Shown: positions 1 through 32,000 of the stretch, in pieces
Layout of the letters: every line of letters starts with the position of its first letter
Numbering within the stretch: the first letter of the stretch is position 1
Source of the DNA: Candidatus Heimdallarchaeota archaeon B3_Heim
GTDB taxonomy: Archaea; Asgardarchaeota; Heimdallarchaeia; Hodarchaeales; Hodarchaeaceae
Length of the DNA: 32,000 nucleotides
NCBI GenBank assembly: GCA_003144275.1
Contig: NJBF01000003.1
Span: 1 to 32,000 of the forward strand
Direction of reading: 5' to 3'
Notes under the pieces: model-generated
Told to the model about the DNA's origin: nothing
The model's input: only the letters and a program-made list of their open reading frames with translations
Databases searched by the model: none
Made by a program: the position numbers and the translations under genes

Positions 1-252
1 TTTGCACAGGTACATAAATCCATAAAAATGGGCCGGGGTTTCATCTGCATACGGATAGTCAATTGTGGTTGAGGGTGTTTTTTGGTGCGCATTCCCACTC
101 TTTTAGGGAGCTTCCCCTCTTATAAGTGTGTAACTGAGAGAGAGCGGTGAAAATGACGAATATGACGAAAATCAACGCTTCTGTTTTTCGAAAAGTAATA
201 AGTTGTCGGACAAATTTAGTCATGTTTTTTTGTCGAAAACAATCAATATAAA

Positions 253-1011
253 ATGAATGATAATAATCGTTCCTCTACCACGGTAGGTAGTTTTAAGTTT
301 ATGACAGTTACAGTTTCCCTCACATTGGCAAAAGAAACTGAATTTTTTAATGAAAAGGTCATTAATAAAATCTATAAAGAAATCACAACTACTGCGGACA
401 TAATAAACGCCACTGGTGGATCCCCAGAAAGAGAAGCGTATCAATCGCTCCTACCTCACTATACAAAAGAATCCACTGGACAAATTACAGCTGGAGGGAG
501 GCATACCCCATTTCTGTATTTTTTTCCCGTTTCAGATTTAACAACATTCATAATTAAACCATACCACGCTGGATTAAGGGAAATTGCTAATCACTATGTT
601 GCAGTGGAAGATGTTAATACAATATATCGCAATCACAAATTTAAACTTGGAGACAAAGAGATTAAAATAATATTTTCGGATGTGTTTGGATTAGGTACCT
701 TTACAGTGGAACAGAAGACCATTCCGTTCATTGTTCAAAGATATAGTAATGGTACTAAACTCACAGAAGTTAAGACAAAGGAAGCACGACTCATTATTTC
801 CTTCCTGCCAAAAATATTCATGCATTTAGCTAAGGAAGGAGTAATAGTTGATCCGTATAACCGAAATTGGTTTGCTCATGGCTTTTCTCTAGATCACCGT
901 AGGCTAGATTATGAATTACTTGAATATGTCGACCTAGGCTTTATGCACTCTCTTGATACCAATCATAAAGTTCAAGCGATTATAGAATCTCTGAAACCGC
1001 TCAATTTCTGA
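253..1011 (+). CDS. Hypothetical protein with protein-kinase-like (PKL) fold motifs
   Basis: 252 aa ORF. Motifs occur in PKL order: AGGRH (Gly loop-like), IIK102PY (beta3 Lys), LREIANH (helix C Glu), FIVQRY (hinge), GVIVD200PYNRN205W (catalytic loop D-x4-N), YVD227LG (DFG equivalent). An alternative start is ATG 301. Confidence 0.55.
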   Translation: MNDNNRSSTTVGSFKFMTVTVSLTLAKETEFFNEKVINKIYKEITTTADIINATGGSPEREAYQSLLPHYTKESTGQITAGGRHTPFLYFFPVSDLTTFIIKPYHAGLREIANHYVAVEDVNTIYRNHKFKLGDKEIKIIFSDVFGLGTFTVEQKTIPFIVQRYSNGTKLTEVKTKEARLIISFLPKIFMHLAKEGVIVDPYNRNWFAHGFSLDHRRLDYELLEYVDLGFMHSLDTNHKVQAIIESLKPLNF

Positions 1012-1129
1012 CATTTGATATATAATAAATCATATAATTGCCTAAATTCTTTTAAATAATGAAAAAAATGGATACTCCTTGTTTTATCATCTACAAGATT
1101 AAGTACGAACGGGTAAGATTGATTCTCTC

Positions 1130-2521
1130 ATGTCAACTGAAGGAACTGTTATACGTAACTTAATGAAAAAAATGAATCTTATATTCCATTCACAAATTAT
1201 TTTAATCTACATAATCGGCTTTAAGAGATTATTTTATCATCGAGGTGAGGATGAATCTCAAAGAAAGATCTCTGTTCTCAAGCTTTTAATTTTCCTACTA
1301 TATCTGTGCGCCTTTGTGTTCGCATTTCTTCAATTTGCTGAAGGCAATATTCCTGCGACAGTTCGAGAAGAATGGAGTAACAAAGAAAACGTTGATTTAA
1401 TGGAAATGTTCCCTTTATCTAGGTACGGAGAAGTAGCATTTATTATTGTCGTTATACTCGTTCTGAGCATCTTTTATTTTTTTATTACCCAGGATAAGCC
1501 TATTAAACACGTTTTTAATTCAATTAAAGATTATACTTCGCAAAGTAAAGAGAGAAGAAGAGCAATTCTCATTATTTTCTCACTTACTATACTTTATTTA
1601 ATTTACCAAGTAGTTAAATTTCTAGTATTTCCCGAAACATTTGAAACTCTTATCATAGCTATCTCTTATAAGGCAGGAATAGGTTTTTTGATAATTTGGG
1701 TCGTTCTCCAGCCACTATTAGTGTTTACTGGTCTACTTCTCACCTTTGATATGATTGCAAAGGACTTTCCGAGGCCGTTTAAGGGATATAACAAATATAA
1801 TATTCCAATATTCATACTAACAATCCTATTAGTTATTGGAATTGCTGGAATAATCTCCAGTACATTTGGAATTAATTTTGACGATGACATTGGGGAGGGT
1901 CTTCCGTATGCTGCCCTCAGTGTTTTTCCCGATATATTCTATTCCTCATCTGGTGTATCTTTCATGCTAATAGGAGTAGTTACTATTTCAACTATCATAA
2001 TATCTCTTATCTTCTTAGAAATATACTTGAAGCACAAAAGAGGAGTAAATGAGTTACAGGAGCGGAGAATGGCCAATTTTATGTTTTTATTTCCATTTCT
2101 AATAATATATGTGCTATTAAAGGCATTCCCCTTTGCTTTCTCTTTTTCGCTTGGTCTTCAATCGTTAAATGATATTCTAGACTTAATCGGCCTATTCATA
2201 GTAATATTCTTTTCGGTCTTTAGGGTGATTGCAATAAAAGACACCTCAAGCCAGGTTGAATTAAGTCGAGGGATTCTACAGAATCCTAAAAAGTGGTTAG
2301 ATTTAATCCCCTCCTATTGTAAAGTTCTAATTATCTTTTATTTAGCATTTGTCGCATTTTATGCTGGTTTAGAAGCAAACACAGTTTTTGCTCTCTCAGG
2401 GGCTACAAGTCAATTTGAAGAGATTCAAATGCTTTCATCAATCGGTATTTCTTTCTTTATGCTTTTGTATGTCTTTTGGCGTTATAAACCTGAAGGCCAA
2501 GCAATTTCCACTAATGAGTGA
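1130..2521 (+). CDS. Hypothetical polytopic membrane protein (about 11-12 TM segments)
   Basis: 463 aa ORF with many long hydrophobic stretches. No recognisable family motif. Start codon uncertain. Confidence 0.7.
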   Translation: MSTEGTVIRNLMKKMNLIFHSQIILIYIIGFKRLFYHRGEDESQRKISVLKLLIFLLYLCAFVFAFLQFAEGNIPATVREEWSNKENVDLMEMFPLSRYGEVAFIIVVILVLSIFYFFITQDKPIKHVFNSIKDYTSQSKERRRAILIIFSLTILYLIYQVVKFLVFPETFETLIIAISYKAGIGFLIIWVVLQPLLVFTGLLLTFDMIAKDFPRPFKGYNKYNIPIFILTILLVIGIAGIISSTFGINFDDDIGEGLPYAALSVFPDIFYSSSGVSFMLIGVVTISTIIISLIFLEIYLKHKRGVNELQERRMANFMFLFPFLIIYVLLKAFPFAFSFSLGLQSLNDILDLIGLFIVIFFSVFRVIAIKDTSSQVELSRGILQNPKKWLDLIPSYCKVLIIFYLAFVAFYAGLEANTVFALSGATSQFEEIQMLSSIGISFFMLLYVFWRYKPEGQAISTNE

Positions 2522-2549
2522 TAAAGGAGAAAGAATTAAAGAGAGGGGA

Positions 2550-3233
2550 TTAGGTCGAATAAGGCCGTGCATCGACCTGACCACCATTTTTCTTGGCTGT
2601 TTTTTTCCAACTACGATTATTTATCCATATCATGAATTTCCGCATAACTCGGTTATAATAAATTTTTAGCGAGAAAATTTCAAGGGCTTCGTCTCCAAAA
2701 TCACTATTTGTAACAAATGATTCAACAACTCGATCTAAAGCTTTCATTACTTTTTTGCCAAATCCTCCACCTTCGTTCAATAGTTTTCCAATTCTTCCTC
2801 GCATTGCTTCCCCTCCTCCAAGAGCTAAACTTCCTGTCCAATGTAATCCCAATGAGGTGGCAAATTTGTGATAGATAGGAATTGCTATCTCGGTTATATG
2901 GAAGGGTTCAGGAAAACCACTGTTAATTATTGGTAAAAACCGTTTGTTCGCGTATTTACTGCTATTTTTTGCCATAACCTCCATTGTTTTGGTTACTATG
3001 GCTGGAGAGGTATCATCATATAATGGTGCTACTAGGACGATGATATCAGCTTGATCTATAGCTACTAACATATCATTCATCTTTTCTTCACTAGCCACAT
3101 GATTTCTTATGAAAATCGGATCTTGGCTTTCCAACCCGTTTTTCTCGAATATTTCTTGTAGGTATATACAAACAGCATTTGAGGTACTTTTTCTCCCTCG
3201 GGGACTTCCCATCAATAAAACTGCTTTAGTCAT
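2550..3233 (-). CDS. Flavodoxin-like / NAD(P)H-dependent FMN reductase family protein
   Basis: N-terminal LLMGSPRGRKSTS FMN phosphate loop; ADIIVLVAPLYDDTSP; FLPIINSGFPE. ATG 3233 lies 1 nt after the stop of the upstream gene (the ORF track uses GTG 3242). Confidence 0.85.
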   Translation of the reverse strand: MTKAVLLMGSPRGRKSTSNAVCIYLQEIFEKNGLESQDPIFIRNHVASEEKMNDMLVAIDQADIIVLVAPLYDDTSPAIVTKTMEVMAKNSSKYANKRFLPIINSGFPEPFHITEIAIPIYHKFATSLGLHWTGSLALGGGEAMRGRIGKLLNEGGGFGKKVMKALDRVVESFVTNSDFGDEALEIFSLKIYYNRVMRKFMIWINNRSWKKTAKKNGGQVDARPYST

Positions 3234-3234
3234 T

Positions 3235-3825
3235 TTATCCACTCTTATTTCCTACATTTATTTTCTGGATACACTTATTTACTCGATCTCGAATAGTCTC
3301 TTCATTTTCTTTTGTCTGAAAAACTTCTGTTTTATGCATTGGAGGATAGAAATTTCGACTATGGCGTTCAAGTAATTTCTTGAATAAAACCTCCTCTTCT
3401 TTATCCAAATTATCAGTAACAGCAAACGCTAATACTGATGGATAACGCTCGTATCTTTTTAGATGATGTGATTCACCATCAACGATTAATTGTCCAGGTT
3501 GCAACAATCCAAGCATTCTTTCAATTATTGCTTTTAATTCTGAAGAGTAACCTCCGAAGGTAAGAGGAGTTAAAAAAACAAGTAATTCATTTTGAATTAC
3601 TTTTTCCACTATTTTATTGGCATCGTCACCTTTTATTCCCGTGCAAATACCAGGTGTCGTGTCCCAACACTTAAAGCAACCAGTACAACCCTTTATATTA
3701 TACTCATTCAAGATAAATGTTTCTGTATCCCAACCAGCTTCCTTAAGTTCATCTTCGAGTATCTCTTGAATCGCTGTTAATTTATTATGGCCTTTATGAT
3801 CCCCATTTAGTATTAAAACACCCAT
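3235..3825 (-). CDS. Flavodoxin family / iron-sulfur flavoprotein-like protein
   Basis: LILNGD at the N-terminus, compact Cys motif CTGCFKCWDTTPGIC (C-x2-C-x2-C-x7-C), LVFLTPLTFGGYSSELKAIIER. Confidence 0.85.
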   Translation of the reverse strand: MGVLILNGDHKGHNKLTAIQEILEDELKEAGWDTETFILNEYNIKGCTGCFKCWDTTPGICTGIKGDDANKIVEKVIQNELLVFLTPLTFGGYSSELKAIIERMLGLLQPGQLIVDGESHHLKRYERYPSVLAFAVTDNLDKEEEVLFKKLLERHSRNFYPPMHKTEVFQTKENEETIRDRVNKCIQKINVGNKSG

Positions 3826-3863
3826 AGTTTTTGTTTCCTTTACTTTTATGTTTTATTTGCATT

Positions 3864-4640
3864 TCATGCGGTCAGTACGGCCATCAATATCATGAGGCCG
3901 CCAGCTGTATTAAGTAGAATGTGAACTAGCATACTAAATCGCATATCTTTTTTCCACCACACCAAATATCCCAAGGGTAATAGTGCAATGATTCGTATGG
4001 GGTTTTCCCATGGCGAGAAGAAATGATACAAAGAAAAAAGAACCACATTAAGAGCAGGGGCCCACTTATTGGCATAAGCATCCATTCTTGGGAGTAAGTA
4101 TCCACGGAAATATAATTCTTCAACAAATGGTCCTAAAATTCCATTGCATAGTATATAAAGAGCTAAAAGTAAAAAAATCCCTGAATACGCAGCAAAAGCT
4201 TGTAAGTCATCTAGATTCATCGCATTTTGTAAATTATATTCTTCAGGATACCACGAAAATAATGCCTTTACGATCTCTGGATTCACAACTGGAGCGATTA
4301 GGGTAAACATTACGATTGAAAAAATAAGTAATATTGGTACGAATATTAAATAATCCTTCAACGGATTTTTTTCGGTATTCCCAAGCACCCCTTTTAGAGT
4401 ATATCGTCCGTTTAACTTTTTCCCTTCATACAACAGGATTCCAAGTTGCAGAGGTACCAATGTAAAGAGACATGCTAAGTTGAGTCCTAAGATTACTTTT
4501 AGTTCTACATCGATTCCTAAGACTTCAGAAAATACAGGTAGTGAGAAAAAAAATAATCCGATTAATATCGGAATACCAGGAAGTAAATGCAGTAATAGTG
4601 ATTTCAACACAGTGTGTTGTTCAAATTGTTGTTCTGCCAT
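3864..4640 (-). CDS. CPBP family (Abi/Rce1-like) intramembrane glutamic endopeptidase
   Basis: Motifs GPFVEELYFRGYLL, LFSLYH and SMLVHILLN in a multi-TM protein. Confidence 0.92.
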   Translation of the reverse strand: MAEQQFEQHTVLKSLLLHLLPGIPILIGLFFFSLPVFSEVLGIDVELKVILGLNLACLFTLVPLQLGILLYEGKKLNGRYTLKGVLGNTEKNPLKDYLIFVPILLIFSIVMFTLIAPVVNPEIVKALFSWYPEEYNLQNAMNLDDLQAFAAYSGIFLLLALYILCNGILGPFVEELYFRGYLLPRMDAYANKWAPALNVVLFSLYHFFSPWENPIRIIALLPLGYLVWWKKDMRFSMLVHILLNTAGGLMILMAVLTA

Positions 4641-4758
4641 TTCTTTTAACCTTCTAATCGTTCAATTTTCATTTTTGTAGATAATTTTGGTTGGCTTATT
4701 CGTTAAGAAATCTAAATTTATAAGGTTTTGTACATTTAACAATTGTTTTATTCAAATA

Positions 4759-5556
4759 TTAGTGATTAAGAGATAAGAGCTCCAAAACATAGGTGAGGGG
4801 AAATTCTGTCCTAATAGCAGATGATCCATGCCATTTTGCACACCCTGAATAGAATATAGGAACTGCATGGGATGGAATACCCATTTCCATTACGTAGGTG
4901 TTGCCTAACGCTAGTTCGGGTATGCATGCAATTGGAATAAGGCTAAAGTGACCATATTTTTTTCTTAAATTGCGAAAAACTCTCAAAAAATTAGGCTCCT
5001 TGAACCTGTTCCCCATTGTGATGTAAACCTCAAAATCGTTGTCAATACTTACTTGATTTAACATCCATGCGTTAAAATTTGTGTCCTGAGTACCAATAAT
5101 TTTATGCCAGCCTATTTTTGTACGTTTGACTTTTAACAAATTAAAATCTGGACCAGTTAAACAGCGGGGTAAGACAATGATTTTTTTTTCCGTTCTGTCA
5201 AACTCAGCTCTCCAAAATTGATTTGATTGTTCTATAAGGAGCATATAAAGGACATAGAGAGTTTTATTTGTATGGATCATTGGATTATTGTAATTGATAT
5301 CCATTTCTTGCTTCATTATTATCTCAGAATAATCAGATAATTGTTCAAAAATTGGCTCAAGATGTGGAGTAACGCTGGATTCGAGAGCTTTTACTGCCTC
5401 GGAAATACTATGAACGTATTTTGTAAGAGTATTTGATTCTATATCTATTTCTTTTAGCTTGTATGGAAAACTAGACACCTGATCACCTGTGATATTGAAT
5501 TCGCTGGGTTTTCTATGGAAAGGATTGGGAGAAAGTCTTATAAATATATTTGCCAA
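4759..5556 (-). CDS. DUF116-like domain protein (divergent)
   Basis: KKIIVLPRCL, FEVYITMG, IPIACIPELALG and GIPSHAVPIFYSGC follow the DUF116 pattern as I recall it. TTG start. Confidence 0.65.
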   Translation of the reverse strand: MANIFIRLSPNPFHRKPSEFNITGDQVSSFPYKLKEIDIESNTLTKYVHSISEAVKALESSVTPHLEPIFEQLSDYSEIIMKQEMDINYNNPMIHTNKTLYVLYMLLIEQSNQFWRAEFDRTEKKIIVLPRCLTGPDFNLLKVKRTKIGWHKIIGTQDTNFNAWMLNQVSIDNDFEVYITMGNRFKEPNFLRVFRNLRKKYGHFSLIPIACIPELALGNTYVMEMGIPSHAVPIFYSGCAKWHGSSAIRTEFPLTYVLELLSLNH

Positions 5557-5615
5557 TTTTAAACTTCCCTTTATTTTCCGAATATCTTTCGGATTGAATT
5601 GAGAGATGAAAAGTA

Positions 5616-5942
5616 ATGTTTTGTGACAATTGTGGAAATAGTGTAGAGGACGGCGCAGCGTTCTGTCCTAAATGCGGTCAGAGTTTAATGGCTGGAAAAG
5701 GACCAAGTGATGTTCCTCCTCCAACACGATCCTATCGAAAAAAGCAAAGTCAAGATAATCTTTGTTTTGGTGAAGAAAATGAGAACCCGTACGGTACAGG
5801 AATTTTTTTCCTTTTTCTAGCGGTTTTTTTTACAGTGATCTTTTTCTTTCCAGAAGATTTTCCTGTAGAGTCTCTGGTTGTACTAGGATTCTTATTGTTT
5901 GGAATATTAGCCATCGTACAGGCAAAAAGGAGAAGTCAGTAA
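5616..5942 (+). CDS. Zinc-ribbon domain membrane protein
   Basis: N-terminal CDNC-x10-CPKC, Pro/basic linker, LCFGEE motif, two C-terminal TM helices. Confidence 0.85.
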   Translation: MFCDNCGNSVEDGAAFCPKCGQSLMAGKGPSDVPPPTRSYRKKQSQDNLCFGEENENPYGTGIFFLFLAVFFTVIFFFPEDFPVESLVVLGFLLFGILAIVQAKRRSQ

Positions 5943-5955
5943 GGAGGTTCGATCA

Positions 5956-6441
5956 TTGAAATGTGAAAAATGTGAAAAGGAAAATGAAAAAGATGCCCGA
6001 TTTTGCCGGTATTGTGGTGAAGCTATGACTGATGTTGAAGTAACAAAGGGTGAAAAAGGCTTTGTTGCAGATAAACGTCGAACTGAAGGTGGTTTTCTCT
6101 GTTTTGGAGAGGAGGAATGGTCTGGTTCTGATTCTGGAATGGTTCTTGGAATTGTTTTTATCTCCGTAGCCATTATTATGGCCCTTGCCATGTTTAATTT
6201 CTTCGAAGGGTTTGGTAATGCCATAGGGAACTTTTTTGGTGACTTTGGCACAAACATGGGTCAAATTGGAGAGGATATAGGGAACTTTTTCGGTAATTGG
6301 GGTGAAAACTTCGGCGCATCCGTGGAAAGATTCTTTGGTGGAGTCGAATGGTGGAAAATACTTCAACCAATAATTGTATTATTCTTCCTAGGAATTGGAT
6401 TAATTATTCTTTACAGGAGTTATCGAGAACAAAATCGATAA
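5956..6441 (+). CDS. Zinc-ribbon domain membrane protein (paralogue of the upstream gene)
   Basis: TTG start after AGGAGG (5942-5947); CEKC-x10-CRYC; LCFGEE motif; TM, Gly/Asn/Phe repeat region, TM. Confidence 0.85.
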   Translation: MKCEKCEKENEKDARFCRYCGEAMTDVEVTKGEKGFVADKRRTEGGFLCFGEEEWSGSDSGMVLGIVFISVAIIMALAMFNFFEGFGNAIGNFFGDFGTNMGQIGEDIGNFFGNWGENFGASVERFFGGVEWWKILQPIIVLFFLGIGLIILYRSYREQNR

Positions 6442-6464
6442 TTCTTTTTTTTCTCTCTTTTTTT
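6442..6464 (+). terminator. Probable archaeal oligo-T terminator between convergent genes
   Basis: TTCTTTTTTTTCTCTCTTTTTTT directly after the TAA of 5956-6441 and abutting the stop of the convergent gene. Confidence 0.5.
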
Positions 6465-7912
6465 CAAGGAATTAATCGCTTTAATTGGCCTATTACACCC
6501 GCTCTCATATAATACATATAAATTCGACGTTTATACTTATTTCGTGTGAGTATTCCAGCAAATCGTCTTTTCCAGCTGTCGAACACGTGTCTGTAAGCGA
6601 GATATAGTTCTTCTTGTAATTCCGTTGCTGAAAGGAATTTCATATCACAGACGCCATGAATCATATCATAATTAGTCCAATTGAAATCCACGATTCTATT
6701 TTTCGTTAGTAATTCCTCATACATCGGTGTACCAGGATAAGGAGTTAATAACATTGAAATGATTAAATCAGGTTTCACAATATCGGTTGCCCATCGCATG
6801 GTTTCTTGGATTGATTCCCGGGTTTCATTCTCATGCCCTAGAACTAGCATTAACTGAGCTAAAATATTATTCTTCTTTAATAGTCTAATAGCTTCTATTG
6901 TTTGACTGCCTTCGATGCCTTTCTGGTATAAATCCAATACTTCATTGAATGGTGACTCTGCGCCTACTAGTTGCCAGTAATTTCCAGCACGATTCATTCT
7001 GGCTAATCCTTCGTTACCTACATTTAGAATACTGTCCACCCGCATTTGTGCAAACCACTCACTATTCTCTCCCGTTATTCCGCGTGAGCTCATCTCCTTA
7101 CAAAGGGCCTCTATTAATTTCGGAGAACCATTACAAAAATTATCATCTGCAAACCAGAAGAATCGTCTTCCTAACTTGTCATACATCCATTCCATTTCAT
7201 CTGCAATGCGTTGGACTGATTTAGTGGCAAAATGCCGTCGATAAAACACCTGTTGAGAGCAAAATGAGCAATCATGAGTGCACCCCCTAGCTCCTTCCAG
7301 TATAACGTAAGGGTTATCAGACATCATAGCGAAATGATATTTTTCAAGGGGTACCATATGATAAGCAGGGTAAGGAAGAGCATCAAGTTCTTCCCCTGTA
7401 AGCGGAGGATGATCTTCAGTTCGATAAAATTTTTCATTATGAATAAACGATATTCCCTTGATGGATTTTAACCCTTCTTTTGCAAATCCTTGTTGCTGTA
7501 CATGAGTTAATACTGCAATTAAAGCTTTTTCTCCTTCATATCGTACGATGAGATCGATATTTCGGTATTCCTTGAGAGAAATTTCATCCATCATGGTGAA
7601 ATGGGCGCCTCCCGCAATGGTGACGATCTCTGGATCAACTCTTTTTACCATATCTAGAATTCGTACCGTCTTATAGACATTACAGGTTGCATGGCTCCCA
7701 GAACCCACTATATCTGGTTTTTCACGTTTTATTACTTCTTCTAATCCAAACCAGTCGAGATTCTCCGCTTGTGAGTCGATTACTTTTACAGTGGAATCTG
7801 GTAATTGCTGTTCTATTACAGCTGCGAGTAAGAGTAGATTGTAAGGGGGGGGTAGGTATTCTCCCATAACAAACCAGAATTTTTTGGGTGGTTCTATTAG
7901 AAGGATTTTCAT
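6464..7912 (-). CDS. Cobalamin-binding radical SAM protein (class B, BchE-like architecture)
   Basis: N-terminal B12-binding Rossmann features (DIVGSGSHAT, IAGGAHFT, DLIVRYEGE); CxxxCxxC in GARGCTHDCSFC; FADDNF; VGAES; LTPYPGTPMY. ATG 7912 is preferred over TTG 7924. Confidence 0.92.
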   Translation of the reverse strand: MKILLIEPPKKFWFVMGEYLPPPYNLLLLAAVIEQQLPDSTVKVIDSQAENLDWFGLEEVIKREKPDIVGSGSHATCNVYKTVRILDMVKRVDPEIVTIAGGAHFTMMDEISLKEYRNIDLIVRYEGEKALIAVLTHVQQQGFAKEGLKSIKGISFIHNEKFYRTEDHPPLTGEELDALPYPAYHMVPLEKYHFAMMSDNPYVILEGARGCTHDCSFCSQQVFYRRHFATKSVQRIADEMEWMYDKLGRRFFWFADDNFCNGSPKLIEALCKEMSSRGITGENSEWFAQMRVDSILNVGNEGLARMNRAGNYWQLVGAESPFNEVLDLYQKGIEGSQTIEAIRLLKKNNILAQLMLVLGHENETRESIQETMRWATDIVKPDLIISMLLTPYPGTPMYEELLTKNRIVDFNWTNYDMIHGVCDMKFLSATELQEELYLAYRHVFDSWKRRFAGILTRNKYKRRIYMYYMRAGVIGQLKRLIP

Positions 7913-8024
7913 ATTGATTACCAAGTTTTTCTCTCTGAATCACATTTCAGAACGAAGATAATTCATAAATATGAAAAGGTTTTCAATTAAAAACGTAACA
8001 TTCATCAATATTGGAGGAAAAAAA

Positions 8025-8654
8025 ATGAACGTTCAATACCAATCCCTATCAAATGAAGTCAAGTTTATACGAAAGGGTAGTAAAGAACGCGGCTTCTTCT
8101 TTGGGGTAATGGGCTTATTGTTTCAAATTATATTCTTTTGGGGATATTGGAGTTTTCTAGACGAAACTGGTCCATGGTCAATCTTTTGGCTTACCATTAT
8201 TAATAGTGAGTTGTTTCCTTTTACTTTTATTTTGTTTGTTTTTGGGGCAGGCTGTATATTAGTGGCTATTCGTGAATTTGGTTGGCAAGAGTCCTTAATC
8301 ATTAAAACAAATCTTTTTCAGGACATCTCAGGAATACGGAAAGAAATAAAGTTATTTCGGTGGATACGCACCACAGATATTCTTAAAAATCAAATTGTGA
8401 CTCTTCGGTTACATTCGATTCTGCTAGACCAATTTGGGGTTAACAAATCATACAGAATTGAAGTAGATTATCAAGAAAAAGTAACTTCACCAATAGAAAC
8501 CATAATATTATTTAAAGACCATGAAGATAAAACACAATCATCCCTAGGCTTAATAGAGAAAATTCATGATATTTTATCATTATCTAAGGAAATTGAAAAA
8601 ACAGAATCAGTTACTTTTCAATTGGAAGGGAAAAAAAGGGTTGATAATAGCTAG
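8025..8654 (+). CDS. Hypothetical membrane protein (two N-terminal TM helices plus a soluble C-terminal domain)
   Basis: GGAGG at 8013-8017 precedes ATG 8025 (the ORF track starts at 7971). Two hydrophobic segments are followed by a beta-rich soluble region. Confidence 0.7.
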   Translation: MNVQYQSLSNEVKFIRKGSKERGFFFGVMGLLFQIIFFWGYWSFLDETGPWSIFWLTIINSELFPFTFILFVFGAGCILVAIREFGWQESLIIKTNLFQDISGIRKEIKLFRWIRTTDILKNQIVTLRLHSILLDQFGVNKSYRIEVDYQEKVTSPIETIILFKDHEDKTQSSLGLIEKIHDILSLSKEIEKTESVTFQLEGKKRVDNS

Positions 8655-8866
8655 CGAATAAATGGATAGATAGAGACATTTATGGACACATAGGACGATG
8701 AGGAAGTTTAGGACAGAATACCGAAAAACGAAAGAAACGGGGACAGAACATAAATTCTAGGAATGACTGGGGTTTAATTTGTCTCATTGGATTAGAGATA
8801 AAACGCTGGGCTAGTTAACCTATTAACGATAAAATGAGGGAAAGACACCCTGTTTGATTTGGAATG

Positions 8867-8901
8867 TAGGGGTTAATGATTTTATAAAGAAGGAACCCCT
8901 A
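8867..8901 (+). promoter_or_regulatory. TATA box (TTTATAAA, 8881-8888) bracketed by an 8-bp inverted repeat
   Basis: TAGGGGTT (8867-8874) and AACCCCTA (8894-8901) are exact reverse complements with a 19-nt spacer containing TTTATAAA, about 25 nt upstream of the GC-rich element at 8911. Confidence 0.5.
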
Positions 8902-8905
8902 ATAA

Positions 8906-9000
8906 TTCCTGTCGCCGAGAGTTCCGCGGAGACATTAAATGCCTGTGGAGAGGCGGTAAGACCTGTGTACCAACAGGCACGCGTCAAGGAAGCAGGAAGA
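8906..9000 (+). ncRNA. TnpB-associated omegaRNA-like scaffold (IS607/IS200-IS605 right-end remnant), orphan
   Basis: GTCGCCGAGAGTTCCGCGGAGACATTAAATGCCTGTGGAGAGGCGGTAAGACC...GGCACGCGTCAAGGAAGCAGGAA matches the conserved tnpB 3' end pattern as I recall it, and translates VAESSAETLNACGEAVRP. Several stems are visible. No tnpB ORF lies upstream. Confidence 0.65.
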
Positions 9001-9119
9001 ATAGCACCAATATCGACTGGTGATAATTAGCATCATTAACATTAAGATCTTAATTGTCCCTCAATGTCCGATTTGGGTAAGTCTTTCAGAACGGAAAAAG
9101 AGAATAATTCTAAGCTGAC

Positions 9120-10583
9120 TTAGAAATATTCAGAAGGATCACGCATTCCGCGCTTTTTGACATCTTTACGAGAAAGAGTTTTAAACTCATTTCGTAATTC
9201 TGCTGGTAATCTGCTTGGTTTTTTAAACCCTTCAACCGAATCTTTGGCATAAGAGTAAATAAAGGTGCGGAAAGCCACTTTCATGGGCATAGTAACTACA
9301 TTGTAGGGAAGTGTTCCAAGGAAAACGAATATTACCGCAAACACAATTCCATACGTTAATTCTTGAGTTACAGCAAATCCTAGACTGAATCCTATTCCGA
9401 TCCAAAGCAGTGAATTTACAACGGCAAAGATAAATGTCGTCAATCCAAAACCTGTTTCACCAACGAGGACATCGACTAGTGCTCCCCAGGTAGTTTTGGC
9501 CGAATCTTTGATCGAATCTCCTAGGCCTTTCTTATTTTGCACGATACTCACCAAGGTAAAATAGTTCAAAAACATCCAGATTGCACCAATAATGGAGATC
9601 AGGAGACTTGCAATAGCAGCGAATATTAAACCACCAATTGCTGCACCAGCATTTCTACCACCAGTACGTGTTGTTTGACCACGAGCAGCACCTGTAAAAA
9701 TCTGCATGATTATTTTTACCGTCGCCATCGCAAAAGCAAATTTGAGAATGATCGGAAATACTTGACGGACATCTTTCATAGCAGATCCCAAATCAGGATC
9801 TAATCCTCTATACCAATCACTGGCATAAGAGATAACTCCAGCAGATAGGCTGTAATATACACCTAGGTACACGATTAAATAGAAATATTCAAAGATAATA
9901 GCCATTATTAGACCAGGATAACTTAATTCTGTTTCGCCTAAAGCATTAGTAACCTCAAAGAGAGAGTAGATTTTGAGAAAGCCAAAAAGCATGAAAAAAC
10001 CCGTTATTATGGAATATATTCCCAGTAATAAGGGCATAGCTAAGACCGCTTTTTCATCGAGCACAAGTTGAGCCGAAAATTCAACAAATTTTCCACTGCG
10101 TTCAATCACTCGAAACTTCCAGATGACAAATGCTAAAAGTAGAAATCCAAAGCCAGCAATAAACATTCCCATCATCGAAGCGTCTAATTGTTCATCCCCA
10201 GGCATGATTATTCCTCCTCCAATCATAAGAACACCTACTACCATCATTAGTACGGGAAAGAGAACTGAAACAAATATTGTGACCTGTTTAGCAACTTTAC
10301 TCATGATCCATAAAATTACAAATGCTAGAATGACAGTCACAACTAGAAACGTTAAGATAAACGCGATTAAGAGCGGTAGAAAGTCTAAAGAAATAGGGAC
10401 TAAAACTTTCAATGCTTCAGACATTTCAGCTAATATACTAGCATTTTCAGGCTTAACAATAAAATCGTAAAATGCATACGCCCCGAAAACATAGAGGGCA
10501 ACTACAACAATCAAATAAAGCCACGTGGGCGTACTTGAAAAATTAGTTTTAATATTGGGTTTTTTATAATTTGAGACACTCAT
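9120..10583 (-). CDS. Choline transporter-like (SLC44/CTL/Pns1) family membrane protein, putative
   Basis: 487 aa, about 10 TM. Segment order and motifs parallel Pns1/CTL: MSKVAKQV, WKFRVIERSGKFV, SDWY, LGSAMKDV, FLNYFTLVSIVQNKKGLGDSIKDS, FRTFIYSYAKD. Confidence 0.6.
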   Translation of the reverse strand: MSVSNYKKPNIKTNFSSTPTWLYLIVVVALYVFGAYAFYDFIVKPENASILAEMSEALKVLVPISLDFLPLLIAFILTFLVVTVILAFVILWIMSKVAKQVTIFVSVLFPVLMMVVGVLMIGGGIIMPGDEQLDASMMGMFIAGFGFLLLAFVIWKFRVIERSGKFVEFSAQLVLDEKAVLAMPLLLGIYSIITGFFMLFGFLKIYSLFEVTNALGETELSYPGLIMAIIFEYFYLIVYLGVYYSLSAGVISYASDWYRGLDPDLGSAMKDVRQVFPIILKFAFAMATVKIIMQIFTGAARGQTTRTGGRNAGAAIGGLIFAAIASLLISIIGAIWMFLNYFTLVSIVQNKKGLGDSIKDSAKTTWGALVDVLVGETGFGLTTFIFAVVNSLLWIGIGFSLGFAVTQELTYGIVFAVIFVFLGTLPYNVVTMPMKVAFRTFIYSYAKDSVEGFKKPSRLPAELRNEFKTLSRKDVKKRGMRDPSEYF

Positions 10584-10619
10584 TTTTGATCACTAACGTA
10601 CAATAATTTGAAAATCAAT

Positions 10620-10644
10620 TGGTAAGAATCTTAAAACCTTACCA
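10620..10644. promoter_or_regulatory. Inverted repeat TGGTAAG-N11-CTTACCA upstream of the CTL-like gene (candidate operator)
   Basis: Perfect 7-bp arms at 10620-10626 and 10638-10644 around an AT-rich core that reads TTTTAAGA on the minus strand, 37-61 nt upstream of ATG 10583. Confidence 0.4.
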
Positions 10645-10833
10645 CTTTTTCAGAAAATAGTCAGGTCATAACATGACTTTTGCTTGTTATATAAGTTTAT
10701 TCACACGTTGATTCGGAAAAGGGGGGCTAATTTGCATTTCAATTGTAAGAACGTCACTAAAATAAATATAAAATGCAGGTGGAAGAGAGTAAGTGAAGTA
10801 TTCAGCAGAATAGGGTCTATAGTCAATGTGTGA

Positions 10834-11073
10834 CTATTTACTAACAATAACCATTGTTAGAGTTGATCTAACACCCTTTGCTTGTCGAATTTGATTGATT
10901 ACCATGTCTTTTAAGTTCTTCATAGTATCGGATGAGACTTTACACACTAGATCGTAAACCCCATAAACTACGTAGGCTTCATCAACTTTAATATCTTCAT
11001 TTAAGAATCTTAGAACTTCTTCTTCTTCGCCAATTTCGGCATTGATCATTACGAACGCTGTTGGACGGCTCAT
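10834..11073 (-). CDS. Lrp/AsnC ligand-binding (RAM) domain protein, stand-alone, no HTH
   Basis: 79 aa from ATG 11073: TAFVMIN, EAYVVYGVYDLVCKV, IRQAKGVRSTLTMVIV, the typical AsnC C-terminal domain pattern. Confidence 0.88.
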   Translation of the reverse strand: MSRPTAFVMINAEIGEEEEVLRFLNEDIKVDEAYVVYGVYDLVCKVSSDTMKNLKDMVINQIRQAKGVRSTLTMVIVSK

Positions 11074-11278
11074 GATATATCCACTCTTGATTTTTGTGTC
11101 ACACAAGAAAATATCTTTCTTTTGTCTATTTTGACTACAAACCCATTTGTCTCACTAAGGGATTAAAAAATGTTTGTGTGCCTTTTTTTTTCCTGCCCAT
11201 AATAATTAATAAATAGGCGTAAGATACGGAGTTGTGCAAACGGAATTCGTTCACTTTTTTGCTGAAAATGTGAGGCCT

Positions 11279-12559
11279 ATGGATCTTCGTCATAAACTAC
11301 AGATTCCGGATAAGAATCTTAAAGAAATTAATAATTTTTTACTGAATCCTGATAATCCACTCATAAATGATCTTTTACAAGTAATAGACAAATATGGAGG
11401 AGTGGATGAGATAAATAAGAAAGCAGATGAGGCTGGTCAGTTAGATAATCTAATGACTCGTCTTCAAGACAAGCAACCTAAATATGTGAAAGATCTGGAT
11501 TGGTTAATTGACAAGCGTGATAATGATGCTTTTATAAGTGAGTCAGAATATCGTAGACGAGTTTTAGGTGACCGTTTACCAGATATACAATTTAATGACG
11601 AATATGCAGTCACCCTGGAACTCTCGGCGTGTCAATACTTTCCATTTTTCATGGAAGGAGCCAATCAAGCGATTGGAAGGGAAACCCTACTTCCTGGAAG
11701 AATCATTCGTGTGCGTAAAATGAAAGAACAGGAGGATGATGGGGATCTTTTAGCAATGTCAGCTGCGACGAAAATTATTGGCGCTTCTATTGTTGAAACG
11801 TTGGATACGAAAGGTACTGCTCCAGGTCCAGATGGTGCCCCTGTGAATGTACATCTAGGAGGCCCTGCAACTATTACGGGATATTTCGGAGGCGTTGGCC
11901 AACCAAATGATTTTGCTATGAAATGGATTGATGAATATCTCTATTACTATACCACGTACGGAGTCCAGCAAGCTTTAAACATTAATTTAGGGACAATATT
12001 GCTTGGATATTTCATACACAAATTGGGGATCAATAATGAGTTCAAGATTTCTGTTTTTGTGGGTAATGACAACCCGTTTTCCTGTTTCTGGACGTTGTTG
12101 GCAGCTAAACTCTTTGCACGAGATGATGGTTCAAGTCCCTTAATTGGATTTAATCTTTCTAACTCGGTCAATAATCAGACACTAGAATTAAGTGCCTATA
12201 TCAGAAATAATTTCGGTTTTGAAGATGTTGTACGCTTGGAACATCACATAACTGAAACTTGGAAAAGCATTGTACGACAACCTTACGATCGGCGGGAAGA
12301 GTTAGTAGAACTCGCGCCAAAAGTGAAGAACATCAGTGCGAAGCATGAAGGAGGAAATGTTGATGTGGAACCAAACCGGGATTATCCTACTGACATCCTT
12401 GATTATTTCCGTGATAAATCGGAAATCATAGAAGCTGGCCACTGGGATTACATGAAACAAAATTATTTCGATCGTATGGATGCTATCAATTCAACAGCAC
12501 ATGCATTAACGGAAAAAGGTTTGAGTTTTATTGCTGCGCGTCATCTTCACCATCGGTAA
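11279..12559 (+). CDS. Conserved hypothetical protein, probable alpha/beta-barrel enzyme; first gene of the operon
   Basis: ATG 11279 is preceded by GTGAGG (the ORF track uses GTG 11234). Soluble, with alternating strand/helix pattern and Gly/His/Glu-rich motifs (HLGGPATITGYFGGVGQPN, EHHITET, SAKHEGG). Confidence 0.75.
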   Translation: MDLRHKLQIPDKNLKEINNFLLNPDNPLINDLLQVIDKYGGVDEINKKADEAGQLDNLMTRLQDKQPKYVKDLDWLIDKRDNDAFISESEYRRRVLGDRLPDIQFNDEYAVTLELSACQYFPFFMEGANQAIGRETLLPGRIIRVRKMKEQEDDGDLLAMSAATKIIGASIVETLDTKGTAPGPDGAPVNVHLGGPATITGYFGGVGQPNDFAMKWIDEYLYYYTTYGVQQALNINLGTILLGYFIHKLGINNEFKISVFVGNDNPFSCFWTLLAAKLFARDDGSSPLIGFNLSNSVNNQTLELSAYIRNNFGFEDVVRLEHHITETWKSIVRQPYDRREELVELAPKVKNISAKHEGGNVDVEPNRDYPTDILDYFRDKSEIIEAGHWDYMKQNYFDRMDAINSTAHALTEKGLSFIAARHLHHR

Positions 12560-12561
12560 TA

Positions 12562-13749
12562 ATGTTAACGGATAGTGGCAGAATCATGGATGAAAAACTT
12601 GATTTTGAGAGTCTTAGGACAGGTGCGGGTATTTTCGAAGTACTATCAAAAGCTAAAGCCTTGGAACGAGCTGGTAAAACTATTATTCATTTTGAAATAG
12701 GCCAACCAGATTTTCCCACTCCTTCCCATGTAAAAGAGGCAGCTAAACAAGCTTTAGATGATAATTTCACTGGGTATGTAGCAGCAGCAGGTGTTCTTGA
12801 GCTTCGTCAGGCGATTCAGAATGAAATAGAATTCACTCGGGGTTTTAGGCCAACGGTAGAACAAATATTGGTCACCCCAGGTGCAAATCCCGGAATCTAC
12901 TTTACACTCCGAGCAATAGTCTCTCATCATACAGATGAAGTAATATATTCGGATCCCAGTTTTCCTACCTATGGTGCTGTTCTTAATTATCTGGGTTGTA
13001 AGAAGAAACCTATACCATTGAAGGAAGAGAACAATTTTCGATTAGATCCTGATGATATTGAATCCGCTATAACTAAAAATACAAAAGTAGTAATAATCAA
13101 CTCTCCGATGAATCCGACTGGATCAGTTATGAAGCAAGATGAAATCAATCAGGTTGCTGAATTAGCTGAGGAATATAATTTTTATCTGTTGACTGATGAG
13201 ATCTACTCAAAAATGACTTATGACCAGAAGTTCTATTCTCCAAGTATTCGAGATCAGACAAAAGAAAGAACGATAATTCTGGATGGGTTTTCCAAAGCTT
13301 ATAATATGACAGGTTGGAGATTGGGGTATGCAATTGCTCCTGAAAGAATCATGGATCGAATGGGCTTGTTAATCTCCACAACAGTTTCATGTACGACGTC
13401 TTTCATCCAAAAAGCGGGAATATCAGCTTTAACGGGACCACAAACCGATTTGCATACTAATATGCAAGCTTTTCGGAAACGACGTGATGCAATCGTGAAA
13501 GGATTAAATAATATTCCTGGATTTTCCTGTTTAACACCTCAGGGGGCTTTTTATGCCTTTCCCAACATCATGAAAACTGGAATGTCCTCCAAGGAATTAG
13601 CAGATTTTCTTCTCAATAATGCTGGAGTGGCTTGTTTACCTGGTACAATATTTGGTGCTAATGGTGAGGGATATCTTCGGTTTTCCTATGCTACTGATGT
13701 TACCACTATTCAACAGGCCATTTCTCAGATTAAGGAAGCTTTGGCATAA
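12562..13749 (+). CDS. PLP-dependent aminotransferase class I/II (aspartate aminotransferase-like)
   Basis: IHFEIGQPDF, INSPMNPTG, TDEIYS, PLP-lysine motif DGFSKAYNMTGWRLGY, GAFYAFP, GYLRFSYA. Confidence 0.95.
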   Translation: MLTDSGRIMDEKLDFESLRTGAGIFEVLSKAKALERAGKTIIHFEIGQPDFPTPSHVKEAAKQALDDNFTGYVAAAGVLELRQAIQNEIEFTRGFRPTVEQILVTPGANPGIYFTLRAIVSHHTDEVIYSDPSFPTYGAVLNYLGCKKKPIPLKEENNFRLDPDDIESAITKNTKVVIINSPMNPTGSVMKQDEINQVAELAEEYNFYLLTDEIYSKMTYDQKFYSPSIRDQTKERTIILDGFSKAYNMTGWRLGYAIAPERIMDRMGLLISTTVSCTTSFIQKAGISALTGPQTDLHTNMQAFRKRRDAIVKGLNNIPGFSCLTPQGAFYAFPNIMKTGMSSKELADFLLNNAGVACLPGTIFGANGEGYLRFSYATDVTTIQQAISQIKEALA

Positions 13750-13794
13750 GGAAAACTACAATTTTTGATGATAAAGAATTTAGAAGGCAAAAAA

Positions 13795-14838
13795 ATGAGT
13801 TTAACAAGAATAGCATTCATTGGATTTGGTGTAGTCGGTCAAGGACTCGCTGAAATCTTAGTAGAACAAAAAGAAGAGCTTTCAGAACGCTATGGATTTA
13901 ATTTTCAAGTCGTGGCCATTTCTGATACGATGAAAGGGTCAGTTTATGATGAAAATGGTCTTCATCTTCAGAAGATTTTGGATATTGTGAAAGCAACAGG
14001 AAAGATTAACGACTATCCTGAAGGAATAAAGGGCTGGGATAGTCAGAAAACGATAACAGAAACAAATGCAAATCTGATTGTCGAGGTATCATGGACAGAT
14101 ATCAAAACAGGTGAACCAGCTATTTCTCACGTGAAATCAGCAATTAAATGCTACAAACACATTGTTATGACGAATAAAGGCCCAATTGCTCTCGCCGTAC
14201 GTGAATTACTTGCTATGGCCGCGAATAATGGTGTTCAAGTACGCTTTGAAGGCACTGTTTTGAGTGGAACACCCGCTATTAATTTGGGGCTTAATAATTT
14301 GGCTGGAGTACAGATATCAAAGGTAGCTGGAATCGTAAATGGGACTACAAATTATATCCTTACTGAAATGGAAAAGGGTCTTGATTATACTAGCGCCTTG
14401 AAGCAAGCACAGGAATTAGGATATGCCGAAGCTGATCCGACCGCCGATGTAGAGGGATTTGATGCCTTAGGGAAAATTGTCATTCTAGCAAATGTAGTTA
14501 TGAATGCGAATTTAACAAAAGATGAGGTTTCTTGTCAGGGAATCACTAAAATCACTCCTCAAGATATCGAAACAGCTAAACAGGAAGGAAATCGCTGGAA
14601 ATTAATCGCCAGTGCAGAAATCCAGTCAGATGGATCAGTAAAAGCTGCTGTAAAACCAGAGAAATTACCATTGGAACACCCTCTTGCAGCTGTGAGTGGT
14701 CCGATTAACGCTTTAACCTATACAACCAAACATCTAGGGGAAGTCACCATTATAGGTCCTGGTGCGGGTCGTGCAGCCACTGGGTACGCCCTTCTAACCG
14801 ATATTTTGGACATTCATAGAACAATTACCCGACCTTGA
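13795..14838 (+). CDS. hom: Homoserine dehydrogenase (short type, no ACT domain)
   Basis: IGFGVVG Rossmann motif, TNKGPIA, FEGTVLSGTP, GIVNGTTNYIL, GYAEADPTADVEGFDALGK, GPGAG. ATG 13795 is preferred over TTG 13765. Confidence 0.93.
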   Translation: MSLTRIAFIGFGVVGQGLAEILVEQKEELSERYGFNFQVVAISDTMKGSVYDENGLHLQKILDIVKATGKINDYPEGIKGWDSQKTITETNANLIVEVSWTDIKTGEPAISHVKSAIKCYKHIVMTNKGPIALAVRELLAMAANNGVQVRFEGTVLSGTPAINLGLNNLAGVQISKVAGIVNGTTNYILTEMEKGLDYTSALKQAQELGYAEADPTADVEGFDALGKIVILANVVMNANLTKDEVSCQGITKITPQDIETAKQEGNRWKLIASAEIQSDGSVKAAVKPEKLPLEHPLAAVSGPINALTYTTKHLGEVTIIGPGAGRAATGYALLTDILDIHRTITRP

Positions 14839-14862
14839 GTATACATAAAGAGATGAAGAATT

Positions 14863-16653
14863 ATGGGTTATATGGGCAAATATCTAGAGGTTAATTTGAA
14901 CACAGAAAAAATCGCGGAGAAAACAATCGATAAATCATATGGTAAGACATGGATCGGAGGGAAGGGACTCGGAGCAAAAATCCTCTATGATACTCTATCG
15001 CCAAAAGTTGATCCCTTCAGTCCAGAAAATGTATTATTGCTGATGACTGGACCGTTAACAGGAACTTCAGTTCAAACTTCAGGACGGTGGACTGTTGTTA
15101 CTAAATCACCTCATACTGGGATCTTCTTAGATAGCCATGTAGGAGGAAAATTTGGTCACCGCCTAAAACGAGCAGGTTTTGATTATATTACCATTGAAGG
15201 CCAAGCTGCAGAACCAAAATATTTAGAGGTTACATCCGACGGTATAGATCTTCATACAGCCACTGATTACTGGGGAAAAGGGACATATGAAACAGAATCG
15301 TTACTTAAGAAGCAGCATCCAGGGGGTGAAGTGTGTGCTATTGGCCCAGCCGGCGAAAATCTGGTAACTTTCGCTAATATTGTCACAGACCGAACTCACA
15401 CAGCAGGACGCGGAGGAGCAGGAGCAGTCATGGGTTCGAAGAACCTGAAGGCAATTGTTACCCATGGTACTGAAAAAATAGAGGCTAATGATCCAGAGCA
15501 ATTCAAGAAACTTACTCGAACTTTTACAAAGAAGGTCCGCAATAATCCTGGAGTAAAACGCCGGCATGAAATTGGTACTGTCATGTGGGTTAAAATGGCG
15601 AATGAGGCTGGATTTCTTCCCACGCACAACTTCCAAGCAGGAGTATTCGAGGACGCAGACAAAGTTTCAGGAGAGCGTATGCGTGACGAATTTGTGGTGG
15701 GACATACAGCTTGTTATCGATGCAGTATTGCGTGCGGAAAAACCACTCGCTTTGACCAGGGAAAGTACGCTGGACTTGAAGTAGATGGTCCGGAATACGA
15801 AACTACTGCTCTTCTTGGAGCAAGTTGTGGTCTAAATGATCTGGGAGCGATTGCAAAGGCAAATGAGATCTGTGACGATTTAGGCATTGATACGATCACT
15901 GCAGGTGGTACCATAGCGTTTGCAATGGAGGCCACAGAAAAAGGACTGCTCCGTCAAAATGAAATTGATACACTTGAATTTGGAAATGATGATGCTGTCC
16001 ATGCAATGCTTCGACTATTAGCTTTTAGAAAAGGAATTGGTGACTTTTTTGCCCAAGGATCATTATCTGCCGCCAAAAAATTAGGCCATGACAGTAGTTC
16101 GTACGCAATTCAAGTAAAAGGACTAGAATTAGCGGGTGTTGAACCCCGTGGATCTTTTGGAATGGCTTTAGCATATGCTACTTCAGATAGAGGTGGATGT
16201 CATCAAAGATGTTGGACTCCTGGTGCAGAATTGGATGGACGATTGACGCGGTTCTCATTTGAAGGAGTTCCTCAATTTGTTAAAGCTTCGCAGGACGAGA
16301 GAGCGGCCTGTTATTCGCTCGTCGTATGTGATTTTCTTCCCTTTGATGTCCCCGAAATGGTTGAGATGTTGAATGCGGCTACAGGCTTTGATTATTCAGA
16401 AGAAAGTTATTTATTAACTGGAGAACGAATCTGGAATCTTACTCGCACGTTCAATGTACGTGAAGGGATTTCAGCGAAAAATGATGTACTTCCTAATCGA
16501 TTCTCGCAGGAAGCGGCTCCTAAAGGAGATCCTAAAGGCCAACTTATCAAGCAAAGCGATTTTGAAAGCGCAAAAGGTGAATATTACTCTCTTCGAGGTT
16601 GGAATACCAATGGAGTCCCAACACCTGAAAAAATTGATAAGTTAGGAATATAA
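14863..16653 (+). CDS. aor: Tungsten-containing aldehyde:ferredoxin oxidoreductase family protein
   Basis: GGKGLG, AGRGGAGAVMGSKNLKAI, Fe-S ligands CYRCSIAC, GPEYET, DDLGIDTI, SDRGGCH, GERIWNLTRTFNVREG, EYYSLRGW. Confidence 0.95.
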   Translation: MGYMGKYLEVNLNTEKIAEKTIDKSYGKTWIGGKGLGAKILYDTLSPKVDPFSPENVLLLMTGPLTGTSVQTSGRWTVVTKSPHTGIFLDSHVGGKFGHRLKRAGFDYITIEGQAAEPKYLEVTSDGIDLHTATDYWGKGTYETESLLKKQHPGGEVCAIGPAGENLVTFANIVTDRTHTAGRGGAGAVMGSKNLKAIVTHGTEKIEANDPEQFKKLTRTFTKKVRNNPGVKRRHEIGTVMWVKMANEAGFLPTHNFQAGVFEDADKVSGERMRDEFVVGHTACYRCSIACGKTTRFDQGKYAGLEVDGPEYETTALLGASCGLNDLGAIAKANEICDDLGIDTITAGGTIAFAMEATEKGLLRQNEIDTLEFGNDDAVHAMLRLLAFRKGIGDFFAQGSLSAAKKLGHDSSSYAIQVKGLELAGVEPRGSFGMALAYATSDRGGCHQRCWTPGAELDGRLTRFSFEGVPQFVKASQDERAACYSLVVCDFLPFDVPEMVEMLNAATGFDYSEESYLLTGERIWNLTRTFNVREGISAKNDVLPNRFSQEAAPKGDPKGQLIKQSDFESAKGEYYSLRGWNTNGVPTPEKIDKLGI

Positions 16654-16681
16654 TATACTCAATAATTGAGGTGGACAGGTA

Positions 16682-18523
16682 GTGACGAAAAGATCGGCTA
16701 TTTCAGGTGTTTTTCTTTTTTGCATCCTAACATTAATTGGAACGTTTTGTTTATCCATATCTGATTTTCCTCTTGGAGATTTCGACCAGTTCATTCCTAA
16801 TCCTCGCTACAAAGCTTCTCAGTGGACCTCTCATTCCCCAATTTTTGTTCATGGGATTACTAACTTTACTCAAACTGCAAATGCAGAGAGTTGGTCTGGT
16901 GATGGAACTAGAGCAAATCCTTATATAATTGAAGGTTATAATATTTCCAATTCTGGGTCACTAATTGTTATTCAGGACAGTCCTTTGTATTTTAAGATCA
17001 GGGACTGTTTTTTGAATGAAACATCACGAGTTGGAAGGGGAATTGTTATCTCAGGTTCTTCTAATGGAATTATCGAAGATAACATGCTTTTTGGTTCATA
17101 TTATGGAATCGAGTTGTACAATAGTGATTATACAACGATTCAGGGAAACCAAATTACTAATTCAAGTATTGGAATAATTTTGAACTCGTCCGATTCGAAT
17201 GACATCACACACAATGGACTAGCAAATAATTTAGATTATGGTATCTCAATATTAGATGGATCAAATTTAAACACAATTGCATGGAATTCATTTTTTTATA
17301 ATGGGGGCATTTCTTCTGAAGCATTTGACGCTGGTGTAAATAATATCTTTGTTTTCAATCATTGGGGAGCATTAACTTCTCCTGATAATAACGCTGACGA
17401 AATTGTTGACGTTCCATATATGTTAGATGGTACAGCAAACAACAGAGACGCGTACCCGTTGATAAGTAATTATCCAGATATTCATGAAATGTTGGAGCCT
17501 AAGGTCTTATTTCCCAATGGTGGAGTTGTAAATACATCAGGTATTATTTCCATTCAATGGCTGAAAGCAGTTGATTATATGGGTCATCCAATCTCATATT
17601 CTTTGGAATACTCTGAAGATGGTGGATCCAATTGGATTCAAATTATAGCTGGATTATCTCTCAATTATTTCGAATGGGATGTTTCAAATACAAGCACAGA
17701 TTTGACGTACATAATTCGTTTAACAGCAACATGTTCTGAGACTCTATCAAAATCAGATCTTTCTGATAACTCCTTTAGTATAAATGTTGATCCTTCTTTC
17801 ACAAACACTGTTACTAGTACCCAAACCAATACCGTATCTCAACCTTCTGAAACAACTAGCAGTTCTTTCGGAACAAATCTTTCAGATTTTATCCCACCAA
17901 CCCTTATTATTTCACTATTTCTATTAGGACTTATTGTAGTATATCGCTATAGGAAAACTTCCTCCCTTGAACCAAAACTCGTCTCTCTTCGTGATCTCAA
18001 ACGAAATCGCGCAGTTCCTATTAAAACTCTTACTGAGGACTTAGAATGTAGTCGTTTAGATCTACCACGGAAGATAAAACATGAAATAGGAGATAAAAAA
18101 TATTCCTTAGTTCTCCGTTCTGATATGATAGTTTTAGAAGATAATCCCCCCTCTGATTCTATGTGTCAACTCTGTGCTGGAAAGTTAGAAGGTTTAGCAT
18201 ACTTTCAGTGTAAAAGCTGCATGAGATATGTATGTGCACCCCATTATGTGGATCTCAAGAAAATAGATGAAGAGAAGTGTCCCAATTGTAATGATCAACT
18301 TTCAATTTTTCCATTCACATGTGAGGGTTGCAAATTAGATTATAATCAAACGATCGATTTAAAAGACAACTCTGAGAAGTGTAAATTATGCGGGTTTTCT
18401 TTACCTTCCCAAAATCAACTCATTGCTGATAACACAAGGAATATCTCCTCTACAATGGACAGAGATATCATGAAGGACGAATTTGAGGATAAAGACAAAA
18501 TTTCAACCAAATACGATTCCTAA
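16682..18523 (+). CDS. Single-pass cell-surface protein: NosD/parallel beta-helix, Ig/FN3-like domain, S/T linker, TM, cytoplasmic RING-like and zinc-ribbon domains
   Basis: GTG start after GAGGTG. Signal peptide; DGTRANPYIIEGYNI and repeated GIxL/N-x-I coils; KVLFPNGG Ig-like start; TM at about 17890-17945 followed by RYRK; 12 Cys/His ligands in the tail. Confidence 0.8.
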   Translation: MTKRSAISGVFLFCILTLIGTFCLSISDFPLGDFDQFIPNPRYKASQWTSHSPIFVHGITNFTQTANAESWSGDGTRANPYIIEGYNISNSGSLIVIQDSPLYFKIRDCFLNETSRVGRGIVISGSSNGIIEDNMLFGSYYGIELYNSDYTTIQGNQITNSSIGIILNSSDSNDITHNGLANNLDYGISILDGSNLNTIAWNSFFYNGGISSEAFDAGVNNIFVFNHWGALTSPDNNADEIVDVPYMLDGTANNRDAYPLISNYPDIHEMLEPKVLFPNGGVVNTSGIISIQWLKAVDYMGHPISYSLEYSEDGGSNWIQIIAGLSLNYFEWDVSNTSTDLTYIIRLTATCSETLSKSDLSDNSFSINVDPSFTNTVTSTQTNTVSQPSETTSSSFGTNLSDFIPPTLIISLFLLGLIVVYRYRKTSSLEPKLVSLRDLKRNRAVPIKTLTEDLECSRLDLPRKIKHEIGDKKYSLVLRSDMIVLEDNPPSDSMCQLCAGKLEGLAYFQCKSCMRYVCAPHYVDLKKIDEEKCPNCNDQLSIFPFTCEGCKLDYNQTIDLKDNSEKCKLCGFSLPSQNQLIADNTRNISSTMDRDIMKDEFEDKDKISTKYDS

Positions 18524-18527
18524 TTCA

Positions 18528-19943
18528 CTAGCTTTTGAATTTCCAGATGGTTCCTTCAGGTTTATCTTCGAGCTGAATATTCAAGTCAGTTAAAGAGCTT
18601 CTTATTTTATCTGCCAGTTCATACTGTTTTACTACTCGTAAATCAGCCCGTAACTCAATAAGTAATTCTACAAGAGCAGGAAGAGACGATTCTCCTGTAG
18701 TTGTAGTCGTATCTAACCGAACTCCTAATACACCCATAAGAGTGATAATTTTTTCTTGAGCTTGTTTTAAGATTGTCTTTTTATTATCTAATGAGTTGTT
18801 AACTTTCTTGATAAATTGCATTATTGCTTGAATAGCCCCTACGGTATTTAGATCTTCATCCATGGCTTTGATAAATGCCTCTTCAACCTCAGTAATAGCT
18901 GCCTTTAAACCAGTTTTCTTTCCACCTGGTGCGTGCTCAAGTGATGCAACAGCGGTTCGTAGTCTATCAAGGAGAATTTGTGTCTGTTTGAGGACATCTT
19001 GATTAAAATCTACAGCTTTTCGATAATGTCCGTTTACTAAGAATAGTCGGACTAACATAGGATCATTTTTCTGGAGTAATTCTCGGACCAAAATGTAGTT
19101 TCCTTTAGATTTTCCCATTCGCTCTCCATCTACAGTTAAAAAAGCAGCATGTAGCCACATATTGCAGAACTTTTTTCCTGTCCTGGCTTCAGATTGAGCA
19201 ATTTCATTATCATGATGAAGATTAAGGTGGTCTATACCACCTGAATGAATATCTAGAGTGTCTCCTAGATATTTCTGAGACATAACGCTGCACTCGAGAT
19301 GCCAACCAGGGTAACCCAGTCCCCATGGGGATGTCCACTTCATCAAATGTTCTGGAGGAGCACGTATCCACAAAGCGAAATCCCGTGGATTTTTCTTGTC
19401 TGGATTAACCGCAATTCTCGCTTCTGCTGATTCCTCTTCGTAACGTGTAGGACTCAGCTGACCATACGTCGGAAATTTAGTTGTGTCAAAATAAATTGAT
19501 CCATTTACCTCGTAGGCGTATCCTTTGTCAAGTAGATCTTTTACATGATCAATTTGTTCTACAATATGCCCTGAAGCACGAGGGTAGATATCAGCACGCT
19601 GTATATTTAAAGGGTCAATATCATCATAAAAACTTCTGATATTTGTTTCTACCAATACCATTGGTTCAATATTCTTGTCTCTTGCACTTTTTATGATTTT
19701 ATCTTCTCCTTCGTCTGCGTCATCGGTTAAATGACCCACATCAGTGAAATTTTGAACCCAAAATACATCATATCCTCTCCACCGTAAGTATCTGACAAGA
19801 ACATCCCAGAATGAATATGTCCTAGCATTACCTATATGCATATCAAGATAAATAGTCTGGCCACATGAATAAAAGCGGATTTTATTCTTTTCTATTGGTT
19901 TGAGTTCTTCAATCTGTCGTGTAAGGGAATTATAAAGTCTCAT
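18528..19943 (-). CDS. cysS: Cysteine--tRNA ligase
   Basis: FYSCGQTIY, HIGH motif HIGNART, NFTDVGH, PWGLGYPGWHLECS, GGIDHLNLHHDNEIAQSE, KMSKS equivalent RMGKSKGN, YELADKIRSSL. Confidence 0.97.
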   Translation of the reverse strand: MRLYNSLTRQIEELKPIEKNKIRFYSCGQTIYLDMHIGNARTYSFWDVLVRYLRWRGYDVFWVQNFTDVGHLTDDADEGEDKIIKSARDKNIEPMVLVETNIRSFYDDIDPLNIQRADIYPRASGHIVEQIDHVKDLLDKGYAYEVNGSIYFDTTKFPTYGQLSPTRYEEESAEARIAVNPDKKNPRDFALWIRAPPEHLMKWTSPWGLGYPGWHLECSVMSQKYLGDTLDIHSGGIDHLNLHHDNEIAQSEARTGKKFCNMWLHAAFLTVDGERMGKSKGNYILVRELLQKNDPMLVRLFLVNGHYRKAVDFNQDVLKQTQILLDRLRTAVASLEHAPGGKKTGLKAAITEVEEAFIKAMDEDLNTVGAIQAIMQFIKKVNNSLDNKKTILKQAQEKIITLMGVLGVRLDTTTTTGESSLPALVELLIELRADLRVVKQYELADKIRSSLTDLNIQLEDKPEGTIWKFKS

Positions 19944-20194
19944 AATGTAACACCTATGTTTATACCCACTTTTATATGATTTTAGTGACCTCTAGTAACA
20001 ATGGTTACTTTAAATCTTTGATTTGGAAAAATGTTCAGTTCTTAATATTTTATTTGATAAGAAATTTAGATCTTTCCAGATACTATCTCGGAAAAGTTGT
20101 CTTTGGGATATAATGTTTTTGTTTTTGGCAACATTTTTTTATGCCAATTTACATTTCCTCCATTGAATAGAAGTTAAGAAGGGAAAAATCTGTC

Positions 20195-20998
20195 ATGAAA
20201 GACAATCTCGGTTGCTTTGATTGGAGTGCTTCATTTTATAATGAAACTCGAGCACTTCCTTCAGGATTATATCAAGATATAAGTAACTCATTGAAAGAAA
20301 CAGTTCCACTTAGCTTATCTATGAAATGTTTGGAAATCGGGGTAGGAACAGGCAGAATAGCACATTGTATAGCAAACGCTTTTTCTACTGAGGTGTATGG
20401 CGTAGGTATTTCACAATCGATGTTGCATCAATGCCTGAAAAATCCTGCTGTGAGCGAAACGTTAGCTTTAATTGCCGCGGATGGAAATCATCTACCTTTT
20501 AAGTCAAAATTTGACTTGATATTGACTTCACATGTTCTACACCAAGTGAAAGATCACTTTCAGCTCGTTGGTAGTATATTAAATTCCCTATCCTCCTCTG
20601 GAGTTTATATAGATCTAAATGCGTATATTGATCATGAGCAGTCGTTACCATTTAAAATATTTTATGAACGTTTATTAGAGGAAGGATATAGGCATTATTT
20701 TAAAAATGACTCAATTAGAAAAGGACTAAAAGTGTTCTTTAGCCAGAGAGGATGGATATATCGCGAACTTAATCTTAAACGATCCTACAGCATCACCATT
20801 AATACTTTAGTTCGATTTCTCAAGAACAAAGTGTTTTAACATCAACGACGAATTCCAGAACGAGTTTATGCTAAAGCCCTAGCATATCTTTATGAAACAT
20901 TAGATACTCGAAATGTTGATCTCTCTCAAGTGATTGAATTACCAGCTTATGCGCATCTTCTAGTTTTCACATCCCCTACTGGGCGTGACCAAATATAA
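20195..20998 (+). pseudogene. Class I SAM-dependent methyltransferase interrupted by an in-frame TAA
   Basis: Motif I CLEIGVGTGRI; ADGNHLPF; FDLILTSHVLH. TAA at 20837-20839 is followed by 52 more open in-frame codons to TAA 20996-20998. The post-I motif reads GVGIS rather than the usual GVDIS. Confidence 0.7.
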
Positions 20999-21005
20999 CT
21001 AGTAA

Positions 21006-21743
21006 TTAAGGTTCAGTGGGTGCTTTTTGAGGGGAGTAAAGAAAGGTCTTTTCGAAAAGCGTCCAAATAGCAGCAAAGATGGCTCCTATGGTATACAAAA
21101 CTATGGTCCAACTGAAGAGATTCAAACTGGGAAGCAGAATAGGGTATAAAATAAGTATGATCCAGAAAAAGTATACGTTTCCAAAAGATACAACTCTTGG
21201 TTCATCAAGAATAAAATTACCCCACACAGCCATCAAAGCTACCCACCGCTCTGCTCCATACATTAGGAATAACATGAACCAAATATTTAATGGGCCAAAT
21301 TCCCAAGATCCGAGCGTTAGGGTAAATTGGCCAGCGGTATCCTGTATATGTAATCCTAATGCAAGAAAAAAAATGTACCCTTTTCCCTCTTCTAGAACAC
21401 TATCTAACCATTCTCCATTTTTGCTTGAAGCATTACGTAAACGTGCAAGCATTCCATCCAACGTATCTACATATGCTGCAAACCAGTAAGTAAATCCAAC
21501 AATAAAAAGCAAGATAATATTGCTTTCAGCTACAATGAGTAAGCCTGCTCCAAGAAGAACAAAACAAAAGCCAAACCAAGTAAGACGATTAGGTGTGATG
21601 AATGTATATGGTTCAAGACGGGTTATAATTGGTCTTGCTAATATTCTGTAAAACTTAACAGTAATATCTTCCTTTTTGTATTCTTGTGATGAATCTTTTT
21701 CATCAAATGAACGTCCTCGAGCTAAAATTCGTTGAAGTGACAT
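21006..21743 (-). CDS. CDP-alcohol phosphatidyltransferase family protein
   Basis: ITPNRLT, signature DTLDGMLAR-x8-GEWLDSVLE, multiple TM helices. Confidence 0.9.
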   Translation of the reverse strand: MSLQRILARGRSFDEKDSSQEYKKEDITVKFYRILARPIITRLEPYTFITPNRLTWFGFCFVLLGAGLLIVAESNIILLFIVGFTYWFAAYVDTLDGMLARLRNASSKNGEWLDSVLEEGKGYIFFLALGLHIQDTAGQFTLTLGSWEFGPLNIWFMLFLMYGAERWVALMAVWGNFILDEPRVVSFGNVYFFWIILILYPILLPSLNLFSWTIVLYTIGAIFAAIWTLFEKTFLYSPQKAPTEP

Positions 21744-21865
21744 TTAATATTCCTCTTTCGACGAAAGAGGGGTGATAATAGAATGATAAAAATCATTTCT
21801 GAGGAGGATTTGATCACAAAAGGAATAACAGCAAATCCAGTTCTGATCAGACTGAAGGAATCAGA

Positions 21866-23071
21866 ATGTTAGAAGAAGATAATCAGCTCAATAACAGTAC
21901 AGAAGATACTGAGACTGTAATTCCCCTTCCTCAGATAGTAAGTGAGTTCGATAAAGATCGAAGAGATCTAGCTTTATCTTATACCCGTGCTTTAAGGCAC
22001 TTTGGCTTTAAGATGACAATAGTATCACTCTTTGTGTCCCTCACAATTTTACTCTCGAAGGTTACTGTGGAATTTGAACAAGTTATTAGAACTAGCGTTT
22101 CGGACAATCCGTTCGTTGTTGTTGGGTTGTTTTTCTTTATTTCTTTCATTATCATTACAATAGTGGAACTTCCGATTTCCTATTATACATTCTCACGATA
22201 TTCTAGGAAGTATGGACTGGTCAAGTTGTCAAATAGACATTGGTTAAAGCGTCAACTCAAAGGAGATTTCTTTAGTATTCTAATAGGAATTATACTTTTC
22301 GAGGGTTTTTATTGGATTTTGAGAGCATTTCCCGAAACATGGTGGATAATTGGGACTATTGCACTACTCTTATTTTCATTAATAATGGGAGCCTTAGTCC
22401 CAATATTCATCCTCCCTCATTTCTATAAATTTTCATCTTTAGATGAGACACACCCCGAATTAGCAGCTGAAGTACTTCAAATGGTTGAAACATTGGGAGT
22501 AAAAACAACTAAAGTGTTGAATTGGCGTTTAGGAGAAATTGCAACAGTAGGAAATGCGGGTTTAATGGGATTTGGCTCAACACGACGCATTGTTATTGCT
22601 GATACAATGTTGGAGAAATACACCCCAGAAGAAATAAAATGGGTGCTATTGCATGAAATAGGACATTTTAAACATCACGATATGTGGAGGCAGATACTTA
22701 TCAGCATTTGTACGACAATTTTTATGTTTTTTCTCACTCATATCTTTTTTACACCTATCGCTGATTTCTTAGGATATCCAGGAAATATTGCTTCAATAGG
22801 AAGCTTACCTGTTCTTGGAATTATATTTTTCATGATTTCATCAGTTTTATTTAATGTTCCTTCCCTTGCTTATTCAAGAAAACGGGAAGCTGCTGCTGAT
22901 TCGTACGCATCTTCTTATATCAATAAACCTGCCATTGCAACTAGTCTATTCATAAAGATGGCTGATCAAAACCTTGCAGATATTGATCCTCCTTGGTGGG
23001 AGAAATACTTCTTCATGTCACATCCCCCTATAAAGGAAAGAATGGCTGATAGAAAAGACTCCCAACTTTAG
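21866..23071 (+). CDS. M48 family zinc metallopeptidase (Ste24/HtpX-like)
   Basis: N-terminal TM bundle, NAGLMGFGSTRRIVIADTML, HEIGH zinc motif, SRKREAAADSYA, SHPPIKERM. Confidence 0.93.
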   Translation: MLEEDNQLNNSTEDTETVIPLPQIVSEFDKDRRDLALSYTRALRHFGFKMTIVSLFVSLTILLSKVTVEFEQVIRTSVSDNPFVVVGLFFFISFIIITIVELPISYYTFSRYSRKYGLVKLSNRHWLKRQLKGDFFSILIGIILFEGFYWILRAFPETWWIIGTIALLLFSLIMGALVPIFILPHFYKFSSLDETHPELAAEVLQMVETLGVKTTKVLNWRLGEIATVGNAGLMGFGSTRRIVIADTMLEKYTPEEIKWVLLHEIGHFKHHDMWRQILISICTTIFMFFLTHIFFTPIADFLGYPGNIASIGSLPVLGIIFFMISSVLFNVPSLAYSRKREAAADSYASSYINKPAIATSLFIKMADQNLADIDPPWWEKYFFMSHPPIKERMADRKDSQL

Positions 23072-23165
23072 GAAAGAATTGAAATTAAAACTATCTCAGG
23101 AAATTTGATTGAAAAGGCTTCGAAGGGAGTCTGGAGAAAATGTACGGGGATTATTTCGCAGTCGG

Positions 23166-23378
23166 TCAGTATTTATATGCTCTTTCATCTGTTACAGAGC
23201 TGTTGTATAGTATTAGTTCCCCAATAGTTAAGCTTACGGCAGGGCCATGAGGAATATCAAAATAAGTAGTAAATGGATAAGAAAATGTATGGGCTGCCGT
23301 AGTCTTTGTTATATTTATCGCTTTTCCAGCATAATGGGCTGCTTTTGCTAATCTACAAAAAATCCTCTCTGAAGTCAA
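23166..23378 (-). pseudogene. Fragment of an iron-containing alcohol dehydrogenase (phosphonoacetaldehyde reductase-like)
   Basis: AAHYAGKAINITKTTAAHTFSYPFTTYFDIPHGPAVSLT carries the H-x13-HG metal-binding segment of Fe-ADH enzymes. Only about 55 aa of a roughly 370 aa family is present. Confidence 0.7.
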
Positions 23379-23540
23379 CTGAAATCAGAAAAAGAATGTC
23401 TGGAAAGTGTTCAGAACAACAGACATTTTTCAGAGGTGGAAACTAAAGAAGAAGTTATAAAAATATGTGGTAGAATTCTGCTTTGTTTCTCGAATGAATC
23501 CACTTAAAATCTGATTGATGCTTATGTAAATTGAGAATCT

Positions 23541-23729
23541 ATGTCAATCTTAAACTCAACTGTAACTTGTTCTACTTGTGGCCATGAAAATATGGTTGTT
23601 ATGCCTGAAGACTCTTGTCAATTAGTTTACACATGTCCTGAATGTGATTCAGTTCTCGGACCGAAGAGTGGGGATTGTTGTGTGTTTTGTTCATATGGAG
23701 ATATGAAATGTCCCCCAATGCAGAAATAA
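23541..23729 (+). CDS. GDCCVxC-domain small metal-binding protein
   Basis: 62 aa: CSTCGH, MPEDSC, CPEC, PKSGDCCVFCSYGDMKCPP. All Cys codons are TGT/TGC, so no selenocysteine. Confidence 0.88.
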   Translation: MSILNSTVTCSTCGHENMVVMPEDSCQLVYTCPECDSVLGPKSGDCCVFCSYGDMKCPPMQK

Positions 23730-23764
23730 TTCTCTAAAGTCGTCACAGGAGCTATTTTGGCTGT

Positions 23765-24514
23765 TCAACTTAGAATATTCATAATATACAGAATATCGGC
23801 CTCATCTATCATTACAAGAATTCTTCTAAAATAATAGAACAGGATTATTGCCATAATCGGGCCCAAAATTCCCGATATTGGAAGTAGTATGGGCCAGAGG
23901 TCAATCTCAGTAACCGCAATTATTATGAAAAATGAGGCATCAAATAATGATCCAAAGAACATGATGATGGCCAATAGTGTAAATGCAAGAATGAAATTCC
24001 TATCTTTTTCTGCTAATTCGGATTCTTTAAAGACATTATAGCTTCGTAAACAGATTCGAACCAAAAGAATACTCGTAAGAACAACTGGTACACCATAGGC
24101 TACTAACGACAAAGTTCCAAAATACGGGTCTGAATCAGGTAAAGTGAGGAGGAGAAATGAAATACCAACCATGATCCCAAACAGGAATGGGAAGTATTTT
24201 TCCCACAAATTTCGCCTATTGATATAAGTTGTAAGATAATATAGACTTACTTCAAGATATAATGGAGTAAATATAAGACCGAGGAGATGTTTAATCATAA
24301 AATCAACCGTCTCTCTGTCTTCCATAATGACTATCATCCAATTGATAAAGATCAGGTAGGCTAATAGACCGAAACACATAATTGCAAGGTGAAATAAAGA
24401 CTCTTCTCTAAGGTTTAACCATATTCTAAAGAATTTGATACCTCCAACTAGAAAAATAAATGCAAAAACAATTAGAGAAACAAAAGTACTGATTCTTAGG
24501 AGTAAATCAATCAT
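23765..24514 (-). CDS. Hypothetical 7-TM membrane protein
   Basis: Seven hydrophobic segments by eye. GGTGA SD lies 4 nt upstream of the ATG, within the 3' end of the upstream RHH ORF. No Lys in TM7. Confidence 0.7.
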   Translation of the reverse strand: MIDLLLRISTFVSLIVFAFIFLVGGIKFFRIWLNLREESLFHLAIMCFGLLAYLIFINWMIVIMEDRETVDFMIKHLLGLIFTPLYLEVSLYYLTTYINRRNLWEKYFPFLFGIMVGISFLLLTLPDSDPYFGTLSLVAYGVPVVLTSILLVRICLRSYNVFKESELAEKDRNFILAFTLLAIIMFFGSLFDASFFIIIAVTEIDLWPILLPISGILGPIMAIILFYYFRRILVMIDEADILYIMNILS

Positions 24515-24517
24515 AAT

Positions 24518-24694
24518 TTATTCACCAAGTTCCTCCATAATTTCTTTTCCAAATTCTTTCACGAATTCGTGCATTTTTTCTTGGAGCACATAGGAACAGA
24601 GAACCGAAGGGCGTAATTTTGTCAGTTTTGCCAATCGATCGATCTCATGGAGCACCTCTAAGGGAAGTCGAATTGTAATGGTTGAAGTCTTCAA
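24518..24694 (-). CDS. Ribbon-helix-helix (CopG/MetJ/Arc-like) small DNA-binding protein (not in the ORF track)
   Basis: My translation from TTG 24694: MKTSTITIRLPLEVLHEIDRLAKLTKLRPSVLCSYVLQEKMHEFVKEFGKEIMEELGE* (58 aa). Alternating TITIRLP beta ribbon followed by helices; AGGTAG upstream; stop 3 nt before the next ATG. Confidence 0.7.
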   Translation of the reverse strand: MKTSTITIRLPLEVLHEIDRLAKLTKLRPSVLCSYVLQEKMHEFVKEFGKEIMEELGE

Positions 24695-24731
24695 TTGGGA
24701 TTCTACCTACCGATAACATAAATAGATGAGT

Positions 24732-24750
24732 ATACACTGTGCACAGGTAT
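24732..24750. promoter_or_regulatory. Palindrome CTGTGCACAG in the divergent promoter (candidate operator)
   Basis: Perfect 10-bp palindrome at 24737-24746, extended by ATAC/GTAT with a 1-nt bulge, between the RHH gene and the surface-protein gene. Confidence 0.4.
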
Positions 24751-24817
24751 TTTTAATTGAATTCATATATTATTCTATCGACCTTCCTCCCGGTAATTAG
24801 AGCTATTCGGTGATAAA

Positions 24818-26872
24818 ATGAGAAATCTTAGAATGTCTATAATCTTCACGATGAACAGTGCAGTCTTGATTTTCCTTTGCCTTTCGATGATCTACCCCAT
24901 TGAAGCAACAGAAAACCAGCTCAATCCAAACCCCCGAAATTCTATCTCTGAGAGAGAAATTTCTCCACGTATCCTTAGCACGACTGATCGGGTAGCTCTT
25001 GAGGATACCATCCTCCCATCGACAAATTTAACAGTTTCACAATTTATAACTGGGTCGGGTCAAGTAAATGCCTTTAGTACTTCAGTTTTATCCTTGAATG
25101 GTACACATTGGTTTACTCGTTCAGATTATGCTATCACAAGTGCCATTACTTCGCCCTTTGATTCAATAGTTTCACGCAATAGTGTGAATCATTCTTATCC
25201 TACCTCAGGATATTGGAATTGGGAAGAAACTGCAAATAAACCTTTCGATTTCTGGATAAATCCTTCAGGTTTTGCAATTGATTACATCTACTCAGTTTAT
25301 ATACCTGAGGCATCAGGTTATCGAGATGTAACTGTCGTGGGTTTAGAAAATATCACGATGATAGGAGTGGGAACATTTGAGGCATGGAATGTTACAATTG
25401 ATATTCCAGGTTTTCCAAATTTTGCTCTTTACGAGAAAAATAGTGGAACAGTCTTATCTAGATATTTGGAATTTTATCCAGGTACTGATTTTTGGTATAA
25501 TCTCACGTATGCTGAATTCGCCATCCTCCCTGGAGGTTACACCGGTCCTACACTAGAAGAATTTTCTCCAGCAAATTCATCACTACATGCACCTGGATCT
25601 CAAGTTTCAGTGTACTCATTCTCCCCCTACGGAGTTCAGGAATTACATTATGCTTGGGATGGTCAAACAGATACTGTTCTCGAATCCTCTGATTTTCAGA
25701 CTTCTCTTCCTAGCTTAGATGGTGTACATAACCTCTCTATTACAGTAATAGATAACATCGGTTATTTTTCTTCCTATTTACTTGTGTACATAACTGATAA
25801 TACCTTACCAGGTATAATACTAAATGATCCTCAGAATAATAGCCGAATCCAAGGATCAGCCGAATTGAACTTTACGATAGTATCAGGTAATGGTACTTTT
25901 ACATATAATTGGAATTATAGTCTTGTGAACGTTAGTTTTACAATGAGTGGTGATAGTACACTCCTAAATGTTTCCTCCCCAGAAGTGGAAAGTGTTCGTA
26001 TCTTACAAGTCTACATAAAGAGTGAAAGTAATATTACCGAAGTTTGGATTAAGAGCACCTACAGATTTATAATAGATAATACCCCTCCAGTGATTACGAT
26101 ATATGATTTTGTGAACAATTCGGTAATAAAGGGGGATGTGAGGGTAGAATTTTCCCCCTCTGAGAGTGTGAATGTATCTTACTCCCTTAATAGTGGTTTA
26201 GTAAACTTTATTTTCGTAGATGAAGAAACGAACTCCTCGTTGATTTTCAATAACCTTGAGAATGGAACTTATGTATTAGAAATAATTCTGGAAGACGAAG
26301 CAGGAAACAACAATTCTACTTCCTTAAGGTTTTCGATTTATTCGAGTTCGTTCAAGTGGAACTGGTATTTAGAGGCGGAGAAAACCCAGACATACGATTT
26401 CAGAGATGAAACGGGTACGTTATGGTTTTCGTTTGTAATCGTCTCGAAAACTGGGCAATCCTTCAATCTTTCCCTTCTCACCCCTTCCGACTCTCCTTCA
26501 TTATCTACAGATTCTCAATTTGGAATAAATTTTCTTTGTGAAGTTCCAGAAGAGGTCCTGTATGTTTCCTTTATTTATCATTTAACAGAGCCACTATTGG
26601 GAATAAATCAAAGTTTCCAAGTTAAACAGTGGGTTGTATGGAATGAACAGTCGCAAGAATGGTCTGAAGTGGAGACTATCTACAATCAGATATTACACGC
26701 ATGGGTAACGACATCAATAGGTTATAATCAATATTTTGCACTTGTAGGGACGGGGATGAGTACTCAGTTAAAATCTGTTGATGTAGGAGGAGGTACCATT
26801 CCCTCATTCGAGCTACCGTTTGTGATATTGTCAATTTTAGCTTTTTATAGTTTGAAATCAAAAAGAAAATAA
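24818..26872 (+). CDS. Large secreted/cell-surface protein with Ig-like repeats and a PGF-CTERM-like sorting signal
   Basis: Signal peptide; Ig-like repeats with DGVHNLSITVIDNIG, DNTLPGI, DNTPPVI and NGTYVLEIILEDEAGN; many N-x-S/T sequons; C-terminus IPSFE, TM, KSKRK. Confidence 0.8.
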   Translation: MRNLRMSIIFTMNSAVLIFLCLSMIYPIEATENQLNPNPRNSISEREISPRILSTTDRVALEDTILPSTNLTVSQFITGSGQVNAFSTSVLSLNGTHWFTRSDYAITSAITSPFDSIVSRNSVNHSYPTSGYWNWEETANKPFDFWINPSGFAIDYIYSVYIPEASGYRDVTVVGLENITMIGVGTFEAWNVTIDIPGFPNFALYEKNSGTVLSRYLEFYPGTDFWYNLTYAEFAILPGGYTGPTLEEFSPANSSLHAPGSQVSVYSFSPYGVQELHYAWDGQTDTVLESSDFQTSLPSLDGVHNLSITVIDNIGYFSSYLLVYITDNTLPGIILNDPQNNSRIQGSAELNFTIVSGNGTFTYNWNYSLVNVSFTMSGDSTLLNVSSPEVESVRILQVYIKSESNITEVWIKSTYRFIIDNTPPVITIYDFVNNSVIKGDVRVEFSPSESVNVSYSLNSGLVNFIFVDEETNSSLIFNNLENGTYVLEIILEDEAGNNNSTSLRFSIYSSSFKWNWYLEAEKTQTYDFRDETGTLWFSFVIVSKTGQSFNLSLLTPSDSPSLSTDSQFGINFLCEVPEEVLYVSFIYHLTEPLLGINQSFQVKQWVVWNEQSQEWSEVETIYNQILHAWVTTSIGYNQYFALVGTGMSTQLKSVDVGGGTIPSFELPFVILSILAFYSLKSKRK

Positions 26873-26889
26873 GAAAACTGGTGTAAAAA

Positions 26890-27291
26890 ATGTCTATGAA
26901 ACGAATTGAATATGAAGATGCATCAATTGTCCTCCGACTTATCGCATTACTCATTGATATTGTAATTGGGGTAATTCTTGCATTTTTAGTTGATATAGGT
27001 TGGACTTTAGAATATGATATTTTTTGGAAAAAGTTATTTAGTCTAGAAGGCGAAGCCATGTCTTTAGTTGTCCTCTGGTTCATTGTGGCTTTTCCAGTAT
27101 ACCATATCTTAATGTCTAGCTTAACGAATGGTCAATCAGCAGGCAAGTTATTTCTTGGAATTCGTGTGGTAACTGATTCTAACGACTCTACCAAAAGAAT
27201 GTTTGCGCTGCACTTTAAACGCTTTTTCTTCTTGCGAGCAGGAACAAAAGTCGTGAAAGAAATTGATCCTTCAGTCAAAGGTTTGACATAA
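26890..27291 (+). CDS. RDD family protein
   Basis: ASIVLRLIALLIDIV (R...D motif), TM helices, GQSAGKLFLGIRVV. Confidence 0.88.
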   Translation: MSMKRIEYEDASIVLRLIALLIDIVIGVILAFLVDIGWTLEYDIFWKKLFSLEGEAMSLVVLWFIVAFPVYHILMSSLTNGQSAGKLFLGIRVVTDSNDSTKRMFALHFKRFFFLRAGTKVVKEIDPSVKGLT

Positions 27292-27324
27292 CCTAAAAAC
27301 AATATAAACGAGAGATGAATCCAC

Positions 27325-28080
27325 GTGTCTGCAGTCGATGTTAAAGGTCCTAAAATATCACTTGAAGGAATGGTAACACTTGAACATGTTAATCGAGTAT
27401 ATTATATGGGAGGTCACACAATTCACGCATTGAAAGATATTTCATTATCTTTAGAAACTGGCAAGCTGGTTGTAGTCTTGGGTCCCTCAGGATCTGGAAA
27501 AACAACGCTTCTTAATGTACTTGGTGCAATCGATAAATGTGACGGGAAAATTACGGTAAGTGATTTAGAAATTACTCGATTAAATAAGAAGCAATTAACG
27601 AAATATAGACGAGAAAAATGTGGATTTATCTTTCAATTTTTTAATTTACTTCCTGTTTACAATGCACTTGAAAATGTCGAGTATGCGGTGGAACTAGCCT
27701 CTAAACTCTCTCGAAAGGAGACTACGAACCGCGCAACAGAATATTTACGAAAAGTTGGATTATACGAAAAACGGCATCATTTTCCTTCTCAATTATCAGG
27801 TGGTGAACAACAACGAGTTGCTGCGGCCCGTGCTATGGCAAAAAATCCTGCACTCCTTCTCTGTGATGAACCTACAGGAGAGCTATCTGTCACAGAAGGG
27901 AAGCAAGTACTTTCTGTTATTCAAAACATGGTGAAAGAACGTCCTGATGTTTTAACTATCTTGGTCACTCATAATCAGAAAATAGCCCAGATAGGGGATG
28001 TGGTGATTCGGTTACGATCAGGTGAAGTCGATTCAATTGAGAAACAAATCTCAATTCCCGCAGAGCAGTTATCATGGTAA
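27325..28080 (+). CDS. ABC transporter ATP-binding protein (LolD/MacB-like)
   Basis: Walker A GPSGSGKTT, Q-loop GFIFQFFNL, signature LSGGEQQRV, Walker B LLLCDE, H-loop LVTHN. Confidence 0.95.
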   Translation: MSAVDVKGPKISLEGMVTLEHVNRVYYMGGHTIHALKDISLSLETGKLVVVLGPSGSGKTTLLNVLGAIDKCDGKITVSDLEITRLNKKQLTKYRREKCGFIFQFFNLLPVYNALENVEYAVELASKLSRKETTNRATEYLRKVGLYEKRHHFPSQLSGGEQQRVAAARAMAKNPALLLCDEPTGELSVTEGKQVLSVIQNMVKERPDVLTILVTHNQKIAQIGDVVIRLRSGEVDSIEKQISIPAEQLSW

Positions 28081-28094
28081 AGAAGTGACTAATA

Positions 28095-30629
28095 ATGGCA
28101 AAAACAGTTAAGAATATTTATCGATCTATTAATGCAAACAAATTACGATTATTTACTATCGCACTTGTCATTGCGATTGGTATTACTTCATTTAACGGAA
28201 TGGTAACAGCCTTTGTGCATATGACTCGTACTTACGATAAGGCCTTCGAGGATCATAACATGGCATCTTTTACCATGCAAACAGCCAATCCTGGAGGGAC
28301 AGGAGAAGATGCCTGGATTGATTACGTAAACTTAACTAGTTTTATTAACGAATTTCGAGAACAAGAACCCCGTATAAAAGCATATGAGCTTAGAATTGTG
28401 TACAATACGATTTTTGAGATTCGAGGTGAAAAACAGAACGGACAAATAGTTGCTATGAATACACGTGATACAGAAGGGAACTTTCGGGAACAACCTGCCG
28501 TTAATGGTTACAGAATTCTCTCTGGTACCCCCTACTCAGAACTCAGTCGATATCAAAATGTCTGTCTTGTCGATGCGCATCTTGGAGAATACTGGAAATT
28601 AGAACCCCAAGAATTTATTGCCATTGGTGATTCAAGAACCCCCTTTGAAATACTTGGAGTTATTGGTTCACCCGAGTATTTGATTAATCAGGGACCCTTT
28701 GCCGACATTATGCCGAGTCCAAGGCGGTTTGGAGTAGTATTTTTACCTTTAAGAGCTGCACAAAATTTATTGGGAGTTCAGGGGAAAGTAAATGAGATAT
28801 CGGTTTTGCTTGAGGATGGGTTATCGAAAAATCGTAGAGAGGAAATTGCAGGCAATCTTAAAGATTTTCTGGAAACAAATCATGATCTTAAATTGAGTGA
28901 TCCTGTAGATATTGATAATCAGGCTTCTTATTGGCTTATGAGACTGGATATTGAGGAAGCACGTGAATTTGGAATTGTTCTACCAATAATTATATTGGGA
29001 ATGGCTATTGGAGGTTTGTATGTTCTTTTCAGTAGAATGGTAGTCGCAGAGAGAAAAGATATTGGTGTTGCTCAAGCACTTGGTTATGATAGAAGAACAA
29101 TTATTTTGCAGTACCTGGGTATATCAATGGTTATAGCGATTGTTGGAACAATTTTAGGGACATTGTTAGGCCTGTGGTTCTTAAGCTATTTTAGTCCACT
29201 CTACGTGGACATGCTCACGATTCCTTTTGAACCTGAAGTTACAATAGAATGGCCAATTGTTATAGCTGGTATCGTGATAGGAATTCTAACTGGCTTGATT
29301 GGTGGTTACTTCCCAGTCCGTGGATCTATCCAACCACTTCCAGCAGAAAGTTTACGTTTCGATCCCTCCCTCCACATCACAACTGGCAAAATCCCTCTGA
29401 TTGAACGTATTATTAGAAAGTTCAAGATTAACCCCAAGGTAACGGGTTTGAGACTTCCCCTCCGTAATATTTTTAGAAGTAAGCGAAGAACTTTTTCCTC
29501 TGTGTTCGCAATTATTGTATCTGTATCTTTGATATCAATGGCATTTGGTATGATTGAGTCTATGGATGAGTCCCTAACTTTTTATTATGATGTATCAGAA
29601 AATTGGGATCTTCGTGTGGATTTTTCAGAAATGCCGACGAATGCTTCACAGATTGCCCGTAGTTTAAAGCAGAATATCGATGGTGTTTCAGATATCACTT
29701 ATCATCTTTTATCTGGAGCAACTGTTACCTCATCTGAATCATCTCAGAAAAAGCAGGTGAGTGTTGTTGGCATGAATGATTCAGATGGATATTTGGGTCA
29801 TACATTCGATTTTCATGCTGGTGAATGGAATCCAGATGGAGTTGTCTTATCGGTACCAGTCGCAGATGCATTACATGTCGGTCTGAACGATGAGGTAAAT
29901 TTAGAACTTCCCAAATTAACAAAATTGGTTTCTACGACTCCTTTACGAGCCCATTTTGAGCTAGTAAATATTACTTTTCAAATTACGGGAATTATTGATG
30001 AATTTAATGGATTAGTAGCTTTTGTTGGATTGGATAATTTAATTTCAGCTAGTAATTTTCCTGGAGAACCTGCTAATACTCTCCTCATGAAGATCGAGGA
30101 TCCTACTCCAGAGCGCTTAGACATGATTCGGGAGGAGATTTTAGCCAAGTATGGGTACAATGTTAGAAACATTGCAACAAAAGCAGAACAGAGAAGTGAA
30201 TTACTAGAATTGATGGACTTAATGTATAACATCATTTACATCGTCGCTATATTTGCTGTTCTTCTCTCGTGTGCTATTGTGTATAATACAATATATATAA
30301 GCCTTCAAGAACAAAAACGGGAAATCGCTACTCTTCTCACCATCGGAACAGACAATAGAAAATTGATAAGAAATATAACCGTTGAAAATACCATCGTAAC
30401 TCTAATTGGCACAGTTTTCGGCTTAATTTTCGGGTGGATTATGTTATGGTTTTTCATGCGTGTGATTCTTAATATGGAATTTTTCCGTATCAGTCTTTTC
30501 ATTAGTAATAAAACTATCATCATTAGTTTTGTCCTGACATATATTGGAGTACTGGTTGCCCAATACTTTCCTTTACGCAAAACCTTGAATTTAAACCTAG
30601 CAGAAGCAACAAAGGAGCGAGTTGTGTAG
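28095..30629 (+). CDS. ABC transporter permease with two FtsX/MacB-type halves
   Basis: 844 aa duplicated architecture of TM, extracellular domain and 3 TM. FtsX motifs ERKDIGVAQALGY and QKREIATLLTIGTD. Confidence 0.92.
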   Translation: MAKTVKNIYRSINANKLRLFTIALVIAIGITSFNGMVTAFVHMTRTYDKAFEDHNMASFTMQTANPGGTGEDAWIDYVNLTSFINEFREQEPRIKAYELRIVYNTIFEIRGEKQNGQIVAMNTRDTEGNFREQPAVNGYRILSGTPYSELSRYQNVCLVDAHLGEYWKLEPQEFIAIGDSRTPFEILGVIGSPEYLINQGPFADIMPSPRRFGVVFLPLRAAQNLLGVQGKVNEISVLLEDGLSKNRREEIAGNLKDFLETNHDLKLSDPVDIDNQASYWLMRLDIEEAREFGIVLPIIILGMAIGGLYVLFSRMVVAERKDIGVAQALGYDRRTIILQYLGISMVIAIVGTILGTLLGLWFLSYFSPLYVDMLTIPFEPEVTIEWPIVIAGIVIGILTGLIGGYFPVRGSIQPLPAESLRFDPSLHITTGKIPLIERIIRKFKINPKVTGLRLPLRNIFRSKRRTFSSVFAIIVSVSLISMAFGMIESMDESLTFYYDVSENWDLRVDFSEMPTNASQIARSLKQNIDGVSDITYHLLSGATVTSSESSQKKQVSVVGMNDSDGYLGHTFDFHAGEWNPDGVVLSVPVADALHVGLNDEVNLELPKLTKLVSTTPLRAHFELVNITFQITGIIDEFNGLVAFVGLDNLISASNFPGEPANTLLMKIEDPTPERLDMIREEILAKYGYNVRNIATKAEQRSELLELMDLMYNIIYIVAIFAVLLSCAIVYNTIYISLQEQKREIATLLTIGTDNRKLIRNITVENTIVTLIGTVFGLIFGWIMLWFFMRVILNMEFFRISLFISNKTIIISFVLTYIGVLVAQYFPLRKTLNLNLAEATKERVV

Positions 30630-30640
30630 GAGGTAGAATC

Positions 30641-31384
30641 ATGGCATTTATAGAAATTTCAGAATTATCAAAGACATACTCGCTTGGAGAAACAACAACT
30701 CCTGCTCTAAATGGTGTTGATCTTGAGATTAATAAAGGCGAATTAGTAATCCTGTATGGTCCCTCTGGAGCGGGGAAAACTACTCTTCTAAATATGATCG
30801 GAGGACTCGATATACCTACATCAGGAACCGTTACCGTTGATGAAATTCCTGTTTCAACATTATCTGCAAAATGGTTAACTGCTTATCGGAAGAAAAAGAT
30901 CGGGGTTGTTTTTCAATTCTTTAATTTAATCTCGAGGTTAAATGCTCTTGAAAACATTGAGTACGCGATTGATCTGATCGGTGTTCGTCAAGGAGAAGGT
31001 AAGCCTTCTTTTAAAAGCAAAATTATACGCCAAAAAGCCAAGGAATATCTTGAAAAAGTTGGATTGAAGGACAGAATGCATCATTTTCCTGCCCAGCTAT
31101 CTGGAGGAGAACAACAAAGAGTTTCTATTGCGCGTGCCTTAGCTAAAGAACCAGAAATTCTCCTTGCAGATGAACCAACAGGAAACTTGGATTATAAAAT
31201 TGGTAGAAATGTGCTAGAAATAATGGAGGCAATGACAGGTAAAGCCCAAAATCGTACAGTAATCATTGTAACGCATAACCCAGCAATATGTCCTCTTGGT
31301 GATCGGGTTGTTCGATTATCAGATGGAAAGGTCGCAGAAAATTATACCCAAAAATATACTCCTGCTAAGGAACTGTATTGGTGA
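30641..31384 (+). CDS. ABC transporter ATP-binding protein (LolD/MacB-like), second copy
   Basis: GGAGGT SD; [44 protein letters not shown]. Confidence 0.95.
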
Positions 31385-31451
31385 AATTCGGATCAAAATC
31401 GACAAAAAGAGGGGAGGAAAAATTCTTCTTAAAGAGCTTTAAGTGTTTAAT

Positions 31452-32000
31452 ATGTCACGAAGATCGATAAAAATACCACCAAAAGAAGCAGGGAGCGAAC
31501 CATCATCCGATGTTGAGAAATATGATGATGTATTGAGCTCTTTAGATACAATTCAAACAAGACGTAAAGTGGCAGCTTCTTCAAGCGGAAATACAGAAAA
31601 TCCTGTTAAACCTACCACAATTGTCATGGCAGTAGTAATTGTTGTCATAGCAGCAACACTTCTGCTGTCCTTTGGGTCTCTACCCAATGATTCAAAGAGT
31701 GACCCAAAACTTACCGATGGCCTTGATTTTGAGATAAGGCTCCTAGATAATACAACAGTATGGTTATCAGATTATTTGGGTAAACCCATCATTTTGGATT
31801 TATTTGCTACTTGGTGTGGACCATGCGCAGACCAAATTGTAGAATTGCAAAAATTGCAAAACAAGCATCCTAATGTTCATATAATCTCTGTTTCGATCGA
31901 GCCTAATGATGTCATAAGTGTTCTGGATGATTATGCTCTTGAACATAGTATGGATTGGATAATTGGACATGATTTCACCACAAAAGGTGCCTCACGGTTT
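31452..32000 (+). CDS. Membrane-anchored TlpA/redoxin family thiol-disulfide oxidoreductase (partial, runs off the window)
   Basis: Open from ATG 31452 to the window end (183 codons). TM helix IVMAVVIVVIAATLLLSF, then LSDYLGKPIILDLFATWCGPC. Confidence 0.88.
   Translation, partial: MSRRSIKIPPKEAGSEPSSDVEKYDDVLSSLDTIQTRRKVAASSSGNTENPVKPTTIVMAVVIVVIAATLLLSFGSLPNDSKSDPKLTDGLDFEIRLLDNTTVWLSDYLGKPIILDLFATWCGPCADQIVELQKLQNKHPNVHIISVSIEPNDVISVLDDYALEHSMDWIIGHDFTTKGASRF

Follow-up and report, generated by a model that had tools for sequence, protein, structure and literature searches.

The window, by which we mean the whole 32,000-nt stretch of DNA analysed here (positions 1-32000 of contig C82 in a genome of 3.95 Mb, 103 contigs and 94% completeness), contains at positions 8641-9094 on the + strand a 454-bp non-autonomous element that carries an omegaRNA scaffold and has no tnpB gene. 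This element is probably a MITE/PATE-like 'standalone omegaRNA' derivative of an ISDra2-like, tnpB-only IS family in an Asgard host of the Heimdall/Hod group, the RNA of which would be used in trans by a resident TnpB for homing. The mini-element lives as a mobile parasite and probably relies on full copies in the genome for its nuclease.

The omegaRNA scaffold and its fold

The stretch had been flagged in an earlier note as a GC-rich island, and its GC content was indeed 0.53 at 8900-8999, above the values of 0.25-0.41 in the surrounding stretches (8500-8850 and 9000-9400). The same note had compared the + strand frame behind a TAA, which is present at 8830, with a TnpB C-terminal tail. This frame translates ...PVAESSAETLNACGEAVRP... 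/ ...PVAESSAETLNACGEAVRPVYQQARVKEAGRIAP..., and tblastn with the 430-aa TnpB of the genome aligned residues 378-428 with window 8875-9027 at 55% identity, in agreement with the comparison. A tnpB body is missing upstream of the flagged stretch, and the only reading frame within the element was a 58-aa relic, with no Pfam match and no protein-coding gene found.

A covariance model was constructed from 13 tnpB-attached scaffolds, eight from the same genome and five from related MAGs, with the window copy excluded. This model, matched from its position 1 to 171, recovered window 8907-9094 with 136.3 bits (E 7e-35), and the omegaRNA scaffold was placed at 8907-9094 on the + strand on the basis of this match together with the retained pairs and structure controls described below. 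The scaffold takes in the relic of the TnpB C-terminal frame (to 9030) plus the right end of the element, and its conservation begins at GTCGCC, position 8911. The proposal that this is a TnpB-type omegaRNA without its own nuclease gene is thus upheld by an end-to-end match to a model of tnpB-linked scaffolds. Investigation of Rfam showed no family at the gathering threshold, and a permissive search gave only matches at chance level (E 5-10).

The covariance model found 19 places in the genome. Eight are linked to tnpB, comprising six complete elements and two copies cut by contig ends, and 11 are not, among them one copy at a contig edge, a degenerate copy (C93) and a fragment (C92). The description of the RNA as having no tnpB was consequently correct for the locus, where no body lies upstream, and incorrect for the genome, with its eight tnpB-linked copies. 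All 19 copies stop at ...TAAGTCTTTCAGAACGG, with unrelated flanks immediately afterwards (window base 9094), and the final ~24 nt of the scaffold are nearly invariant across all copies. Overall, the resident tnpB-linked scaffolds share 73-75% identity with the window scaffold, rising to ~85% over the initial 105-110 nt. In the remaining tnpB-less lineages, whose deletion junctions differ, ~184 nt of scaffold starting at GTCGCC are likewise retained.

An RNAalifold consensus from 17 copies contained six helices. On this consensus 96.1% of cells pair, compared to 36-48% after a shift of the partners by 1-3 columns. Six consensus pairs show changes on both sides. The window copy retains 33 of the 35 consensus pairs and the degenerate copy C93 retains 28. 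The two pairs that fail in the window copy lie in the variable right-end hairpin, the site of a lineage-specific segment of ~17 extra nucleotides (approximately 9027-9043, + strand; gap columns 123-139 of alignment A1), which is common to all four copies of the window's MITE lineage. The stem CCTGT/ACAGG (8962-8966/8973-8977), which had been noticed from the window alone, belongs to the consensus fold and is a both-sides change relative to CCTGC/GCAGG in other copies. With 33 of 35 pairs kept and compensation of this kind, the window copy does not display the uncompensated breaking of pairs relative to IS copies that the earlier note had weighed against its proposal. The fold of the 5' domain is not unique, in that the RNAalifold consensus of the model differs from that of alignment A1.

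The mobile element, its ends and its relatives

In a genome of the same genus (G013), with flank identity of 95-99%, window position 8640 is joined precisely to 9095. This empty site reads ...GGAAGGGAAAAAAAGGG/AAAAAGAGAATAATTCTAAG..., or ...AAAGGG/AAAAAGAGAAT... at the junction itself, and the occupied site in the window reads ...AAAGGG/TTGATAAT...CAGAACGG/AAAAAG.... The arrangement is GGG/TTG...ACGG/AAAAA when occupied versus GGG/AAAAA when empty; GG stands at each junction as well as in the target. From the precise empty site, the whole element, TTGATAAT...CAGAACGG, measures 454 bp and lacks a target duplication; since GG is common to both junctions, its boundaries may move by up to 2 nt.

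Comparison with G013 also showed what the insertion did to the host ORF at 7971-8654 (+ strand). The last 10 codons of this 227-aa ORF were swapped out, and its C-terminus is now RVDNS (stop), the native form in G013 being REKENNSKLT (stop). A Pfam search assigned the ORF to no family. In its native form the ORF ended in a stop codon overlapping that of the convergent gene at 9120-10583, which has a weak Choline_transpo match just below the Pfam threshold. The sole metatranscriptome run that matched any of the stretch covers 9244-9468, in this neighbouring gene. At the other end of the window, positions 1-228 belong to another repeat, within which the contig begins; copies that are 74-98% identical occur on C8, C61, C69, C44, C57, C75, C96 and C102, and several of them (C61, C69, C44 and C57) adjoin another TnpB family, only distantly related, with ~23% identity to the main TnpB of this genome.

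Besides the copy in the window, the deletion junction recurs, each time between unrelated flanks, at one further place in the same genome (C96) and in two other genomes (G013:C174 and G004:C55). Sharing of one deletion junction by four unrelated loci in three genomes demonstrates that the deleted form itself transposes. Metagenome contigs from cold seep and marine sediment span the left junction, indicating that it is not an assembly artefact. The sister copy on C96 (C96:23417-25528, its insert included) matches the window element in two parts, one of 238 nt with 91% identity and one of 228 nt with 96% identity, and is interrupted, at the equivalent of window 8870/8871, by a nested 1652-bp full-length IS. 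The site that received it corresponds to an internal GGGG followed by TTAATGATTTTATAAAG in the window (8868-8890, + strand), as identified by the C96 comparison. The guide of the nested IS, TTTGATGATTTTATAAAG, is identical to what follows GGGG inside the MITE copies of G013 and G004. Two seed positions are different in the window copy, which is hence a near-target of the omegaRNA of this nested IS.

Among the MITE copies compared, the scaffold is 89-97% identical versus 83-89% for the left end. This higher conservation, together with retention of the scaffold in other tnpB-less lineages, suggests from sequence comparison that the RNA matters, although scaffold conservation could partly reflect recent copying rather than selection. 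A tree of 17 scaffolds gave no support for independent origins of the MITE lineages and is compatible with a single origin. No full-length parent with the left end of this lineage or with its 17-nt right-end insert was found among the 31 genomes searched.

The left part of the element (8641-8910, + strand), consisting of the IS left end and the tnpB 5' region, is joined directly to the scaffold; alignment and BLAST show it to be homologous to the corresponding ends of six full-length IS copies. As the element consists of the left end and the scaffold/right end only, the tnpB body has been deleted, and this internal deletion left the tnpB promoter region directly before the scaffold. A TATA-box candidate, TTTTATAAAG (8880-8889, + strand), is an A/T-rich octamer that every left end has at this point of the alignment and lies ~21 nt upstream of the start of scaffold conservation at 8911; it may well represent an archaeal TATA box and promoter. 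The idea that the scaffold had been given a promoter therefore stands in so far as a TATA-like element lies just upstream of it; this promoter is not new, being the one that precedes tnpB in the IS itself.

RGACA repeats occur in the left part at 8674, 8684, 8711 and 8741 (8674-8745, + strand), in the opposite orientation to the TGTCC motifs at 9055 and 9065. By motif count the left part holds three GGACA, a number equalled by 0.16% of shuffles. A pair of RGACA in the left end and the pair of TGTCC (9055-9069), each with a spacing of 10 nt, form imperfect inverted subterminal repeats. Judged by their motifs, the RGACA/TGTCC repeats are possibly binding sites of a transposase that binds double-stranded DNA.

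The insertion habit of the family has traits of two transposase types. As in IS200/IS605-like elements, insertion is 3' of a short motif (RGGG in 20 of 20 cases) and without target duplication, and as in IS607-like elements a GG core is shared by both junctions and the target. The genome, at 94% completeness, holds neither a Y1 HUH transposase (PF01797) nor an IS607-type serine TnpA, and no tnpA was found upstream of tnpB in six related loci, all of which are tnpB-only. PF01797 is present in two of 22 genomes of the genus, unlinked to a scaffold; lacking a linked scaffold, these two Y1 TnpA loci were not accepted as the mobilising partner. A serine recombinase at C2:6891-7451 was likewise rejected as an IS607 TnpA, having an N-terminal catalytic domain of resolvase/invertase type and being unlinked. 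The predicted DNA folds of the element ends were no better than those of shuffles.

The full element is 1652 bp long and is composed of the left end, the 430-aa TnpB and the scaffold/right end, and the nearest tnpB-linked copy (C82:50642-52296) lies 42 kb away on the same contig. The resident TnpB has HTH_OrfB_IS605, OrfB_IS605 and Cas12f1-like zinc-ribbon domains and aligns end to end with ISDra2 TnpB (8H1J/8EXA; E about 1e-47). Its closest relatives, at 77-88% identity, are TnpBs of Heimdall-, Hod- and Promethearchaeota MAGs. The catalytic positions are D, E and D (in ALDKG, VTEDL and DRDQNAA), so that the resident TnpBs are not TldR-like, and the suggestion of a TldR-like partner was dropped. 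The need for a TnpB acting in trans, also put forward earlier, agrees with an element that has no nuclease of its own in a genome with eight tnpB-linked copies. In one related locus (L023:2664-3142, equal to G007:C39, of the Promethearchaeota MAG DZ2M.341), the tnpB tail consists of a partial scaffold of 107 nt, ~210 nt of other sequence and a full scaffold, and the TnpB frame is lengthened from 430 to 537 aa, possibly by a further nested insertion.

Guide, TAM and the proposed homing cycle

Because all 19 genomic copies end at the equivalent of window 9094, the guide begins at 9095. The earlier note had sought it within 9000-9060; the boundary given by the genomic copies places that interval inside the scaffold, and the hairpin CACCA/TGGTG, which the note had mentioned as lying in that interval, falls in the variable part of the scaffold. 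The predicted guide, AAAAAGAGAATAATTCTAAG (9095-9114, + strand), was delimited by the divergence of the flanks in all 19 copies, and by analogy with ISDra2 TnpB a guide length of 16-20 nt is predicted. On the left side, GGG closes each of the 20 left-end flanks examined, the base before it being A in 15 and G in five, and the corresponding TAM and insertion target in the window is AGGG (8637-8640, + strand). The predicted guide is also the sequence right after AAGGG in the empty site of G013. Taken at the level of sequence, a guide match beside AGGG in an empty site is the canonical homing target of a TnpB. In the occupied site the right end provides ACGG in place of AGGG.

A search of the genome with the guide returned 31 non-self matches at up to two mismatches versus ~18 for shuffled guides. 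The single near-match flanked by GGG was CGGG plus an exact 14 nt at C75:9853-9869, in an ORF for a 416-aa membrane protein. The C75 protein shows no homology to the window ORF, and the match was therefore treated as probably due to chance rather than as a real second target: it is A-rich, stands by itself and is at chance level after 19 guides.

The proposed pathway begins with two events documented by the comparison of copies and sites: an internal deletion took out the tnpB body and brought the left end up against the beginning of the scaffold/right end, and the deleted form inserted 3' of AGGG without target duplication. The left-end promoter would then give rise to an omegaRNA transcript of ~200 nt, with the guide, from 9095 onward, supplied by the adjacent host DNA. 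A TnpB from a full copy elsewhere in the genome would load the RNA of the mini-element in trans; as the resident scaffolds are only 73-75% identical, cross-compatibility of the TnpB is assumed. The TnpB-RNA complex would cut the empty site, AGGG followed by AAAAAGAGAAT..., after excision or in element-free chromosomes, the predicted cleavage target being the AGGG-flanked AAAAAGAGAATAATTC, and recombinational repair after the cut would bring the element back (homing/retention). The occupied site would be protected because the right end gives ACGG and not AGGG.

Alternative readings and relation to known systems

A mobile MITE with a non-functional RNA would also explain the transposition of the deleted form, if the scaffold were kept for its overlap with right-end DNA required by the transposase or if the copies were young. 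We regard this as unlikely, although several observations would suit it: the only metatranscriptome match lies outside the element, just four copies of the lineage are known, a close full-length parent was not found in the 31 genomes, the tree lacks evidence of independent MITE-lineage origins, and the TGTCC repeats, which resemble transposase-binding sites, lie inside the scaffold. However, the tnpB-less lineages all keep ~184 nt from GTCGCC, far beyond the terminal part with TGTCC; pairs distant from the end have been retained by compensatory changes; and the deletion places the TATA-like box ~21 nt before the scaffold start. In-situ decay, the null hypothesis of the earlier note, would make the element a dead IS remnant after loss of tnpB at this locus, in line with the missing tnpB body and the stop at 8830. 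It is contradicted by the identical deletion junction at four unrelated loci in three genomes, by the intact ends and precise empty site, and by the retention of 33/35 pairs against 28/35 in the truly degenerate C93. The deleted form has itself transposed, and simple decay is accordingly highly improbable.

Equally hard to credit is domestication, the reading that the earlier note had favoured, in which a trans-acting guide RNA would work for the host, in TldR-like regulation or in defence, together with a protein of the TnpB family from another locus. The promoter-plus-scaffold layout and the one TAM-like CGGG with its 14-nt exact guide match in the C75 membrane-protein gene speak for it, but that match is within chance expectation for the 19 guides examined, the guide is plain flanking DNA, and the resident TnpBs have kept their catalytic residues. 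Moreover, the element is a complete mini-transposon with intact ends, the right one formed by the scaffold, and the insertion is polymorphic between genomes of the same genus, the G013 site being empty and sister copies being present at unrelated loci in three genomes. A more far-reaching possibility is that the guide-only cassettes, which outnumber the nuclease genes, serve the resident TnpBs as a library of guides dispersed over the genome, with the window guide directing TnpB binding or cleavage in trans at the host gene on C75; this is very improbable, and if it were true it would represent an early step towards host-directed RNA-guided regulation. The reading we prefer remains that of a mobile mini-element with an omegaRNA used in trans by a resident TnpB.

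Elements of this kind have been described. Standalone omegaRNAs that are mobilized without an effector or transposase, in genomes that also hold effector loci, worked in trans with compatible effectors (Altae-Tran 2021, as far as summarized in PMC10691335). In the terms of that summary, the window locus is alike in having no nuclease or transposase, in the effector copies elsewhere in its genome and in taking its guide from just outside the right end; it differs in its Asgard host, in that the nearest resident tnpB-linked scaffolds are ~75% identical, and in that function in trans is here a proposal. PATEs often encode omegaRNAs that need a TnpB made elsewhere (Meers et al. 2023, 10.1101/2023.03.14.532601). 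Like the window element, the PATE-like IS200/IS605 elements of Geobacillus stearothermophilus in that study are gene-less, keep both ends, often carry an omegaRNA, presumably receive TnpA and TnpB in trans and follow the same homing/retention logic. Unlike them, the window element resides in a genome without a Y1 TnpA, has weak end hairpins, inverted RGACA/TGTCC repeats and a shared GG, and retains the whole tnpB promoter region within its 270-nt left end.

ISDra2 TnpB with its right-end RNA (8H1J, 8EXA) is similar in the full-length alignment and D/E/D residues of the resident TnpB, and in a scaffold that starts in the same C-terminal coding tail (VA..S.TLNA.G..V.PAS). The element in the window is distinguished from ISDra2 by the absence of tnpB and tnpA and by its TAM, AGGG. 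The TAM of ISDra2 is TTGAT. Elements of the IS607 family, which have a serine TnpA, reportedly insert at GG. The tnpB elements of that family share with the window element a GG that recurs at the two junctions and the empty site, the lack of target duplication and the repeated short end motifs, the difference being that this genome has no IS607-type TnpA.

Taken together, the window element fits a published kind, that of PATEs and standalone omegaRNAs employed in trans, and its Asgard host is what is particular. An orphan guide RNA is here an ordinary outcome of transposon miniaturization, and a false lead towards domestication is thereby removed. The presence across the genus of a tnpB-only family with its transposase missing raises a small question of its own. 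The TnpB, omegaRNA and TAM form a defined triple suited to biochemical testing. The Heimdall/Hod group is the lineage closest to eukaryotes, where relatives of TnpB (Fanzors) also occur, and with an exact empty site, the TAM AGGG, the boundary at 9094 and the guide, TnpB guide-only mini-elements are documented as mobile, probably active parasites in Asgard archaea of this group.

Follow-up and report, generated by a model that had tools for sequence, protein, structure and literature searches.

The CTL/SLC44 family is distributed across the eukaryotes, and its members have been associated with human disease. The fold of CTL1 and Pns1 consists of a pseudo-threefold core, M5-M10, to which the helix pairs M1-M2 and M3-M4 are peripheral, and amphipathic helices join M4 to M5, M6 to M7, and M8 to M9 (Nel et al., 2026; PMC13160678). 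The sole pocket residue common to the two proteins is a tyrosine (Tyr495 in CTL1 and Tyr394 in Pns1), and the nearest other fold is that of CysZ (PMC13160678). In oocytes, no uptake of choline or ethanolamine was obtained with CTL1, Pns1, or the plant protein CherI, whereas FLVCR1 and FLVCR2 did take up these compounds (Nel et al., 2026; PMC13160678). A role other than transport was suggested by the same authors, who found the closed bowl hard to reconcile with an alternating-access mechanism (PMC13160678). A remote homology between PF04515, the Pfam family Choline_transpo, and GPDPase_memb has already been noted for WhyD (PMC9208761). As to archaea, a preprint of October 2026 lists a CTL/PNS1-like Asgard-eukaryote cluster and says nothing further on it (bioRxiv 10.64898/2026.10.28.762692), and no paper analysing the Asgard CTL homologues was found in the literature.

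The DNA analyzed here, referred to as the window, is the whole stretch of 32,000 nucleotides from Candidatus Heimdallarchaeota archaeon B3_Heim (contig NJBF01000003.1, positions 1 to 32,000 of the forward strand). The host is a Hodarchaeales archaeon (Heimdallarchaeia, Asgard), and its assembly comprises 3.9 Mb in 103 contigs, with a completeness of 94%. The G+C content of the window is about 34-43%, and an Rfam scan of the window returned nothing. An open reading frame (ORF) at 9120..10583 on the minus strand begins with ATG and encodes a conserved membrane protein of 487 aa; an earlier note, made from the sequence alone, had placed this ORF exactly, and all the peptides quoted in it are present in the translation. 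The gene sits on a long contig (134,698 bases according to the protein collection record) and has no second copy in the genome. When 5.8 billion proteins were searched by word index, 62 homologues of 33-100% identity were obtained, which, together with the single copy, argues that the gene is real. All named homologues among them are Asgard, labelled Hodarchaeales, Heimdallarchaeota, 'Promethearchaeota', or, in a few cases, Thor or Hermod. A close relative, with DNA about 96% identical and a CTL-like protein 99% identical, carries the label Heimdallarchaeota; the label of the relatives that come next is Hodarchaeota. The 62 homologues are all annotated as 'hypothetical', many carry a precomputed PF04515 match, and the protein of the window itself has no match in NCBIfam.

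The relationship to the eukaryotic family is detectable in the sequence, mainly when many Asgard proteins are considered together. PF04515 covers residues 142-449 of the window protein from end to end of the model (profile positions 3-325 of 326) with 25.8 bits and an E-value of 7.5e-6, which is 1.1 bits below the curated cutoff of 26.9 bits. Among the 26 aligned relatives (alignment A1), 21 match PF04515, the best with an E-value of 2.5e-15; matches to DUF6159, GPDPase_memb, or DUF7544 are limited to one or two of them. Of ten further, more distant Asgard proteins that were scanned, nine match PF04515 with 39-70 bits over the full profile. In these nine, the coverage by PF04515 always exceeds that by the DUF6159, GPDPase_memb, and DUF7544 models, and it outscores them in eight. 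The exceptions are one protein that scores slightly higher with DUF6159 than with PF04515 and the tenth, which matches DUF6159 only. The reverse search was decisive: a profile made from 40 diverse proteins of Asgard archaea (A3) was run on the whole set of PDB sequences and retrieved yeast Pns1 with an E-value of 9.8e-23 (83 bits, profile positions 18-437 against Pns1 residues 83-513) and human CTL1 with an E-value of 1.5e-9; these were the only significant matches, the next PDB sequence having an E-value of 0.97.

In the alignment of A3 to Pns1 (9f63_A), 'lskiaaevl' corresponds to CRIFPKQFI, 'frkriklaGkli' to MRSRIPLSVAVL, 'ahdWYr' to FGSWYY, 'flnyFtLpaiViekkglkdsikrS' to YFNHYAYSFIALYGKPYLRAAKE, and 'ykTfLYeYalD' to TATFFVALGND. 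Each of the segment pairs that the earlier note had drawn between the protein and Pns1 was reproduced in this HMMER alignment, an agreement well above what chance would give. At the level of single sequences, a phmmer search of the PDB with the window protein and two high-scoring Asgard relatives found no CTL match, and the narrower profile A1 had no match in the PDB; the kinship to Pns1 and CTL1 is thus visible only at the profile level. The window protein is only about 10-14% identical to yeast Pns1 (9F63) and human CTL1/SLC44A1 (7WWB, 9QU3).

The predicted structure points in the same direction. An AlphaFold2 model built from A1 had a mean pLDDT of 78.7 and a pTM of 0.76, and its helices fit the description of CTL1 and Pns1 given by Nel et al.: ten transmembrane helices, three amphipathic helices, and a bowl-like fold. 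The first Foldseek match in the PDB was Pns1 (9f63, E-value 1.8e-8, TM-scores 0.58/0.65, 444 columns), followed by two entries of human CTL1, and the remaining matches had TM-scores below 0.2; the structural alignment to Pns1 covers model residues 13-471. Matches over the full length in the ESM Atlas were restricted to eukaryotic PF04515 clusters (TM-scores 0.75-0.77, 450-455 aligned residues, residues 3-483). Based on the homology found by Pfam, by the reciprocal profile search, and by the fold, the ORF at 9120..10583 on the minus strand very probably encodes a genuine archaeal member of the CTL/SLC44/Pns1 family with the full eukaryotic-type architecture, a judgement that covers homology and architecture and not mechanism.

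The protein can be divided into three parts. The peripheral helices M1-M4, delimited by structural alignment, occupy residues 1-156 (10116..10583, minus strand). The PF04515 core, residues 142-449 (9237..10160, minus strand), is pseudo-threefold and consists of the amphipathic helix AH1 followed by M5-M10 with AH2 and AH3. A basic cytoplasmic tail, residues 450-487 (9123..9236, minus strand), contains a PSRLP motif and 11 Lys/Arg and is modelled with low pLDDT; the PSRLP motif is kept in the alignments A1, A2, and A3 and is therefore Asgard-wide. Lys/Arg counts in the loops place both termini and the amphipathic helices on the cytoplasmic side (N-in/C-in). The loop between M1 and M2 is short (about 25 aa, residues 44-69) and contains one short helix. 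The strongest conserved motifs, R162..K178, SYASDWYRGLDPD (252-264), and FLNYFTL..S361, lie in or beside the three cytoplasmic amphipathic helices, and Trp257, Ser361, Gly398, Gly402, and Asp448 are near-invariant across the Asgard proteins. When a profile of M1-M4 alone (A5) was searched against the PDB, neither Pns1 nor CTL1 was found, so the equivalence of these four helices to those of the CTLs rests on structure and collinearity.

The core by itself has a wider circle of relatives. The A1 profile obtained 408 matches among 1.84 billion representatives, and the best 150 of the 408 fall into three size groups. The first comprises full-length proteins with lengths of about 440-510 aa and the second some longer Lokiarchaeia forms of 660-710 aa, and the third consists of many proteins of about 290 aa, which align only with query residues 152-450. 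The scanned members of the third group belong to DUF6159 (PF19656), and the three tested against PF04515 had no match. None of the labels obtained for these best 150 of the 408 matches was eukaryotic. In the ESM Atlas, bacterial clusters of DUF6159, DUF975, DUF7847, YesL, and GPDPase_memb align to residues from about 154 to 485 only. The window protein itself matched neither PF19656, even at E-values up to 10, nor PF10110 (GPDPase_memb). The profile A3 scored DUF6159 proteins with 105-119 bits over profile positions 150-437, above the 83 bits of Pns1. Since all these families match the core and nothing else, the six-helix core forms part of a broad prokaryotic superfamily: M5-M10 is homologous to the prokaryotic families DUF6159, GPDPase_memb, DUF7544, and DUF975, and the ten-helix architecture alone looks common to Asgard and eukaryotes.

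The distribution was surveyed in 301 Asgard genomes, 301 genomes of one other archaeal phylum, 14 control genomes, and E. coli K-12. PF04515 was present in 132 of the 301 Asgard genomes, above the cutoff in 89 and spread over many GTDB families, with a best score of 72.6 bits. Above the cutoff it occurred in one of the 301 genomes of the other phylum, to which a Bathyarchaeia-labelled MAG belongs, and in neither the 14 controls nor E. coli K-12. The taxon-labelled carriers of the ten-helix protein (Hod, Heimdall, Kari, Thor, Loki, Hel, Baldr, and Hermod) are all Asgard apart from a single contig binned as Bathyarchaeia. This copy, in the sole genome above the cutoff among those 301, lies on a 3.8-kb contig, and its protein nests inside the Asgard clade, which indicates mis-binning or gene transfer. 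The clusters carrying PF04515 in the ESM Atlas are either eukaryotic or Asgard. ORFs of 2038-2042 aa matching PF04515 were also seen among the Asgard genomes.

The earlier note had called the protein, if confirmed, a candidate eukaryotic-signature transporter, and the term candidate eukaryotic-signature protein is reasonable, since the labelled ten-helix carriers are Asgard with one exception and PF04515 is common in Asgard and nearly absent from the other archaeal phylum. In the genus of the window, genomes scored as PF04515-negative do carry the gene; because the subfamily is divergent, the Pfam model undercounts this genus. The subfamily of the window is indeed among the Asgard proteins least like the eukaryote-based PF04515 model (about 25 bits), and Baldrarchaeia and some other lineages reach 60-72 bits. 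This spread of scores does not single out Hodarchaeales as the nearest to eukaryotes, as HMM scores are not phylogeny. A homologue search with the diverse alignment A2 returned nearly exclusively relatives of its first sequence (Baldrarchaeia-labelled where named), together with one other Asgard-type protein and one DUF6159 protein.

For a quick phylogeny by maximum likelihood (LG+G4), 99 ten-helix proteins of the Asgard-wide family and 14 DUF6159 proteins were used. The ten-helix proteins formed one clade against the DUF6159 proteins (SH-aLRT 100), in which a well-supported group of 17 Hodarchaeales proteins includes that of the window; a second paralogue is present in Hodarchaeum mangrovi. 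The earlier note had considered that its reading would fall if the family proved widespread in bacteria with this sequence nested among them. The first half of this concern holds for the core, which is homologous to widespread prokaryotic families, whereas the Asgard proteins form a clade of their own and are not nested.

In the lineage of the window, the CTL-like gene has a conserved tail-to-tail neighbour. This gene, at 8025..8654 on the plus strand (the start may be 7971), encodes a protein of about 209 aa. In each of the 15 orthologous loci retrieved, it faces the CTL-like gene tail to tail, with an intergenic gap of -1 to 51 nt in 13 of them and of 276 or 353 nt in two (L023, L024); the other flanking genes vary between these loci. 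By coordinates, the two genes adjoin each other in all eight genomes of the genus in which both were located, including that of the window. The neighbour family is present in 15 of the 21 genomes of this genus and in none of 62 elsewhere in the class. It had no match in Pfam, and no member was seen adjacent to the more remote CTL-like genes of the other loci. Being on the opposite strand, the neighbour is not co-transcribed with the CTL-like gene. A wider set of neighbours is kept only among the closest relatives and comprises an AsnC-type small protein, an unknown 441-aa protein, an aminotransferase, a homoserine dehydrogenase, an aldehyde:ferredoxin oxidoreductase, and a radical SAM enzyme. 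The CTL-like gene and its convergent neighbour are separated in the window by an inserted piece of repeated DNA of 452 bp (8641..9092). It is absent from a relative about 96% identical in DNA, as a gap in the blastn comparison with the locus L012 shows, and fragments of it recur about 20 times in the genome to which the window belongs; it is probably a MITE-like element.

A model of the neighbour protein (pLDDT 77) shows a PH-like domain broken by an inserted transmembrane hairpin. The same hairpin-interrupted PH-like domain is found in EROS/CYBC1 (8KEI chain D), of which 153 of 164 residues align, and in Ycf4. These two proteins help to assemble or stabilize polytopic membrane complexes. The predicted complex of the CTL-like protein and its neighbour scored 0.44, against 0.01 for the best control; this value is to be read against a mark reached by 58 of 80 solved complexes and by 2 of 110 mismatched pairs, with the range from the mark to 0.60 holding only 7 of the 80 solved complexes together with both passing mismatches. 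The separate runs share at least 31% of their contacts, and the pLDDT of the partner is at least 60. The complex prediction lends weak support; together with the conserved pairing and the EROS-like fold, it allows the neighbour to be regarded tentatively as a possible partner of the CTL-like protein in this lineage, and it is a candidate assembly factor for it. The conserved neighbour with an EROS/Ycf4-like membrane PH fold is new here.

How such a protein came to be in archaea can be explained in several ways. We tentatively propose that the ten-helix form arose in Asgard archaea, when four helices were joined to a DUF6159-like core, that eukaryotes inherited it vertically, and that Hodarchaeales gained a dedicated EROS/Ycf4-like PH partner that would assemble or regulate the CTL-like protein; the scenario as a whole is rather less likely than not. 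A different reading takes the protein as a long member of the DUF6159 or GPDPase_memb type to which M1-M4 were added independently, so that the likeness to CTLs in this part would be convergent and no special tie between Asgard and eukaryotes would exist. It is consistent with the higher bit scores that the Asgard profile gives DUF6159 over the core in comparison with Pns1, with the name of the nearest ESM Atlas cluster ('DUF6159 domain-containing'), with the NCBI name of the Baldrarchaeial members ('glycerophosphoryl diester phosphodiesterase membrane domain-containing'), and with the failure of the N-terminal profile to find a CTL in the PDB. We consider independent addition unlikely. Neither recent acquisition of the gene from a eukaryote nor contamination by a eukaryotic contig found any support, and both are most improbable: even the best structural alignments to Pns1 and CTL1 are only 10-14% identical, the contig is long and the gene is surrounded in the window by ordinary archaeal genes, the synteny of the orthologues is kept in related MAGs and in two closed chromosomes, and the homologues form a deep and diverse clade over many Asgard families. 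Both were rejected on these grounds.

With respect to function, the earlier note had described the protein as an apparent homologue of choline-ethanolamine transporters and proposed that, if confirmed, it would bear on the origin of lipid headgroup uptake. An importer of choline or ethanolamine that supplies lipid headgroups would agree with the name of the family and with older uptake studies of CTL1, CTL2, and CherI (summarized in PMC13160678), and it was speculated in the WhyD work that teichoic acid fragments bearing choline are imported by the related membrane domain (PMC9208761). Against this stand the oocyte experiments and the difficulty of fitting the bowl shape to alternating access (PMC13160678). 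In addition, the position aligned by HMM to the lone pocket tyrosine of CTL1 and Pns1 is Phe338 here, invariant in the window's subfamily, so that the aromatic ring is kept and the hydroxyl lost; being the only pocket residue common to both eukaryotic structures, this tyrosine is a weak criterion of membership. No choline or ethanolamine metabolism gene lies near the CTL-like gene, and the neighbourhood gives no metabolic hint. We therefore regard a headgroup importer as improbable, and specificity for choline or ethanolamine is not supported. Since transport of these compounds is doubtful even for the eukaryotic CTLs (PMC13160678), the link to headgroup uptake is speculative.

The fold itself suggests a more general picture. 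Like Pns1 and CTL1, the protein would form a membrane bowl opening outward, with a hydrophilic pocket at the pseudo-symmetry axis. The three amphipathic helices, which bear the most conserved and most charged motifs, would shut this pocket toward the cytoplasm. In the favored reading, which falls somewhat short of probable, the pocket would bind and perhaps move a small polar solute or a compound like a lipid headgroup, gated from the cytoplasmic side. A non-transport role in membrane or lipid homeostasis is nearly as likely as the binding of a solute.

The gene of the window is one ordinary representative of a family that Pfam annotations already reveal and that the 2026 preprint mentions. 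The earlier note had allowed for such a prior annotation, and both the precomputed Pfam matches on many homologues and the phrase in the preprint bear this out (bioRxiv 10.64898/2026.10.28.762692). What is added here is the reciprocal proof from sequence, the Asgard-wide distribution, the bridging position toward DUF6159, and the conserved neighbour. A compact archaeal homologue without an extracellular domain, and with many diverse orthologues, offers a simpler subject for structural and biochemical studies, and the deep Asgard alignments identify the residues that matter as those in the motifs of the three amphipathic helices. Known Asgard-derived eukaryotic proteins are mostly trafficking, cytoskeletal, and informational. 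If vertical descent is true, they would be joined by a lipid- or solute-related integral membrane protein, and CTL would be a membrane-protein ESP. The evolutionary path offered leads from a six-helix prokaryotic core to the ten-helix Asgard protein and on to the eukaryotic CTL.

In comparison with the known systems, the Asgard protein lacks the large Cys-rich extracellular domain that animal and plant CTLs carry between M1 and M2. Pns1 likewise has no large extracellular domain (PMC13160678), so this domain does not define the CTL family. The basic tail with its PSRLP motif is Asgard-specific relative to Pns1 and CTL1, and the Asgard protein, at 487 aa, is also shorter. On the prokaryotic side, DUF6159, DUF7544, DUF7847, DUF975, and YesL/DUF624 of bacteria and archaea have a homologous core of six helices and three amphipathic helices (TM-scores of 0.74-0.82 by the shorter partner). 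DUF6159 and the related families are about 230-350 aa in length and lack M1-M4, whereas the window protein has about 150 extra N-terminal residues that form four helices and is akin to DUF6159 at the superfamily level only. GPDPase_memb (PF10110), of which WhyD from S. pneumoniae contains an example as its membrane domain, is matched by some Asgard relatives that also match PF04515; GPDPase_memb is usually fused to a glycerophosphodiester phosphodiesterase domain, which the Asgard protein does not have. The sulfate permease CysZ (3TX3) is similar in the core alone, differs in membrane topology and in its hexameric assembly, and has no detected sequence similarity. As their core is also homologous to DUF6159, GPDPase_memb, and DUF975, the Asgard proteins are placed between these small prokaryotic proteins and the eukaryotic CTLs.

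The CTL-like gene is present as a single copy in the window's own genome, and Candidatus Hodarchaeum mangrovi carries two paralogues (loci L021 and L028), which share 71% and 40% identity with the window protein. Some Asgard CTL-like proteins (genomes G089 and G213; proteins P0072, P0117, P0120, P0136 and P0154) are fused to long extra regions, and the fusion forms include ORFs of ~2040 aa that match PF04515; in others 180-230 aa are added at the C-terminus, and the tail of one protein is beta-propeller-like. Such fusions might give a clue to interaction partners. Outside Asgard genomes, a CTL-like gene was found on a 3.8-kb contig of a MAG labelled Bathyarchaeia (loci L042/L043), the only one of 301 genomes of its phylum to pass the PF04515 cutoff. 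Its protein is nested within the Asgard clade of ten-helix PF04515-type proteins, beside Baldrarchaeia-like sequences, and mis-binning or gene transfer is therefore likely.

The window also contains two CAAX-protease genes. One (21866-23071, + strand) specifies a CAAX prenyl protease of the Ste24 type, in which Peptidase_M48 is combined with PF16491, the N-terminal domain of five helices; the product of the other (3864-4640, - strand) is an Rce1-like type II CAAX endopeptidase. Both families are linked to eukaryotic prenyl-protein processing and are also found in prokaryotes. Four sizeable ORFs in the window had no Pfam match (253-1011, 1130-2521 and 11234-12559 on the + strand; 23765-24514 on the - strand), one of which, of 441 aa, is kept in the closest relatives, beside genes for an aminotransferase and a homoserine dehydrogenase.

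The CTL-like gene and its convergent neighbour are set apart by a 452-bp insertion (8641-9092) that is absent from L012, the locus of a close relative ~96% identical in DNA, and that replaces the neighbour's last few codons relative to L012. In the genome to which the window belongs, pieces of it occur ~20 times. Because two halves of it bracket ~1.65 kb on contig C96, the insertion is probably MITE-like and derived from a larger element. A 13-nt inverted repeat (9102-9131) extends across the CTL-like gene's stop codon and may form a terminator hairpin common to the convergent pair.

The neighbour itself (8025-8654, + strand) encodes a lineage-specific protein of ~209 aa without a match in the Pfam scan. 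Within the window's own genus, the two genes lie tail to tail in every genome in which both were located. The protein is predicted to comprise a PH-like domain with an inserted transmembrane hairpin, a layout resembling that of EROS/Ycf4.

Follow-up and report, generated by a model that had tools for sequence, protein, structure and literature searches.

A conserved archaeal gene cluster joins an unannotated TIM-barrel protein to homoserine dehydrogenase and a dedicated aldehyde:ferredoxin oxidoreductase

The window analyzed here is a stretch of 32,000 nucleotides (GCA_003144275.1 NJBF01000003.1:1-32000) from the genome of Candidatus Heimdallarchaeota archaeon B3_Heim, an Asgard archaeon (94% complete). 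An ORF list combined with family scans places four genes on one strand of this window, with intergenic gaps of 2, 45, and 24 nt (Table 1). They encode a protein without family assignment, termed X below, a pyridoxal phosphate (PLP)-dependent aminotransferase (AT), a homoserine dehydrogenase (Hom), and an aldehyde:ferredoxin oxidoreductase (AOR). These gaps match exactly those of the initial annotation, which had proposed a homoserine-catabolic operon that reduces ferredoxin. The gene upstream encodes a protein whose homologues (79-90 aa, cluster c41) occupy the same position in the Hod/Heimdall loci L002, L017, and L024; it is a possible partner of the cluster, as a putative amino-acid-sensing regulator.

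Table 1. Genes at the locus, in positions of the 32,000-nt window
Product	Coordinates	Strand	Remarks
Small stand-alone Lrp/AsnC ligand-binding (RAM) domain protein	10834..11106	-	PF01037 39.7 bits; divergent from cluster
X, 426 aa	11279..12559	+	No family match; ATG preceded by GTGAGG
Class I/II PLP aminotransferase, subgroup Ib-like	12562..13749	+	PF00155 239 bits
Homoserine dehydrogenase without ACT domain	13795..14838	+	NF004912 439.5 bits
Aldehyde:ferredoxin oxidoreductase (AOR)	14863..16653	+	PF02730 and PF01314

X returned no match in Pfam (E 0.001), NCBIfam, or the PDB, by sequence or by profile. Its family comprises more than 8000 relatives that are 60-97% identical, and is thus highly conserved while lacking annotation. 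The structure model (pLDDT 89.6, pTM 0.89) consists of an N-terminal helical domain (residues 1-102) and a TIM barrel (residues 107-422), the strands of which bear the invariant residues E114, R141, H192, K256, D264, N292, E321, H323, K355, H356, and E357. Fold comparison matched generic TIM barrels only, with a best VIA Z of 12.7 that does not stand out from a plateau of such barrels, a result that counts against the assignment favored below. Foldseek ranked class II FBP aldolases at the top (E 1.3e-4), but at TM 0.32-0.46 and an rmsd of ~9 Å, and with no Pfam match. X does resemble U32-like Atlas clusters (TM 0.73-0.74 by match), as does X', a short relative of X. The U32 structure 5d88 (Z 11.5) lies inside the plateau of unrelated barrels. 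According to its model, X is a confidently predicted TIM barrel that is distantly U32-like. The function of the peptidase U32 family (RlhA, TrhP, UbiU/UbiV) cannot be transferred to it. The U32 profile PF01136 does not match X at E 0.001. Moreover, X contains just two cysteines and so lacks an iron-sulfur site of the four-cysteine type known from UbiU/UbiV.

The aminotransferase is a fold-type I PLP enzyme with the PLP-lysine motif FSKAY (SKAY); among solved structures, it is most closely related to 1dju, 1gd9, and 1j32. Its top NCBIfam models describe aspartate and other aminotransferases, all scoring below their equivalog cut-offs (for aspartate aminotransferase, 319-327 bits at best versus cut-offs of 550-624). 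Aspartate aminotransferases are what its sequence most resembles, and it may act on aspartate, as initially suggested. Because X is probably tied to 4-hydroxy-2-oxobutanoate (HOB), the keto analogue of homoserine, as argued below, the enzyme may use homoserine and HOB instead of, or besides, aspartate and oxaloacetate.

Read from its ATG start, the 347-aa Hom has an N-terminus with the dinucleotide-fold motif IAFIGFG. It exceeds the NF004912 cut-off of 373 bits and matches both PF00742 (204.9 bits) and PF03447, giving NAD-binding and catalytic domains. Many bacterial homoserine dehydrogenases carry a C-terminal ACT regulatory domain; a Pfam scan found none here, in agreement with the initial annotation. 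The B3_Heim genome has another hom besides this one, on contig C89, and the cluster Hom alone exceeds the equivalog cut-off. In a tree, X-linked Homs from three phyla cluster together, far from this second Hom.

The AOR matches PF02730 (256 bits) and PF01314 (443 bits) over their full lengths, corresponding to the AFOR_N domain and AFOR_C domains 2 and 3. Among solved structures it is closest to the Pyrococcus furiosus AOR 1aor (472 bits, versus 331 bits for the FOR 1b25). It has CYRCSIAC (CxxCxxxC) at residues 284-291 and further cysteines at 483 and 489; by comparison with P. furiosus numbering, the CxxCxxxC motif and a distal cysteine make up the [4Fe-4S] cluster motif. The AORs linked to X in Heimdall/Hod, Thermoplasmatota, and Bathyarchaeia form one clade (support 93/90), separate from the seven other AOR paralogues of the B3_Heim genome. 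Sixteen of the 18 members of this clade in the tree travel with Hom, and for the X-linked members the Hom tree repeats the topology of the AOR tree. A search of the literature found no report of AOR activity on aspartate 4-semialdehyde (ASA), and we know of none.

The genomic neighborhoods of X show that the genes are co-conserved, which upholds the initial annotation on a point that could have refuted it. Of 82 loci, ~19, spread over three archaeal phyla, have the Hom/AOR/aminotransferase set next to X, counts that are not independent since the genomes are mutually related MAGs. Hom and AOR accompany X in all three phyla, usually together with the aminotransferase, which lies beside X in Hod/Heimdall and Thermoplasmatota. 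The order is X-AT-Hom-AOR in Hod/Heimdall, X-Hom-AOR-AT in Thermoplasmatota, and Hom-AOR-X in Bathyarchaeia. Since the same genes recur beside X in three phyla in differing orders, their clustering is beyond chance. In Thorarchaeia, X adjoins an ECF S-component and a rubrerythrin-like gene, with none of the Hom, AOR, aminotransferase, fusion, or PanB partners described here.

Elsewhere X has other conserved partners. In 40 of the 82 loci it adjoins an archaeal fusion of a DapA-like aldolase with Fae (DHDPS-Fae; TIGR00674 251.6 bits versus a cut-off of 206), and one record has X itself fused to a DHDPS domain. In Bathyarchaeia, a single genomic place beside X is occupied in turn by the fusion, by the fusion with an AOR, or by Hom with an AOR, and a Loki-like locus combines X, the fusion, an Fe-ADH, and an AOR. 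The fusion retains the Schiff-base lysine. The arginine of the YNxPxR motif, which in DapA binds the carboxylate of aspartate semialdehyde, is Cys in 12 of 12 fusions but Arg in both sequences scoring above the dapA cut-off (L117, L120). Two genomes (G130 and G012) have a separate canonical DapA besides the fusion. With the lysine kept, the arginine lost, and canonical DapA present in the same genomes, DHDPS-Fae would be a pyruvate aldolase that acts on a small, neutral aldehyde and is fused to a carrier enzyme for formaldehyde. In 12 of 21 Chloroflexota loci, a PanB paralogue belonging to a distinct clade with altered motifs lies directly upstream of X. The fusion and the PanB paralogue are unrelated to each other, yet both would add a C1 unit to a 2-oxoacid. 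These partners lead us to place X at HOB, where it probably works. The initial annotation had X making homoserine directly; a link through HOB now seems the more probable.

We also compared the aspartate-pathway genes of cluster-bearing genomes. No aspartate kinase was found in the B3_Heim genome: its best TIGR00657 match reaches 29.7 bits, where the cut-off is 208.7, in a search that was positive in 14 of 14 control genomes. Of asd, a single remnant turned up, on contig C84; it is split by a frameshift and truncated at the C-terminus, its last third being missing. Of a separate lysC-asd-hom-thrBC set, it therefore holds the second hom and a thrB-thrC pair (contig C51), but no kinase and no intact asd. 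Lacking lysC-asd, the genome leaves oxidation or reduction at ASA as the simplest role for an AOR beside Hom. Searches of this genome for other known consumers of ASA (DHDPS, DapB, DapF, DHQS-II, and HcyBio) were negative. It also has neither Fae nor any DHDPS-family gene, hence no aldolase-Fae fusion that could supply HOB, which counts against the explanation favored below. Elsewhere the genome carries a complete canonical CoA operon that includes PanB and PanE.

The same pattern extends to relatives. In three Asgard families whose sampled loci have the cluster or the X-fusion pair, aspartate kinase occurs in 2 of 51 genomes, and it is missing from 13 of 14 X-bearing Thermoplasmatota and Bathyarchaeia. 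Asd was found in none of the 22 kinase-less X-carrying genomes searched and in all three X-carrying genomes that have the kinase. B3_Heim and the Asgard families f1, f3, and f7 keep thrB-thrC and a Cys/Met PLP enzyme while kinase and Asd are missing; f1 and f3, the bearers of the Hom-AOR form, have no Fae. The nearest relative of B3_Heim (G095, X 97% identical) still has aspartate kinase. This, with the asd relic of B3_Heim, indicates that kinase and Asd were lost recently, with the cluster already present. Conversely, thrC is absent from seven of seven Thermoplasmatota carrying the cluster, so that threonine synthesis is not its purpose there. Loki genomes contain X together with kinase and Asd; X is thus not simply a substitute for them, a point that counts against our favored explanation.

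From these observations we infer the substrates of the shunt and its direction. Our tentative preference, for which we would claim slightly less than an even chance, is that the four genes constitute one module around HOB, homoserine, ASA, and aspartate, with a net flow that is most likely oxidative. X would make or consume HOB or a close 4-substituted 2-oxobutanoate, probably by enolate or Schiff-base chemistry on its TIM barrel via invariant Lys, His, and Glu. The aminotransferase would interconvert HOB and homoserine, and possibly aspartate and oxaloacetate too; Hom would oxidize homoserine to ASA, and the dedicated AOR would convert ASA to aspartate while reducing ferredoxin. In sum, a precursor would pass by way of X to HOB, homoserine, ASA, and aspartate, yielding NAD(P)H and reduced ferredoxin, and the shunt would run without aspartate kinase or Asd, consuming no ATP and forming no aspartyl phosphate. 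ThrB/ThrC could draw on its homoserine. In lineages that have tetrahydromethanopterin or folate, this HOB node would instead be tied to pyruvate and a C1 unit through the aldolase-Fae fusion or the PanB paralogue.

The direction of flow, taken alone, we hold with less than even confidence. In favor of the oxidative sense proposed initially, gene order in the window equals the order of the proposed pathway, the searches of this genome for other ASA consumers were negative, and aldehyde oxidation by an AOR would pull the unfavorable oxidation by Hom. The Thermoplasmatota without thrC fit catabolism as well. The loss of kinase and Asd from Asgard cluster genomes that keep thrB-thrC fits the reverse equally well, and is explained by it at least as simply. 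If the cluster served reductive biosynthesis, AOR and reduced ferredoxin would turn aspartate into ASA and Hom would carry this on to homoserine, much as AOR and alcohol dehydrogenase together reduce acids in acetogens. The pair would replace aspartate kinase and Asd, and each homoserine would cost one ATP less; the role of the aminotransferase would be to make aspartate from oxaloacetate, or to convert homoserine to HOB for X. This possibility, which we judge rather unlikely, draws on the retained thrB-thrC and Cys/Met PLP enzyme in B3_Heim and families f1, f3, and f7, on the recency of the loss implied by the G095 kinase and the asd relic, and on the cluster Hom being both the sole one above the equivalog cut-off and the only known user of ASA in the genome. 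It leaves homoserine with no known use in cluster-bearing Thermoplasmatota that lack thrC, unless X needs it, and by itself does not account for X or its links to the aldolase-Fae fusion and PanB paralogue. The Loki genomes that retain kinase and Asd alongside X count against it too. Reducing an unactivated acid would also require a very reduced ferredoxin pool.

The AOR might instead act on a different aldehyde of the X pathway, either formaldehyde from HOB cleavage in lineages without Fae or a product of X, leaving Hom and the aminotransferase as a side branch. An AOR does stand beside X or X' and the fusion, without Hom, at L064, L021, and a Chloroflexi locus (L122); at L021 the AOR is paired with an alcohol dehydrogenase rather than Hom, and families f1 and f3 are entirely without Fae. 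We nevertheless consider this improbable: the AORs at L021 and L122 come from other subfamilies whereas the X-linked clade travels with Hom, the two trees share their shape, and the cluster AOR lies closer to AOR of broad range than to FOR. It is far less probable still that the neighbors share no pathway, with X working outside amino-acid metabolism beside housekeeping copies of Hom, AOR, and aminotransferase. The partnerless Thorarchaeal X agrees with such an arrangement, which is opposed by linkage in three phyla with different gene orders, by the dedicated clades, and by the fused X-DHDPS record.

The favored module, with its oxidative flow from HOB to aspartate, has parallels in known systems. 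It shares Hom, ASA, and homoserine with the canonical aspartate pathway (aspartate kinase, Asd, Hom, ThrB, ThrC), but has a ferredoxin-dependent AOR in the place of Asd and uses neither ATP nor an acyl phosphate. Its AOR is of the same family as those of Thermococcales peptide fermentation. In acetogens, a couple of AOR and alcohol dehydrogenase reduces acids, and there too a ferredoxin-linked aldehyde/acid step is coupled to an alcohol/aldehyde dehydrogenase. The cluster AOR differs from both in that its predicted substrate is an amino-acid semialdehyde and its clade is tied to Hom and X. DHDPS-Fae follows the logic of the Fae-Hps of methanogens, in which a formaldehyde-handling C-C lyase is fused to Fae, except that in its lyase half a DapA-like pyruvate aldolase of class I takes the place of hexulose-phosphate synthase. 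PanB (ketopantoate hydroxymethyltransferase) makes a 4-hydroxy-2-oxoacid from a 2-oxoacid and methylene-folate; the X-linked copies stand apart from canonical PanB by clade and motifs.

The closest parallel in intermediates is the synthetic homoserine cycle, which was engineered from promiscuous Escherichia coli enzymes and converts formaldehyde and pyruvate to HOB and then homoserine. HOB, homoserine, a pyruvate aldolase acting with formaldehyde, and an aspartate-type aminotransferase would be common to both, whereas the natural, dedicated genes found here (aldolase-Fae, PanB paralogue, X, Hom, and AOR) suggest a native version with an extra X step and an exit to aspartate. We therefore put forward, as a broader and more doubtful proposal, that at least three archaeal phyla and some Chloroflexota possess a native HOB-centered pathway. 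It would join pyruvate and a C1 unit, donated by methylene-tetrahydromethanopterin or methylene-folate, to homoserine and aspartate; X/X', a new TIM-barrel enzyme family, would provide its signature step, and a dedicated AOR, by interconverting aspartate and ASA on ferredoxin, would make kinase and Asd dispensable. The X-AT-Hom-AOR route is so far undescribed. If the proposal is true, the engineered homoserine cycle would have a counterpart in nature, and the aspartate family could be entered or left without spending ATP.

ORF lists and family scans bore out the arrangement described in the initial annotation, four co-oriented genes with gaps of 2, 45 and 24 nt, which encode a 426-aa predicted TIM-barrel protein (X), a class I/II aminotransferase (AT), a homoserine dehydrogenase (Hom) and an aldehyde:ferredoxin oxidoreductase (AOR). 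Hom, whose N-terminus read from an ATG start carries IAFIGFG, passes the equivalog model NF004912 (439.5 bits; cut-off 373), and the scans found no ACT domain in it, as had been claimed. The AOR contains both AOR Pfam domains and the CxxCxxxC motif; at sequence level it resembles AOR more closely than FOR, and we set aside a FOR-type assignment. Upstream of X, in divergent orientation, is a small gene for a RAM-domain (AsnC ligand-binding) protein, and an A/T-rich stretch ~65 nt 5' of the X start may represent an archaeal TATA box. A NosD/beta-helix gene starts 28 nt past the AOR stop, with no evident terminator in the gap; it probably lies outside the cluster, since relatives do not keep it in this downstream position. 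Another product encoded in the window is a membrane protein whose weak resemblance to the plasma-membrane choline transporter family (25.8 bits) falls just short of the cut-off (26.9).

Coordinates of the cluster, its surroundings and related genes elsewhere
Feature	Location	Strand or orientation	Basis or remark
X	window 11279-12559	co-oriented with AT, Hom, AOR	ORF list and family scans
AT, class I/II	window 12562-13749	co-oriented with X, Hom, AOR	ORF list and family scans
Hom	window 13795-14838	co-oriented with X, AT, AOR	ORF list and family scans
AOR	window 14863-16653	co-oriented with X, AT, Hom	ORF list and family scans
NosD/beta-helix protein	window 16682-18523	+	613 aa
Membrane protein	window 9120-10583	-	487 aa
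Complete archaeal CoA operon	B3_Heim contig C4:51525-56193		Dfp, PanE, GHMP-type kinase, phosphopantothenate synthetase, PanB
asd fragment	B3_Heim contig C84:29297-29925	-	frameshifted
Second Hom and overlapping class V PLP gene	B3_Heim contig C89:3449-5769 (L009)		
X'	L113:6304-7251		unannotated family
X'	L122:7001-7951		unannotated family
X'	L124:7001-7933		unannotated family

Sequence and profile searches with X found no match in Pfam, NCBIfam or the PDB, and none of its protein-language-model look-alikes was informative. Its family comprises more than 8000 clustered proteins, the best 120 listed being 70-97% identical and the closest carrying the names Hodarchaeales, Heimdall-, Loki- and Thorarchaeota; clustering at 50% identity leaves just a handful of full-length clusters. 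X occurs in at least 585 species genomes (the best 80 are 61-92% identical) across archaeal phyla and Chloroflexota. The AlphaFold model (pLDDT 89.6, pTM 0.89) consists of an N-terminal helical domain and a barrel of eight strands; one conserved glycine-rich loop is modelled at low confidence. Invariant residues (E114, R141, H192, K256, D264, N292, E321, H323, K355, H356 and E357) sit on the modelled barrel strands, the same placement as in TIM-barrel active sites. With this model, a VIA fold search gave a maximum Z of 12.7 on a plateau of generic barrels, Foldseek placed class II aldolases at the top (E 1e-4, poor TM), and the ESM Atlas returned 309-316-aa clusters, U32-like or unnamed (TM 0.73-0.74). 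Because X has only two cysteines, a UbiU/UbiV-type U32 iron-sulfur site is presumably impossible.

We called ORFs and clustered neighbours at 82 X loci, where two sets of partners predominate; ORF calling throughout was crude, and overlapping frames cost us several X ORFs in high-GC Chloroflexota. Hom and AOR, mostly with AT too, accompany X at ~19 of the 82. The order in the window, X-AT-Hom-AOR, is that of Hod/Heimdall; Thermoplasmatota have X-Hom-AOR-AT, with 2-oxoacid:ferredoxin oxidoreductase genes upstream, and one Bathyarchaeon has Hom-AOR-X. At 40 of the 82 loci, from Loki and other Promethearchaeota, Odin, Hermod, some Heimdall and Bathyarchaeia, X adjoins a ~495-aa fusion of a DapA-like aldolase with formaldehyde-activating enzyme (DHDPS-Fae). 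Mixed forms combine X, AOR and the fusion (Bathyarchaeon locus L064) or X, the fusion, an Fe-alcohol dehydrogenase and an AOR (locus L021). All variants in Bathyarchaeia occupy one genomic place, beside a TrmI gene, and it therefore seems that the fusion and the Hom-AOR pair are exchangeable modules accompanying X. In a single Logan record (P0392, 759 aa), either a genuine fusion or the product of artefactual read-through, an X sequence (55% identity across the full query) is joined to a DHDPS domain. In Thorarchaeia (for example L063, L065, L071 and L080), X is flanked by genes for an ECF-type S-component (riboflavin-transporter-like) and a rubrerythrin-like protein, and a PALP-PadR fusion is encoded close by; at these loci the DHDPS-Fae, Hom, AOR, AT and PanB partners are not adjacent.

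B3_Heim encodes eight AOR paralogues. A maximum-likelihood tree unites the X-linked AORs of Heimdall/Hod, Thermoplasmatota and Bathyarchaeia in a single clade (support 93/90), outside which fall the seven other B3_Heim paralogues; the AORs of L021 and of a Chloroflexi locus carrying X', a shorter protein family described below, branch elsewhere. The X-linked Homs reproduce the AOR topology and are distant from the second B3_Heim Hom. The initial annotation had staked its operon on co-conservation of the four genes, and from this dedicated AOR clade and the matching Hom topology we therefore conclude that they are co-conserved.

The other partners of X point to a common metabolite. In the fusion, the DHDPS half scores above the dapA cut-off and retains the Schiff-base lysine and the GTTGE motif, and in 12 of 12 fusions cysteine replaces the YNxPxR arginine, which we take to bind the carboxylate of aspartate semialdehyde. 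This replacement, together with separate canonical DapA genes in a Loki genome (G130) and in genome G012, speaks against a true lysine-pathway DapA. The motifs point to an aldolase that uses pyruvate and a small, uncharged aldehyde; as this aldolase is joined to a formaldehyde-activating enzyme, its reaction would be pyruvate + formaldehyde (as methylene-H4MPT) <-> 4-hydroxy-2-oxobutanoate (HOB). Among 301 Chloroflexota genomes sampled, 24 carry X, and at 12 of 21 Chloroflexota loci (L089, L128-L130, L132-L135, L139, L140, L142 and L144) a PanB homologue lies directly upstream of it. PanB converts a 2-oxoacid and methylene-folate into a 4-hydroxy-2-oxoacid. The X-linked PanBs group separately from canonical PanBs, in a clade of their own with altered motifs, and lend independent support to X acting at a HOB-type metabolite. 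Two unrelated enzymes of the same reaction type beside X most probably place it at HOB, and since homoserine is the transamination partner of HOB, the AT-Hom-AOR set is tied to the same compound. At L089, the gene after the PanB paralogue encodes a CBS-domain protein resembling Glu/Leu/Phe/Val dehydrogenases.

In Asgard families without X, in Chloroflexi and in one Hodarchaeon, the fusion is preceded by X' (~315 aa, range 310-316), which is 65-70% conserved across Asgard, Bathyarchaeia and Chloroflexota, adjoins one or two DHDPS-Fae fusions and was not found in B3_Heim. An hhalign comparison of its profile with the X barrel was weak (E 0.0076, probability 5%). Nine invariant residues coincide, and the Atlas cluster of X' is among the structural matches to the X model; both support kinship, and we regard X' as a probable short homologue of X. 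The Chloroflexi locus L122 (GCA_014360755) is a sugar-phosphate setting for the X'-fusion module, containing transaldolase/FSA, X', two DHDPS-Fae paralogues, an AOR of another subfamily, a class II aldolase and an FGGY kinase.

Three other roles for X were considered. Its adjacency to PanB in Chloroflexota suggested ketopantoate reductase or another pantoate enzyme, a role we rejected for B3_Heim: this genome has a complete CoA operon, in which the GHMP-type kinase is probably pantoate kinase, and the X-linked PanBs belong to a paralogous clade distinct from the canonical one, with both kinds present in one genome (G268). A non-homologous DapA, with AT as DapL, was rejected because DapB and DapF were not found in seven genomes of the genus, and a missing homocysteine-forming enzyme is weakened by a Cys/Met-family PLP enzyme (PF01053) in the genome, which also carries a MetE-like gene.

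The B3_Heim genome (94% complete) was checked for a separate lysC-asd-hom-thrBC set. Aspartate kinase was not found in it (best 29.7 bits; 14 of 14 control genomes positive), and asd is represented only by a fragment with its N-terminal part and active-site region (NCT, SGAG) in different frames and its last third missing; we read it as a pseudogene, although an assembly error is possible. The thrB-thrC pair is intact, and the clustered Hom is not the sole copy: the second (312 bits, below the equivalog cut-off) follows, with a 4-nt overlap, a cysteine-desulfurase-like class V PLP gene (TIGR01976). DHDPS, DapB, DapF, DHQS-II, HcyBio and Fae were not found in this genome; the lack of DHQS-II and HcyBio led us to reject a need for semialdehyde in the DKFP aromatic pathway or in MetM-type homocysteine synthesis.

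We then counted X and kinase in 251 Asgard genomes, each at least 80% complete; all genomes are mutually related MAGs, so the counts are descriptive, not statistical, and absence calls hinge on thresholds and completeness. X and kinase, respectively, occurred in 16/17 and 1/17 genomes of B3_Heim's own family (f1), 21/26 and 0/26 of f3, 8/8 and 1/8 of f7, 60/65 and 13/65 of f11, 42/61 and 58/61 of f14, 0/9 and 8/9 of f4, and 0/6 and 6/6 of f22. Fae was not found in f1 or f3. Kinase was not found in 13 of 14 X-bearing Thermoplasmatota and Bathyarchaeia; Asd was detected in none of 22 genomes with X and without kinase, and in all three with kinase. The closest relative of B3_Heim (G095; X 97% identical) retains aspartate kinase, which, with the asd relic, suggests recent kinase/Asd loss in a lineage already owning the cluster. 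At a threshold of E 1e-35, ThrC was present in 10/10 Asgard genomes tested (f1, f3, f7) and 5/6 Bathyarchaeia and not found in 7/7 cluster-bearing Thermoplasmatota.

The safest reading is that AOR, Hom and AT would form an ATP-free link from aspartate through aspartate semialdehyde and homoserine to HOB, and that X would act at the HOB end of this series; for X, speculative chemistries are elimination-addition at C4 of 4-substituted 2-oxobutanoates, dehydration of a tetronate to HOB, or an additional aldol-type step. The initial annotation had proposed homoserine catabolism with reduction of ferredoxin. We retain its oxidative direction tentatively, at somewhat below even confidence, and move X and AT from their proposed roles toward HOB. 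This direction is favoured by the cluster-bearing Thermoplasmatota without thrC and kinase, by the lack of another semialdehyde user in B3_Heim, by the match between gene order in the window and pathway order, by analogy with Fae-Hps, and by thermodynamics. Asgard genomes without kinase and Asd retain thrB-thrC and require a source of homoserine, which the cluster would supply in place of kinase/Asd if it ran reductively; we give this reading somewhat less weight than the oxidative one. An AOR acting on another aldehyde, or coincidence, jointly takes up what likelihood remains.

In the published literature we found no report of a Hom-AOR link, no description of a DHDPS-Fae fusion and no natural HOB route in archaea; paper searches brought HOB, homoserine and formaldehyde together only for engineered pathways. 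A native route from formaldehyde and pyruvate to homoserine, if true, would be relevant to synthetic C1 assimilation. The X family, highly conserved and unannotated, is a pointer to a missing enzyme at the homoserine/HOB node. Aspartate kinase and Asd are regarded as the universal entry to threonine, methionine and lysine (diaminopimelate route), and the many Asgard, Bathyarchaeial and Thermoplasmatal genomes that lack them would be counted among the auxotrophs. An AOR/Hom shunt linked to ferredoxin, if true, would give the AOR family a physiological amino-acid substrate and would alter how metabolism is reconstructed both for abundant sediment archaea and for the archaea most closely related to eukaryotes.

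Follow-up and report, generated by a model that had tools for sequence, protein, structure and literature searches.

The 32,000-nucleotide window of Candidatus Heimdallarchaeota archaeon B3_Heim analyzed here carries an uninterrupted open reading frame (ORF) at 11279–12559 (+ strand, stop codon ending at 12559). A sequence-only reading had placed a protein of 426 aa there, and our analysis confirms this ORF. From the ATG at 11279, its product matches its relatives in length (426–428 aa) and their alignments begin at residues 1–3, so we preferred this start codon to the GTG found upstream at 11234. Relatives of at least 60% identity occur in no fewer than 582 species-level genomes, so the ORF is real and not a chance ORF. 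Relatives with 60–97% identity were found across Asgard archaea, Thermoplasmata, Bathyarchaeia, Chloroflexota, and Caldiserica. The gene is carried by 153 of the 251 Asgard genomes sampled and by 30 of the 401 Chloroflexota genomes, and it is present in one copy in B3_Heim as in the other sampled genomes, with few exceptions.

Pfam and NCBIfam scans of the protein returned no family match. PDB sequence and profile searches gave best E-values of 0.016 and 0.39, both on unrelated chains, and a feature search of the ESM-Atlas retrieved unrelated clusters only, with scores of at most 0.87. Scanning 29 members of the family against Pfam at E ≤ 10 gave no match either, including to PF01116 and PF01136. 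The protein, called an orphan in the sequence-only reading, has no counterpart among the sequence families of Pfam, NCBIfam, or the PDB.

The intergenic region upstream of the orphan gene (11107–11278) is a putative control region, in which, by eye, we identified a TATA-like AT-rich stretch about 60–80 nt upstream of the ATG and a GTGAGG ribosome-binding motif 4–5 nt 5′ of it. On its other side, a divergent gene (10834–11106, − strand) encodes a stand-alone Lrp/AsnC ligand-binding (RAM) domain protein (PF01037, E 5e-10), which is a candidate amino-acid-sensing regulator of the operon. The same small RAM gene lies upstream in Hodarchaeales/Heimdall loci L001, L002, L007, L008, and L014, and a full-length AsnC regulator precedes the orphan homologue P0142. 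A further gene on this side (9120–10583, − strand) encodes a CTL/SLC44-like membrane protein with a weak match to PF04515. Its position is conserved in close relatives only (the same cluster precedes the orphan gene in L007 and L008), and we link it to the operon only tentatively.

Three genes follow the orphan gene on the same strand. A class I/II PLP aminotransferase of the aspartate-aminotransferase type (12562–13749, + strand; PF00155, E 9e-71) begins only 2 nt after it; its best NCBIfam rows name aspartate aminotransferases or aminotransferases of unspecified type, and none reaches its equivalog cut-off. It is followed by a homoserine dehydrogenase (HSD; 13765–14838, + strand), which scores 439.5 bits against NF004912 (cut-off 373). 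A second HSD copy, on contig C89, scores lower than the operon copy and below the cut-off (312 bits), and an exact-sequence look-up of this second copy gave no match. The last gene (14863–16653, + strand) encodes a tungsten-type aldehyde:ferredoxin oxidoreductase of the AOR subtype with AFOR_N and AFOR_C domains. Its closest solved structures are 9mqx and the P. furiosus AOR 1aor (472–479 bits), with FOR 1b25 at 331 bits. B3_Heim has eight AOR paralogues, this one included.

Predicted structure of the orphan protein

The AlphaFold2 model of the orphan protein has a mean pLDDT of 88.9 and a pTM of 0.88, and a second model has a pLDDT of 85.4. The predicted architecture consists of a helical domain (residues 1–102) followed by a TIM (β/α)8 barrel (approximately residues 106–422), and more than 700 solved barrels match the model at Z ≥ 8 with VIA-align. 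Of the nine motifs singled out beforehand as elements of such a barrel, eight correspond to strands of the AlphaFold2 model, namely VTLELS (111–116), IIRVR (141–144), IVETLD (170–174), LNIN (231–235), FKISVF (254–257), IGFNL (288–292), VRLEHHITE (319–325), and ISAKHEGG (352–356), and the ninth, VNVHLGG, corresponds to a hairpin (188–190) in a low-confidence Gly-rich loop.

To map conservation we used 29 sequences of the family, down to 40% identity. The invariant residues are E114, S116, R141, R146, D176, N190, H192, N234, K256, S258, D264, N265, N292, R319, E321, H323, K355, H356, and E357, and the invariant polar residues fall on strands 1–8 and on elements of the loop hairpin. The sequence-only reading had proposed His, Glu, and Asp ligands at strand C-termini. 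Its metal-binding barrel holds for the barrel, which two structure predictions support, and for the conserved His, Glu, Asp, Lys, and Arg residues on the strands and the loops that follow them, while metal binding itself remains putative. The protein contains two Cys residues; both lie outside the columns with at least 90% conservation, which makes an Fe-S site improbable.

With Foldseek, class II aldolases (FBP, tagatose-BP, YdjI, and SqiA) were the top matches both for the whole model (E 2e-4) and for the barrel alone (E 2.5e-5), with a probability of 1.00, but their TM-scores reach only 0.3–0.48 with an rmsd of 7–9 Å (0.41–0.48 and 7–8 Å for the barrel alone). VIA-align produced a flat list, in which many unrelated barrels have equal Z-scores of 11–13 and class II aldolases do not stand out, and for this reason no superfamily can be assigned to the orphan protein. 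The class II FBP/tagatose-BP aldolases (PF01116; PDB 3q94, 3c52, 1rv8, 1gvf, 6ofu) and the orphan protein share the (β/α)8 barrel, conserved His and acidic positions toward the end of the barrel, a mobile Gly-rich loop and, likely, enolate chemistry on a carbonyl substrate. These aldolases hold their catalytic metal with three His residues and carry a catalytic Glu on a mobile loop; in the orphan protein, H192, in the mobile Gly-rich loop, H323, and H356 are invariant and may be counterparts of these ligands. However, the two have zero sequence similarity and TM-scores below 0.5, and the orphan protein has an extra helical N-terminal domain of about 100 residues and lacks the phosphate-sugar gene context.

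Overall, the best structural match came from the ESM-Atlas: a cluster labeled "Peptidase U32 family", 59% of whose members carry PF01136, with TM-scores of 0.56 (query) and 0.74 (target) and an rmsd of 2.8 Å over 267 residues. U32 barrels (PF01136; Mk0906, UbiU/UbiV, TrhP, RlhA) have a barrel of similar size to that of the orphan protein and are its best predicted-structure match, but no sequence or profile similarity to them was found. Mk0906 (PDB 5d88) gave Z-scores of 11.3–11.9, level with many other barrels, and hhalign with query A2 gave probabilities of 1.1% for E. coli UbiV and 0.2% for UbiU, with single-sequence templates of limited sensitivity. In addition, UbiU/UbiV-type proteins have 4Fe-4S Cys ligands, whereas the orphan protein has no conserved Cys and a different genomic context. 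Five carrier genomes were found to contain no U32 gene.

BKACE/DUF849 (Kce, PDB 2y7d, 3c6c) and CutC (4r9x) are at the top of the VIA-align list (Z 12–13), but these scores do not stand out from those of hundreds of other barrels, and identity to the orphan protein is 3–8%. BKACE requires Zn and converts keto acids that arise in amino-acid catabolism. Its Zn site is formed by a His-x-His after strand 1 and a Glu, while strand 1 of the orphan protein, TLELS, contains no His.

Genomic neighborhoods of the orphan gene

We compared the surroundings of the orphan gene in 118 loci. Genes adjacent to it encode a DapA-like/Fae protein (37 loci), a PanB paralogue (28), HSD (21), AOR (20), and an aminotransferase (20), and 103 of the 118 loci have an aldolase-Fae, PanB paralogue, HSD/AOR/aminotransferase, ThrC, ECF-S, IlvD, or GDH-CBS gene within 6 kb. 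Three alternative partner modules emerge: a DapA-like aldolase-Fae fusion, a second PanB paralogue, and HSD with AOR. The last one usually includes the aminotransferase, as in B3_Heim; the aminotransferase gene is not within 6 kb in L081 and is the last gene of the Thermoplasmata operons. Among the 30 carrier genomes analyzed, all 9 with the HSD-AOR arrangement are devoid of Fae and of aspartokinase, aldolase-Fae genes are present in 19 of the 21 that do not have this arrangement, and the Fae-type and HSD-AOR-type modules never occur together.

The DapA-like domain of the fusions keeps the Schiff-base Lys, and 31 of the 38 fusions have a YNIPxCT motif with a Cys in place of the aspartate-semialdehyde-binding Arg; we rejected a true DapA function because of this replacement. 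The PanB next to the orphan gene is a second, lower-scoring paralogue in four of five Chloroflexota genomes. In other lineages, the orphan gene lies beside a fusion of a GDH-like amino-acid dehydrogenase with CBS, beside Asd and aspartokinase, or beside ThrC. The Thermoplasmata loci sit among genes for 2-oxoacid:ferredoxin oxidoreductase and succinyl-CoA ligase, a context that suits catabolism and speaks against a biosynthetic reading. No sulfur-handling gene was found as a conserved neighbor in the 118 loci.

All three modules have one metabolite in common, 4-hydroxy-2-oxobutanoate (HOB), which is homoserine's keto acid. Comparative genomics supports the orphan protein as an enzyme of the homoserine/HOB node, and HOB is probably its substrate or its product. 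The sequence-only reading had arrived at the homoserine/aspartate-semialdehyde node; the neighborhoods agree with the node, but the metabolite that they share is HOB and not homoserine or the semialdehyde. Gene order fixes no direction for the reaction of the orphan enzyme.

Homoserine and methionine genes in carrier genomes

No aspartokinase gene was found in the B3_Heim genome (94% complete, which bears on gene absences), and asd is present as two fragments only, while thrB and thrC are intact. Flux toward homoserine is therefore needed, and the operon looks like a kinase-free homoserine route. The committed catabolic step producing homoserine that had been suggested from sequence is for the same reasons not favored in B3_Heim. 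Moreover, since the AOR-HSD pair can already supply homoserine, the orphan enzyme would be left as a consumer, and not a producer, at this node.

B3_Heim has no MetX, MetA, or MetM gene, and it contains a methionine-gamma-lyase-like enzyme. Four carrier genomes have a MetE-like gene and lack both MetM and a Cys/Met-PLP enzyme. Loki-type genomes combine the orphan gene with aspartokinase, MetM and, mostly, a Cys/Met-PLP enzyme. A clean complementarity of the orphan gene with MetM or Cys/Met-PLP enzymes was thus rejected, as Loki genomes carry everything, and a role in homocysteine synthesis would be redundant in these genomes. A canonical PanB is encoded elsewhere, unlinked to the orphan gene, in Loki genomes and in B3_Heim.

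Discussion

Our preferred reading, which we hold tentatively, is that the orphan protein, a predicted soluble TIM-barrel enzyme of a slowly evolving family, could carry out a metal-assisted lyase or hydratase reaction on HOB, in which the 4-hydroxyl might be replaced by sulfur; this chemistry is an inference. In B3_Heim it heads what we read as a kinase-free operon. AOR paired with an alcohol dehydrogenase can reduce acids to alcohols. In B3_Heim, the aminotransferase would make aspartate, the tungsten AOR would convert it to aspartate semialdehyde with reduced ferredoxin, and HSD would reduce the semialdehyde to homoserine, feeding thrB/thrC. By transaminating homoserine, the aminotransferase might also provide the orphan enzyme with HOB. 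Other lineages would instead form HOB from pyruvate and a pterin-bound one-carbon unit by the aldolase-Fae fusion or the PanB paralogue. Metal-bound 2-oxo acids enolize readily. In the orphan enzyme, a divalent metal and the conserved Arg, Lys, His, and Glu residues would bind the 2-oxo acid and enolize it at C3, the 4-hydroxyl would be eliminated to give 2-oxobut-3-enoate, which is a reactive compound, and a nucleophile, most attractively sulfide or methanethiol, would add at C4. This would yield the keto acid of homocysteine or of methionine, to be aminated by the aminotransferase. A reaction in the reverse, catabolic direction is equally conceivable.

Taken further, the family would be the missing catalyst of a natural homocysteine/methionine route, undescribed in the literature that we searched, in which HOB, made from pterin-bound C1 and pyruvate or kinase-free from aspartate through tungsten AOR and HSD, undergoes gamma-replacement with sulfide or methanethiol and then transamination. 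We regard this extension as doubtful. No barrel enzyme known to us catalyzes a gamma-replacement with a keto acid as substrate. If the chemistry holds, the net result would be that of the PLP gamma-replacement enzymes (O-acetylhomoserine sulfhydrylase, cystathionine gamma-synthase; PF01053) and of MetM/MetO (PF01837), namely sulfur on C4 of homoserine. Those enzymes act on activated amino acids or the semialdehyde with PLP or other cofactors, whereas the orphan enzyme is proposed to use a keto acid, with neither a PLP fold nor an activation step.

Other explanations were weighed against the preferred one. The orphan protein might be a C-C lyase that depends on a metal, is distantly analogous to class II aldolases, and cleaves or forms HOB or a related hydroxy-keto acid, for example by releasing or fixing formaldehyde or by condensing with aspartate semialdehyde. 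These aldolases rank first in Foldseek for the whole model and the barrel, and the invariant H192, H323, and H356, the acidic D176, E321, and E357, and the conserved mobile Gly-rich loop recall them; besides, every partner module consists of aldehyde or aldol enzymes. We nevertheless find this unlikely, given the low TM-scores and high rmsd, the equal scores of unrelated barrels in VIA-align, and the lack of a PF01116 signal even at E ≤ 10. Genomes with aldolase-Fae would also hold two enzymes for one bond, and those without Fae would release free formaldehyde. A sugar-acid dehydratase is a rather improbable solution, although dehydration of a tetronate (erythronate or threonate) yields exactly HOB (2-keto-3-deoxy-tetronate), which would feed C4 sugar-acid catabolism with lineage-variable end modules, and mannonate dehydratase is among the VIA-align matches. 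Two divergent homologues have such a context, one next to an IlvD/Edd-type dehydratase, an MBL-fold hydrolase, Dak1/Dak2, and IclR (L004), the other next to MFS, GntR, two PfkB kinases, a sugar-isomerase-type barrel, and ROK (L006). These are 2 of 118 loci, however, and L004 already has its separate dehydratase, above the IlvD equivalog cut-off. Asgard loci lack sugar-acid genes, and the Lrp/AsnC regulators, Asd, aspartokinase, and ThrC point to amino-acid metabolism. As for a Cys-free U32 offshoot (UbiU/UbiV, TrhP, RlhA) with a modification reaction unrelated to its neighbors, suggested by the Atlas cluster and the Mk0906 Z-scores, we give it very little credit: there is no PF01136 signal, UbiU/UbiV reach about 1% in hhalign, the Fe-S Cys ligands are missing, and the strongly conserved metabolic neighborhoods argue against an unrelated role.

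A committed catabolic enzyme would free homoserine or HOB from the keto acid of methionine, S-methylmethionine, or an O-substituted homoserine, and the product would be oxidized via the semialdehyde to aspartate, giving NAD(P)H and reduced ferredoxin. AOR normally oxidizes aldehydes, the carriers are sediment lineages with peptide transporter, 2-oxoacid oxidoreductase, and succinyl-CoA ligase genes near some loci, and the CTL-like transporter adjoins the operon in B3_Heim. This scenario is hard to favor, however, when B3_Heim already holds a methionine-gamma-lyase-like enzyme, when thrB/thrC demand a flux toward homoserine, and when hydrolytic release of a thiol from a keto acid would be the thermodynamically less favorable direction. 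A function in pantoate/coenzyme A biosynthesis, on ketopantoate from the adjacent PanB, would fit the 28 loci in which a PanB-family gene, with a score exceeding the panB equivalog cut-off, immediately precedes the orphan gene, the adjacent gene in L004 for IlvD, which makes the substrate of PanB, and the ECF S-component upstream in Thorarchaeota. It is most unlikely, because the PanB next to the orphan gene is an additional paralogue, accompanied by a canonical copy that scores higher, and the canonical PanB of Loki genomes and B3_Heim is unlinked; the HSD-AOR, Asd, aspartokinase, and ThrC neighbors would also be left unexplained.

The synthetic homoserine cycle (He et al., in review PMC8879981) converts pyruvate and formaldehyde to HOB and then to homoserine, in HOB aldolase and HOB aminotransferase steps. 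The review terms HOB a non-native metabolite, whose formation relies on the promiscuity of E. coli enzymes. The natural neighbors of the orphan gene (aldolase-Fae, PanB paralogue, aminotransferase, or amino-acid dehydrogenase) mirror this cycle, but here with dedicated, conserved genes and with an orphan enzyme that has no counterpart in the designed cycle. Our literature search on HOB in archaea, aldolase-Fae fusions, AOR with aspartate semialdehyde, and keto-acid gamma-elimination found only reviews of the synthetic homoserine cycle.

A single-copy protein, more than 60% identical between archaea and bacteria, present in about 60% of the sampled Asgard genomes and belonging to a nameless family, represents a gap in the metabolic map. 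Its neighbors point to HOB as a natural intermediate that has its own dedicated enzymes in abundant sediment microbes, and our data point to homoserine synthesis without aspartokinase in 19 of the 30 carrier genomes sampled outside Chloroflexota. If true, natural HOB or aspartokinase-free homoserine would alter the amino-acid biosynthesis, one-carbon flow, and auxotrophy inferred for Asgard archaea, and both the HOB node and kinase-free homoserine would supply natural parts for synthetic C1 assimilation. A homocysteine/methionine route built on a keto-acid skeleton, if it exists, would make aspartokinase, Asd, and homoserine activation dispensable in many Asgard archaea, Thermoplasmata, Bathyarchaeia, and Chloroflexota.

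Gene, family and distribution

The open reading frame of the orphan gene runs without interruption to a stop ending at 12559 (plus strand), and an ATG at 11279 gives a protein of 426 residues. Because its homologues are 426–428 residues long and align from their first residues, this ATG, rather than the GTG at 11234, is the likely start. By eye, a GTGAGG motif lies 5′ of the ATG, as does a TATA-like AT-rich stretch about 60–80 nt away. Three same-strand genes follow at spacings of 2, 15 and 24 nt: a class I aminotransferase immediately after the 2-nt gap, a homoserine dehydrogenase (HSD; NCBIfam equivalog, 439.5 bits against a cut-off of 373) and a tungsten-type aldehyde:ferredoxin oxidoreductase (AOR), nearer to P. 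furiosus AOR than to FOR. A stand-alone Lrp/AsnC ligand-binding domain gene is divergent on the 5′ side, and full-length AsnC regulators also occur among the neighbours of orphan genes.

A word-indexed search with the protein gave at least 8000 significant matches; the best 120 (70–97% identity) come from Hodarchaeales, Loki-, Thor- and Heimdallarchaeota and are called "hypothetical protein" wherever the source gave a name. Searching 50%-identity cluster representatives exhaustively returned 511 proteins; nearly all are pieces of this family, only a handful are full-length divergent members (40–64% identity), and none links it to another family. No Pfam or NCBIfam model matched, not even when 29 members were scanned at E ≤ 10, and PDB sequence searches gave no match. 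The family is encoded in at least 582 GTDB species-representative genomes, and carriers at 60–66% identity include Thermoplasmata, Bathyarchaeia, Chloroflexota and Caldiserica. Among 251 Asgard genomes at least 80% complete, 153 carry it (57 of the 89 high-quality ones), with carriers concentrated in certain families; among 401 sampled Chloroflexota, 30 do. The B3_Heim genome has one copy, and nearly every sampled Asgard or Chloroflexota carrier gave a single match.

Divergent homologues (48–50% identity) were also detected on two virus-like contigs, where they may represent an uncommon auxiliary metabolic gene. The 41-kb contig (VirSorter category 3) that carries L105:8001–9158 also encodes an ERCC4 nuclease, a Vsr endonuclease and a clamp loader; L148:174–1439 lies on an IMG/VR contig of 101 kb, together with a terminase-like gene and a PHROG family.

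Predicted fold and conserved residues

An AlphaFold2 model built on a 29-sequence alignment (pLDDT 88.9, pTM 0.88) predicts helices over residues 1–102 followed by eight beta/alpha units; a Gly-rich loop at 180–210 is its sole poorly defined part. A barrel-only model is consistent with it. The nine motifs from which the sequence-only reading had proposed a (beta/alpha)8 barrel correspond to the eight predicted strands and one hairpin in the Gly-rich loop. The barrel is therefore confirmed at the level of structure prediction. Residues invariant down to 40% identity are E114, S116, R141, R146, D176, N190, H192, N234, K256, S258, D264, N265, N292, R319, E321, H323, K355, H356 and E357. All map onto the eight strands and the loop hairpin, including His, Glu and Asp residues of the kind that reading had proposed as ligands; the alignment shows no conserved Cys.

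Foldseek ranked class II metal-dependent aldolases first with both models, at TM-scores below 0.5, and a class II-like C–C lyase is accordingly one alternative for the enzyme. VIA-align returned a flat field of barrels (Z 11–13), including CutC, BKACE, IspG, U32 and GH18. Another alternative is a U32-like enzyme with a role unrelated to its neighbours: a cluster bearing the name U32 peptidase was the top predicted-structure match (by target, TM 0.74), but an hhalign comparison with UbiU and UbiV of E. coli found nothing. The protein is assignable to no superfamily, and no characterised relative was found in these searches.

Three partner modules and a probable shared metabolite

The 118 loci analyzed comprise the window, 80 loci taken from GTDB, 29 from randomly sampled Chloroflexota and a few from metagenomes; partner genes were placed by tblastn after ORF clustering and annotation. 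Three alternative modules dominate. In 37 loci, from Loki, Odin, Hermod, some Heimdall and Bathyarchaeia, a DapA-like aldolase fused to a formaldehyde-activating (Fae) domain (about 500 aa) lies usually 13–42 nt downstream. In 28, nearly all Chloroflexota, a PanB-family hydroxymethyltransferase is directly upstream. About 20 loci from Hodarchaeales, Heimdall, Thermoplasmata and Caldiserica carry HSD and AOR, usually with an aminotransferase.

The fused aldolase (L027:9301–10791 and 37 other loci) narrowly passes the dapA cut-off (239 against 206 bits); its TTGE and PYY motifs are preserved, as is the Schiff-base Lys. E. coli DapA binds the aspartate-semialdehyde carboxylate through Arg138, but in 31 of 38 fusions Cys takes the place of this residue (YNIPxCT). 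With the Lys kept and Arg replaced by Cys, its sequence therefore marks it as a pyruvate-type aldolase with another aldehyde partner. By analogy with Fae-Hps, the Fae fusion points to formaldehyde, and labelling these fusions as DapA, the lysine-pathway enzyme, is probably wrong.

The PanB adjoining the orphan gene is the second, lower-scoring paralogue in four of five Chloroflexota genomes. This paralogue (L084:3004–3858 and 27 further loci, mostly Chloroflexota) falls about 60 bits short of the canonical copy in its genome and nearly always immediately precedes the orphan gene; methylene-tetrahydrofolate:pyruvate hydroxymethyltransferase is its candidate activity. In Loki genomes and B3_Heim, canonical PanB is located elsewhere.

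Either enzyme would attach a one-carbon unit carried on a pterin to a 2-oxo acid, giving 4-hydroxy-2-oxobutanoate (HOB) if that acid is pyruvate. The HSD–AOR module would connect aspartate, its semialdehyde, homoserine and, via the aminotransferase, HOB. Since the first two modules would yield HOB from pyruvate and the third would reach it, we infer that HOB is the sole metabolite common to all three. According to one review (PMC8879981), HOB is a non-native intermediate of a synthetic homoserine cycle.

Several loci have other neighbours. In Thorarchaeota, an ECF S-component gene precedes the orphan gene, and divergent from this pair is a threonine synthase with a C-terminal PadR-type DNA-binding domain (L055:5670–7163, minus strand, and five other loci); tandem aldolase-Fae genes occur elsewhere in the genome. 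In two Chloroflexota loci (L079:6082–7956 and L069), no more than 50 nt separate the orphan gene from one for a Glu/Leu/Phe/Val-dehydrogenase-like protein (624 aa, two C-terminal CBS domains), which may substitute functionally for the aminotransferase. In L117 and L139, also Chloroflexota, aspartokinase and Asd lie directly downstream, convergent to the PanB paralogue–orphan pair. In four Thermoplasmata loci (L049, L053, L056, L076), a 2-oxoacid:ferredoxin oxidoreductase of four subunits and a small "thiamine-binding" protein of the MTH1187/YkoF type are encoded divergently upstream, and succinyl-CoA ligase alpha and beta subunits downstream.

Homoserine supply in carrier genomes

Among 30 carriers outside Chloroflexota, all nine with HSD–AOR lack both Fae and aspartokinase, 19 of the other 21 have aldolase-Fae genes, and aspartokinase is absent from 19 of the 30. 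In the 94%-complete B3_Heim genome, neither aspartokinase (best match 29.7 bits) nor Fae was found, and asd is reduced to two short ORFs covering model positions 4–99 and 156–217 (C84:29219–29937, minus strand; L111:5219–5938). The textbook aspartate pathway thus looks to be in decay. A thrB–thrC pair is intact on contig C51, with scores above cut-offs; homoserine is therefore needed and its textbook route is missing.

Of two HSDs in this genome, the operon copy scores better. At C89:3449–5769, the divergent second one, whose 312 bits fall short of the equivalog cut-off, shares a 4-nt overlap with a cysteine-desulfurase-like gene (413 bits to TIGR01976) and is co-transcribed with it, possibly as a sulfur-transfer module on a homoserine or semialdehyde skeleton.

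Most simply, AOR with reduced ferredoxin would convert aspartate to its semialdehyde, which HSD would reduce to homoserine. Pairing of AOR with alcohol dehydrogenases, taking an acid to the alcohol, is established logic.

A proposed role at the homoserine/HOB node

Homoserine supply can be explained without the orphan enzyme in both AOR–HSD and aldolase-Fae genomes, which by parsimony makes it a consumer rather than a source of HOB. The sequence-only reading had suggested that it may act at the homoserine node as a producer: the node, which we consider reasonably probable, gains from the HOB and homoserine partner modules, and production loses ground. The related alternative of a catabolic homoserine-releasing enzyme also comes from that reading. 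A tetronate dehydratase would accord with two loci carrying sugar-acid genes, and a pantoate-pathway enzyme is a further alternative, to be set beside the paralogous nature of the adjoining PanB.

For an HOB consumer, Arg, Lys, His, Glu and Asp residues of the barrel would bind and enolise the 2-oxo acid. The C3 enolate could undergo retro-aldol cleavage, already covered by the partner aldolase, or lose its 4-hydroxyl to give 2-oxobut-3-enoate, to which a nucleophile would add at C4. Sulfide or methanethiol would yield the keto acid of homocysteine or methionine, and the operon aminotransferase could then swap the amino group between homoserine and the thio-keto acid; the reverse direction would be methionine catabolism. 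This specific chemistry is speculative and we hold it to be rather unlikely. No sulfur gene is a conserved neighbour in the collected loci, and Loki genomes have the orphan gene plus known homocysteine routes.

In B3_Heim, no MetX, MetA or MetM was found; there is one methionine-gamma-lyase-like PLP enzyme, below cut-off, and a weak MetE-like gene. In four carrier genomes a MetE-like gene is present, but MetM and Cys/Met-PLP enzymes are both absent. Within the literature searched, the orphan family sits in a pathway undescribed in nature. If the sulfur chemistry were true, it would fill the homocysteine gap of B3_Heim and that of the four MetE-like carriers.
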